Below are positions 1-64,000 of a stretch of 64,000 bases of DNA, in pieces. Source of the DNA: Pavona decussata (lineage: Eukaryota); assembly GCA_977016875.1 (NCBI GenBank), contig CDRNST010000015.1, forward strand, positions 3,038,001 through 3,102,000, in the 5' to 3' direction. How positions within the stretch are numbered: position 1 is the stretch's first letter; every line of letters starts with the position of its first letter. Below the pieces are notes generated by a model. That model had not been told where the DNA came from and did not search any database. It saw only the letters and a list, made by a program, of their open reading frames with translations. A program made the position numbers and the translations under genes.

Positions 1-81
1 CTGTTTTCACTAGGTCATAAGCTCTACGCTTCTGATTATGACTGCGACTCCGACTCCGTCGCTAGTGAAAACCAGCCTTAA

Positions 82-472
82 AGGGACAGTATCACGCTAT
101 TTTTAGTAACACATTGGAAATGGAAAAAACTCTATTTGGTTGATAGCAGCCAAGATATAATGAACAAAATTCCATTAAAAGACTATCAGAATGCAAAGAA
201 ACTATCCATGGATATTTTCGCCGGCAGATGACCAAAATAAAAATGGGTTCAAATTTGAAAATCTTGGGCCGACACTTTCAATTTTCGCTGCCGTAACGCA
301 CTGAAAATCGGTTGTACCATATTTTGGTTTAACCTTTCGTCTCAGTAGTCTGTGGAATCACTATAAATCTTTCTCTAAATTAGCGATTTAGAAATTAATT
401 AACACAGTGTTCAAAGTTTAAATTTAGTGAATTTTTGCCCAAAATCATGATATCTCCCATGATACTGCCCCT
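82..472. mobile_element. Degenerate non-autonomous Kolobok-like element, adjacent to the end of a Harbinger-like MITE (1-77)
   Basis: TTAA|agggacagtatcacg ... catgatactgcccct imperfect TIR; the right TSD is degraded. Confidence 0.45.
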
Positions 473-652
473 ACAAAGTTAACATTTTTAAACATCCAAA
501 CATTGACCAACAATAATTATTGCCACAACATTAACTCCCAAAGCTTGCGAGTTGTGGCTTCCATTATGAAGGTTATAGAAATATGAAGACTGGCTAGTAA
601 AAAGTTTGTGCCGTTTCTAATGGATAAAAATTCCCCAGACAGTTTTACTTAC

Positions 653-713
653 GAAACATGTTCCAATCTGATCCAGTCTCCATGCTTAAGATATTCCAAG
701 GGTTGTTCATCAT
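653..713 (-). CDS. POMT2: POMT2 exon 12 ([20 protein letters not shown])
   Basis: tag|...|gtaagt, 61 nt, phase 1-2; the next exon lies outside the window. Confidence 0.9.
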
Positions 714-3700
714 CTAGAAAATTCAAAGGAATATTTGACATTTTTAATTTTCATTCAAATGGATATGTTGGTTGTCAATGAAAGACCGGATGAACCTTGA
801 TAAAAAAAATTATAAAAATTTATAATAATAAAACTTTTAAAACCATATCTGTTACTGTTCCAGTAACTGTTAGGGTAATCAAATGAACTGAAGCAAGTAA
901 TGTTTATAAAGAATTTACTTTACCTAGGTTATTCCCTCAGGGAAAAGTTTATCTGTGGAAGACTTTTACAATAACATTAGGAGTGCTTTAATTTTGCTTG
1001 TTTGTTTCTTTCAGTTTATTACCCTACACATGACTGTAAAAATTGAAAATGCTTGGTTTTAAAAAGTTTTAGGATTGTTGTTTAAATTAATATACACCTA
1101 AACTTTAAATAAATTAGACTTTATCAGAGCTGTTATAATTATTATCACTTTAACTTGCAAACTTTGGAAGGAAGTAGTTAAATCGAGAACATAAGAGAGA
1201 AGAGAAGAGAAAACAAGCAAGATCGATCAGGTATATACTTACTGTAATCTTCATAGGCTTTTTTTATCATCCATTTGTTATTATCATCTTTGTGAGAGTA
1301 GCAAGTTACCTAAAAGATTAGTTTCCATTGATTTAAAAAACATTCATTTGATGGTATATGGTGCAAATTCCATTATTTAGTATTACTGCGCCTTTCAATA
1401 ACACGATTCATTGTTAAGATTCAGCCAACTGTTACGCATTTCACTGCTGTCAAAAGAAAGGTCATGTTTGTGCAATGCGTCTGGCAGATTTTTGTCCACT
1501 TTCTTGTCGGTTTCTCTATTCTTGTGGTCAGCCAGTTATTGCCATAGTGATAATTGACAGCAGTAAAACACACAGTCAAATCATTAGTTGGGGTTGAATT
1601 TCAGAGTCTACAGGTATGTTATTGAAAGGTGCAGTAAACCATTTATATCTCCAGGTTTAAAATAATACCATTACACTTCTTCTAATGTACATAGGCCACT
1701 CATCAAGATTCATATCCTAGGTAGCAGTATGCAGGATTTTTACTGACTTAATAAAGATTAGATTAGATGTAGAATGATGTAGATGTTTGTCATATGAACC
1801 AAGTTTAATGGTCTAGCTCCCACAAGTCCCCTATAGCTCAGTGGTCAAGCATCTGGACTAGGTAATGGTAGGTCATGGGTTTGACTCGTGCAAGGAACAA
1901 TTGAATTTTTCTTCCAAGTATGCCTGCATCACTGAATGATAAAAGAAGCAATGATCAGAACTGAGACACACTGGTGTTGAGCATGCCGAGCAGGATCTGA
2001 GCAGAATTTATATGAGTCTCTGTCATCCTTATCAACTTAGTCCCAAATATCATGATGCACAATTCTGATCTCCTCATTATTCTCATTTAAGTTATTAATT
2101 TTCTTATTGCACTAGTAAGGAGAATTCATTTGAAAATCAAGAGATTTTAACCAACCGCATTGCAAATAATATTATTGGCTATGTATGTATGCTATATTTT
2201 TAGAGGTTACTTTACTTTTTCTTTCAGTTCATTTTGAAGCCATCCATTGTGATTGAAAACTGGTAACTGTTAAGTAGAGGATCGTCTTCGAAAAGCTCTG
2301 GTGATCAGATTTTGCTAAGATCTCCAGCCATTATATGAATCTAGGTAACACTTACAAAACTCATGTAAAGGTGATGGCAAATAAAGAAAAAAATCAGATT
2401 TTATATGGTGATGAACTTCTTTGCTCTCATGACCTGACTGTCTGATCAATATTGTAATGAGAAAATAGATTCCAGTCACTAGTAGGGCTTAACAGGATAA
2501 GCAACTGTGCCATCAGTGCCAAATAGGGGGACACATGTACAAGAGCCTGAGATGATTGTAATGATCACAGAGACATTCTCCTTACCTGCTGTTGCTCAGG
2601 GGGGTGTTCCTTGGGGTACAGATGTGAGTGCGAGTGCAAGAGTGCTCCTCCAGCTCTGTGGTTCTTTAGCGTCACTACTGAGCCAAAAGCCAAGTCTAGG
2701 GAAATAAACATTTCAAACAGAAAATATTGAAATAGATGTATTTACTAAGTTTCTCAGTGTCAGATTTTATTATTGAAGTAGACAGCTGCCTGAGAAGGAT
2801 TTAAGTGAAAATAAAGAAAATACACAGCTACTTTAGTTAAAACAGCAGGCTGAGCCTGGCTAGTAAAATGAGAAACTGATTATTAATAAGTGCTTATGAC
2901 AGACTTTTAAACGAAGGCATGGGGCATACATGTAACAGTCAGCAATAAAGTTGCAAGACACAGACTTTGAGGCAGTGATGCCGATGGTTATTGAAAGATA
3001 AAATAAACAACTAATTAATAAGCAATTTATTAATGATGGAGTGAGTTTAGGGTGAAGTGCTTTGTTTCAAGATCAGAAAAATCTTGGCCAAGGATATGAC
3101 TAAATTGGACATTCTGTTTAAATGTTAATTATTTGAAAGTTAGAGTGACTTTCCTGTTTGGATACAAACCTGCAGGCACAACATTCTTGTAGAGAGCATT
3201 TCCTTTCAGTGTTGACTGAAAAGCTGAACTGAAAAATCCATCTCCTGGGCCACTGAGACAATTAAACAATGAAAATAAGATTCCCTAACTTGTGCTTAAG
3301 ACAACTGTTTACAAGTTACAGTTGAATAATAGTTGAATTGTAATTAAATTACACTTGGAAAGCCTGTTACAGCAACTTTGTCAACTCCTAAAAACATGTT
3401 TGTGAAAAGATATTGTTCATATTCTACAACTACAACTTCTATCCAGATCATTGCAGATAATTTTTCCTCCAATTTTCCTCAATTTTCCTCCTTACACATA
3501 CTTAAAATAAAAGGTTCATTTGACATATTATAAATTTATTGTAATAATTATCACACAGAATTAAGAACCTTTATTTAATGCATGCACTGTGTCAAAATTC
3601 AAATCATTTTGTGTTCAACGTATCCTGAATTGCACAATGAATGCAATCAACTGTCAATTATGGAACCAAAAAATAATGCAGATTTCAAAGAGTGATTTCA

Positions 3701-6700
3701 ATGGCTGTAGATATCACACACAATTTCATGTAATGATGCCATTGTTTGCTCATGCAAGTTTCAATAATTTATGGTTGTTAGAAAAGGACTTTAAAGTAAG
3801 TAATAGTTACACCCGATTATTAAATTATGTTAACTTTGAGGTTTACTTACGTGTTTGGCAGCAGCCGGAAGTGAATGGCAAACCAGAAGAGATAGACAAA
3901 GATGGGTACCATGATCAAACACAGCACACGAGCCATGAACTGCTTACCAACCTCAAACTAAGACAGAAAGCAAATGAGATGATTACTGCTGTCAGTCAAA
4001 TTAATACCCTGGGAAGAGCTTCAGGAGGTTTCTGCTAATGGGAGTTAAAGAAGTATTAATGTGTACACTGTATGGCTGGAAAGACTGGGTGTCTTTTCAG
4101 ACAGGTGTCCACAGTCTTCTGGGAGATTAAAAAATACTGTTATCTGCTTCAGGAGACTTAAAGTGTATATGAAATAAAAAACAAGTTTGACTTATGTGTT
4201 TGTTTATATCCTCATTAATCGAAATATCCGGTTTTAAACTAACTAAAGCTCTTTTATGGGGTATTTTTCTTGCCTCAAAGTTCGAAATTGGCGCTTCGAA
4301 GTGTCTCCATCTTGCGCTCGGTCAAAGCGATCAGATTTCACCGGATATGACGTAGCCAGTGGTTCAGAAAGCACAAAAGCACATTCGAAAGCACCAGTAT
4401 TCAGAAAGCACGAAAGCACATTCGAAAGCACCAGTATTCAGAAAGCACGAAAGCACGTTCGAAAGCACGAGTATTATGGCCGTGAAGAAGGCAAAGAAAG
4501 GGGGAAAGAACTATTGCTCGGCCGGTGGCCCCAGTGGAATAAACTGCGATAACAAGACAGGGACACCGAACATCACAATGCATTACTTTCCGTCGGATGA
4601 GAAGTTTAATACGTGCAAAGTGGACACGTTTTGTGCGCATTCATCGGAAAGATTTCGTCCCGAAGAAGTCCTCATGTTTGTGTTCGGCTCATTTCGATGA
4701 GAGCTGTTTTATAAACGGTGTTAAAAGGAAAGAAGATAGGCCTGTGCGACTCCCACTCGCGTGTTTTTAGCCATGTTCAGTTATAGTTTTGCTATAACGA
4801 GTCTTTCAGCCGGGGAAAGCCCTCTCTTGTATGAGCGGTGCTCCCTGTAAATTTTCTTTCAGCGCTGTATTTTCGTCTTAGTAAATACCATTTATGGTTT
4901 AGAGGATTTGCGTGATATTCACTGAACAAAGCCATGTGATGTTTTGGATTTTGATCTCAAAGGTCATTTCTGGGTTTTTTTGTTCTATCTATTTGACCTA
5001 TTGTTGTTTCTGTTTAGCGACTGTCGTTCTTATACCGTTTGTGGCAATTGGTTCAGGCTTCGTATGGCTCATTTCATTGTGTCTTGCGACAGTATAGCCT
5101 CTCTTTTTATCTTTGTAAGGATAGGATTTGAACCGTGTAATAATCATTATCTTGGAGCTTTTGTATTGCCGGGCCCGGCTATTTGCTTTTGTGGCAAGAC
5201 GTTGAGTTACTTATCTGACTTATGACGGTTATTTGTCTCTTGATACTTTCTTTAGCACTGTAGCTTTGAAAAGCTGTAAAATGCGTTCATTTGAGTACTA
5301 GAGGCCGCTTTAGTTCAGTACGGCTGTGTCTTTTGTTTTCGCTCTGCTCAGCTCCGCTCTGTAACTGTGAGGTTTATGTTGCGGGAGCTTAGTATTTTCC
5401 TCCTGTGTTTTGATTACGCCTTAGACTGATTACTGAGGCAATTCTTCTGTGTTGCTCTGGCTAGGGGCTGCTACGAGTCCTTCAGCCGTTAGTAAATTCT
5501 GTGGCATTTTAGGCAATGGTCAGGCAAGACCGCGGTTTAGATCCTTATCTTGTGGATCTCTTCAGTTGCCGATTCCTGAGAAATGATAGAGATGAGTTCT
5601 CAGTATCATTTCAAAAAAACGCGCTCTTTTCTTAGGATTTATACTCGTTGGAAGGATCGAAAATCCCTCGGGGAAAGACCATCTTGATCCTCCTCGGTGT
5701 CTTCCTCCTCATCACTACTGTGAGCAAGCGGCTCACCTGCGTAGGGTTCCACATGTCAGACTACTTCCATTTCATCGGATGACTCGGTGCTGTTGGATGT
5801 TTCTTGGCTCGAAACGGACTCAGCAGAAGATAGCGTACCATCACTTTCAGACATATTTTCAAAAGCTGTATAGCACCCACTTTATCGTGGTCTGAACTGA
5901 GCATTCAAAGATATTTTCGAGCGCGCAAAGATATTTTCGAGCACACGATAGCAGAAAACAAAGCGTAAACAGAGCTCTGAAACCACTGGCTACGTCATCA
6001 GAGCTAAACTTGTTACCAGTCTCCGGAGACACCACATTGGGCATTTTAAGTCACTTTGAACAGCCAAAACACGGTTTTTTCCTCTTTAGCACTATTCTTT
6101 TTTGTGCGTTTCGGAATAAGGGTATAACCACCTACCAATTCATGAAAAAAAAATTTTTAGTTCATGTGCACTTTAAATATCAGCTTACAGAAGGCAAAAA
6201 TAAAGTGTTAAACTTTGTGTTTTGCTGAGATGGTGACTGAGTGTATAGTTAGAATATTACCGTCCGTTGCATCTAAGCGTGTACACGGGAGGAAAAAACA
6301 TGTTCTAATTGGGTGCAAATGTTGTAGGTTAAAATGAATCCAGATTAAAATGATTTCAACCTAGGTTGATTTGTATTTTCCTTTGTTAAGGTTGGGTTAT
6401 TAACATCTTAAACAAAGGAAAATACAAATCAACCTAGGTTGAAATCATTTTAACCTGGGATTCATTTTAACCTACAACACAAACATGACATGTTTTGGCG
6501 CCAAACATTAGAAGTTTGGAGTAAACAGCTGTTGTCAGCTTGATTTGTTTTCGCTCAACAAAATATTCTTTGCAAGCATTTTTAGATGTAAAGAATACTT
6601 TCTGGAGGCAAGTGTGCTGTTTCTGAGCGAGAAATATGCCTGCAAGTTGAGAAAATGAAATAAGCTTATGAATGGAATGTGCTGATCTGGCGCGACAGTT

Positions 6701-9700
6701 TGCTTAATGGCTGTCAAACTTCAAATACATGTTTGGTGGTAAAACACATCATGTCTGGCACCCTATCTGAACATGTTTTTTTGTCTTATGTCCACGCTTA
6801 GATGCAACCGATGGTATTAAGATGCCTAACCCATGTCAGAAGCTGTCCATTGGGAGAGATTCAACTATACTTTACATGTATTTTTAATAATTATCTAGCT
6901 GATTTCTTTAAAATAGGCCTGCCTGAGTCATGCTTCTTTGAGAGTGTGGTACAAATCTTTCTTTGTCTGGTAGCAAAAAAAAATTATGATAAAAGTGATG
7001 ACAGTTTCCTATTACTGATTTCATTTCTTCAAACATAATATAGTGTGATTAAATTAGTGACAGGTGTGAGTTTAATTATAATTTAATTAATGTCAAACAG
7101 AAGATAACCAACCAGTGAAAGAGTAAGATCTCCTAGAATGTCCCATAAGTTCATGACTGTGGTGATACCAGCCCAAAGGATCACAAACAGACCAACCCAC
7201 TTGCAGCTAATGGAGAGGAGATTCACAATCACACCATTAGTAATATTCTTTATGTCTTATCAAGGCTTACCATTAACTCCGGAATGACACAACAGATACA
7301 CTAACTCTGATCTGGGACTCTAATGTTCACTTTAACACAATTTTATCTTCTGTGAATGTCGCAGCATCTACATGAAGGGGCCACTGACTCACAGTGCCCA
7401 TCCGCTTGGAGGGACAATGTACCTCACCAAAGTGCAGGGGATGGGGTAAGCTCCAGTTTGAACACTGCTGGTAAGAGTTGGATGGTTTCTGAGGCCTCTA
7501 GGGGCATGTGAAGCTCCTTGATAATACAAACTAACACAGCAACACATCCCAGGATGGTCCTCAAGAACTTGTCACATTCATAATGGTCAGATTATTGGTG
7601 CTTCAAGACTACACAAGGGTGACTTTGTGATCTGAATTTGGCTTTCATTTTGAAATTTGAAAAACCAGTTTGATTTTCATTCTCCCTTGCTTCAGGTTAT
7701 ATGACTAGGAATCTTAGTTTGTAAAATGTGTTGGAGATACATGACAAATTATCACTCCTGCCTAAAAGGCACTGCAACCAGTTGAAAGCATAAGTTGCAG
7801 CAACTCTAACACCAACCTAAATGCACAAGATAAAGACATTCCTGAAGCAGTCATCCAGGCCCACCAATGAAAACTGTATGGGCTAGAGAATAAGACAATA
7901 GAGATGAAGTTAACTTCAATGGAAAAAAAAGATTGGCCAAACCTGGACTTACTTACTAGAGAAAACATAAAAACGAAATCTCTTATTATTATGCCCCCCA
8001 CCCCCCACCCCCGCAGCATTCAAATTGATAGCCTCTCGTGTGACAGTGCTATAAATTAAGATGATGGCATCAAAAATAACATAAAATTTGTGCAATAAGG
8101 GGATTTGATTCATCACTTATGTCAGAAATTGTAGGCACAATAAACATTTCAGGTGTCAGGATATCATCCCATGTTGCAGATTTCAAATTACGAAACAGTT
8201 TTGGATGTACCTCTACATGCCTTCGAAGTTTCATTGGCATAGCTTTAATACTCATGAAGATACAAAGAGGGATGCAATGTGTCTCCCCCCTCCCCCTCTC
8301 TCCACTACCACTCATATCCTGGCCCAGGCTAAACAACATAATATTATATTAAGCTATTGGAATACTTACACATTTCTGCAGTTTTGAAACTTGGTAAAAC
8401 AGTACGTTGACAACATAATATAAAACATGAGAATTGGATCCAGAAGAATGTACTGTGATATAGTTATACATCCATGATCTGAAACAAAAAATGCAAAAGT
8501 GTACTCTGAACTGAGTTTTGACAATAACCTTGTCCTAGTGAATTAGTGTGTACACGTCATAAGGAAGTTGGACCATTTATCAGCGTGAGAATGTTTCAAG
8601 ATCTCAAAGCCTATGTTTTTAAACAAAAAATACAAATACAAATGCTACCACATCAGCGTTGCTGAACTTTTAATCGTGTTTAAATAAATGCTGTTATTAC
8701 TACATGTACAACATTAATATTGACTCAACTTACCAAAAACAATAAATGCTGTGGCTAGGATAGCAGCCCCAGTGGACTTGGTGAGTTCCCACACTGTGAG
8801 ATAAGCAAGGGGCACACACAGGGCACCTAATGTTGCACAGAACTACCAACACAATAAAAGCACTGTTAATTAAGGTTACTACACACATTTGTATATATAA
8901 TAAATAAATTAACTTTGTTTAATGAGGGTGACACTTAGCAGTCTGTTACGACTGACAAACCTGTGGCCCTCAGATTCCGGATCGAATTGGAATTTGGAAA
9001 TGTTGGTTTCTGAGGAGAGGGGAAAACCTGACAACCTGGAGAAAAACCTCTCAGAGCAAGGACAAGAACCAACAACAAACTCAACCCACATATGACACCA
9101 AGTCCGGGAATTGAACCCGGGCCACATTGGTGGGAGGCAAGTGCTCTCACCACTGCGCCACTCCTGCTCCCCATATCCCTATTGGTCTCACACATTTGTA
9201 ATATTCTGCTTTCTAACTGAGATACAAAAATTAATTTATTTCTGCATTATTAAATTTAATACTGACAATAATAATTCAATGTGAAATAATTTCTAGGGGC
9301 CCCAGGGAGCTCATTTGGAGAGCGGGGCTTGTTTCAGAAGGGTATTTTAAATCACAAATTTCCAAGAGAACTCAATTTAATTTTACAACATTTTTGTATG
9401 ACATGTAGAACAATGATTCACAATTGAGTTGAAGGGTACTACTGTTCTATAGCTTAATTTACAGTGTACAATTTGTCTTCCCTAATGTAGCCTGTGAGCA
9501 GGCTCCCAAGTGGGGTATGGGGCGAAGACAAAAATCGAGCTCCCTTTGGCCTATACCCCGCTTTGAAGCCTGCTCACAGGCTATCCCTAAATATAACTGA
9601 CATACCAACTTTTGGATATTTTCCACTAACAACTTATTGTCAACATGTCCTGGTTGGGTGGAAATTGAGATTTTGCATCATCTACTATTAATTTTCCTAC

Positions 9701-12700
9701 TGCTCTAGAGCATTTTCTGTATTCTGTTTCTATAACAAAGTCATTTTGACTCAACATATTTTTGCAAACTTTAATAAAGATGGATCTTCATTCAAGCATA
9801 AATAGATGTAAGTTATAAACTTACCAATCTCATTCCTACATAGCTGTGCTCTCCATACTGATCTCCAGGTTTGTCAAATGGAAACGAACCATTGTAACCA
9901 CTTAAATATCCTGCAAATGCTATTGACATCTGTTGCACAGAGAATGTAGAAAAGAGGGTTTAAAACAATAAAATAAAGGCATATGTCTTGTGGGGGTACA
10001 CAGTGTTCCAGATAACTTTCAAAATCCGAGAGTCAACGAACAATTTTTGAGGGTTCAATACAGGTGTAGCTCTGGTTCTCTCTAAATCTTCTTAAGTTTG
10101 CCATTCATTTTGTTGGGTCAGGAAGCCAGGCTTCTTGGGTTTTTGACCTGAGACCCCTCTCTTATCTGGAACACTGGTATAGGTAGTGTAGTGGTTAGCA
10201 CATTAGACTTTTCTTCAAACTTTCAATACAAGATCGGTGGGTCTGATGGTTCAAGGCTAGGCTGATCTCTGCATTACAACTGACAATGCATAGGCCAACC
10301 TACAACTGTAGCCTTGTACCGCTGGACCCTCACATTGTCCTTCTCCCCCTCCCCCTCCCCTGTTGTAAATGGTACTGGTGATAAAATGTTAGGGTAACCT
10401 TACAGTGTACAAGCCTTGAGCACCATCCAGGGAGGCTTGAAGCATGAAGCTTGGGCAGTGTCAGGGCTATCTAGGACTGAAGTGAGACTCTCACTATTAC
10501 AGGACTTCTGATAGGGTGCGGAAAAATTTTGGAAATTATGCGGCACTTTTGAGTCTCATTATGCGGCAAAAAGGTCTATTATGCGGCAAATAATGCGATT
10601 TCATTTTAGCTAATTTAAGCTTGTTTTATTAGGTCTAAGAGGAGCACAATCCATTTTTTGCTGTTCAAGAGGCAATTATATTAGAGCCAGAGAAATGAAG
10701 AAACAGCTGAAATAAATTATTTGTTGCCTCATTTCAAATTATTGAAAATCAGATATTGCTAATTTGGTCAAGTCAGCGTTTGTTGCTTCCCACCAGCATT
10801 TTTTTTCTGTGTTCCGCTTGTGTGACTCAGCTTCAAGGTCACAAACGTTCGAAGATGATCAACCACTATGTTGCACAAAGAGCAACAGACCATCGTCAAC
10901 ATGAAACGTTCCTTCAGGGTACTTTTTTGCCCTGTCTTTCACCGAAACATTTACAGGAAAGTGCGATCTTTTTCTCTCCTGCGAAGAAGTGCTTAGTGTA
11001 ACAAACTTATCCATAATGAGGATGTTTGTTTCAATAATTATTAAAACAAAATAACTACATATTGCAAGCGACTATCGAGCAGTTTACATCGTAAGTATGA
11101 AGGGATCAAATGACATCTTAACAATATATCAATGATTGTGATTGGTGTATTTACATAAAAGGATTGTTTATTCCGTGTCAATGATCACTCGCTTAATATT
11201 GAAAACCAGCACCAGGTCCCCAACATGTAAAATGAAGCATAGAACGCCTGTTTGTTCACTTGTTCAATGAACGAACGCTTCCAGGTGATTTTTGACGCCT
11301 TTTGAAAGAAAAAACTCCTTGAGATAATGTTGAATTAATAAATTATCAGAGAACTTGACATTAAGTGAGATTTTTGCTTTTTTTTTTTCTTTAATTGTGT
11401 GATTTTGTACAAATTCTGCGATTTTTCATGAATTATGCGATTTGTTGCGATTTTAGGTCAATTATGCGAAATCGCAACATCGCATAATACCAGAAGCCCT
11501 GACTATAAGGCAACTTTTTGTTTACCTTAGCTAACGGTGGGTGAACATCGAAGAAGAACTCTCCCTTAATGTACCAATTTGCATGCTTTCCAAAATGAGT
11601 TTCATCCCAACTGCAAGAAGAATACAACAGAGTTTGCACCTGTTTACCTTGGCTAATGGTGGATGAACATCAAAGAAGAACTCCCCCTTAAGGTAAAAAT
11701 TGGCATGTTTTCCAAAATGTGTCTCATCCCAGCTGCAAGTACACAACAATATTAGCACAAAAATTGCCTTCACATACATTTTCCCTTTCAGACTTACATG
11801 TATAGACTGAGTCAAATTTAAGATAAAAATTTGGCTGCTCCCAATTTCTTTCTTATTCACTTTTTGATGGGAGCCCACCCCACAATATTATATCACAAAA
11901 TCTCAATACTCAAACAATCACAGGAAAAAAACTGCTTGAGTCTACAAAAGTTCGAGTTATCAGGAGTAAAGGTTTGTTAGTTACTTTATAATTTGAAATG
12001 AAAGGCAATTTTTGCCCCCAGGATGAGTGTTGTCCAGGGATAAAAAAAGCTGTTTCATTTACGTAAATACATGTAGCTTCATCACAGGATTCCAAAACTA
12101 AGACTTTAGTTAGTAATCTTGCGCAAGATGAATTTCATCAAAAGAAGACTGCTAAATACTCTCTGTCAAAGATGAGAAAAACACAAAACATTATAAACTG
12201 GCTGAATGCTGTTTTGTTATATATACAGTGTATTTGCTGTAAACACTTTTTTCCCTTACTGATGTATTTTCCTCTCCCAAGCCTTATTTAATTAGCAGAG
12301 CTCTATAATCAGTTTTATAAATTCTACTTCCCCCCATTTTAGTAACTGCACATAGGTAGTGGCCAACACAAAAGCCTTGCTCCTTTGGCCACTATGCACT
12401 TCTTCCCTAGAAGGTAAAACTACTTAAATATAATGCTCTGCAAGTTTTTTTTCTTACCATAAAAATATATTGTATTTCGAATAAGTGTGAATAAAAATTG
12501 AATTGAATTGAATTGAATTGTGGTTCTTTGGGCTAAAATGTTAATTACTGCTCCAAATAATCATAATTGCAATTCGAAATTAAACAATGTTTAAGATTAA
12601 TATTATTGAAAGTTTTATCCCTAGCAGGGAGACTACATGGACTTGTTTGTCGCATTTCATCCTAGGATAGGGCTAAAATGTTAATTACTGCTCCAAATAA

Positions 12701-15700
12701 TCATAATTGCAATTCAAAATTGAACAATGTTTAAAATTAATATTATTGAAAGTCTTATCCCTGGCAGGGAGACTACATGGACTTGTTTGTCGTGTTTCAT
12801 CCTAGGATGACATTTCATCCCAGTGGTTTGGACACCGGGATTAAATCATCCTTGGATGAGCACATGAAACTTATCTAGTCTCAGGACAAGATCTTAGCTG
12901 GCCCCCATCAATAAGATGATGGTTAGCTTCTCTAGCTTCTGGACGTGAGTTGTTTTGTACAAGATGAGGCCTATTCTCAGGTGAAGCTGTGATCACTCTT
13001 GTACACAAGAGAAAGCCTTAATTCCTCGCAAAGCGAGGGCCGAAGGCCCGAGTGTAGCGAGGTTAATAAATTTGTCGGGCCGAAGGCCGCGCTCGGGAGC
13101 CAAGCCGTGCGAATTCGAGCCGAACATATATTTATATATATGTATGTTTATATATTTCCGTGAAGGTGTCCGTGCTGCAGTTGCCTGGCAACAGTGCGCA
13201 AACAAAGTATGAATGACGACAGACTGTCTGGCGTTGTCTGAAAAAAATTTGCATACATCGGAAAAAATATGCGTGCATGATCAAATTTCAACTGCAATGT
13301 TCATCAATATTCACTGGATACAGAACTATCTCTCCAGAATCTTTTCCCTTTCTTTTAGAAATCTTTTTTGTGAAAGATTGAATTGAAGAAATTATACGTT
13401 TTGTGGCCGCGGTAAAATAATTTTCCGTGGGAAATAAATTCATCGAACACGACAGCGCTGCACGCCTGTTGTACATTACGTCGCGTCAGAAATAGATTTT
13501 CAACCGCAGAATGACGTCAGACTGTCTGGCGTCGTGTGGAGCAAAATTTGCATACGTCGGAAAAAATATGCGTGCATGATCAAATTTCAACTGCAATGTT
13601 CATCAATATTCACTGGATACAGAACTATCTCTCCAGAATATTTTCCCTTTCTTTTAGAAATCTTTTTTGTGAAAGATTGCATTGAAGAAATTACACGTTT
13701 GTGGCCGCGCTAAAATAATTTTCCGTTGGAAATAAATTCATCGAACACGACAGCGCTGCACGCCCGTTGTAGATTACGTCGCGTCAGAAATAGATTTTCA
13801 ACCGCAAACTAGCCTGTGGAACTAACAAAAGACCATGCTCATAAAAAAAATTCCTATGCCCCTTTTAATCTCCTCATTTGATGCTACAGTACGAGTAAAG
13901 AGGGTTTTCCACCCAGCCCCAGCTTCGCGAGGTTTTGCGAGTCACGTATTTCTAGTTAGTTACATGTAGTAACAGGGCTTTCCATGCAAACTATCATAGT
14001 GGCACCATGAAGATTCATAGCTATCTTGACATTTTCAATGTGTAACACATCACTGATTTAGATGGCTGATGAAGGAAAAATGACTTATATGCTATAAGTA
14101 TTTTGAAACAAAAAGTATCAAATAATTGTAAAGAAATTAGAAAAATTTACATCAAAACATGTGGATCTACAAGCTACAGTTGTTAGTGTCAACAAGGAAG
14201 AGAGGCAAAGTGCAGTAGGGTTGCAGTACCAGCTAAGTAAACAGACCACCAAAACACTTGAATGCTTCGGTAAAGCTAACAACAGGTGGTTGTGTTTATA
14301 GAAAGGTGGGTAGAACGTTCTTGAAATTTAAGCTTACATTGGCCATTCAAATCTGGGCAGAAAACAAGAGACCGGATTATCCTACAAAAATAACAAAATA
14401 TATTTTGCAGATAATTTTACTGATTGATGGACTAGGCTAAGAAAAACACAAAGTTATTCCCATCAAAATTGCATTTGATCAATAAACCGCCGAGAACTGG
14501 TTAATTTGCATGGCGTCTAGAAACTACGGCTATCAGCTTCGTTAGTTTAAGATAAGGAAATAATTATAAAAGACGTTTTTCTGCTTCGTCCTTCATGATC
14601 CAGTATTGAAATATTGTAAAATTTGTCTCATTGAAATAAACCAAAACTTGGTTTTAAAACAATGATAACAATCCTCGTTTTTTTCAATTTAATCAGATGG
14701 CTCTGGATTGTATAAAGCTTATATAAATTCAAATCAGTTTCAAAATGGTGTCACAGTTGCTACACAACCATGCAAACATAACAAACTGCAAACTATATCT
14801 CCATATTTAATAAAGCCCTGGAAATTCTGAAATATCACAGTCTGCAACTTCGATGATGTCAAGTACAAATTTGTCTTCTAGCCTTCCAATCGATGGCCAA
14901 AACTCAATCAAGATGTGAAATATTTTGCAGAAATTGACATGCATACATGTAAGCTTAATTAAGCTTCGCATCAGACGTTCAAACCACTTGCAGGTCAACG
15001 TTTTGCCATCCAAACCGCTATTCTTTGAAAGAACCTTACCATATATGAGTCGGTTCGTCGATTCCGTAAAACCTTGTGGCAATAGTCAGTAGTAATAGGC
15101 CTCCAAAAGCTCCAAGCCGGCCGAAAACCTTGGGGTTCCCTTTCACCACTTCGTACGATGTCGCCATACTTGATCGAGATCCGTCTTTATTCGCTCGCGT
15201 TCTTTTCGTAGAAGATGGCATTTCGGACTCACTATCACTGTGTTTATCCTGCTTTTTCGTTCCTACTCCTTTTCGTGGTGTCATGATTATAATTTTAAGT
15301 TATTTCGCGGAGCTTTTCTCGTAAATCTTCCTTGCCGTGCAGCGCCCGCGTGCAGCTTTCGAACGGACGCTCTCGGCCCAGACCCTCCACTCCCAATGAT
15401 TCGCTCTGACGAAGGCCAAACGCGCGAAACGTCGGCATATTTGGTTAGCACTCGAATCTAGTCTGGATCTCTTTACAGAGGCAAAATTCATACCTTCAGT
15501 TATCAACTCTGTCGGCGAAACCAAACATTCGTTTCTAATCCCCAATGACCGAGCACCGCAGTTTCTTTAGAGACCATTAAACCCCCTTTTCCTCAACTTC
15601 TATGGCCGGGCTATACACCGTATTCACAAATGGCGGATGCGCGGGAAAAAAACTGGCACTAGGCATCAAAACGAGGCGTTTTAGGATAAACAAAAAATAA

Positions 15701-18700
15701 TTTGCGTGCGAGTACAAGTTCACAGAGAGACTATTTAGCTGATAAGCTCCTAAACAGCAAGTTTTTCAGATCGCTGGTTTTATTCCGAACGAGAGTGGTC
15801 TAGTGTTTCTTGGATCGTTTCTTGTTGCAATCGTAAATGCAAAATAGACAATCACGGAAACAAATCGGTTAGAGTTTTTGTTTCCGAAGGATTCAGCTTT
15901 CGAGCGCGGACGATAGAGATACAATGTACTACAGAAGTTTGTTTGGTATGTCTTTCGGAATCCGAAGGTAAGATAGGTCTTGAAGGAAACAAAATGAACA
16001 TACAAAAGGATGCATTTCTAACGAGAGTCGCGTGATCAACTTCGTATCGGACGTTGGCGTTCCGAGCGCAAGAGAGACTACAACCATTTGCCTAAACCGC
16101 TATAATGCCAAGAAAAAAAAAAAGACGAAGACAACAACGAAAAGACGTGAAGGATGTGGAGAGAAACGGCTGGACGAATAATTTAAAAAGAAGCAACAGA
16201 TGAACCAAGACTTGTCTGTTTCGATTTATTTGTATTGTAGCCGTACTGTAAACAACAAGCAGAGAATGCAGTCCCTCAAAATTCATAATTTGTTAAATCA
16301 ATCAAGTCAGCAAAATCCAACCGGCTGTTTAATAATGGAACAAGCTCAGAAGGATCATTTCTTGCCTGAATGAGAAAATTGTATTCCGTGAAACAAGGGC
16401 TAGAGAACACAGCATTGTGGCTTTTTAACCGGCATTTCGGTTGAAATCAATAAAGATTTGCATACTTAATTAGGTAATTTGTCAGAATTAGATTATCGTA
16501 TTTCGCTTTACATTGGGTTCCTAAACTTGCCATTCCTTAACGCATTTGAGAGTGACATTCCTCAATTTCCTTGCAGGATTGTTTTCTTAAAATTGATACC
16601 TTACTTCCAGTAGTTCCTCTTGACTTTGGTAACTGCCACATTTTCAATGACTTGCATGAATCTTGGCCAATCTTGCGATGCATGATATCTTTTTTATTTC
16701 GGGGAAAAAGCGCCTAAAAGGTACCGAAATATTTAAGTCTTGGCTCACATATTGCTTCCTTAGTTAAACTTTTTTTTCAGTAGCTTCCCTCCACCTCCTT
16801 TTGTTTTCGTTTTTTAGGCATTAGAGCTGTTCACAATAGTAGGAGTCGGTTTTTGTAGCTTTTGTGATCGGAACTTCCGATTAGTAATCACCACGCAACC
16901 TTCTTTGGAACTGCGTCCGTTTGTAGATTCATTTTCTTTCCTTCGAAACCTGTTTTAATTCCCTTTCCAAAAAATGCATTGAATAAACCTTTGTGGCTCC
17001 TGCTAGAGTGAAGATCTTTCTAACAACTTTTCATATTTTCTGTAGACATTACACTCGAAGGTTTGAAACAAACAATCTAACTCAGTTTTTTCCTGTGAGT
17101 GTCTAGTTTGCATTTGAGATTGCTAGAAGAAGCCAACCAATAAATAATAAATACTAGAAGTTGAACTCGTTCGGACTAAGTGACCAGAAGGACTCAATTT
17201 TTAGAAAGTCAGCACTTATCGACCCTCTAGAAGCTTACATTCTCTGCATTCACTGGAAATTTTTTTTGTTTATCCTAAAACGCCTCGTTTTGATGCGTAG
17301 TGCCAGTCTTTTCCGCGCGTGTCCGCCATTTGTGAATACGGTGTATAATGACTTTTATTTTCGTTCATTTTTCATTTTTTTTCTTCGTTCAAGTTCATCT
17401 TCTTTTTGAGGTTTGTGTTGCAAACCGAAATATTGGGCTAATTTGTTATAATTTATTTCAGTTGTTCTAGTCACTTTGTTTATTTTTCGCCACCACCGCC
17501 GTTAGGATTAGTCTGCCGTTGCATATGAAATGCTGGATTTTTTCTGTAAACTTTGCGGGAAAGCAGAACAACATGCAGCAGGATAAGGCAGGTAGAAGAT
17601 TTCAAACACTGCCCTCTCTCGGCTGATAAAAAAACTTACGCAATCGTATCATCCTCAAGGCCTATTCATGTGATCCCGATCAACCAGGGATGGCAGGCCC
17701 AGTCGAGAGTCTCGCCTCACTACCCAGCCCGGTCAAAGTACAGCTCGGTAACCGCGCGAAGCGATTCAACTGATTAACGTATAATTGGCCTTTAAAAGTC
17801 TTCGACGCTGATACTGACACTGCCAAGAACTTGGAGCGGTGGAGATGGCAAAACCTCATGTGGACCAGTTGACTGATGATTTCGACAAACTTTTAAGAAT
17901 CGCTTTCAGATTTCCCATATTATGAACAGAAGACACATTTCCCCACTAATTAAACTGGGCCAGCACGGTTAACATGTACTGGCTCATGTGAAGAGTGCCT
18001 TAACTAGAAATGTTTCAGACTTATTTGAGCGCGCACGAATTGAGCGTTAGCTCACTAGCTCCTCTGTTGAAAGAAAGTTCTGAATAAGTGTCACGGGAAT
18101 GATAACTTTTGCCATTGAAATGTTTCGTACGACAAGGCCAAGGTAATTCTGAGTTACAAAATGGTAAACGTCCTTTATCTTTTTTGACATTAATTTTACT
18201 TATTTCCTTAATTTACCGTTACCTTTAACACATACACATCATTAAAAAGGAGGAATGATCACGTCCTCGCCACAGATACAGTCAAACTTGATCTTTCTGA
18301 GAAAGATCATATTTGACCGTATCTCCGGCTAAAGCCAGTTTCAAACAATAAAAATATGACCGTGGCGAAAAAAGCTTCATGCTAGCCATTGTATTATGCT
18401 CAGTTCTAATGATATTTTTTCCGTAAGACGAAAGCCCCGTAGTAGAGCAGTAAAAAAGATTCCCCTTCAGGAATCATCACCTTCGGGCGCGGATCATTTC
18501 GTCCAAGGCGACCCGGCATTGTCGGATTTCACCTTGCAGATGAAATTGCACCAGAAGACCGAGTGACGTTTTTTTTCAGTTCACGCTTTTGAATCAACGC
18601 CAAATGGATTTGCAGTGGTGACTTAAGTTTTAATCACGATCAAATGCGACTTCCCTTCGCCCTAGCATGTGCCATAGAACAAGAAGATGTACAGTCGACT

Positions 18701-20981
18701 CCCGATAACTCGAACCTTCAAGGGAAATTGAAAAAGGTTCGAGTTATCGGGAGTTCGAGTTATCGAGGGTAAAATTATATAGAAAATGACCTGAAAGGAA
18801 AGGAAAATTGGTTCGAGTTAGCGCGAGGTTCGAGTTAGCGAGGGTTCGAGTTATCGGGAGACGACTGTATATAACGAAGCTATCCCTTCTGGATTTTCTC
18901 GGCTACTGAAGACAACAAACATTACAAGCTGGGTGTTTTTGAGGTCACGTGACGAAAACTTAACACGATACCAAACTGCTTGCTAAGTTTCGAGAAAATT
19001 GGAAGCATACTTCCCTTTCAAGTCAAAGTCTTTTGTGTTTAAGGCCTTTCAAGTGAAAGTATGCTAAATTACCAGCAAAGTCAAGCTTATTTTAGTTGGG
19101 TGGTTGTATTTTTCCCATATGGAACATGAAATCCAGATTCAAAATGATATTGAATCTTCGTGCACTAGACTAAAAAAGGAAATCTGATACTCTTGATCAT
19201 CATTGCTTAATGTTTGTTTTGAATTTTGCGTGATATTTATATCTAAGGATCCTCGGTGAAAAAGAAAGACCAATTTTGTCTTTTTAGAAATCTGTTCCAT
19301 ACCAAAAGAGAACTCAACATAAAATTTACCAGTTGTTAACCGTCCTTCGCGTCCGATAAAAAGTGAACTATTCGAAGGTTTTCCCTCATTTCGAAACTCG
19401 CTTGATAGGATTCCAGTCTTGTTGGTTTGGAGCACTGTGCATGTCATAATTTTGGCACACTGAGTTTCAACCATTACGTATACATGACTTGCGGCAAATT
19501 TCCCGTCATAAACTTGAATAGCCCTTTTTCTTGCTATTACGTGTGAGCTGATTCAGCTTGAGACACAATAAAAAAGTAAACGTCGATGGCGATAATCAAG
19601 TTCAAAGATACTATTTCGTGGTAATATTTTATAGAATTTGTCACCTTGCCAACTTCAAGTATTCTTCCACCAGAACACTAGTTTTTCTACACAGAACTGT
19701 TGACGTAAGAGAGGGCAATTTTCACTGTCTTTTTCTCGTTTTGCAGTCTTTTGTGGCGGTCTTTTGACTGTCTTTTGACATTTCAACTGTTTAAACGAGT
19801 CAAACATAATTTATTGTACCCTTTGCTATTCTTATTGTAGATCGCGAGACTAATTTATCAATTGTATTATTGCACCTGGACTTCATTACTAACAGAAGTC
19901 TGAATCGTTACTGGTATTTTTCTATCCTTTTTCGTCTTGAGAGCGAAACTTTTATCTCTACCAGCTTGGCTTAAAAAAAAATTGCTCCTATCTTGTCGTG
20001 TAAGTGCCGATAAAAAGGCATTCAAAGTCTGTCGAGTATTAATTTTTTTAAATGCGCAAACCGGAGGTAGTTGGTGGTAAACTGCTTTGTCTTGTAAGCG
20101 GTATCTTACCACAACGCACTGCGGGAAATTTTTGTAAGGTCATCAGTATAAGAGAAATCTGCAATATTTCGGAATGTTTCAAGGTACAAAGAATACGTTG
20201 AAATGTCATATGCATTATAACAAGACTGCCGCGGGTCTAATGTACCTTTCTGGCACCTAAAACCTAGCCAACCTCATCACGCAGCTGGTTAATAAAACAA
20301 AGCCTTGATCTATGATGAGCCAGGTAACTTTTTGCTAGAAGTAATTCATTAAGAACTTTAAATTTTCAGCATTTTGCGTGTCAAAAACGATCAATGTGGA
20401 CAGCGGAATTAAAAGACGTGTGTTAGGCTTCCTGTTTTATAAACCCTAAAATATTCTAGGTCTGAGAAGAAAAAGTAAGGTCGGTAAGATTATCGGAACT
20501 GTAATAAACCTTTTGTAGTAGACCAATGAATAATTGATACGCCGACTAAAATTAACAGACATTTGCATGGAATATTATGATTATGTACTTACCAGATGTG
20601 CGTCGGAAAGCTCACGTTGACAAATCTCGTGGCAAACGCAAGCCCCACAGCACAAAAGAACGACATCAATTTTATCACCCAAGGAGTTTTGCCATTATTA
20701 ACAACTGACAGCCACTTTGAGACGAGCGATTTATGCTGCTCCTTCCTGCTCGGCGGTTTAGTCTTAAGAACAGCCCTTTTAAGATCGGCTTTAGTTCTGT
20801 TCGGCGCCTTGACGGTCTTTCTGTTCCGAACATCGCCGTTTTGATGCTTTTCATCCTGTACTGGTTTTGTTTCATTCTCCTTTTCGCTCGTCTCTCTGCC
20901 GTTTTCATGTAAATCGTCGTCTTTTTTGACATCGCCGTTTTGTTGGCCATTGTTTTCTTCAGCACTCACTTCCGATCCCAT
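653..20981 (-). CDS. POMT2: Protein O-mannosyltransferase 2, 5' part; multi-exon, continues beyond the left edge of the window
   Basis: Manually spliced GT-AG exons with consistent phases: alt exon 1a 20593-20981 or 1b 15040-15284; alt exon 2a 11648-11732 or 2b 11526-11610; then 9825-9929, 8734-8842, 8370-8478, 7817-7882, 7113-7206, 3851-3957, 3170-3252, 2586-2695, 1243-1309, 653-713. Translation has the POMT2/PMT2 hallmarks [48 protein letters not shown], and the start of the MIR domain ([32 protein letters not shown]). Confidence 0.96.
1243..1309 (-). CDS. POMT2: POMT2 exon 11 ([22 protein letters not shown])
   Basis: tag|...|gtaagt, 67 nt, phase 0-1. Confidence 0.92.
1790..1940 (+). mobile_element. 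Degenerate tRNA-derived repeat/SINE fragment
   Basis: tagctcagtggtcaagc (A box) ... gggtttgactc (B box-like) at about 1834-1887; no intact cloverleaf. Confidence 0.55.
2586..2695 (-). CDS. POMT2: POMT2 exon 10 ([37 protein letters not shown]; start of MIR domain)
   Basis: tag|...|gtaag, 110 nt, phase 1-0. Confidence 0.93.
3170..3252 (-). CDS. POMT2: POMT2 exon 9 ([27 protein letters not shown])
   Basis: cag|...|gtttgt, 83 nt, phase 2-1. Confidence 0.92.
3851..3957 (-). CDS. POMT2: POMT2 exon 8 ([35 protein letters not shown])
   Basis: tag|...|gtaagt, 107 nt, phase 0-2. Confidence 0.92.
4363..4475 (+). repeat. 37-bp tandem repeat x3 (ttcagaaagcacgaaagcacattcgaaagcaccagta)
   Basis: Seen directly; lies in the 5' leader of the THAP ORF. 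Confidence 0.9.
4476..4710 (+). pseudogene. Frameshifted THAP zinc-finger N-terminus of the transposase
   Basis: [28 protein letters not shown] / [34 protein letters not shown]: THAP C..C..W..CSxHF signature, split by a frameshift near 4605. Confidence 0.8.
6260..6814. mobile_element. Tc1/mariner-type MITE with TA TSD, containing a nested hairpin MITE
   Basis: ta|ccgtccgttgcatctaagcgtg ... cacgcttagatgcaaccgatgg|ta. Confidence 0.75.
6320..6479. mobile_element. 160-bp palindromic MITE with TGT...ACA ends and 4-bp TSD (caaa); Ginger-like ends
   Basis: Near-perfect ~65-bp inverted arms; caaa at 6316-6319 and 6480-6483. Confidence 0.75.
7113..7206 (-). CDS. POMT2: POMT2 exon 7 ([31 protein letters not shown])
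   Basis: tag|...|gttggt, 94 nt, phase 2-0. Confidence 0.9.
7817..7882 (-). CDS. POMT2: POMT2 exon 6 ([21 protein letters not shown])
   Basis: tag|...|gttggt, 66 nt, phase 2-2. Confidence 0.88.
   Translation of the reverse strand, partial: PIQFSLVGLDDCFRNVFILCI
8370..8478 (-). CDS. POMT2: POMT2 exon 5 ([36 protein letters not shown])
   Basis: cag|...|gtaagt, 109 nt, phase 1-2. Confidence 0.93.
8734..8842 (-). CDS. POMT2: POMT2 exon 4 ([36 protein letters not shown])
   Basis: tag|...|gtaagt, 109 nt, phase 0-1. Confidence 0.93.
8894..9172 (-). mobile_element. tRNA-derived SINE, near full length
   Basis: Head ggcgcagtggtgagagc...ggttcaattccc, body ccaacatttccaaattccaattcga, (ttta)n tail; 12-bp TSD cacacatttgta at 8882-8893 and 9189-9200. 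Confidence 0.85.
9488..9583. mobile_element. Short TAGCC...GGCTA hairpin MITE
   Basis: TIR tagcctgtgagcaggct / agcctgctcacaggcta; imperfect 9-bp TSD tccctaatg / tccctaaat. Confidence 0.7.
9825..9929 (-). CDS. POMT2: POMT2 exon 3 ([35 protein letters not shown])
   Basis: cag|...|gtaagt, 105 nt, phase 0-0. Confidence 0.93.
10180..10470 (+). mobile_element. Degenerate tRNA-derived SINE
   Basis: ggtagtgtagtggttagc head, ggttcaagg B-box-like, body tgtaaatggtactgg...gggtaacct...catccagggagg. Confidence 0.5.
10500..11501. mobile_element. Non-autonomous hAT-like element ending 24 nt from the exon 2b donor
   Basis: TIR caggacttctgata / taccagaagccctg, repeated subterminal attatgcg motifs; imperfect TSD (actatta / actataa). 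Confidence 0.6.
11526..11610 (-). CDS. POMT2: POMT2 exon 2b (85 nt; [29 protein letters not shown])
   Basis: Acceptor ttcttcttgcag; donor AAG|GTAAAC; phase 2 to 0; 72/85 nt identical to exon 2a. Confidence 0.88.
11648..11732 (-). CDS. POMT2: POMT2 exon 2a (85 nt; [29 protein letters not shown])
   Basis: Acceptor tacttgcag with upstream gctaat branch-like motif; donor AAG|GTAAAC; phase 2 to 0. Confidence 0.9.
12530..12809. repeat. 140-bp tandem duplication x2
   Basis: gggctaaaatgttaattactgctcc... at 12530 and 12670. Confidence 0.9.
13018..13956 (+). mobile_element. Helentron/Helitron-like non-autonomous element with an internal ~298-bp tandem duplication (13211-13807)
   Basis: 5' hairpin cctcgc-aaa-gcgagg, complementary 3' subterminal gcttcgcgagg, terminal ctagt; the internal duplication is seen directly. 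Confidence 0.6.
15040..15284 (-). CDS. POMT2: POMT2 alternative first coding exon 1b (81 codons + 2 nt; short cytosolic tail, TM1, ATRF...PTHI)
   Basis: In-frame TAA 6 codons upstream of the ATG; ends CAT ATA TG|GTAAGG (phase 2); encodes ...[19 protein letters not shown]. Confidence 0.9.
15400..15590 (+). mobile_element. Penelope-like element fragment with a degenerate minimal type I hammerhead ribozyme motif (15403-15436)
   Basis: gct-CTGACGA-aggccaaacgcgc-GAAA-cgTC-ggc, followed by ttatcaactctgtcggcgaaaccaaa...gcaccgcagtttctttaga as recalled for cnidarian Penelope-associated repeats. Confidence 0.6.
15612..17347. mobile_element. 1.7-kb non-autonomous DNA transposon with ~85-bp TIRs, between POMT2 exons 1a and 1b
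   Basis: tatacaccgtattcacaaatggcgga...aaaacgaggcgttttaggataaacaaaaa and its reverse complement at about 17260-17347; superfamily uncertain (Academ-like ends). Confidence 0.8.
18692..18867. mobile_element. pogo/Tigger-like MITE with TA TSD
   Basis: ta|cagtcgactcccgataactcgaacc ... ggttcgagttatcgggagacgactg|ta. Confidence 0.85.
20593..20981 (-). CDS. POMT2: POMT2 alternative first coding exon 1a (129 codons + 2 nt; long cytosolic tail, TM1, ATRF...PTHI)
   Basis: aaacATGg start; ends CAC ATC TG|GTAAGT (phase 2); encodes ...[16 protein letters not shown], matching the POMT2 TM1/loop-1 junction. Confidence 0.9.
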
Positions 20982-22045
20982 GTTTGTTAGATAATCATCG
21001 GCGTAAAAGCGACAAACTTCGGACAGGTTATTTTGGCCGCCAAGCGCGGAAGCAAAGACTATCCACGTCGCGGTTGTCTTTTATTTCATTTAAATTCAAA
21101 ATTACACGTTAACATTAGTTTACGATCACTGTATGATGACATTCCATGGGGATCTCTTTCATGTCTCCATGGTTACTGTGCCAGGCAAGCGTTTGCCCTG
21201 CGCTTTCTATCTTTTTGGGAATACACAGTTTTAATAAGAAGGGTCTGTTGCCATGGCCACGAACGTCCCCATTTTAAAGAAACGAGAAATTCTATAGTTC
21301 GGCAGTCTTTTGAATCAAAATTATTTTGGACAGTTTATTTAGCTTTTTCTGAGACAAGGACCCTCTAAAGGACCACCTTCTTCAAAACTAAGGCCCTGCG
21401 TAAATTTTAAGAGACCTGGTGGAAAATGCTTCTCACCGCTTCTGTTTCTCTAAATTGCCGAGTTTTGTGTTTTTCTTCTTTTCGTTGTTTATTTTAGTAT
21501 TTATTTTTTCTTTTTGACTTTGTTCAGCCGTTTGTCATTTGCCTGCGTTGATCTGTTTTACCTACTCCGACGAATTTCCGGGTTTGTTCGCGCATTTAAT
21601 TATGGGACCGTTTGAAGCGTGCGCACTGGAGGTATAAATGTACAACCTCGTTCCCAGGTTTAACCCTTGTAAATTTATTGGAAGGGGCGCCCCTCCCAAT
21701 TTACAAGGGTTAAACCTCTGGGTCACCCAACGGCTCACTTCCGTGATGGTGGATTATGAGTTTGCGATCGGAAATTCGGATCTTAAGTTGTAAAGAACTT
21801 GAAATCTGCGCTTTTCTTCAGCAAAATTTCTGCTAAAAAATTTCGTTACAATGGAGAACTAATTCCGTTCGTTTTTGAAGGGACAAATACGTTGTTAAAA
21901 ATGTTAAAAAAGGCCAGCAAGAATTTTTCGCATAACCAAAAACAGCTCGTTTATTCAGGGAATAAAATTCTGTTTCCAAAAACCTTTTTGTCAGCTAAAG
22001 CACCCAAACAGATATGAGCTCTCACAAATATGTCTTAAAAGCCCC

Positions 22046-22077
<32 letters not shown>

Positions 22078-22454
22078 AAACGATCTTGTAATACTGACAT
22101 TTTGATTATTTTGATTAAATGTTTTCTGTGGGTGTTCCCGAATTCTCTGTCAGAACGTGCACTTTTTCTTGTGACTTCAAGACAACTACCACCAGTTGGA
22201 CTGTTGCAAAAATGGACAGTTTTCTTGATACGAGAAGGTATAAGTTCGGTATGATAATTTTACTCATAAATATATCAACTGTTTTCCCTGTCTCATCGTT
22301 TGCTAGCTCAGCGTTCTGGTCTAATTAATTTTACAAGTCCGGGGACAAAATTATGGTTAGTTTCAATTTATGCCACTCCTCAGTATGGCGAAGACCTCCG
22401 CAATCGAAATGTGGCTCTTTTGAATCTTTGAGTCTGAGGGTCGGTGAAATCTTG

Positions 22455-23010
22455 CGGTATGAAAGCTACTGAGCAGTACTTTCCTGTGGCAGCAACTATT
22501 CAAATTCAAGATATTTAACCATATTTTCCCATCGTACGTGCTGGGCTCTTTCTAAATGTAAGTTTTGAGTCTTGAAAGCTGAGGAGTACTTTCCTGTGGT
22601 ACTGTTTATTATGCTGTACAAGGTGTTGTTATATACTGGAGCAGAACTGATCTGAACTGAAAAGGAGTATTCTGATTGGCTCCCTGAGTAGTCTGAATTT
22701 TCCTATACGGACCGCTAGTGTTACAACGTACGTTTCAAAGGAGCAAAGTGTTTCAATTTTGACAAAAAACAAAGAAAAATGTTTAAATTAAGATTATGAA
22801 GTAGGAACTGTTCAAACAGTCATGTTGGAGTTTTTACTTTCTCGCACTTTTTCTTGGATTGCGTGAACGTAAACAAGTTTCATGCGGACTAAAAAGCAAC
22901 AAGCAGTAAGTCTATACTATAAAAACCTTCTTGAACTAGCTTGTTCGGTCCGTATCCCAATACGGACCTCATGCTAGTTCAATAACACATATGTTCTAAC
23001 TTTTGGGTGT
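22455..23010 (+). repeat. Coral ~110-bp interspersed repeat (gaaagctactgagcagtactttcctgtgg...) interrupted by a Crypton-like insert (~22627-22990)
   Basis: Repeat units at 22461 and 22575; the same family recurs at 29355-29640; the insert carries an attctgattggc motif. Confidence 0.55.
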
Positions 23011-23187
23011 GTGCTAAGTGAAAAAAGAAATCTGTTGCAATAATTATTAGTTGGATCATGACCATCCAAAATTCATTCAAGGGATCAGTATACTATACCG
23101 GCCTCATACAGCATACTAAATAACACCACGGTAAAGTACTGCTGAGATGTATAGTTTATAACACAAGTGCAGAGCCCGTGGTTTGCT

Positions 23188-23352
23188 AATAGGCCATTTC
23201 TGAGTTGCTGTGAACCTCACTATGAAAGCGAGGCTAAGTGAAAAACTTTTCATAGGAAAATTAGTTTTGTTTGCATATGAATATAAACTAATTTTCATTA
23301 ACAAAAACTTTGCACTTAGCCTAGCTTTCATAATCAGGTTCAAAGCAACTCA
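23188..23352. mobile_element. Palindromic MITE (aataggccattt...)
   Basis: Internal inverted symmetry tatgaaagcgaggctaagtg / cacttagcctagctttcata; right end truncated. Confidence 0.6.
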
Positions 23353-23532
23353 TTGCTGTCATCGTCTTCGTTGCTTAAGGTCCCTATTGACAGGTTTAAT
23401 ACCTGTTTAATGGCAAGTTACACATCTTAGTCCTCCTTTCACAAATACAGGCCCCCTAAAATCTCATTGGCCAATTTCTCCAACAAATTCTCCTTTTGTT
23501 GGATCATTTACACTATATCTGCTCCAGACTAA

Positions 23533-36935: not shown

Positions 36936-39900
36936 ATATTATAAACTACTGTAATTTTAATAAGATGGAGGGGCGCGCCTCATATAAATCGCGCTTCACT
37001 TCATTGAGCTCCAAATTTAATCAGTATATTCCTGGTTCATCATCTAAATGCTGTAGTTGTAGAACGTAACCATAATTCATGCAGCGATTTTCAATGTTGA
37101 AATGCTGCCAGCGACTGCAGTTGATTTTATTTTGTTTGGTTCAATATTAAATTACTCGTTGTCAGTGTTTTTCCGAATGTGTTACGAATCCAATGTAAAT
37201 TAACTTGACGTTGCACACTAGGAATGTGTATGTTTATCCGTAGGTCATTCGTTATCGCTGTGAATATCAAAAGATGTAAGGGTTGGAAGGAATTCAAAAA
37301 TTGCATTGAGATTTTGAGCATTTTTATTAAAGTTATCCATTGATGTATCCATCGATCACCCTACAAATTACCGTAGTTGATTTTTTTCTTTCAGTTATGA
37401 AATCAAAGTGCATAACGACCATTGCTTCGCAATGATTTGATTGGGTACATGCATTTAGCATGATCATAAATTTTTCAGTCATAATGTCGTCTGAAATTCA
37501 CGATGTTTCGTTCGGTTAATGTTGTACGGTATTTGGACTATCGCGTGATAATTTATGTCAAAAAGGAACATAAGTATTGGTCATAAACTCGACACACTCA
37601 AGATGTGTAAAATGTTATGGGCTGTTCAATTTTTCTGAAATTGTAAATTGTAAATCAAAGGTATTTGTTCAAAATAAAACGCGGTATTACGTAAAAGAAA
37701 TGAAGATCAGTGCATTTTTTTTTTTTGGTCTTGGTATTTTTAAAATCAAACAAAGACATGACGAGTTCTAAACACAGCTGTATGTAATCGAGAGTCGTGT
37801 CACCAAACTAAGCACTTAATTAATTGCATTACGGCTTGTCTCCGCTTCCAAAGAGAGTGCCAAAGTCCAAAATTTCTAGACTTGGAGAGAACTGGTCACT
37901 CGTTCTTCAAGAGATCGGTCAAACTTTAGAATCACCTATTTCTCAATAAATAAACCGTACCACAGGAAGACATGGTACTGGCTTGCGAAGGTTCCATTTG
38001 AATAGTTACACTTTCACAGACTTAAAAGCTAGAACCACATTATACAGCATAATAAAGAGCACAAAAGGAAAGAACTGGTCAATAACTTTGTTCAGAAGTC
38101 TGCGGTCTTCACCCACAGACTTTTTAACCCAAATTTTGCGGACTCTAGTTCTATGGAAGAAAAGCCGTAATTCTAAATCCGGGTGTTTTCTCCACAGTTA
38201 TCTGAAATAATTGGGATTTTGGCAAGCATTCCGAATTGTCTCGCCAGTCTTCGGTTACTGTGAGCATAAATTTTTGCAACCCACTGAATGCTTTCTGGAT
38301 CGTTCCTATTGTAACATGTGGATACATTTTTCAAATGGCATTTGTCTTTGCGACCAGTTCTCGCATATAGCGCTCTTTGATGTTGATTTTCATATGATCT
38401 GAAATTTATATAGGTTGTTGTCTTACTGACCACTTAAGTTTTTAGCTAATTTACAAAGGCAGCAAAATACCTTATCTCAGCTTGCCACAGAGACTATTAA
38501 AAGTACTTTCCTGTTTATTCGATCTTTCTTTGTGTGGGAAGGTGATAACAGGAACAACGCTCTATGTCCTCTATTCAAAATTATAGAATTAAGGATGTCC
38601 TAAGTTGGATTAAACAAATCCCTCATGAAGTGTCACTATTGATAGACAGAACAACATCCCTCCCTCTCTTCAGGGTCCTTCAGAATATCTAAAAAAAAAA
38701 AAAGAGTAGAAGTTAAATCCTTAGTTGTTTGGGCCCGAAGGTTTGAAGGCGGCTTGCTTCAACAGACAAGGGTCTTTGCCTTTTCAGGTCAAAGAGAGTT
38801 TGTCATGTAATTTCTGCAAGACAAAGATTTATGCCCTCCGTAATAACCACCAAATAACCACATGCAAACAAAATCGAGTATGTTAAATTAACTATATGAT
38901 AGCAGTTTAGTGTAAGCGAAACCCTTCAGTAATATCTGTGAGCATGGTTTGAAAAGACATGATTCTTAAATGTCTCCCTCTATCTGCTTTTGCCAAGGAT
39001 TTAAAGTTTACATTCGACAACGACATCCAATAATTGCCGATGTAAGACAATCCAACTTTGTTTCTTTAGCACCTTGATTCAGGGGTAAACGTTTTTTGAT
39101 GATCAGTGTCTTAAGAAAAGTGATGTCTCACACGATCTTCTTTTCCAAGAATTAAAGGAACACAGTATCATGTACAAGTATTCCTTACTGTGTAATCGAG
39201 ACTCGCGTCTGCTGGTTGTTAACTCAGAAATGCATAAGTTTTTCTTTTGTGCCTCAAATTGTTATCGGCCGCAGTAGAATGGTCCTTTGATGTCTACACA
39301 ACTCCTTCATTTCCAAGAATTAAGCTAACACAACGAAACATAAGCCGAAACAAAAACATCACAAAAATTCTGTTAACATCTATAAGAGAGCCAGTGACTG
39401 GAGGAAAATAGTCCTTTGATGTCTGGTGTAATTGTGCTTTCTTAGAATTAAGAGAACAAATCCATGGTGGTATTCCCGGTTTCTCTCGTAAAGGGTCTGG
39501 CAGCTGCTTATACATCGAGAAAAAAAAGCGTATTTTTTTTTGGATATTCACAAACGCCAATCTGGTTCCTCGAGAAAACAATGGTTTGTTTGATGTCTCA
39601 TGATCAACTTTTCCAAAAATAAAAGGGAATGCAACGAGGTTTGTCCCATTCTTATGTAATAAATACTTACGCTTTCTGCTACTTTCTATATTGAGAGAGA
39701 AAAAAATGTGTTTAAATCTGACAAGAGAGGATCAAGAAGTATCCTTTCTCAGCTTTATCAAAAAAAAGCACTGAGGACTCGTAAAATATTTTTATTAGTT
39801 GATGTCTGACTTATGGACCCTTTGAATCACATCCACTCAGTTATCAAAAGACGTGTATGGGGTATTATTAGTAATCAAAACAGAAACTTCAATTAGATCA

Positions 39901-41785
39901 AATAAATGTTGTTTTTTCAGTCATTTTCAGTCTGTAATGCCTTTAACAAAGAAACAAACATCATGACAAGGCTAAATCAAGTACATATGAAACTGAAGAC
40001 GAATGAACTCCACTCACAAAAGCAATTCATACTCTAACCGTCATTAAACTAAGAATTATTTTTGTTTAACAAAAGCGTTTACACCACAGCCTGTGCTGGC
40101 TTTTTGGAATAGTTTTCACGAAACATTATTTCATTAGTCCTGAACGTACCCAGAAAATGAACTGTCGCTCATCGTTTGTCATTATTCATGCCTATAGACA
40201 CCACTCTGCATCGGTACCTTTGAAATGAGGTTTTTATCGTTTTTTTTTTTCTTTTCTCAACTGAGTGATTTGCGTCCTTTTTGAACCTGATTCAACGTTT
40301 TGAAGGGCTTGAGTTGTCCTTTCTTTATTAGAAATCAATGCATGCCTTTTAATGCTGCATGTTGTTTCAGTTAACCATTTTTGGCACTTTTCGGTTTTAA
40401 TAACTCTTGACTGCAAACGTCATGTTATTTTTTAGCTTCTTTGCACAGTAATGGTGATTACGCTAAATTACGATTTTTTTGTCGTCGTATCTGTTTTCAT
40501 TTCCCGGGCGGATTCCGTGAACAAACATGTGAGCCGATCACAAGTTTGTGTGGGCGTGACTTTCGACCTCACCTCCCCACAACTGAGCGATCGTAGCGTG
40601 TTTGGCATTTTAAAAATGCAGCCTTATTTTCTCATACCCGGAAATTTAATATGGTGTGGCGGAAGTTCCTGAGCGTATTGGATTTATTTGTTGGCACCAA
40701 CTTGAATTTTCATTTCAACTTTCACACCTGTCTGATGTGGCAACTGGAGTTAATCCCTGCCATTGATTTTTCGATCAGCCAAAAGCGCCCACGTTCAAGA
40801 ACTGGAAGTATTATTTCGGGAAAATATCGAGAAAAACTAGTTAAACAGCATTGTAGAAAAGAGCTGGTCGATAGCTTTTATTTGGATGTTTGTTTTATAC
40901 TTTAGCCTTCATCTCAGTATATGAAAATAAAAAATAGAAAATTCCAATAAACTGTATTGAAAACGAGACAGGTTTTATGAAAAGGTAGAAAGTGCAATCA
41001 AGCCCTTTTCAGTGAGTTAAAATCTGATGATGCCTGACTGCCGGTTCGAAAGAGAGGCAATGAAAAGACCTCTTAATGCAGATTAACTCTATTCTATGGA
41101 AAGACAAGCTTTTTAGTTTCATTGCAAAAACATACATTGTTCCAACACAGCTGCTGGATCGATACGGAAGTTGAAACGTGTCAAGTTAATGCACTTTCAA
41201 CTCGTGTCAAAGAAATTCCGCTTTCAATCACTGCGAACTATGTTAACTATCCTATTTGCATGCATATACCTGAATACATTTAGAGGTGTTAAGAAACTTT
41301 CGTACTAATAATGCAACGAATAATTCATTAGTACCATTTAGAACTATACAAAGGCATCCAAGTCTGAAACTGCCAAAAACATCATCAATCACTGGTTTAA
41401 TTTTTGAAGACCTCGAAACTGCAAAATCTTCTCCAGTGGCGTTTGAACGGTAGAACAATGACCTCGAGTTTAATGGACTTGTCTTTGACAATAGTTTCAC
41501 TCTTATGCCCGGAAGTTTTACCTTTTTGGTGTAAATAACAGCAAGTTATTTGGCTTATGGATTATTTTCTATCCTTCTCAGCTAGTTATAATGGGTGATA
41601 AGAGTTTTTCTGAACAGTATGCACTGTGGAAGAGTTTTTTCTTCACCACCAAAAGCACCCCAAACCAGTCAAAACGAGAATAAAACTTGCAAAGTGAAGT
41701 GATTGCATGAAAACAAACAGCACCACTTGGTACTGCCAATTAGTTTTCACCTGAAAAGTTCCTTTCGAACTGTCTCTTGGGAGTA

Positions 41786-42056
41786 AAGTCGCCGTGACAC
41801 GTTTAAACTTTTACCTGAAACTTGTGTTTCACGAAGTGGTGCTACACGGTGAAACTCTTTTTTTTCACCACTGCGACCGCTGCAGAAGTAGAAAGCGGTT
41901 TTACTTTTCGTGAAACTTGTCCCGCAACGGAAGTTCGAAAAAGTTTCACGAAACCGACCATGTTACACGGTGCAACGCCTGCTGAAATTTGTTTCGAAGC
42001 GCTGTTGCACACAATTAAGTTTCAGCTAAAAGTTTCAACTTGTAAAGACGGCTTAA
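41786..42056. mobile_element. Harbinger-like MITE
   Basis: Imperfect TIR aagtcgccgtgacacgtttaaacttttacctgaaactt vs reverse complement aagccgtctttacaagttgaaacttttagctgaaactt. Confidence 0.55.
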
Positions 42057-42479
42057 CTAATCCACAGCTTCAAAAAGTTAAACAGCTATACAATGCTAGA
42101 GTTCATTTGAGTCACAGAGAAAACTGAGTTGCCGCTTTGGATAATGAAATGTTTATTTAAGCTAATGCACTTCCTAATCTCTTTATTCATTCCATCTTAT
42201 AAAGTCTTATTGAGTTTGTGGACAAATAAATGTTTCCGATGTCCGCAGAATCCAACTCACCGTATCCCATATCATAACATTCAGCATGTTTCATGGGTAT
42301 TCTCATTGTTCCTTATACCTTCATTCTAATTTTACATTATCTTAAGTGAAATTCCGTCTCGTTCCTTTTCGTTTCGCCCAAATACAGTAGGCCGTATTAT
42401 TAGTAATAAAAACAGAAAGTTCAATTAAGGACTGAGTTTTTCAGTCATTTTCGACAGTAGTCTCACATGCCAAGGCTAA

Positions 42480-42705
42480 GGCTGCTTTCGAAAGACCGTA
42501 TTCCGGAATGATAGGCGGAATAACTGTTAGATTTCTCTCTTTCTCTTTTAAGTAAATTTGGGAAGACATTTCTGTAAACTTTCGCTGACACATGATAATT
42601 TAAGATCGATTTTGTATTCCAGTAACTCCAAAAATCTCTTTTGAGGGATTTCTTGGAATGATTGTGTGTATTCCTATTCCGGAATAGGGTCAATCGAACG
42701 CGCCC
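42480..42705. mobile_element. PIF/Harbinger MITE with TAA TSD
   Basis: taa|ggctgctttcga...tcgaacgcgccc|taa; empty paralogous site aggc-taa-atcaa at 39969-39980. Confidence 0.85.
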
Positions 42706-43566
42706 TAAATCAAATAACACGATGAGTTCCGCTCACGCAAGTAATTCAAATTCCCTTCGGTATGAGAAAACGCCGGAGTTAAGTGTGAAATAAAAAAAGT
42801 TTGCTCTATTTTGAAAGAGCCGTGCATCTAAACGTTATTTCGTAAGTGCTTTACCTGGAACGCAAAGACACTCATTTTTGTTGTTTCATTATTTTGCCAA
42901 TCATTGCCAATTCGCCTTGTAATGCAGTGTCATCTGTTGTCCTTTTTCAGGGAATTCCAAACTAAATGACATAAATGCCTTTTATGGCTCTGTTTCGGTT
43001 GAAACAATTATCTTAGTCCTTTCGTCATCTTTGGTAACCAAATGAATAACGTTGTTTGCGCCGCGCATTTAAGGAACCCCAGCCACCAAGGTCGTGTTAT
43101 TTGCCTTTCTTTGCAAAGTAATGGTGATTAGATGTTTCTTTTTCTCGGCGTCATGTTTGTGTTCCTTCCCGGGCGGTTTCCGCGAATCAGCATGTGAACC
43201 GATCGGTTTACTTTTCACAAGTTTGTGGTGTGACTTTCAACCTCACGTCCCCACAACTGAGTCATGGCATCTGTGGCACCTCAGTAAAAATGCAGCCCGT
43301 CTTTAGCCGGTTATTGAAAGTCAAGTATGCAGCTTCCCTGGCGGAAGTTCCTGAGTGCATTGGATTTATTTCTTGTTGAGTCACAAGCTTGCGCTTCAAT
43401 CTTATGATCCCTGCCATGTCGCTTCCAAAAACCGCCCACGTTCACGATATGGCAAATCGGTCAATCGAAATAGACTAAAAGTCTAAACCTGAGCAACATT
43501 ATAGAAAAGAGTTGCTAAATAACTTTCATTTCAACGATTCGTTTTAAATCTGGCTTGTTATTAATA

Positions 43567-44015
43567 CAGTCGAACCTCCACGTGCGACCTCCTCCCGTAA
43601 GCGACCACCTATCCAAAACACCAAATCAGTTTCTCCCAGTCAAATTCCTATAGTTGAAACCTCTCATAAACGACCACCTTTCATAAGCGACCGCGACCAC
43701 TTTTTGATGTGACGGCGTTATAATTTTACATTGTTTTTTAAGCTCTTATAAGCGACCACTTGACACATGGTCTGATTTCCACATTCGCTGACTGAACTCA
43801 CTACTCAGAGTTTACAAAGAATTTTTGTGACAATCTAGCACTGATCGTGTTGTAACAAGGAAAATGTATGCAATAAATTCTCTTCGAATAAGTAGATGTG
43901 TCAGACATGTTTCTGAAAGAGACTCCCTGTGGTTCGACTCTCGTAAGCGACCACCTCCTGCAAGCCACCAATAAATCTTGGTATTTTGGTCGGTCGCTTA
44001 CGGGAGGTTCGACTG
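43567..44015. mobile_element. pogo/Tc1-like MITE with TA TSD
   Basis: ta|cagtcgaacctcc ... ggaggttcgactg|ta. Confidence 0.85.
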
Positions 44016-44240
44016 TATATGGAAACGAGAAATAAGAAAATTCCAGTATCAAATGTTGAAAATGCTATGGCGTTCATGAAAACATATGGAATGTGCATAT
44101 CAGACGATTTTGAATAACCTGCGTGGCTGGCGGTATCGTCAACGTGCGAATACTCAAAGTTTTGGCGAACTGTCACTTTCACCCAACATTCCGTCAGCTA
44201 TACGCAGGCTAGATTTTGAACTCCAAAGTAACTTCATCTA

Positions 44241-44479
44241 TAGACCTTATTCACAAATGGCGAGTAGATAAATTATTATTTTATTTTTATGAAAATTACG
44301 CTTACCAGCCTAGAGAGCGTGCGCAAAATTCACCAGAATTTTTACTCTAAAACTGGTTAGAAGGGCTAATTAGCCCGGCACTTACCAACCTCGAGAGCAT
44401 GCGCAAAACTCATCAGAATTTTACTCTAAAACTGGTTAGTAGGGCGTAACCATTTACCGCCATCTATGCATAAGATCTA
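44241..44479. mobile_element. TAG...CTA MITE with an internal ~79-bp duplication
   Basis: TIR tagaccttattcacaaatggcg / cgccatctatgcataagatcta; cttacca.cct.gagagc.tgcgcaaaa occurs twice. Confidence 0.7.
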
Positions 44480-45532
44480 TACCGAATCTCTTTCTTTAAA
44501 AGAAAAAAAGCATGCAACCGATATACGCGGCTGGTTGATCGAAAAGGTTGGAAGCTATCAGGCTGAAAATTTTGTAGTTTTTGCTTGATAAATTGACGAA
44601 TTTCACTTATCACCCTAACCATGGACACACGACTAAAATTTTGACCCCGGTGGAGAGAAACGACTGTGTTTAATTTGGGTCCACTACAAGATCAGAAAAG
44701 AAACAAAAGACTGCGACGGAATGAAGACTTCACCGAGATAAAATCGGTGAGAGCGAAAGTTCAGTTCAGTTTCAGTGAATTAACTCGTGAAAACTTCGTC
44801 CTGTCAAGCTCACCAGATTAATTGAGTGCCCCTGGTTCTGAGATAAACATAACACTGAGTTGCACCAGCGAGAAAGTGGGTAGAGGATATCCTAATTGAG
44901 GACAAATCGGCAAAATCAAAACACAATTACTGACCAGCAGGCTCAAAAACCATATCCGCTGCCGGGACACATATTCACGAAGAGAACAACTTCGCCCGCT
45001 TTTAAAAGAGTGGAAGGGATTCTGAAAAAGAAAAGAAGAAAAAGGGAAAACGGCCGCCTAGTTGTTTGACTAAAGATGTGTAGGCTCTTTTTCTTTTGGG
45101 TTCAGATACTTTTGAAGGTCCTCCCACCCCTTGGTGGGTTGCACGGTCTCATGATTTGCCGGCAAGCGCTGGCGATCAAGGCGCTAGCTAACTCTAGCTG
45201 CTGGCTGATATTTTAGCATGTACAGAGTAAGCACATACAAAGGATTAGAAACGGTTCTGCTCTTAACAAATCATTTAATAATCGGGTGAACGGTCATTAG
45301 CAGTCAGAAAAAAACTTGTTTTTACCTTTTCACTTCCACCTGATTAGTCAAGTTCAATAATTTATTAATAAAGAAGGGGAAAGTTTCTTGCTGGTTAGAA
45401 AATCTCTACCATTGGTCTTGGACGTCTTGGGTGTTTTGCACTGCCGTTAGAATTTTAGTCGATTATTCAAAATACCACGTTCGAGGTTGGCGATTGGTTG
45501 TTTTTTTTTCCAACCGTATACGCGTATATATT

Positions 45533-46740
45533 ATTTAACAATTATTCCATGAGCGTGCGTTGGATATGAGATGGTAAATAGCCAAATGGGCGAGAAGCGC
45601 CGAGTTGGCTATAACCAATCTCATATCCAACCAGCGCGAATGGAATAATTGTTTTATTAAATTCTCCCCGTTTGGATATTGATGTTGAAGTAAAAGAATT
45701 TTATTTTAAGTAAATATTTCTTTTAAATTAAAACGACCAGATGTTGAGGCAACTTCCGAATAAAGCGCGCGAAACTTAATGATCACATGACACGCGCAGC
45801 TCATTGCGAACGGAGTTGAATGAAAAATCCAAAGCGAAGAAGATCGGACACAGTCGGACATCTCAAATTCAAGAAACGTGTACGAGTAACAACCTTTCTG
45901 AGACAAGCATTCAAGTGCTTTTGAAGTTCCAGCTAATCGAGAAGCGTAATAGTCGTGCACATTTGAGCAAATGTTTTGCTGTGTGGTGCCGAGCGAAGGA
46001 AGGGATCAAGGACGGCTTTTTTTTATGCTGAACTGAATTCCTCGCAGACGTTTTAAAACACTTAGGGCAAGCTGAGTCCAAGTGTCGAGGTACAACCTCA
46101 CTGAGACAAGCATTCAGTGCAAGTTTTTAAACTTCAAGCTTATCGAGAAGTGTAAGAGCTGTGCACATTTGTGCAAATGTTTTGCTGAGTGCATGGTGCA
46201 GAGCGACAGAAACGAACATTATGGCCGCCGTTCGTACGGATTTCATGGATGAACTTTTGTAACTGGAGTCCTTGTAAATGCATAGAAACAGAAAGGCAGG
46301 CATTAAGCTCTTCTTGAGAATTTTTTTCGATCGGTTTTAACCTCTTACCGCCAGGATTTGCAAGCCATCCTGAAATTTTTCAAGGTAACCAGTTGTTATT
46401 GTTGATGTTGTTGTTATGTGATCTAAATCGTAAAATCGTGCAATTTTTCTGATTTTAAAGGAAACTTCGGAGATACGCACCATTAAATAGTGTCATGCCG
46501 AACTTAGTGGCTTTTATTGTTGTCATTGTATGGTATTTCTTTTCTTTTCTTTTCTTTTTTTTTCCTGGATTTTTTCGAAGAAACTTACGCTTTCCCGCCG
46601 AAAAAAGTTTTTAACTTAGCGACACCTGGGGCAATCGTTTCCCATATAAGGTCAAACTACGGTATATGAGCTGATAACCGGGATTTAGTGAACCAATCAG
46701 AACGCTAGAAATGCAATATCCGATGCTGAGAATTTAATAA
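45533..46740. mobile_element. Crypton-like non-autonomous element
   Basis: tttaacaattattcca...ttggatatgagatgg...tctcatatccaa...ggaataattgtttt hairpin at the 5' end; aaccaatcagaacgc...aatttaataa at the 3' end. Confidence 0.55.
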
Positions 46741-47560
46741 AGACCGATAACCACCGGTGGCTTTCAAATGTTAAATTACGAGTGTTTTCGTAAGGAATGG
46801 TAAACGTTTACTGAATGATTAGAAATAAGACACTTGATCGACATTGAGCAACAGTTTGACACTGGTTTGGTAAAGGGCGTCAACATGCATAAATACCTTA
46901 TAACTATAAGACTATTCCTTTAGCTTTTCGTGACTTCCGCAGGAAAAGTTTGTTGCAAGCCACCAGTAAGGTCCAACAGCACAATGTAAATCGTCTGGGG
47001 TCATCACTTCGACGTCGAAGGGTCATCCTTCGACTGAAGCCATCCTTGGCACCACGGACATACAACATAAACAGTTTACGCTCGTCATAGCCGTCTACGT
47101 GCAACGAAATAGTTGGACCATTGGATCGGTAAATGTGACCTTCTTCGAAGCTAGTCTCTATCTTGATAGGTGCTCTTAGTCTACTCCTTCTGGATGGAAA
47201 TTCTTTTGGCCGTTTAATTACGTCATACGTGCCGGACGTGAACTCAGTCAAGCAATCAATCTTCGATATCAACGCCCTGCCCCACTCCCGCATGAATTTC
47301 TGTTTTGTGATTTCTAATTGAACCCTGGTTTCTGTTTTCTTTTTTGGTTTCTGGCTTTTGGTTTCTGATTTCTAAAAACACTGACAAATGTCAAAAATAA
47401 GGAAATAGTTTCTGTCAACCGTCTTAGTATTTTTTTCTAAATTCGAAAGTGGTTGATAAGCATCCCTAATGTAGGAATACTTTGCAGAATTGCTAGTGTA
47501 AATTCTTGAGTGGAACTGTTCTAGAGCAGAGGATTTACACCGCCTGGCAGTGACGATACG

Positions 47561-48589
47561 ATGAACGACGATGATCCAGAATTTCAGGGAAAAATGCCTT
47601 TGAGCCCAAGACATCACTCTTCTTACAAAAACATGAACGGCACGGTTTTCATGGACAACAACGATGGGTACGAGGACCCGGACAGGTTTAAAGAAGAGGT
47701 CTTCCATAGTCGGAATCAAGGAAGACCTCTCCCCGACCCGAGAAAATCTGGTAACAAGAGACCCAAGGAGAAGGCGAACGAAGTGTACGAATCCGTTGAA
47801 ACTAAAGATGGAAGAAGGACTTTTACGAACGAATCAGTGTCGTTCGACGACTGCAAGGATCGGTGCCTCACTCCGTTTAAGATCCTTGCTTTTGCTGGGT
47901 GTTTGTTCGGTCTGGCCGCTTTAGCAGTGATTATAATGCTTGTTCTGGGAATACTCTCAATGCCAGATTGCCACAAGTGCAAGAAAGAGATTGTACCAGA
48001 CTCCGCCTCACAGGCTTCTGGGTCGACACAAGAATTGTGGCAAATCGTCGAGGAACTAAAGGCCAACGTGACCGACTTGAGCTTGGCAGTGAGGAGGAGG
48101 GACGAGATGATCGCACAACTTCAGAAGCGAGCCGAAGCAGAGTTGGAGAGAAAAGCGAGCTATCCAGTGATCGTCGGCAACAACTCGCAAATCAACACAA
48201 GTGGACTCATTGGAGCACGGGGTCAACCAGGTATTCCTGGGCCTACAGGTCCTAAGGGTGAGGATGGTTTGGATGGAAAGCCAGGGAAGGCAGGACCGGG
48301 TAATATGTCATTGTGCAGCTACATGAGCAGGGAAGGTGTCTCTTTTACGGCGGACTCTTTGGGTAACGGGCAAAACGTGATCGTAGTTGAGCCAAAAGGA
48401 TACAAAATCGTTGGCGTCACTTGCTCAACACGTGGAACGTCGGAATATAATTTAAAAAGCAAGTGGAACGACTTAACGAATGTAAGACAGTACGAGTGTG
48501 AATGTCGAGGACAATCGCTCGTGTTTGGAGCAGGCCCAGGACGTGCAACGTGTATCATTCATTATTGGATGTGTCCGCTAATTTCATAG
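47561..48589 (+). CDS. Type II membrane collagen-domain protein, paralogue 2 (342 aa, N-terminally shortened)
   Basis: Highly similar to 35832-36935, including about 350 nt of 3' flank; 11 Gly-X-Y triplets. The ancestral first 24 codons (47489-47560) are disabled. Confidence 0.8.
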   Translation: MNDDDPEFQGKMPLSPRHHSSYKNMNGTVFMDNNDGYEDPDRFKEEVFHSRNQGRPLPDPRKSGNKRPKEKANEVYESVETKDGRRTFTNESVSFDDCKDRCLTPFKILAFAGCLFGLAALAVIIMLVLGILSMPDCHKCKKEIVPDSASQASGSTQELWQIVEELKANVTDLSLAVRRRDEMIAQLQKRAEAELERKASYPVIVGNNSQINTSGLIGARGQPGIPGPTGPKGEDGLDGKPGKAGPGNMSLCSYMSREGVSFTADSLGNGQNVIVVEPKGYKIVGVTCSTRGTSEYNLKSKWNDLTNVRQYECECRGQSLVFGAGPGRATCIIHYWMCPLIS

Positions 48590-49081
48590 ATATTAGAAAC
48601 TACTGTAATTTTCAATAAGGTAGAAGTACGCGCCTCAAATAAGTCGCGCCTCATTTCAATGAACTCAAATTTCATAATTATTTGCCCGTTGTATCATCTT
48701 AAGCTGCATGTAGTTATATATAGCACGAAACCATAATTAATGCTGCGATTTTCAATGTTGAAATGCTGCCAGCGACTGCAGTTGATTTTATTGACTTTCA
48801 GTTCTTAATATTAAATTACCCTTTGACAGGGTTTTTCTTAGTGTGTTATGAATCCAATGTAAATTACCTTGACGTTACACACTAGGAATGTGTATTTTTA
48901 TCCTTAGGTCTTTCATTATCACAGTAAATATTAAAAAACAAAACTGACTGAATGAAACTTTCAAAATGTCTCGTTGTGACTGACAAGACAGAAGCTGGTT
49001 TATTGATGTTATGACATACATGAAAGGAGCACATGCAAAGGATTTTCCTGGAGTTCTGCCCAAACCGAGTATTTATTTAAA

Positions 49082-49559
49082 CATGGGCAAAAGGAAAAAT
49101 GCAGTTCGACTAAATGAAGCAGTGTGTGTTTTGTCGTAGTTTCTAACCCTACATTTCGTAAACAGTTCTTTCACGAAAGTCTTCATGCCAGCATAAAGAC
49201 CATAAACTATATGGTTTACTTATAGGCACTAGGCGTTTCCACCTTAGATATTTTTATGTTTAGTTAGTCTTATTAACACCTATAAAACTTTAAATTAACT
49301 AAATATACATATATAATATTAATATCATGTTTTAAGGAAATGTGAAATAAAGTATTGTATTGTATTGGTTGGTCAAGACATTCTGGAAATGCTCGCGTGT
49401 AAGACTTCTTCGTGAAAAAATTGTTTTCTAAGCTTTGTTTACGAAATACTGGAATAAGAACGGTGAAAGACACAACACTACTTCACTGTGAGTGTAATGT
49501 GACTTTACTTGAGATAAAAAGAGAAATTTAGTCGAACTGCATTGTTCCTATAGCCCATG
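49082..49559. mobile_element. MITE with 34-bp TIR (catggg...)
   Basis: catgggcaaaaggaaaaatgcagttcgactaaat / atttagtcgaactgcattgttcctatagcccatg; no clear TSD. Confidence 0.75.
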
Positions 49560-50001
49560 ATCTCATCTGTTGACTTGAACACTGAGTCATTTGGCGGTCA
49601 GAGGGGAAGGTGTTATTAACTTTTCACTTCCACCTGAGAGGTCAAGTTAAAGAATTTAATTGTTAAAATAATAAAGAAATGAAAGCTTGCAACCGGTAAA
49701 AAAAACCACTGTCAATGAACTAGAGTGTTTCAAATGTTGATTCCAACTAGCTTGCAACAAAATTCACTCTGGGTAATTGTCCACAAAGAAGAAATACAGT
49801 TTCATGAGTCTCCAAAATGTGAGAACGGAAATCAAAGAACTAGTTTCATTTCTAATCCTTGAATAGCCACAAGAAATTAATCATATTGAATCAAATTATG
49901 ACTGGTTTCTACTAATCAAAGAAAACATTCCGTGTAAGCTGAAATGAAAAACAAAAGCAATGGGCGAGACTCGGGAATCCTTTCCACTGGCAAATGCTGG
50001 A

Positions 50002-50320
50002 NNNNNNNNNNNNNNNNNNNNNNNNNNNNNNNNNNNNNNNNNNNNNNNNNNNNNNNNNNNNNNNNNNNNNNNNNNNNNNNNNNNNNNNNNNNNNNNNNNN
50101 NNNNNNNNNNNNNNNNNNNNNNNNNNNNNNNNNNNNNNNNNNNNNNNNNNNNNNNNNNNNNNNNNNNNNNNNNNNNNNNNNNNNNNNNNNNNNNNNNNNN
50201 NNNNNNNNNNNNNNNNNNNNNNNNNNNNNNNNNNNNNNNNNNNNNNNNNNNNNNNNNNNNNNNNNNNNNNNNNNNNNNNNNNNNNNNNNNNNNNNNNNNN
50301 NNNNNNNNNNNNNNNNNNNN
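50002..50320. other. Assembly gap (N)
   Basis: Run of N. Confidence 1.
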
Positions 50321-50799
50321 CGATAAAAATTACAGCAAAGCTGTTGCGGTCGTGTTATGTGGTCGTGCAAATGAGGGAAACTGGAGTATGAGAGAACGAT
50401 TCACATGCTGATACACACATCACACTGATAACTTTGCAAAGAAAATGAAATAAAATGGCAAATTCTATGACCACACTGAAAAGGGACGAAATATTTACAC
50501 CCATGAACGATACCATCTTCCGATATGGGCCTGTTTTGGACACGAAAACTAAATTTTAACAGTGTGCAATGTTCCTCAATTTTTATTGACAATATTTTTT
50601 TGGAAAATAAGTCAATGACTGACTCTTTCGAGAATTGATTTTGTCTGAAGTTAAAACCTATTAATATAAAATAACACAAGAAGCACTGAGACATGTCCCA
50701 GATATGGTAAACATTTGAGTGACAGGGAAGTACATCTAATCTAGCGATGAAAATACATGGACTTTGAACATGATGCGGATTTAAGAATATCCTACATAC

Positions 50800-52600
50800 T
50801 AAGTGCAACAAGCTCTAGAGATACTAGAGACACCTTGGATATAGCAAAAGTTTCGAATGCTTTTTTTGGAGAAATACCACAAATCTGGGGAGGAATTAAT
50901 TTTGAAAAACAAATCATGTCCGAGGAACACTTTTTAGATCAACCATTATGGTATAATTCTCTCATAAGGATTGGTAATAAACCCGTTTTCTTCAAAGATT
51001 GGTTGGGAAAGGGTGTTACTAAGGTGAGACATTTACTAGGAAACGATAATAACACTTTTCTTCCCCTGAACGATTTTTGTCTAAAGTACAACCTGAACGT
51101 TCGCCCTCTCCGTTTTTATGGGATTGTAGCAGCCGTTAAATCCTTACAGAACTCCACTTGGCAAATTTCAAAGGACATTATACAAGACTGCAAGGTAGTT
51201 TTCGCGCTAGCATAGTAAACACCCAAAGAGCAAGTGCTCTCGTTTACAAGAAACTAGTAAATTAAATACTAAAAGCAAAACCACGGACATCAGTCAAAAG
51301 AAATGGCTCATCGGACTGTGAACTCGCAAAGAAGAAAAACATAAACTGGACGTCTGCTTACTGTTTGGCTAGACGTTGTACCAAAAACACTAAACTTATC
51401 GAATTCCATTTCAAATTCCTGCACAGACAAATGCCAACTAATCATTTTCTATGGAGTAAAATCGGGTTGCAGGAAAACACTAACTGTAGGTTTTGCAAAG
51501 ACACAACGGAAACATTAATTCATCTTTTCTGGTCATGTGAAAAAACATCATCTTTTTGGAATGATGTAACCGAATAGTTGAGGAAAGCTCATTTGATGTC
51601 CGAAGACTTAACAATGGAAAACAAAATAAATTACTGTCTCCTGTTAGTCCTGATATCATATATGGTTTGCTAAAACAAAAGCAAAACTTCCCGGCAGCCT
51701 TTTGCAATACCTTCATCTACTGAAATCAAAGTATGAGCTAGAATCAAACAGTGGGGACAGCAGAAAATGAGAACCTCTTGGAGATTTTGTATGTGTGAGA
51801 ACATATAATTACTGTTAATTTCCCCTAACTTCTCCCCCCTCCACTTCCTACTTCCCTGTCATGTGAAATAACATCATCTTTTTGGAATCATGTAACCGAA
51901 TAGTTGAGGAAAGCTCATTTGATATCCGAAGACTTTACAATGGAAAACACTATCGCCTTGGGGCTGAGGCCGGCACTTCAAAATTTGCACTCCAAATAAA
52001 TTACTGTCTCCTGTTAGCTCTGATATCATATATGGTTAGCTAAAACAAAAGCAAACCTTCACAAACTTTTGCAATACCTTCATCTACTGAAATCAAAGTA
52101 TGAGCTAGAATCAAACAGTGGGGGCAGTAGAAAATGGGAAGCTCTTGGAGATTTTGTATGTGTGAGAACATCTAATTACTATTAATTTTCCCTAACTTCT
52201 CCCCCCCTCCACTTCCTACTTCCCTGTCATGTGAAATAACATCATCTTTTTGGAATGATGTAACCGAGTAGTTGAGGAAAGCTCATTTGATATCCGAAGA
52301 CTTTACAATGGAAAACACTATCGCCTTGGGGCTGAGGTCGGACACTTCAAAATTTGCACTCCAAATAAATTACTGTCTCCTGTTAGCCCGATATCATATA
52401 TGCCGTTAGCTAAAACAAAAGCAAAACTTCACGGCCTTTTGCAATATCTGCATCTACTGAAATCAAGGTATGAGCTAGAATCAAACAGTGGGGACAGCAG
52501 AAAATGGGAACCTCTTGGAGATTTTAAATCAGTGTGAGAACATCTAATTACTATTAATTTTCCCTAACTTCTCCCCCCTCCACTTCCTACTTCCCTGGCA
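50800..52600 (+). mobile_element. 5'-truncated, decayed L1/Tx1-clade LINE (ORF2 C-terminus with zf-RVT) with its 3' end triplicated
   Basis: QPLWYNSLIRIGNKPVFFKDWLGKGV..., FHFKFLHR..TN..L.KIG....CRFC...ETLIHLFWSC; tandem units start at 51532, 51858 and 52226. Confidence 0.85.
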
Positions 52601-54651
52601 TTTTACTTAAGTTTACGTGTATTATTTCTAAGACATGTAAAACTGTTTTGCACAATTTTAGTTTTGGAAGCTGTATTTACAATTTCACAATACAATATAC
52701 TTGCAATTTGTTACAATACTAATAATATTTACAGTGCACTGATAAGGACGCAGTTTACAACATGTATATCAAAATTGGGTCAAGGGCCCGATAGGTATTT
52801 TAGTCAAATTCATTTTTTGTCGATTGGTGACAATTTTAGCACAAACTTACCAATATGTTATTAGCTTTCAAAATCAAATAAAGAATGAATCCTTACCTAG
52901 GAACATTGTGCATTCCATAGTTTTTGCCCGAATAAACGATGATCCCTTTGTTCCATGGGTCCAGACCGCGTTTATTATTCTTACGCAGTCTATATGCCCA
53001 CGGTCCCCAACTAGCAACAAAACACGAATTCCAGCCAACTACTATCTATGGTTTAAGAGCAGTGTATGAACCTTCTCCAGTCTCTACCTGTTTCACAAAA
53101 TGCATGCACGCTCGCATGTACAACAAGAATACTTTGATACGCGCCACTTTTTTACGGGTCTGTGCCCAATTTTTGCTTACGTAGCATAAATTTGCCTGTA
53201 TAAGAGACAATGCAAAATTGTTTATATATCTTTTTTATCTTAAAAATAAAATAACTAAGAACCTTAAGCCCCAGTTTTCGATAAAATACGGATCTAAATC
53301 ACTAGCAAACCAGTTCCACTATTTTATTTACTAGATCCAAAATCACTTTGTTCATGCGCGTCGCGCATAGTGTCTGAATGCCTTTTCTAAGCGGCTGTCA
53401 ACTGGTTTAACTGGGTTGTACGAGTTTTTCATTATTACCCTTGTAAATATTTTGCTGGCAGAGTTTCAACTGTGCGAATATCACAGCATATAGCACAAAA
53501 GTGTACATGGCTTCACTTGCGACAATTAAAGCAATAAATAATAAACATTGCGGACTAAATCCACTACGTCTGCTTATCACGCGTTTTAGACATCGCTAAA
53601 CAAAAAATCTTGTCAGTCGTCAGCCTTGGCATGTAGCGAGGGTTCTCCATATCAAATCTCGGGTCGTATATTTACAAACAAGGGTTTCTCCTGACCTTTT
53701 AATAATGTAGTGGAGTGCGTGATTTTAAACTTTGAAATTAAAGCTGTAAAGCAGTATTTTTGACGGGGTTGCCGTTCAATAACATTTTTACGCGGGATGC
53801 CCTGAGGGGGCATACCGTGTCTAAAAACGGGACGATTTCTTTTTCTTCGTCGTAGCTTCAAATCGGTACATTAATTTATTCATTAAACTCACCCCTCTCC
53901 TACTCGGGGTGTATTGTTCTGATTGTCTTCAACAGAAGCAGGCCAATCAAAATCCATTCTTGTCGCTTACATCGCGAGGGAGGGGACCCACTCACCCCTA
54001 CCTGTGTGACGTCAACGCATCATTTGATCTATTTATTAAAAACGGATTAAATTTGGGGCCATATTGTTTATAACATGTTCTGGACTCAAGTGTGCCGTTT
54101 TCAAACGGAAATTTCACCATTTTGAAGCGGCAAATCGAAAGAATAACTTCTAAGAAGCACTCGAAATTTAAAACGGTAGAAATTGGTGAGTTCATGGCGA
54201 AGGAATCGTGCTTTGTTTGACAGTCCTTGACCACGACGCGAGACTAAAAAGAGGTCATTGAGAAGCTTACGTGATCGTAATGGAATTCCACACATTTCCG
54301 GTGAAAGTCTGAGTCGCGTAACACAAGGAAAACAACGTAACGCGATCGTCGTGACTCAAACTATTCCATTAGCAAGGATAGTTTTATCAATCGGCGAAGC
54401 ATACAGTTGGAAAAAATGAATCAGCCCCAGCATCACGCGTAATGCCAGTAAAGCAGGCATCTTGTTTAAATCAATGCTGTACAATGTGGTTCTAACTTTT
54501 GATTCTTAAATTAAACTGAGTAAAGGTAATGATTTCCTGTGATGCTATTTATAACACTGAGCAGGTCGGTTCTAGCTTTGGAGTCTGGACAAGAAATCAT
54601 AAAATGTCACCCCTCAAGTGAGTGCGCTTTTGGGAATGAAAGGCGTTTGTC

Positions 54652-55713
54652 CTAATAATATGGTTCGCACTGCCAGTAATGTAAAATACATTTTGCGCCT
54701 CCACCTTTAGCAGCAAACAAAGTCGACTTTCCCCGGCATTCACACTCGTACTGTCTGAAATTGTTAGAGTTAATCTGGCTTTTTAAGTTATATTCGGAGG
54801 CTCCTACTGTTGAGCAAGTAGCGCCAATAATTCTGTATCCTTCTTGCTCAGTTACAATCACGTTTCCGACCGATGACTCGTCCACAGTAAACGGGACACT
54901 CTCTTCGCTCATGTAGCGACACAATGTCATATTCCCGGAGCCTATCTTTCCCGTTCGTCCGTCCAAACCAGTGTCACCTTTAACGCCAGTTTGTGGTCCT
55001 TGGTAGTTGCTAATGTTAAACGTTGTACCATTGAAGACGAACACGCGATAGCTTGCCTTTCTCTGTAACTCTGCGATCTTGCCATCGAGCTCTAAGTCTT
55101 GCATTTGTAGATCCAAGATTGTTTCGTCTCTCTTTTTCAACGCCGAGTTCAAACGGCCCATGCTAGTCTTCAGTTCTTTGATCACCTTCCACAACCGTCT
55201 TTGGGAAGTTTCAGAGGATTTCGAAGCGTCGTGTCCAAGCACGAGATCCTTCTTACACTCGTTACATTTTCCACTGGGAACTGCTCCAGCCATAAGCAAA
55301 ACAACCAAGATTATCGCAACGATGGTTAGTAAAAACCCAGCGAAAGCCAAAATCTTGAAGCCTCCTGGAAGCGCCCGATGACGATTTCCATCGGTACAGT
55401 CGGCGGTTTCACCGGCTTTTTTCCCTCTCTTGTTCTGCGTGTTCTCGGCTGCGTTGTTTGGATCTTGACGAGAGGAACCGGTTTCTCGATTTCGGCTGCG
55501 AATATCAACGGGTTCTTCGTATTGGTGGCAGACGTCTTCGCTAAAATCTCGCTCATCCATGTTTTCGTAAGATTGTTGGCGAGTTGGTTTCTGTTTTTGA
55601 GGCACTCGCTCTTGAAGTTCAATGTCGCCATTCGTGATGTTTTCATCCGTTCCTGTCGGAGAATACTGCCCTCTTTTAGTTAACAGTCCTGAGCGAGAAT
55701 TCCCGCTAGCCAT
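54652..55713 (-). CDS. Type II membrane collagen-domain protein, paralogue 3 (353 aa, divergent)
   Basis: Same architecture (SYENM, YEEP, FKILAFAG TM, CNECKK, coiled coil, about 6 Gly-X-Y, GNMTLC..ATCST.G.SEYNLKS..RQYECECRG..CILHYWQC). Acceptor-like ttatccag at 55745 upstream of the ATG. Confidence 0.88.
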   Translation of the reverse strand: MASGNSRSGLLTKRGQYSPTGTDENITNGDIELQERVPQKQKPTRQQSYENMDERDFSEDVCHQYEEPVDIRSRNRETGSSRQDPNNAAENTQNKRGKKAGETADCTDGNRHRALPGGFKILAFAGFLLTIVAIILVVLLMAGAVPSGKCNECKKDLVLGHDASKSSETSQRRLWKVIKELKTSMGRLNSALKKRDETILDLQMQDLELDGKIAELQRKASYRVFVFNGTTFNISNYQGPQTGVKGDTGLDGRTGKIGSGNMTLCRYMSEESVPFTVDESSVGNVIVTEQEGYRIIGATCSTVGASEYNLKSQINSNNFRQYECECRGKSTLFAAKGGGAKCILHYWQCEPYY

Positions 55714-57924
55714 GATCGGTATAGTTCACACGAAGTAATCCTTTCTGGATAAGATAAATTAGACAATTGTCATGAAAATTAGGTATGTCTTGAAATTAAC
55801 TTGCCTGAACTTTGTTCAACGAAACCGAGAGGAACACATCACACATCAACTGACTGTCACACATTTTCGGACAAATTTAGGTCAAACAAAAAAGGAAGTG
55901 ACGAAATATCCTGAAACATGATCGAACAGGACGGTCATGTGTAAAAACAAAACCTTGGACTGCACTTTGGTACTTTACACTTTGTCGGCGGAATATTTTC
56001 TGGCGCAAACACTCAAGGTCATCCAATAAATCAGCCAAGATATTTGCATCAACCCTGGTCCCTACAATTTTCTAGTTTATGCCAGTTATCTACAATCTGT
56101 GGTCTGAAATGTTTGCCCTCTTTACGCCAAACTCTCGTTAACATGGCGATACAAAAAGGTTTATTTTGATTGGTGCACATTTAGGTCAAAGGCGAACGGT
56201 AATTAAGGCAACCCCAAGAACTGCGAAGTCATGATAATCTAGGAACGAGAACGGACAACTCTCATCAGCTGTGCCTAAAAACCTAAAAATAGTTTAAAAT
56301 ACTTGGATTTGTTAAGTGAGCAGTTTCGGTTTCACAGTCTCAGGTTTTGGGACTCGTTAAACTACTGAAAGTGCAAATTCCAACATCTTTTCGCTTACTA
56401 AGCATTAATTATGGGGATGAAAAAGGAACCCCTATCGCGGGCGGAGCCTGCCCTCCGTATAGCCCACCTAAGAGAAGTGCCCCTTCCCCACTCCCATGAG
56501 TTAAACGCATTCATGCACTCAAACACCATCTCCTTTGCCACGACAACTGTGGTTTAGCTTACAATTGGTCAAATATAAATCTCGTCATACATGCCACCTG
56601 TGTACCATATATGCCCTGTGGAAGTGGTCAAAACTACTATACTCGAACAGGACCCACGAAACCACAACTGAAATAGATGGTTGCCCCTGCCGGCACCCCC
56701 CTTCCTCAGCCTCAAAAGATGGTGTTTTTAATGTATAGCCCGCCCCTCTATCCAGCAGTAAAAAAATGACAGTGAGATTCAAACCTCACTTTTCTTGTTT
56801 ATCTAGCCATATTGACTCTTGCTAGCTGAATATTTTTGTGTCAACTCAAATTTTAAAGCCAATATATTAATTTTTTCTCGTGAGTGTTCATGAGACAAGT
56901 GGTGTCTTCGATAACCCCCCTACCACAGACAAGGTTCCGATGGGTCCTCTTCGAACAAACTTGTTACGACCAGTTCCCTTAGATATGTAAGATACCGATT
57001 CTAGATTTGGAAGCACACGCTGGCGCTAGAAAGAGACTGACGGGCACGGCTCCTGAACCAGCCGCCCTCCCGATAGATAGGGAGGGATTTGTTTACATTC
57101 AGTCAAGATCAATTAATCGTTTTGCTGTGTTCAGTCTTACCTAATATACTCTTGGCAAACTTCCCGCATTCAGTTATCGAGCTGACAGAATTATATTTAC
57201 AAGGTTTTTAATTCAAATAACAAAATTGATCAGCGCGGGTGAAAATGAGGAGGCCAGCACCCTTTAAAGATACCGAGCTTTTGCACTTTATCGTGTAGAA
57301 ACGGAATAATGTCGTTTTAAGTGAGATACTATGTCTGTAAGTGCCTTGATTGCAATACTCTACAGACCAAAGACGAGCGTTCGATCCTTTAATTAAAGCC
57401 CTCTAGGCAAGCTGTTCTGTCCGCACGCGACAGGCTGTCCTCAAGAACTCCAGATAATAAGTTAGCTGAAGTCAGCTTTACTTGCCGCGTCTTTCTCACG
57501 CGGATCTTCTGAAAAAAGCAAAAATTATATTCAGAATAAACAGTGCAAGAAGTCTTTCAGTCAAAACCTTCGACGGGGAAACAAAGTAGCAAAACAAAGT
57601 TCACAATCAATGGCTAAACAGAGTTCATGAACAAAGTTCAAAGTACCTGTTCATAGTCCAATCCTTTACCTAGTCCACAGTCCAGTCCTCGTACCAGTGA
57701 CCTTTTCCAAAGAAGTCGGAACGCAGTTTTTGTCACGAAAACAAACCATGGGTCATTTTAGGTGAAGTGAGATTTACGTTCCTGGGCGTAGTAGCTCCCT
57801 ATCCCGTTTCTCTGTGACCGAGTGACCTGTTTCGTGTTGTTTTCCTTTTAGCGGATGGGAGATGATCTTCCAGTTTTATAAGAAAATACTTTACCTTTGG
57901 GGTCTAGAAAAAACTGTTAGCTAG

Positions 57925-58309
57925 TAGCCTGCGCTAACAGACGCCTTTCCGGATTTTTTTCACCCGCTGCGTGTGAAAAAAAATCCGGAAAAGGCGTCTG
58001 CTCTCGCGGGCTAACTTAGCCTCCTACGCAGGACAGAGGTTTTTTGCATTTGGCTCGTCACGTCACGCATTCCTCCCCACGGGACGTGACGCGCGAAAGA
58101 ACTTCTGCGTTAAGGCTAGACTCCAAGCAGTCCCTTTCTGGATAGTCGAGAGGTCGCGCGAAATAGCCGAGCGCGAAAAAACTGGAGCGAACGAGCGGAG
58201 GGAGGCCAGGCGGGAAAAGTCTCTGAACCGTTTATTTCTCCTCGCTCCAGTCTCGCTGCGCTGTGAGCGCACCCTCTCGACTAACCAGAGAGGGACTACT
58301 TGCAGTCTA
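57925..58309. mobile_element. Cluster of three short TAG...CTA hairpin MITEs (57925-58013, from 58017, and 58117-58309)
   Basis: Each has self-complementary arms, e.g. tagactccaagcagtccctttctggatagtcgagagg / cctctcgactaaccagagagggactacttgcagtcta. Confidence 0.7.
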
Positions 58310-58315
58310 GGTTAA

Positions 58316-59697
58316 AGGGAGAGTTTCACGGTTCGGCGCATGTGCGAGCGATAACGTTAGCGCTGTCAAGCCAATTGTTTTTGGACCAATTAGAAGCGAG
58401 TACACAACACCGACGGGATACGGCGGGCAAGTCTAATAAATTGCTGGTATAAAAATAAAACTGACCGGCCAGTGTTTTGGTTACGTTTCAGAAAGAAACA
58501 AAAAGGCTGTCCATGTAAAACACATGGGGATTTTTGCAGGGCCGCTTTGTGAATGTCCCATGACTTTCAAGAAATGCCAGACCTTTTGCGAACGCATACG
58601 GTTTTATTTTAGTACAATGTCGATATCTCGCGGCATCGACCTTTTTTTATTACGCGCGGTTCGAAAAGCCGAGAAGCTCCCTCAAACTTACGTACTTAAA
58701 TCCAGTATTTCATCAGCATTCAGTGATAAACTTACTATAGTGTGTACGCTCGATAGCCTGATTTTATCAGACCAGCGGGAAGGCGAAGAACGAGAAATCC
58801 GCAAGCTTCGAGAAGCGATGCGACCGTTTAGTAACAACAACACTAGTACTGAGCGTCCTTCGGAGATGCTGGAATGCATTTGAGAAAACTCTGCCATGGT
58901 GGCAAATCAAAACTGCGTTTGCCATTCGCAATGACCATAATTTTATAGATAAATGAATACCTTACAATAGATTTTGTAGTTTGCCGCAAATCTTTTGGAT
59001 TTTTTTTTTCTACTGCGCGCTATTCGAGCCCGCTAATAGACGACTACAACTAACTCGCACATTTGATCTCATATTTATTCGCTTCGCGTCTCAGTGTTGT
59101 ACAATTTTTTTTCCATCCAAAGCAAAACACTGATCTTTGATGCTGTTTGTCCGTCAAATTCTCCGTTTTTGACAGTTGACTTCCCTATGAACAAACAATA
59201 CGATTGAAATCTAGAAAATTCTCGCGAGTTCATCCAAAGCCAGTTGGTGACCTTTGCCATTTCCAGCGAAAGCAGATGTGCCGCGAAATCGTTGCCTATT
59301 TTAAACAGACTTATCTCTTTACCAATTTTCCACGTTTGGTGGACGTATCTAAACCACACAGGATTTCTACATCCACTCCACTCTGTCCGCTCTGTGCTTC
59401 CAGAGAGTCCACAGAACGTCCCGTCGCCGGTCGGCCGCGACGTCTCCTTGCCGATCCATCGACAAAAATGTCGTTTTCGGATGCTAAAACACTTTTAACC
59501 TTACAAAAATGGAACTTATATTTACAACAGGAAACAAAGATTATAAAAAGTGAAGAACGAAGAGCGGATGATCCAAATTCGGGCGCGATTTCACCAGGTT
59601 GTTCCACCACAAGTTCGCATCGAATTTAGTGTCGACCCGTACAATTTATTTTTGAGCCCGTCTGCTCGCGCATGCGCTTGACCGTGAAACTCGGCCT
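58316..59697. mobile_element. Non-autonomous Kolobok-like element with TTAA TSD
   Basis: ttaa|agggagagtttcacggttcggcgcatgtgcgagc ... gctcgcgcatgcgcttgaccgtgaaactcggcct|ttaa. Confidence 0.8.
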
Positions 59698-60892
59698 TTA
59701 AGGCTACAGCTACGGTAGCTAGTGCAGTGATACCAAAAGATTAAGAATGCTAGTTGCGGGTTAACGTTACCAGTGCTCTACCTACAACTGAAATTGAATG
59801 GAGAGTAAGGAACAGAAATGGGCATGCAGTTAGCACAATGTCGCTTCCGCTCGAGGGATATTGTTAGCAACCTTCAGATTTGACTGCGAGTACGAGATTG
59901 AGTACGAGTACGATTTTTCAAATCTAGTTTGCGTGGTTTAGATAATCACTTGCCTGTGTAGAAGCAATCTTGCTTCTAGATTGTTGGTAAACAACAGGAA
60001 GGAGCCAGAGTTTTGGGGACGCGACTGATTTGAAATTTAAAAGTCGTACTCGTACTCCATCTCGTTCTCCTTCTCTGATCTGAAGGTCCCTATTCTGATT
60101 GAAAGGCGCCTGCGCATGCGCACGGAAACGGCTCAGACCACTGACTACCGGCCAAGCATTGAGGCAATCAGTAATCAAGCCTTAGCAAGGCCTGATACTC
60201 AGGTTGGTAGTAATCACACACTTCTGCGGTCGTTTGACTATCCTCAAGGAAACTAATGCTGAATTTTTCGCGCTTGAATTGGACCCCTCTCTCATCATGT
60301 GTATGAAGATACGCTCTTTCAAGACTTTTAAATCTTAAAAGTGTACGTAAATATCTTTCTGACAAACATTGCAATATCTTTTTCCTTTTGTTTTTTTCAG
60401 TGCCAGTTTAGTCCATCACTTACATATAAATAGATTTGTAGCTGATACATACATGCAAATAATGTTACTTAATTATAGAAGTTGCAATAAAACAACCGAT
60501 ATATAACTCGTTCCCTTCACCTCTGCATCTAGTGCGGCTACAATCAGATCTATTGCTGCTACAATGATATGTCTTTTATCAGTAAATTGTTTTTCTTCAT
60601 CTCTTTGTTCGATTCGTTTCCTTCCTGGTTTAGTCTTAGCTTCTGTAAGTTTTTCTCGACTGTCTGCATATGCAGCGTCATCATAGCACAGCATTCATGT
60701 CCGTGGCGCGCCCTAATGGATCGGTTTCAAAGTATCATATTAACATCGCTGACAAAGCATTTCGAAACCAGAATAGACCTAGTACAAAAATCATTGAACA
60801 TTTTATAGTCTAACACTGCGTAACATGATTTTCGACGCACATCTCACATGAAAATTGGAGGAACAGCCTTCCATCTATCGTCAGAGCCATTA

Positions 60893-61136
60893 AGCCCTGA
60901 TCAAACGGTGATGATTGTTGGAACGCGCGCTCTCGTTTGACCACCAACTATCACGCGCAATCATCGACAATCACGCGGTTTGAGCGTGTTCAAATTCTTC
61001 ATGATTGTTGATGATAATGAAGAATTTGAACACGCATAAACTGCGTGATTGTCGATGATTGCGCGTGATGGTTGGTGGTCAAACGAGAGCGCGCGTTCCA
61101 ACAATCATCAACAATCATCACCGTTTGACAAGGGCT
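60893..61136. mobile_element. Nearly perfectly palindromic PIF/Harbinger MITE with TTA TSD
   Basis: tta|agccctgatcaaacgg...ccgtttgacaagggct|tta; ~115-bp arms. Confidence 0.85.
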
Positions 61137-61257
61137 TTAGATCTCGGCTTTTACTAATTTTAGAAATGAGATAGACCGCCAATTGTCCTCCTCGTACTCC
61201 CACACGGCAAACATGTAAATCAGTTTTATTTTTAAATTTTTATCTTGTGACTGATGT

Positions 61258-61410
61258 NNNNNNNNNNNNNNNNNNNNNNNNNNNNNNNNNNNNNNNNNNN
61301 NNNNNNNNNNNNNNNNNNNNNNNNNNNNNNNNNNNNNNNNNNNNNNNNNNNNNNNNNNNNNNNNNNNNNNNNNNNNNNNNNNNNNNNNNNNNNNNNNNNN
61401 NNNNNNNNNN
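61258..61410. other. Assembly gap (N)
   Basis: Run of N. Confidence 1.
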
Positions 61411-61542
61411 TCGACGCAAGGAACAATAGATTTGAGTAAAAGATTCACGAGTTTATTAATCACGCGGTAGAAACGAATGAAAACGAGAACGAGTAACACT
61501 GAATACAAAAGTAGGAAAAGCTACAATAAGCTACAAATAATA

Positions 61543-62473
61543 CCGTGTAGCATGAAAATTTTGCGGGTTCCAATTTTTGCGGATTTTGCGGATTGACCTC
61601 GATCCGCAAAAATTAGTTCCCGCAGAAAAAAACACCCGCAAAATAAAATGCCGCAAAAATTAACTCCCTTCAGTCAAATTTTAAAACTCCGCTTTAGTAG
61701 ACTTATGCCACTGGAGCAATATACATTGGACTTAAACAAGAACATTAACATGATTTTCCATTGAATAAAGCAACTAGAGCTGTCAAGAGTAAAGCAATTC
61801 AGTACATTAGATTGGCACGAATGGGTCATCTGAAGGAAAGTACAGACTTGAATCGTGCAGCAGACCAACCATGTTCTGGTGGCGCTTTTGCGGTGGCCTG
61901 CACAGAAGTTCAGAAGTTCAACTGAACAAGAGTGCTATTATTATCGACCGAGTTTTTCTCATTGCGTTACAATGGGGCATAGTTTTGCATTTTAGCAGGC
62001 CGCTCTCAGTTAGGTCTCAAAGTACATCTTTCACTCGAAAGCCCCTCTGTATGCATAGAAAGGTTTCAGCTACGGTAATTCAAACATTCATACTGCTTTC
62101 TTATAAAATAATATACGGTAATACCGTCGTGACAAACCATATTAACGAAACAGTGTTTGGCTGTGCATGGTAGGGGTGGGATTTTTGTTTTGTTGTTGTT
62201 CAGTCCCTTTGGGCAGTAAGGTATTACAGTGATGTGCCTTTATTAAATATGTAACTAGAGTGAACTGTGACTCAATTGACTGTGTACAATAAAAATTTGA
62301 AAATATTCAGGTTTCTTCCACTTAAATATTCTGCTGCTTGAACCAGAGCATCGCAAAAATTAGTTCCAAGCAGAAATTTCAGTCATCTCGAACCGCAAAA
62401 ATTTGTTCCCGCAAACTACAAAAAATCGGCAATCCGCAAAATAAAACTCCCGCAAAATTTTCATGCTACACGG
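61543..62473. mobile_element. Tc1/mariner-type non-autonomous element with TA TSD
   Basis: ta|ccgtgtagcatgaaaattttgcggg ... cccgcaaaattttcatgctacacgg|ta, perfect TIR. Confidence 0.88.
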
Positions 62474-63506
62474 TATGTACAAGCTAAAAATAATACTACA
62501 AGTAAACAAGACTAAAGAACTAATCAAAAACGGGTTTTAAACAATGTCAACAATGCTAAATTGGTGCAAAAATAGCAGACAAAAAGGTACTTGACAAACA
62601 GGAAATCGAGTTACAAAAGCTGTGAACATTCAATGAGAGTTACATGAGATAGTAAACTAACAATAACAAGAAGCTCGAGCTACAATGTTTACACAATAAT
62701 ACTGTAGTCACAAATATGGAACAGTAAATGCACAGAATTATAAAGAAAACCGGCTGAAATAGATAAAAATGCATTTGGAGTCATGGAAACAATTACTAGT
62801 AACAACAAGGATAAAAGGTAAGCGAATTATACCATTATTACTGGACAAAAAACAGTGAAATAAACTAACAGAACCATACTAAAAGGTCAAACAAATAATA
62901 ATCCGGACAGAAATCTAGTAAAAAACAACTGAATAATGCTCAAAAAAACTAAGTGAACAAACTAAATAATAAGCGAACCAAGACTGTCTGGAAAATATAA
63001 GAGAAAGCTAAATGTGCTACATACCAAGGGTTATTGATAAATTATAAACATCTGAATTACGACTTGGGGACCTCATTCCTGCTTGGTGACTTGCTCTTGT
63101 GAAACCGACTAATGAACTAAACAAACTGAGCCAAAAGGAGGCTAACTTATAGTCTAGTAGTCTAAAGAACAAAATCTAAACCATAACCTACTAAAACAGG
63201 ATACGTGGGAGTAACTATTACATAACAAACTAAGGTGTGTGATGAAACCAGAAAATTCAGGAAAATCACTAAGTAATGATTAATTCAAAATAATTAAACA
63301 ATGCAAAAATAATTTGGACTTGAAACTAAAATAGACTTTATGTGACACGGTCACACATGTATAAAAACATGTTGTCCCGACGCAGGAATCAAACCCACAT
63401 TTCCCCGGATGCTTGTCAGGCGCGATGAACTCCCCACCTTCGTGTGAACCAGCAGCCCGATGAGAGCATACCGTAAATGATTAAAATCTGTAGACTGACT
63501 GCGGCC

Positions 63507-64000
63507 TCACTGCTTTGCCACGTAGCCAACAATTGCTTCGTGGACGCGCAAATTGAAAACCACGTCGTCTTTTTTTCCAAAGTGACTCCTGTGAGCGAGC
63601 AACTGAAGGAGATTGGGAACGAAAGACACGCCAATGGTTTGCGCGATGCCAAAAATGGCCGATACTTCCTTCTCTTTGTGGAAAACATTTTTGATCCACA
63701 TGGCGACCAAAACGTAGAATGTCATCACAAACACTTCAACTATGATGAAAATTATTTGCCTTCTCAGTGGGTCGCATGCCTCGATACAAAAATCGAGGAG
63801 CCTCCTTGACAAGTAAGTTGAGAAATGATCACGGTAAAGCATAACTTTTGAACGTTGTGGATCATTTTTCAAAACTACTCTTACTGTACCATCAAGATCA
63901 ACCTTTCTTTCAAACTTCCACGGAGATTTTGTAGCGCAAATGTTATTCAATTTGACCAGATCGTCCGAATTTTCAAGCATTTTAACGATTTGATCTCGGA
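63507..64000 (-). CDS. C-terminal part of an uncharacterised membrane protein; continues beyond the right edge
   Basis: ORF open to the window edge with two hydrophobic stretches (IIFIIVEVFVMTFYVLVAMWI; AIFGIAQTIGVSFVPNLLQLLA). Confidence 0.6.
   Translation of the reverse strand, partial: RDQIVKMLENSDDLVKLNNICATKSPWKFERKVDLDGTVRVVLKNDPQRSKVMLYRDHFSTYLSRRLLDFCIEACDPLRRQIIFIIVEVFVMTFYVLVAMWIKNVFHKEKEVSAIFGIAQTIGVSFVPNLLQLLAHRSHFGKKDDVVFNLRVHEAIVGYVAKQ

Follow-up and report, generated by a model that had tools for sequence, protein, structure and literature searches.

The window analysed here is a 64,000-nt stretch of the Pavona decussata genome that contains part of a gene on the minus strand. 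The gene runs from position 20981 down to about 5.4 kb before the window start, where it ends in ...WMDSWE. To place it in a family, a fish POMT2 (P0111) was compared by tblastn with the window and the 20 kb beyond its start. Residues 76-761 aligned across about 21 exons, including the CWDETHFGK segment, the PMT domain, the MIR motifs and the C-terminus. A PMT domain with the DE motif, a MIR domain and a C-terminal 4TMC region are thus found in one gene, all with POMT2-type sequence. Judged from these features, the gene is a complete POMT2 orthologue of the PMT2 subfamily. A second, separate PMT gene is present on contig C19, where the DE-motif exon is single. The genome also holds at least a dozen GFP-like gene segments. 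The features of the POMT2 gene that lie within the window are collected in Table 1.

Table 1. Features of the coral POMT2 gene within the window, in the direction of transcription
Feature	Position	Strand	Description
Distal alternative first coding exon	20593..20981	(-)	start Met to ...PTHI + TG; gtaagt donor
Proximal first coding exon	15040..15284	(-)	start Met to ...PTHI + TG; gtaagg donor
TGCTAAT, putative branch site for the 2a acceptor	11751..11757	(-)	TGCTAAC, TGCTAAT or TGCTGAC in five lineages
Exon 2a	11648..11732	(-)	85 nt; codes for C + 28 residues; DE motif and horizontal-helix region of luminal loop 1
Spacer, 2a donor to 2b acceptor	11611..11647	(-)	37 nt
TGCAAAC, putative branch site for the 2b acceptor	11632..11638	(-)	invariant in five lineages; assigned by homology to the upstream TGCTAAT/TGCTAAC
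Exon 2b	11526..11610	(-)	85 nt; codes for C + 28 residues
Exon 3	9825..9929	(-)	35 residues; common acceptor for 2a or 2b
Further POMT2 exons	1..8842	(-)	remainder of the PMT domain and beginning of the MIR domain; found by tblastn and Pfam

The two first coding exons each encode a separate cytosolic tail and first transmembrane helix, with a start codon of their own. The distal one has the same phase as the proximal one and is kept both in the genomes that carry the exon pair described below and in two single-copy relatives (L015 and L016). As both first exons end in ...PTHI followed by TG|gt, either can be joined to either version of exon 2. Mammalian POMT2 is made in somatic and testis-specific forms by means of alternative first exons, and these forms are known to differ only in a cytosolic N-terminal extension. 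The coral gene resembles it in having two alternative first coding exons, but differs in that each of them supplies its own first transmembrane helix and that a further pair of alternative exons, 2a and 2b, follows directly.

Exon 2 is present twice in the gene, and the region that contains the pair is a single locus in the 602-Mb assembly. Both exons have a ttgcag acceptor and an AAG|gtaaac donor, and both peptides match the Pfam PMT family (PF02366) at profile positions 23-50, with E values of 4e-8 and 2e-7. A repeat search of the window revealed a direct repeat with a period of 122 that extends over 109 nt with 84% identity, and the duplicated units are 89% identical over a 120-nt alignment. 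The first bases of the spacer, gtaaaca, copy the start of the downstream intron, and the next 30 nt or so duplicate the 3' end of the upstream intron. These 30 nt comprise a branch-site homologue, a pyrimidine tract and an AG. The two exons differ at 13 nt, comprising nine synonymous in-frame changes, one change in the split Cys codon and three changes that replace two residues (Nei-Gojobori counts: Sd 9, Nd 3), and the two peptides are unlike only at one F/W and one L/I position. The first base of exon 2 is either C or T and completes the Cys codon (TG+C or TG+T) after either first exon.

The reading frame places strict limits on how the two exons can be combined. One base of exon 2 finishes a codon and the end of the exon is a codon boundary, so that with a length of 3n+1 the frame is shifted if both copies are in or both are out. 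Continuing the frame from exon 2a through the spacer leads to a stop codon at 11533-11531. The two copies are of equal length and phase and similar in sequence, and in five lineages both have the canonical ttgcag acceptor, an AAG|gtaa donor and a frame without stops, as expected of a homologous exon pair. Most of this had been anticipated in a preliminary description made from the letters alone, and reading the minus strand bore it out: two 85-nt exons with these splice sites and a 37-nt spacer that matches the quoted letters exactly; a 122-bp tandem duplication that included the upstream splice region, now visible as the period-122 repeat and as the 3' end of the upstream intron within the spacer; 13 differences, of which ten are synonymous when the split Cys codon is counted with the nine in frame; a phase of 2 to 0, with a frameshift on inclusion of both copies or neither; and a stop at 11531 on reading through the spacer. 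Its assignment of the gene to POMT2 likewise agreed with the tblastn alignment and the Pfam PMT matches, and its assignment of the exon to the DE-motif loop agreed with the Pfam match and with the alignment to Pmt2 and Pmt4 given below.

The motif GTGCAAAC in the spacer is the homologue of the upstream GTGCTAAT/GTGCTAAC. It is unchanged in all carriers of the pair, and the spacer indels that distinguish the carriers all lie 3' of GTGCAAAC, before the pyrimidine tract. If this motif serves exon 2b as branch site, its branch A would lie 14 nt from the 2a donor. In human genes, a distance of less than 50 nt between donor and branch point is used as the criterion for steric interference (PMC5740500), and in C. 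elegans the intervening introns of 14-30 nt in mutually exclusive exon pairs are never removed (PMC4165533). The spacer measures 37-41 nt in all carriers, and these human and C. elegans limits serve as a yardstick that may not be the coral's own; with the C. elegans yardstick taken as introns of less than 40 nt, an intron of 41 nt sits at the limit. Retention of the spacer would introduce a stop in the window and in contig L014 and a frameshift in L003, and it leaves the frame open only in L002, indicating that a retained spacer is not a conserved productive option. The local RNA structure at the locus was no more stable than that of shuffled sequence (z -0.8), and Rfam gave no matches within positions 1-22000 of the window.

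We propose that the arrangement arose by tandem duplication of a minimal 122-bp unit, consisting of exon 2 with about 30 nt of the upstream intron and about 7 nt of the downstream intron. The upstream-intron part of this unit would have brought a branch site, a pyrimidine tract and an AG along with the new copy. Each mature mRNA would then contain one exon 2, either 2a or 2b. When 2a is chosen, its donor would join exon 3 and 2b would leave with the intron; when 2b is chosen, its acceptor would use the branch site in the spacer and 2a would leave with intron 1. Joining of 2a to 2b would be sterically prevented, because the donor and the branch site are only about 14 nt apart, and transcripts that include or skip both exons would be frameshifted and subject to nonsense-mediated decay. 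The two products would be full POMT2 enzymes, unlike only at the F/W and L/I positions. A steric block at the putative branch site, together with surveillance of the frame by the presumed decay, would be enough to account for the exclusivity, and we infer that both exons are used in RNA. On balance we consider it likely that the tandem-duplicated exons 2a and 2b of coral POMT2 are spliced in a mutually exclusive manner.

The classic steric-interference pair is formed by exons 2 and 3 of alpha-tropomyosin. The coral pair appears to resemble it, as the predicted downstream branch point would be too near the upstream donor for the exons to be joined. It differs in that the whole intron is only 37-41 nt, the exons are near-identical paralogues and the branch point is assigned from its sequence. 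The frame incompatibility of the 85-nt exons in coral POMT2 also adds a second safeguard. The mechanism of steric interference is summarised in PMC4165533 and PMC5740500. Closer in architecture are the short-intron pairs of C. elegans, such as egl-15 5B/5A (14 nt) and let-2 9/10 (30 nt), and gly-5 9b/9c and gly-6 8a/8b, which are also mutually exclusive with very short intervening introns (PMC4165533). There, as probably in the coral, homologous exons produced by tandem duplication are separated by an intron that is too short for removal, and gly-5 and gly-6 likewise encode O-glycosyltransferases of the secretory pathway, although coral POMT2 belongs to a different enzyme family (GT-C fold PMT) and a different phylum. 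In all five C. elegans clusters the exon lengths are a multiple of three, whereas the coral exon is 3n+1, so that decay of frameshifted forms can act as well. In the atlas of human mutually exclusive exons, 9% of the clusters have a donor-to-branch-point distance below 50 nt, and in 60% the exon lengths are not divisible by three (PMC5740500). The coral exons have the properties used to define pairs in that atlas, being neighbouring, equal in length, in the same frame and similar in sequence, with GT-AG introns, and of its mechanistic classes they fit the one with lengths that are not 3n and, given the predicted branch site, would also fit the one with a short donor-to-branch distance. A full-text literature search for POMT2 with 'mutually exclusive' yielded no paper describing such exons in POMT2, and alternative catalytic-loop exons of POMT2 were found in the literature for no organism. 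Pairs of this kind, duplicated in tandem and parted by an intron too short to splice, are already known, while the putative POMT2 instance appears to be new to the literature searched.

To find relatives of the locus, the read-through ORF of exon 2a was used as a query, which returned genomic ORFs, and the contigs were then compared. The tandem pair was recovered from four other independent assemblies (long-read metagenome) and from ten short-read runs. ERZ25073805 contains two contigs with the pair. One of them (L019, spacer 37 nt) shows 100% identity with the window across 20 kb and hence derives from the same individual, and the other (L002, spacer 41 nt) has similar coverage and blocks that are 91-98% identical to L019, and is probably the other haplotype of that individual. 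The pair is also present in ERZ26692669 (L014, spacer 41 nt), in ERZ26692694 (L003, spacer 40 nt) and in the ten short-read runs (L004-L013, spacer 37 nt). Splice sites and open frames are intact in both copies in all carriers, both copies are free of indels and stops in five lineages, and the Trp of copy b is kept throughout. The conservation in related genomes that the preliminary description had proposed as a check was thus found in L002, L003, L014 and L004-L013. The I/L state of exon 2b varies among carriers, even between two contigs of one sample.

At least ten related lineages have just one copy of exon 2. These include L015, L016, L020 and L021, where exon 3 follows after a few hundred bases, and the coral-type JGI contigs L022-L032, which were found by a protein-guided scan. 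No contig with the W variant was detected in the JGI metagenomes by a scan with the exon-2b DNA pattern, and the protein-guided scan gave single-copy relatives only. The occurrence of the pair in independent assemblies, with a single exon 2 in relatives, assigns the duplication to the stem lineage of a single clade, and the comparison indicates that the pair is specific to a group of related probable corals. Since both copies are intact across several related genomes, they are very probably either/or exons. Searches of protein collections yielded no spliced coral fragment with either exon: for coral-type sequences, those with the read-through ORF and with P0001 returned genomic ORFs only, and one with a full-length POMT2 profile gave fish POMT2 only among the 120 matches listed.

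To date the duplication, divergence was calibrated on the remaining exons of POMT2, as pS relative to the window. The values were 0.02 for L002, 0.105 for L014, 0.17 for L003 and about 0.6 for the single-copy relatives L015 and L020. Between copies a and b, pS was 0.53-0.60 and pN 0.03-0.04, giving a pN/pS of about 0.07. This between-copy pS indicates that the duplication and the divergence from the single-copy relatives are of roughly similar age. Copy-specific synonymous states are common to all carriers, showing that the copies have not been homogenised by gene conversion.

The position of the two variable residues was examined by comparison with the fungal structures of Pmt1-Pmt2 (6P25) and Pmt4 (9E61, 9I5K). 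The exon peptide aligns without gaps to residues 91-118 of yeast Pmt2 and 79-106 of Pmt4. The structures of Pmt4 show the acceptor peptide in contact with three residues of the first horizontal helix, F79, D80 and H83, of which D80 acts as the catalytic base, while H101 assists in holding the donor phosphate (PMC12586580). The DE motif is invariant across the family (PMC12705809). The two coral exons agree at all of these residues, including the DE motif. The positions at which they vary are equivalent to Y90 and L92 of Pmt4 (Y102 and L104 of Pmt2), which lie 10 and 12 residues past the catalytic Asp and are not named as contact residues in the excerpted text of PMC12586580. Among the sequences gathered, WYI is the commonest POMT2 state in other animals, YYI occurs in fish and FYL in single-copy anthozoans. 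The last of these suggests that exon 2a retains the local ancestral state, and exon 2b has the state that is common elsewhere. The preliminary description had proposed two variants close to the active site; this proximity stands in terms of primary sequence, but the F/W and L/I substitutions are mild and fall within natural POMT2 variation. Both forms of the enzyme are very probably active. An AlphaFold2 model of fish POMT2, built from a shallow fish-only alignment, had a mean pLDDT of 54 and values below 50 over the loop.

These results bear on the biological meaning of the choice between the exons. A serious alternative is that the choice is forced without any functional difference, with each copy present in a sizeable fraction of the transcripts and held by purifying selection for enzyme dose alone, and the F/W and L/I states neutral. 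The splicing mechanism would be the same as in our main reading, and only its biological meaning would differ. The two states are both inside the normal variation of the family, the I/L state differs among carriers and between contigs of one sample as noted above, and neither local RNA structure nor another regulatory signal was detected, all of which agree with neutrality. On the other hand, the change from F to W takes two nucleotide substitutions and is fixed throughout the five carrier lineages, and the arrangement has persisted since approximately the split from the single-copy relatives, although neutrality is still compatible with both observations. We regard this explanation as having a substantial chance of being correct, even if we would not expect it. 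A more ambitious possibility is that exons 2a and 2b encode two regulated variants of the catalytic groove with different acceptor preference or POMT1 pairing, possibly coupled to the first exons. We consider this rather unlikely; if it were true, one gene would give rise to up to four N-terminal catalytic modules. Under the same reading, the variation of exon 2b between I and L may be an old polymorphism that several species have in common.

Further analysis of the changes among carriers addressed whether each copy is maintained as protein-coding sequence. Copy b has accumulated six synonymous changes and the one I/L change, and copy a three synonymous changes and one in the split Cys codon, leaving its peptide identical in five lineages. 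Only 18-26% of random substitutions in exons 2a and 2b would be synonymous, and a neutral copy b would show the observed pattern with a probability of 1.7e-4 to 1.3e-3, or of 1.6e-6 to 3.3e-5 when the two copies are pooled. The informative sites are few in absolute number, as the exons are only 85 nt. The flanking introns differ by 6-39% and contain many indels. Nearly all-synonymous change next to divergent introns argues that both exons are constrained as protein-coding sequence, and it points to purifying selection on the protein in both copies in five lineages, in line with what the preliminary description had concluded.

This pattern also weighs on the explanations in which only one copy encodes protein. 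Exon pairs with short introns can serve as decoys, and one copy might be confined to such a role, as a poison exon or splicing-regulatory sequence, with the other alone present in productive mRNA. A non-coding role needs no open frame and no particular amino-acid sequence, yet 9-10 synonymous changes stand against one conservative replacement, and neither copy has acquired an indel or a stop in five lineages while the introns beside them diverged by 6-39%. We therefore find a decoy improbable. It is more improbable still that one copy died recently and merely looks intact, or that it has been kept similar by gene conversion. The shortness of the exons, with their few informative sites, leaves some room for a recent loss, but the duplication is old (between-copy pS 0.53-0.60), the copy-specific differences common to all carriers exclude homogenisation, and at the gene-wide pS of 0.17 about 12 non-synonymous changes would be expected between the window and L003 if a copy were neutral, where one was seen in copy b and none in copy a. 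An assembly artefact with haplotypes collapsed or mis-joined in tandem, already doubted in the preliminary description, is refuted, since four other independent assemblies and ten short-read runs share the pair, its copies carry species-specific substitutions and relatives have a single exon 2.

Animals depend on the O-mannosylation of proteins by POMT1-POMT2, an essential process, and humans who lose it develop dystroglycanopathies. For genome annotation, the coral gene is a warning, as gene predictors usually take one of the two copies, or fuse both and break the frame. Under the mutually exclusive reading, the locus would represent a clean natural case in which a minimal tandem exon duplication yields an either/or choice at once, owing to the shortness of the intron and the incompatible frames, and in which this choice was retained for a long time after the duplication. 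Should the products turn out to have different functions, the F/W and L/I substitutions near the acceptor groove would indicate which residues tune the specificity of PMT enzymes. If they are alike in function, coral POMT2 would provide a well-dated example of a splicing choice that has been kept without specialisation.

POMT2, on the minus strand of the window, has two alternative first coding exons (see table), which are homologous to each other. Each supplies a separate start codon, tail and first transmembrane helix, and the two exons finish in the same phase. Both of them were found intact in all carriers of the exon 2a/2b pair (the window and loci L002, L003 and L014) and also in L015 and L016, relatives with a single exon 2, indicating that the first-exon duplication predates that of exon 2.

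Mobile-element insertions explain much of the difference in POMT2 intron length between lineages, and open reading frames of such elements were located inside or beside the gene in L015 and L003. In the window, intron 1 contains a 131-nt unit present twice in tandem (12530-12800; 95% identical, spacing 140). In the single-copy relative L029, exon 2 is joined directly to the start of exon 3 while intron-like sequence remains upstream of exon 2; either incomplete splicing of a transcript or a retrocopy located at the contig end may account for this arrangement.

Features of POMT2 loci in the window and in related sequences
Feature	Location	Strand	Remark
Alternative first coding exon, distal	window 20593-20981	minus	homologous to proximal exon
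Alternative first coding exon, proximal	window 15040-15284	minus	homologous to distal exon
Reverse-transcriptase ORF, 849 aa	L015:5837-8386		inside or beside POMT2 locus
THAP-domain ORF	L003:17362-17589		inside or beside POMT2 locus
Exon 2 fused directly to exon 3 start (…PPLAKMSIAFA)	L029:2500-2595		JGI contig Ga0099807_1030730, single-copy relative
Exon 2a, spacer and exon 2b as one open frame	L002:10001-10363		protein P0001

Elsewhere in the genome assembly of the window (G000), a second PMT-family gene was observed at C19:2505370-2511385, presumably the POMT1 partner of POMT2, in which the DE-motif exon is single. At least nine GFP-like gene segments are clustered on one contig (C65:1640060-1997564), with more elsewhere in the genome, which is consistent with an anthozoan genome.

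Sample ERZ25073805, which matches the window exactly, has two POMT2 loci of similar coverage, L019 and L002. Blocks shared between them are 91-98% identical and are accompanied by several kilobase-scale indels. L002 probably represents the second haplotype of an individual that is highly heterozygous or a hybrid. The L002 spacer is 41 nt long, and exon 2b of this locus encodes Leu in place of the Ile of L019 and the window. In two states (AAA and CTT) this exon agrees with the distant L003 and not with the window, a hint of an old polymorphism shared between lineages.

With the 41-nt spacer, exon 2a, spacer and exon 2b of the L002 allele read as a single open frame. This open frame through the spacer is not conserved in the other carriers. 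Spacer retention in the L002 allele would insert an additional catalytic loop without shifting the frame.

Follow-up and report, generated by a model that had tools for sequence, protein, structure and literature searches.

The question raised by this locus is how many proteins are made from one O-mannosyltransferase gene of the stony coral Pavona decussata that carries two first exons, 1a and 1b, followed by two copies of the second exon, 2a and 2b. The evidence described below points to a coral POMT2 gene in which old first exons, served by two promoters, probably stand next to a young and mutually exclusive pair of second exons, where 2a is the default and 2b most likely is used as well. 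The locus is a tidy and fairly ordinary case of exon duplication, in which two common routes to N-terminal diversity, alternative first exons and tandem exon duplication, are stacked in one essential enzyme gene.

Layout of the locus

Exons 1a, 1b, 2a, 2b and 3 were all found at their predicted places on the minus strand of the window, which is the whole 64,000-nucleotide stretch of DNA that was analyzed. The order 1a-1b-2a-2b-constant exons, as read in the earlier note, is correct. The features are listed below in window coordinates, or in contig coordinates where C15 is given; a slash marks an exon boundary or junction.

20981-20593, minus strand: exon 1a, coding part; ATG at 20981; 389 nt (129 codons + 2 nt), phase 2
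20593, minus strand: last base of exon 1a at its donor, ..ATCTG/gtaagt
20592-15336, minus strand: intron of the 1a transcript, part upstream of 1b; 5.3 kb
15335-15040, minus strand: exon 1b including its 5' UTR; ATG at 15284; coding part 245 nt (81 codons + 2 nt), phase 2
15040, minus strand: last base of exon 1b at its donor, ..ATATG/gtaagg
11732-11648, minus strand: exon 2a; 85 nt, phase 2 to 0; acceptor ..ttgcag/, donor AAG/gtaaac
11647-11611, minus strand: spacer between 2a and 2b; 37 nt
11610-11526, minus strand: exon 2b; 85 nt, phase as in 2a; acceptor ..ttgcag/, donor AAG/gtaaac
9929-9825, minus strand: exon 3, the first constant exon; 105 nt, phase 0; RNA junction 11648/9929
~8842-8738, 8479-8390 and 7202-7110, minus strand: in-frame cores of later constant exons (tblastn with POMT2 proteins)
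~3933-3850, 3254-3171, 2693-2583 and 1309-1238, minus strand: in-frame cores of further constant exons (tblastn with POMT2 proteins)
C15:3046381-3049737, minus strand: exon-wise matches to Pfam PMT
C15:3033572-3033862, minus strand, outside the window: match to Pfam PMT_4TMC

The gene extends beyond the left edge of the window, to about C15:3033500; in Pocillopora the orthologous mRNA aligns to 23 exons. The distance between 1a and 1b is 5.3 kb here, compared with 0.7-2.9 kb in the relatives, and repeats have enlarged the intron, among them an inverted pair at about 15610-15885 and 17065-17347, which is 71% identical over 291 nt. A tblastn search of 15336-20592 with POMT2 proteins found no further PMT-like exons. 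The promoter of 1b must sit within this intron of the 1a transcript. The observed/expected CpG ratio exceeds 1.3 around 15000-16300 and is 1.2-1.7 around 20600-21300.

Identity of the gene

By its sequence the gene is POMT2 of the coral, an orthologue within the PMT2 subfamily; POMT2 pairs with POMT1 to form the protein O-mannosyltransferase of the ER, an activity that is predicted here. Pfam matched both PMT (PF02366) and PMT_4TMC (PF16192) on exons of one gene. Over 516 aligned residues the translated exons share 57% identity with Elysia POMT2 (tblastn with POMT2 proteins), and the eight exons compared with 'protein O-mannosyl-transferase 2-like' of corals in RefSeq share about 92% with it. 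Exons 2a and 2b are each matched by Pfam PMT, and both encode WDETHFGK, the invariant DE motif in its PMT2-type WDE context. The best solved match to the exon 2 loop is yeast Pmt2, residues 91-118. The MIR domain (PF02815) is present in all full-length relatives; the gene was not flagged in a genome-wide Pfam scan for MIR, and by tblastn the MIR region of POMT2 proteins aligns to the exons L013:8611-8769, L013:9329-9406 and window 2583-2693.

The earlier note stated that PMTs work as dimers, which is established for these enzymes as an obligate association (PMC12705809), and proposed looking for a POMT1/PMT4 orthologue. Such a gene is present. It is a separate second PMT gene of the PMT4/POMT1 type, found on C19 with Pfam, and its loop, FDEVHFGQ, has Pmt4 as its best match.

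Similarity searches were run one exon at a time. The matches of a representative search with the MIR exon were for the most part ORF fragments the size of an exon, with no full-length cnidarian protein among them. Bilaterians only were among the matches listed for a word search with Elysia POMT2, and Acropora and Nematostella were reached by a word search with a hemichordate POMT2. Exact look-ups with the Acropora millepora and Montipora capricornis proteins gave zero loci. A MAFFT alignment of single exon rows with full-length POMT2 was badly stretched and was set aside as a query.

The two first exons

The encoded cytosolic tail is about 100 residues long in exon 1a, which continues through TM1 to the end ..PTHI(C), and about 50 residues long in exon 1b, which likewise includes TM1. 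The tails are unrelated. By hhalign (probability 94.7%, E 5.8e-8), homology between 1a and 1b is detectable in the last 30 residues only, where TM1 lies and the lumenal loop begins. Both ATGs are preceded by in-frame stops. As each of the two exons has its own start codon and its own 5' splice site, in the same phase 2, and neither has a 3' splice site, a transcript would contain one first exon. The 5' UTR of exon 1a lies upstream of the ATG at 20981.

Each of the nine further stony-coral loci examined, among them L007-L012, Oculina and Pocillopora, keeps both exons intact and in this order. In the seven genomes compared, the start codons and GT donors of both exons are kept in the same phase, the 1a donor as GTNAGT. 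Sixteen database ORFs are relatives of exon 1a. The dN/dS ratio is 0.16-0.36 for exon 1a and 0.11-0.45 for exon 1b, with dS reaching values above 1 across the first exons; both exons are under purifying selection. The arrangement is older than the stony-coral radiation. Nematostella has a long and a short first exon in like order, which suggests that the arrangement may be older still; these two are candidate orthologues of coral 1a and 1b, with just 30 alignable residues.

As an annotation, the arrangement of two first exons is already known in many corals. RefSeq POMT2-like isoforms X1 and X2 of corals and Nematostella have the same two kinds of N-terminus (a long one, MGSE.., and a short one, MTPRKG..) and share the same exon 2; examples are XP_029189886.2 (Acropora millepora X1), XP_073247576.1 (Porites lutea X2) and XP_048585822.1/XP_048585823.1 (Nematostella). 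Isoform X1, of the 1a type, is 785-801 residues long and isoform X2, of the 1b type, 736-742. Both are listed for Acropora, Montipora, Porites, Oculina and Nematostella, and X1 for Pocillopora. The genomic order in these species is as here, a long first exon, a short first exon and exon 2, but their exon 2 is single. No description of the coral isoforms X1 and X2 was found in the literature. A Logan mRNA contig from a related coral (L044; 2,623 nt, one 800-residue ORF) runs from the 5' UTR through 1a into exon 2 and leaves out 1b. Exons 1a and 1b are conserved coding exons, each spliced directly to exon 2. For Pavona decussata itself, conservation and the transcripts of relatives argue that 1a is used.

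The duplicated second exon

Either copy of exon 2 encodes (C) and 28 residues of the lumenal loop between TM1 and TM2, with the catalytic DE motif. The two copies differ at 12 of 84 codon-aligned bases (86% identity; 9 synonymous and 3 non-synonymous differences) and at 2 of 28 residues, a similarity far above chance (tblastn E ~1e-18). Compared with the yeast Pmt1-Pmt2 and Pmt4 structures (6P25, 9I5K, 9E61), exon 2 corresponds to the TM1-TM2 loop, which holds the invariant DE motif as well as the residues that bind the acceptor, equivalent to ctPmt4 F83, D84 and H87 (PMC12705809). The residue changes from 2a to 2b, F>W and L>I, touch neither the DE motif nor an acceptor-binding residue; they fall at the equivalents of Pmt2 Y102 and L104, which are not among the catalytic or ligand-binding residues listed in that study. 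That the two proteins would differ only by these changes near the catalytic motif points to fine-tuning or near-neutral redundancy, rather than another subunit. The suggestion that one locus could produce distinct subunits is therefore unlikely to hold. The chemistry of O-mannosylation as it is known stays unchanged, and the difference between the 2a and 2b proteins is small.

The spacer measures 37 nt here and 40 nt in L007, and it is conserved with its flanks between the two species. The smallest ordinary introns in the orthologues measure 110-124 nt. The spacer begins with the 2a donor, gtaaac, and also has to accommodate the 2b acceptor, cttgcag, together with its pyrimidine tract and tgcaaac as a candidate branch site; it would therefore not be removable as an intron. 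For corals this block is inferred from other animals, where a steric-interference rule is described for introns that are too short between exons (PMC5740500, PMC4165533). Since 85 leaves a remainder of 1 when divided by 3, inclusion of both copies, or of neither, shifts the frame; retention of the spacer leads into a stop (115-residue ORF). An mRNA would thus contain 2a or 2b, never both. Mutually exclusive pairs separated by short introns have a second safeguard in NMD or frame incompatibility (PMC4165533, PMC5740500). The 85-nt length, the identical phase and the short spacer form the anatomy of a mutually exclusive pair, which makes 2b a candidate partner of 2a. RNA folding of 2a-spacer-2b in both species gave no more structure than in shuffled sequences (z 0.57 and 0.06), and there is accordingly no sign of a docking/selector mechanism.

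Exon 2 is doubled in Pavona decussata and L007 only, and is single in the seven other genomes. An assembly artefact was rejected, as both copies are also present in L007, an independent assembly of a diverged relative. The 1a/1b pair is found in the nine other coral loci, and the earlier conclusion that two independent duplications took place is upheld; their ages are very different, 1a/1b being old and the exon 2 pair much younger. The two layers can thus be dated apart, the first exons being old and annotated in anthozoans and the exon 2 pair young and private to one coral lineage.

Transcripts of Pavona decussata

RNA contigs from four runs were aligned to 9700-15400, which covers exons 1b, 2a, 2b and 3. 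The junction 15040/11732, joining 1b to 2a, is present in runs X1 and X7, and the junction 11648/9929, joining 2a to 3, in runs X1, X2 and X7; both match the predicted exon ends exactly. The contigs are unbroken across the two junctions, so other combinations are rare or absent in these samples. Contigs of 1b end at 15332 or 15335, 48-51 nt upstream of the ATG and with no upstream junction, which gives 1b a 5' UTR of about 50 nt. No junction of 2b, and none between 2a and 2b, was found among the contigs of the four runs. Scanning JGI metagenome contigs for a spliced junction of exon 1 and exon 2 gave 26 matches, none from coral; three were PMT2-type transcripts of other eukaryotes.

The combination 1b-2a-3 is the sole one among the RNA contigs, which come from three studies. 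Assembled contigs lose rare or minor isoforms. Of the earlier proposal of up to four isoforms, what stands is that they are possible on paper; the sampled tissues come close to the single-combination pattern that the earlier note would have held against it, in contigs from which rare variants may drop.

Possible use of exon 2b

By combining the available observations, it is possible to describe how the locus probably works. Two promoters would give transcripts that begin with 1a, encoding the long cytosolic tail, or with 1b, encoding the short and unrelated tail, each with its own TM1, and the two forms may differ in cytosolic interactions, regulation or expression domains. A later tandem duplication of the 85-nt exon 2 would have produced the mutually exclusive 2a and 2b. 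Exon 2a would serve as the default. As 2b is open, splice-competent and under selection, the most likely case is that few transcripts include it, or that it is used in a stage or tissue other than those sampled.

A less probable reading takes 2b for a tandem duplicate, silent or decaying, that the spliceosome skips every time, in which case only two proteins would be made, 1a or 1b with 2a, and the two-by-two system would be merely apparent. It agrees with the finding of 2a alone between 1b and 3, and with the absence of the 2b-type HANWY from all cnidarian proteins inspected, annotated or assembled. The two species also differ at seven positions in 2b and at one in 2a, per 84 nt, so that 2b has changed faster. 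But six of the seven differences between 2b and its L007 orthologue are synonymous and one is non-synonymous, where neutral decay predicts about 80% non-synonymous changes (P 2e-4 to 4e-3, from 84 nt only), and contigs drop rare variants. The frame, acceptor and donor of 2b are intact in both species, and both share the F>W change, which indicates that 2b was kept long after the duplication. Judged from these 84 nt, exon 2b appears to have been under purifying selection since before the split of the two species.

It is improbable that the promoter dictates the choice of exon 2, for instance 1a with 2b, to make two coherent and distinct enzymes or subunits; the coupling proposed in the earlier note is unsupported. 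Such a coupling would fit RNA that contains 1b-2a only while 1a and 2b are both under selection, and a testis-specific form of mammalian POMT2 besides the somatic one, which appears in a title cited in PMC2937224, offers a parallel. However, in seven other genomes one exon 2 serves both 1a and 1b, so 1a does not depend on 2b; the two residues that distinguish 2b from 2a are conservative and lie off the catalytic and acceptor-binding positions; and POMT1, the partner in the heterodimer, has a gene of its own. Just as doubtful is a narrower possibility, that 2b occurs in a stage- or tissue-restricted transcript, perhaps from the 1a promoter, with the other tail, the other TM1 and a W-Y-I loop. 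If true, the active-site loop of this essential glycosyltransferase would have acquired, recently and in nature, a switch between two states that is coupled to the choice of promoter.

That 1a is a separate small gene with one TM, the remnant of a partial gene duplication, is hardly credible: the genomic 1a frame does end at or just past ..HIW in every species, so that ORF callers give a protein of 130-180 residues, but what is conserved after HIW is the GTNAGT donor and not a stop, and in the full-length L044 mRNA, as in the X1 isoforms of RefSeq, the 1a frame continues into exon 2, which refutes the idea for the relatives.

Comparison with other systems

The preferred reading, old first exons with a young exon 2 pair, has parallels on both levels. 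Mammalian POMT2 is one gene with somatic and testis-specific forms, according to the title of Lommel, Willer and Strahl (2008, Glycobiology 18:615) as cited in PMC2937224. The coral 1a and 1b forms resemble these in that two forms come from one POMT2 gene, and the two systems are likely of independent origin. In mammals an alternative start reportedly gives sPOMT2 and tPOMT2 their different N-termini. The conservation of 1a and 1b means that POMT2 has needed two cytosolic tails and two TM1 helices throughout stony-coral evolution, and the sea anemone pair and the mammalian forms hint at a general, unexplained requirement.

The exon 2 pair resembles exons 2/3 of vertebrate alpha-tropomyosin and the pairs in C. 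elegans let-2, egl-15, gly-5 and gly-6, which are likewise tandem homologous exons of equal length; gly-5 and gly-6 also encode glycosyltransferases, as does POMT2. Both exons of those pairs are documented in mRNA, whereas here only 2a is. With its purifying selection, its short spacer and a second copy so far invisible in RNA, the pair is a natural test case for how a fresh duplicated exon is kept. Of three POMT2 proteins inspected from bilaterians, two have the 2b-type loop, W-Y-I, and the third has Y-Y-I.

Structure and identity of the gene

The duplicated exons are real and precisely located. The minus strand of the window (G000:C15:3038001-3102000, from a 602 Mb genome), whose relatives are stony corals, carries a PMT-family gene. 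When this strand is read with its shared splice phases, the coordinates and the order 1a-1b-2a-2b-constant that the earlier note had proposed are correct.

Exons at the 5' end of the gene
20981-20593, minus strand: exon 1a, ATG at 20981, 389 nt, ending ..CAC ATC TG/gtaagt
15284-15040, minus strand: exon 1b, ATG at 15284, 245 nt, ending ..CAT ATA TG/gtaagg
11732-11648, minus strand: exon 2a, 85 nt, ending AAG/gtaaac
11610-11526, minus strand: exon 2b, 85 nt, ending AAG/gtaaac
9929-9825, minus strand: exon 3, the first constant exon

Both first exons end two bases into a codon, and the first base of 2a or 2b completes it to TGC or TGT (Cys). The gene extends past the left edge of the window, with PMT_4TMC exons at C15:3033572-3033862 and more exons in a further stretch (L013). 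All searches were made exon by exon.

The exons match Pfam PMT and PMT_4TMC, and their alignments give 57% identity to Elysia POMT2 across 516 residues and about 92% to coral RefSeq 'protein O-mannosyl-transferase 2-like'. Exon 2 aligns with residues 91-118 of yeast Pmt2. This part of Pmt2 is the TM1-TM2 loop, in which the invariant DE motif of the catalytic site and residues that bind the acceptor are found (PMC12705809). In animals, POMT1 belongs to the PMT4 family and POMT2 to the PMT2 family, and the active form is a heterodimer of both (PMC12705809; PMC8478517). The earlier note had left the presence of a POMT1/PMT4 orthologue to be checked: a second PMT gene, of POMT1 type, is found on another contig (C19:2494124-2511385), has the loop FDEVHFGQ, and is best matched by Pmt4-type structures. 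The usual pair of PMT genes is thus present, and the suggestion that a single locus supplies two kinds of subunit becomes unnecessary.

The order of genes around POMT2 is kept from Nematostella to corals (window; L007, L009, L011, L012, L042). The upstream neighbours of 1a are a CCDC32-like ORF and a methyltransferase of PrmA/MTS type (window 23533-23835, minus strand, and 24871-25347, plus strand), and a PG_binding_1 (metalloprotease-like) gene lies downstream of POMT2 in Oculina, Pocillopora and Nematostella. Three environmental JGI metagenome/metatranscriptome contigs that matched the junction pattern (L026, L035, L036) hold eukaryotic sequence of PMT2 type that is free of introns (..[13 protein letters not shown]..).

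The alternative first exons

In other assemblies, 16 called ORFs are related to the 130-aa frame of 1a, and every one of them ends ..HIW. Six of these coral loci (L007-L012) were compared, together with Oculina, Nematostella and Pocillopora (L041-L043). An intact 1b sits 1.0-2.9 kb downstream of 1a in every one of the coral loci, and Nematostella has a like-ordered pair 0.7 kb apart. The seven genomes compared (this one and L007-L012) keep the start codons, the phase and the donor sequences, which are GTNAGT in 1a and GTAAG in 1b. Pairwise dN/dS is 0.16-0.36 in 1a and 0.11-0.45 in 1b, over dS values between 0.14 and >1. Homology between 1a and 1b is confined to the last 30 residues, from TM1 through ..P.HI (profile comparison, 94.7%); the cytosolic tails, of about 100 residues in 1a and about 50 in 1b, are unrelated. 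Judged from these 30 residues, the pair of Nematostella may be an orthologue of the coral pair or may have a separate origin.

RefSeq lists two protein isoforms in several taxa, X1 of 1a type with 785-801 aa and X2 of 1b type with 736-742 aa: Acropora millepora, A. muricata and A. palmata; Montipora capricornis and M. foliosa; Porites lutea, with matching models in P. harrisoni and P. evermanni; Oculina patagonica; Pocillopora verrucosa (X1 only among the members listed); and Nematostella vectensis. A Logan contig from a related coral (L044; SRR28002484) holds a complete mRNA in its 2,623 nt. An 81-nt leader colinear with the genomic DNA upstream of 1a is followed by 1a, which skips 1b and runs directly into exon 2, and then by 21 more exons. 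The same 90% protein cluster includes 742-aa 1b-type transcripts. This mRNA, the RefSeq isoforms and the conservation show that 1a is a real alternative first exon; that it forms a separate gene is rejected, as both the mRNA and the X1 isoforms join it to exon 2. The alternative first exons are old, and annotations of other anthozoans already include them. No literature description of these isoforms was found, and the closest published parallel, going by a title cited in PMC2937224, is mammalian POMT2, with one somatic and one testis-specific form.

The gap between 1a and 1b is enlarged by repeats to 5.3 kb in this genome, compared with 0.7-2.9 kb in relatives, partly because of an inverted repeat pair (about 15610-15885 and 17065-17347; 71% identity, 291 nt). 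The two repeats share a short ORF (..[22 protein letters not shown]) and are probably a transposon remnant.

Six residues of the cytosolic tail of 1a, VANAMN (20650-20700), are absent here and present in L007 and in a 93%-identical Logan ORF (P0001), an in-frame 18-nt indel. All 17 aligned ORFs share the N-terminus MGSE[VIM]S of 1a (20964-20981), whose G2 and S6 fit the N-myristoylation consensus; the motif is not universal, since the annotated Acropora X1 has a different start. An acidic serine cluster (DKHSDSESE) is common to 1b tails, and N-x-S/T is frequent directly after TM1 in 1a-type exons.

Age and selection of the exon-2 pair

Searches with tblastn, blastn and nhmmer find exon 2 twice in just two genomes, this one and that of its closest relative L007 (dS about 0.14-0.21), and a single copy in L008, L010, L011, L012 (Porites), Oculina, Pocillopora and Nematostella. 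L009 was left out of this count, its sequence ending before exon 2, which lies beyond the range covered because a full-length LTR-retrotransposon-type ORF (L009 13436-17383, minus strand; 1,315 aa with RT, RNase H and integrase) lengthens the 1b-exon 2 intron. By this distribution the exon-2 pair is young and lineage-specific. As the first-exon pair is far more widespread, there were two independent duplications, as had been proposed, far apart in time.

Between 2a and 2b, 12 of 84 codon-aligned bases differ, 9 of them synonymously; the remaining three produce F>W (TTT>TGG, common to L007) and L>I (this genome only). Comparison with L007 gives one difference in 2a and seven in 2b, six of the seven synonymous. 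A drifting 2b would give about 80% non-synonymous changes, so that the probability of at most one is 2e-4, or 4e-3 at a conservative 70%. The acceptor, donor and spacer are also kept. These mostly synonymous changes and conserved splice signals indicate that 2b was already in use as coding sequence before the two species separated and has been so ever since, though it is unseen in RNA. The W-Y-I of 2b stands at the equivalent place in two of three bilaterian POMT2 proteins inspected; the third, which we take to be vertebrate-like, has Y-Y-I. The two-residue difference spares the DE motif and the equivalents of F83, D84 and H87, the acceptor-binding residues of the Pmt4 structure ctPmt4.

Probable mode of exclusive splicing

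Having a donor only, 1a and 1b are exclusive by construction. Each would have its own promoter, for which the CpG observed/expected ratio of >1.2 around both is weak evidence. The exon-2 copies are separated by a spacer of 37 nt (40 nt in L007), which begins with the 2a donor and must also accommodate the acceptor signals of 2b, from branch site and pyrimidine tract to the AG; the smallest ordinary introns measured in orthologues are 110-124 nt. In vertebrates, a distance below about 50 nt between 5' splice site and branch point blocks splicing, and in C. elegans introns below about 40 nt between mutually exclusive exons, including those of the glycosyltransferase genes gly-5 and gly-6, are never removed (PMC5740500, PMC4165533). 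By analogy, the spacer would block joining of 2a to 2b, as expected of a mutually exclusive pair. The frame is lost if both copies are included, if both are skipped or if the spacer is kept (85 mod 3 = 1; a stop is seen). The exon-2 pair adds an ordinary case of tandem exon duplication that bears the hallmarks of mutually exclusive splicing. The acceptors of 2a and 2b would compete for the donor of exon 1. A branch-site match, CTAAT, is present for 2a, which also stands first; both would fit its dominance. No selector-type RNA structure was found.

Transcripts in this species

RNA contigs of four runs from four studies were mapped onto 9700-15400, a stretch that lies outside exon 1a. Runs X1 (a 4,104-nt contig) and X7 give one contig each, covering exon 3, 2a and 1b to 15332 or 15335, with gaps at 9930-11647 and 11733-15039. 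On the plus strand the gaps are bounded by CT..AC, which reads GT..AG on the strand of the gene; the contigs are therefore spliced RNA. They stop about 50 nt upstream of the 1b ATG, without an upstream junction. A contig of run X2 joins exon 3 to 2a and continues unspliced; the coral metatranscriptome X11 shows no coverage of the gene within this stretch. Since unbroken contigs cross the 1b/2a and 2a/3 junctions and 2b is in no junction among the assembled contigs of the four runs over 9700-15400, 1b-2a-3 is the dominant and perhaps the only form in the sampled material, with the limit that assembly loses minor isoforms. Exon 2b is under selection yet unseen in RNA contigs. A combinatorial use of the two pairs is hypothetical, and the idea that promoter choice is tied to exon-2 choice is not supported; in seven genomes one exon 2 is enough for the 1a/1b pair.

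Intronic stretches at 9990-10180, 10460-11525, 12180-12560 and 12950-14090 are covered by many short RNA contigs, 90-95% alike and of very high summed depth. The same stretches are covered in the coral metatranscriptome, where POMT2 itself gives no signal. These are repeat families that are expressed, and no parts of the POMT2 gene.

Follow-up and report, generated by a model that had tools for sequence, protein, structure and literature searches.

Two paralogous first exons probably provide a coral POMT2 gene with alternative N termini

According to our analysis, a single POMT2-type gene of the coral Pavona decussata most probably carries a pair of paralogous first coding exons that exclude each other. 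Designated here 1a and 1b, they would be served by their own promoters and would give rise to two isoforms. The gene was found in a stretch of 64,000 nucleotides, hereafter the window (assembly GCA_977016875.1, contig CDRNST010000015.1, positions 3,038,001 to 3,102,000), to which all coordinates below refer. On comparative grounds, the coding use of both exons is very likely; their splicing to exon 2, the existence of two transcription start sites, and a functional difference between the products are what we infer from the genomic sequences.

The sequence-only reading of this DNA had described exons of 129 (1a) and 81 (1b) amino acids lying about 5.3 kb apart, each with its own ATG and a phase 2 TG/GT end and the second preceded by an in-frame stop, and all of these features were recovered. 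The coding part of exon 1a (20593..20981, minus strand) consists of an ATG-initiated run of 129 codons plus TG, and its product is predicted to comprise a Lys/Glu-rich cytosolic tail of about 100 amino acids, starting with M-G-S-E-V-S, followed by TM1. It belongs to the minus-strand open reading frame 20981-20592 (M-G-S-E ... P-T-H-I-W), in which the exon ends as ...CAC ATC TG and is followed by the 5' splice donor gtaagt (20587..20592, minus strand). Similarly, the coding part of exon 1b (15040..15284, minus strand) consists of an ATG-initiated run of 81 codons plus TG and specifies a tail of about 50 amino acids, starting with M-T-P-R, followed by TM1; its open reading frame (15284-15039, minus strand, M-T-P-R-K-G ... 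P-T-H-I-W) contains the exon end ...CAT ATA TG and continues into the donor gtaagg (15034..15039, minus strand). In both open reading frames, the final W codon is therefore made of the exonic TG and the G of the GTAAG donor. Between the 1a donor and the ATG of 1b lie 5,308 nt, and the exon starts are 5.7 kb apart. The ATG of 1b is preceded by an in-frame TAA at a distance of six codons (-18), which rules out that 1b merely extends the coding frame of 1a as an internal segment. Both first exons possess an ATG and a donor of their own but lack a usable acceptor, and the splice phase is common to both; given the lack of acceptors and the stop before 1b, a transcript is expected to start with only one of them. 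The interval between the two exons in the window also holds a transposon-like insertion with 91-nt inverted terminal repeats, which partly accounts for the excess spacing there.

Downstream, the locus continues with exon 2a (11648..11732, minus strand, 85 nt), which encodes W-D-E-T-H-F-G-K... and matches Pfam PF02366 with an E value of 3.9e-8, with exon 2b (11526..11610, minus strand, 85 nt), a tandem copy of 2a located 37 nt further on, and with exon 3 (9825..9929, minus strand, 105 nt, phase 0 to 0), in which the PMT domain is continued. The catalytic DE motif opens exons 2a and 2b right after a split Cys codon, which is begun by the TG of 1a or 1b and completed by the first base of either exon 2 copy. 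Exons 2a, 2b, and 3, together with two exons further on, all match PF02366 above the cut-off (E values from 4e-8 to 1e-11), and their matches are collinear over profile positions 23 to 219. In the 602-Mb assembly, 1a and 1b are each present as a single copy, the exons of this locus, and of no other, are matched one by one by P0089, a full-length POMT2-type protein that is fish-like, and a second PMT gene sits on another contig; we therefore consider the locus to be the 5' part of a single POMT2-type gene, the 3' part of which extends beyond the window. The signature of the H-I-C-W-D-E region presumably resembles that of human POMT2.

The earlier proposal that the exons share the end A-T-R-F-x5-P-T-H-I, bear unrelated tails, and descend from an ancient duplication is borne out by several comparisons. 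In BLASTP, the common end showed 9 of 15 identities (E 1e-5), and hhalign profiles built from the orthologues of each exon aligned over the last 33 residues with a probability of 97% and an E value of 3e-11. These 33 residues span TM1 together with the beginning of the catalytic (luminal) loop, and the profile-profile comparison detected no similarity between the tails that precede them. In a maximum-likelihood tree of the common residues, all 1a sequences were split from all 1b sequences with a support of 99/96, and the division into two species sub-clades was the same within either group. Since one branch divides 1a from 1b, the duplication predates the sampled corals, and the tree of the 33 residues shows no sign of gene conversion between the two exons. 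When a fish N terminus was compared with each exon profile, only TM1 and the loop matched, over 24 columns for 1a and 16 columns for 1b, a result that singles out neither exon as the ancestral one, and searches of PDB and Pfam with the two exon peptides returned no meaningful match.

To assess conservation, the locus was compared with those of seven ENA assemblies (L001 to L007 and L021, with L003 and L004 being contigs of one assembly) and of seven metagenome contigs (L008 to L014). The order 1a, 1b, exon 2, and exon 3 is kept in all 11 other contigs that are long enough (L001 to L006, L008, L009, L010, L013, and L021), which represent seven ENA assemblies and four metagenome contigs, two of the latter being nearly identical. 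A further contig, L007, holds 1a and 1b, with a retrotransposon located behind them in the intron. Word-based searches with the exon peptides retrieved intact open reading frames in 16 clusters for 1a (48 to 93% identity) and in 10 clusters for 1b (56 to 99% identity), and a search with the 1a profile found an intact 1a frame in 41 protein clusters, counted at 90% identity, with every E value at or below 4e-41. All 41 begin with M-G-S-E-[VIM]-S and finish with P-x-H-I-W. A scan of JGI metagenomes with the same profile identified seven loci, all of them genomic. Contig Ga0126343, from the Cyphastrea sp. 2 coral metagenome (10.1101/391565), carries a 1a exon that falls in the sub-clade farthest from the window; Cyphastrea belongs to the suborder Vacatina of the Scleractinia. 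Both exons are present in both of the sampled coral sub-clades. With the exception of the frameshift contig L017 discussed below, the compared loci have all kept the ATG, the frame, the terminal TG, and the GT donor.

The tails themselves appear to be subject to selection. Pairwise Nei-Gojobori estimates of dN/dS ranged from 0.09 to 0.41 for the 1a tail and from 0.11 to 0.46 for the 1b tail, at dS values that extend from about 0.17 for the closest relative to more than 1, where synonymous sites are near saturation. These values support purifying selection on both exons, tails included, and, being well below 1, they argue that both tails are translated and constrained. The tandem pair 2a/2b shows a different distribution, since among the compared loci it occurs only in the window and in its closest relative, L001, whereas the pair 1a/1b occurs in every sampled genome; the former would thus be far younger.

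Each first exon adjoins its own conserved non-coding block, which lends indirect support to the earlier suggestion of two promoters. The block upstream of 1a (21050..21256, minus strand), a candidate promoter plus 5' untranslated region, contains the near-invariant motifs TGGAATGT, (C)ACGTGTAATTTTGAATTTAAAT, and [GA]ACGTGGA, the second of which includes TTTAAAT, a TATA-like sequence situated some 110 nt ahead of the 1a ATG. It can be aligned in nine of nine compared genomes and in L021, despite near-saturated synonymous sites. The block upstream of 1b (15285..15388, minus strand), likewise a candidate promoter plus 5' untranslated region, is GC-rich, with the pattern CCTGGG..CGAGAGCGTC..GCACGCGCG, has AAAACTC[CT]GC about 25 to 35 nt before the ATG, and displays no TATA-like element. 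A third conserved element of 36 nt (14743..14778, minus strand) lies in the intron, some 260 nt past the donor of 1b, and has the motif GGTTGTGTAGCAAC .. TGAC[GA]CCATTTTGAAAC; it produced blastn HSPs in L002, L005, L006, L008, L009, and L013 and is seen in a 10-genome alignment. When distant genomes were compared by blastn, only the two first exons, their upstream blocks (100 to 280 nt for 1a and 30 to 100 nt for 1b), the intronic element, and exon 2 could be aligned. No Rfam family matched positions 14900-21500, upstream blocks included, and the profile of observed/expected CpG did not clearly mark either upstream region. Given a separate conserved block ahead of either exon, in an interval that otherwise cannot be aligned between distant genomes, two promoters, one per first exon, are plausible.

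The arrangement could also be explained by one promoter upstream of 1a combined with alternative 5' splice-site use, the 1a donor being skipped and the 1b donor used instead. In such a case, 1a would be a long upstream open reading frame of the 1b mRNA, and 1b would be translated by reinitiation or left untranslated. A read-through exon of this kind is physically possible in several genomes, where 1a and 1b are separated by just 462 to 1,200 nt; this spacing, measured between the 1a donor and the ATG of 1b, is shortest in L009 (462 nt), which leaves no room for further exons in between, and longest in the window, where the 5.3 kb include the transposon-like insertion and speak against such an exon. 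Moreover, the 1a donor, whose GT occupies an identical codon position in every locus, is weak in many species: several carry T at +3 (GTTAGT, GTTGGT, GTTCGT), which makes it weaker than the 1b donor, with GTAAG in all loci. However, an upstream open reading frame of 130 codons would largely block the translation of 1b, the tail of which is under purifying selection, and a separate conserved block adjoins 1b on its upstream side. We consequently regard this explanation as improbable.

The splicing of 1a and 1b to exon 2 is suggested by their compatible phase, by the invariant TG, and by the conservation of P-x-H-I leading into the catalytic loop. None of the database proteins and contigs recovered shows the spliced form H-I-C-W-D-E; all are genomic and read H-I-W followed by intron read-through, a check which covered the matches to 1a and 1b and the members of 10 of their clusters. 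Similarly, an exhaustive representative search with an internal 52-aa exon yielded no full-length coral POMT2; its hits were fragments, giant repeat proteins judged spurious, and a single fish-like protein of 640 amino acids. The presence in databases of unspliced forms only would fit the idea that just one of the exons serves POMT2 and that the other is a small gene for a single-pass membrane micro-protein of 82 or about 130 amino acids ending around H-I-W, as would the fact that both open reading frames stop at the donor or within about 20 codons of it (about 70 in one contig). These unspliced entries are nevertheless genomic contigs and not transcripts, and it is the GT position and the terminal TG that are invariant, while the read-through after H-I-W is not conserved. 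In addition, the PMT catalytic loop begins with T-R-x-x-x-x-x-x-P-x-H-I, a stretch which would have no obvious reason to persist in a peptide of its own, so that we deem a micro-protein improbable as well. Finally, the notion that one exon is a decaying relic, a pseudo-exon left by the old duplication, can draw on a 14-nt frameshifting deletion in 1a of Logan contig L017, the only departure from the intact frames expected in relatives, and is effectively refuted by the comparative data: the rest of that contig's cluster, all other sequences (41 clusters for 1a, 10 for 1b, and 11 contigs with both), the low dN/dS at saturated dS, and the invariant start codons and donors.

If, as we favor, 1a and 1b are both first coding exons of POMT2, the question arises of what their tails contribute. 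The sequence-only reading had pointed to RxR-type motifs in both tails, with ER retention in mind, and to an NVS sequon in 1a. The motif of 1a, VRNRK in the window, is kept as [VLI]-R-[NSK]-R-K in 41 of 41 clusters; that of 1b, K-R-T-R-A, is present in the window but not conserved, other species having E-S-T-R-Q, S-R-K, or E-G-E-R-E in its place. The sequon is found in the window and, as N-x-S/T after TM1, in most species, but it is lost in two lineages, which have N-V-A and S-L-T, respectively. It follows the Arg that ends TM1 by three residues, a position probably so close to the membrane that glycosylation would be inefficient. Other features appear to be stronger candidates for function. 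In 1a, these are the initial M-G-S-E-x-S and two repeats of the form Q-N-G-D-V-basic; all 1a sequences read from the ATG start with M-G-S-E-[VIM]-S, in agreement with the PROSITE-type N-myristoylation pattern G-{EDRKHPFYW}-x2-[STAGCN]-{P}. The corresponding features of 1b are its invariant M-T-P-R and a conserved acidic Ser cluster, D-K-x-S-D-S-E-S-E.

With 1a and 1b acting as alternative first coding exons, the following mechanism can be proposed. Transcription would start either from a distal promoter, TATA-like and very strongly conserved, before 1a or from a proximal one, TATA-less and GC-rich, before 1b, and the TG of the exon used would join the first base of exon 2 to form the conserved Cys of H-I-C-W-D-E. 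The two resulting isoforms would have a common catalytic body and differ in their cytosolic tail, in TM1, and in six luminal residues located just before the P-x-H-I-C-W-D-E catalytic loop. The 1a isoform is predicted to bear a tail of about 100 amino acids with M-G-S-E-x-S, two Q-N-G-D-V-basic motifs, and R-x-R-K, and the 1b isoform a tail of about 50 amino acids with M-T-P-R and an acidic, CK2-like Ser cluster. Our preferred reading is that the tails may set regulation, dimer contact, or Dol-P-Man access on the cytosolic side and are less likely to act as plain ER retention signals. A more daring version, speculative and on the whole doubtful, would see here a two-state N-terminal switch of POMT2, retained by stony corals from a time before the sampled lineages split, with a TATA-driven 1a form, possibly regulated by stress or stage and endowed with a long, N-myristoylatable basic tail, and a housekeeping 1b form with a short, acidic, phosphorylatable tail. 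The latter tail could bind inside the Dol-P-Man pocket, which is cytosolic and positively charged, or change how POMT2 pairs with POMT1; catalysis or substrate choice could be retuned by the exchange of TM1 and of the six residues that precede DE, and the pair 2a/2b could raise the number of catalytic-loop variants in the genus to up to four.

The role of the cytosolic N terminus and TM1 of POMT2 is poorly understood, and POMT1-POMT2 is, to our knowledge, the only PMT-type O-mannosyltransferase of animals. Two long-conserved N-terminal modules on one catalytic body would thus offer a ready-made comparison of what these parts do, be it in dimer contact, Dol-P-Man access, localization, or turnover. 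For the annotation of coral genomes, both 5' exons should be modeled as separate isoforms, neither merged nor dropped.

As for known systems, mammalian POMT2 belongs to the same gene family and has two N-terminal forms, as proposed here for the coral. Lommel, Willer and Strahl reportedly distinguished, in 2008, a somatic form, sPOMT2, from a testis-specific one, tPOMT2, in a paper (Glycobiology 18:615) whose title states that only the somatic form is crucial for activity in vivo. The two are said to differ N-terminally through alternative transcription starts, with tPOMT2 reportedly extending the same protein at its N terminus, where no duplicated TM1-coding exon is exchanged. Because of these mammalian forms, N-terminal isoform diversity in POMT2 is not new in principle; we know of no description of paralogous alternative first exons in this gene family. 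Within the coral gene itself, the pair 2a/2b resembles 1a/1b in being a duplicated N-terminal coding module whose joint inclusion is incompatible.

Yeast Pmt1-Pmt2 and fungal Pmt4 share fold and topology with the coral protein: in the PMT fold, a cytosolic N terminus is followed by TMD1 and a luminal loop, and the invariant DE motif lies in the loop that joins TMD1 to TMD2 (PMC12705809). The N terminus of Pmt1 is reported to be at the dimer interface, and a positively charged Dol-P-Man pocket is described on the cytosolic face, inside which the N terminus is placed in a model of scPmt4 (PMC12705809). By analogy, the dimer interface and the Dol-P-Man pocket would be plausible points of action of the coral tails. 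These tails have no detectable sequence similarity to Pmt1-Pmt2 or Pmt4, enzymes with one N terminus each, and the structural work does not deal with alternative exons.

The architecture of the coral locus, in turn, recalls UGT1A and the clustered protocadherins. There, arrays of paralogous variable first exons, each with an ATG and a donor and with no acceptor, are each thought to have their own promoter and are spliced in the same phase to common exons. Coral POMT2 appears to be like them in exchanging N-terminal modules on a common body and differs in having only two members and in the nature of the variable module, which consists of the cytosolic tail and TM1 of a multi-pass ER glycosyltransferase and ends three residues before DE. 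As judged from its conservation among the sampled corals, we regard it as a new, well-conserved example of paralogous alternative first exons.

On the upstream flank of exon 1a, the distal of the two alternative first exons of POMT2, an ORF with a CCDC32 domain and/or an ORF of a PrmA/MTS-type methyltransferase was identified in six of the related coral loci, all from assemblies. Both ORFs are present in L001, the closest relative of the window, while L004 and L021 carry the CCDC32-domain ORF without the methyltransferase ORF and L005, L006, and L007 carry the methyltransferase ORF without the CCDC32-domain ORF. Synteny holds for this neighborhood, and the POMT2 locus has its true 5' boundary at exon 1a.

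The two first exons differ in their splice donors. For exon 1a (20593-20981 in the window), many species have a donor with T as the third intron base, +3 (GTTAGT, GTTGGT, and GTTCGT), whereas the exon 1b donor reads GTAAG in every locus, and the distal splice site is consequently the consistently weaker of the two. According to our analysis, exon 1a is frameshifted in L017 (positions 331-513; a Logan contig from SRR26849146) by a 14-nt deletion, through which the second of the two Q-N-G-D motifs of the encoded cytosolic tail is lost. The remaining members of the 90% cluster of L017 have an intact exon 1a; the deletion may represent a genuine null allele or an assembly error.

The distance between exons 1a and 1b is 5.3 kb in the window versus 0.5-2.9 kb in the other genomes. 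Between them lies a pair of 91-nt inverted repeats (15612-15702 and 17257-17347), 91% complementary and separated by 1554 nt, which looks like a DNA-transposon insertion; this transposon-like insertion would account in part for the wider spacing. Short repeats of the unit GTTCGAGTTATCGGGAG, probably pieces of a dispersed repeat, occur in two POMT2 introns (18720-18872 and 11933-11978). In L007, the intron between exons 1b and 2 houses a 1315-aa reverse-transcriptase/integrase ORF (L007:13436-17383), which is an LTR retrotransposon, and because this element occupies the intron, exon 2 lies beyond the reach of the 10-kb flank.

Exon 2 itself is duplicated in tandem in the window (11526-11732, minus strand), as two copies of 85 nt each with 84% identity and a 37-nt spacer. 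Joining both copies in one mRNA would shift the reading frame. The pair is found only in the window and in L001, all other loci compared having a single copy.

Two non-coding stretches on the minus strand are conserved. The first (14743-14778), in the intron downstream of exon 1b, has the consensus GGTTGTGTAGCAAC..TGAC[GA]CCATTTTGAAAC, is kept in 10 of the 10 genomes aligned, and resembles an RFX X-box half-site in its right half. The second is a block 5' of exon 1a (21050-21256), in which the core [GA]ACGTGGA is near-invariant among genomes whose synonymous divergence (dS) is saturated. This core is similar to the UPRE core of XBP1/ATF6, a likeness that, in a gene encoding an ER glycosyltransferase, would be suggestive.
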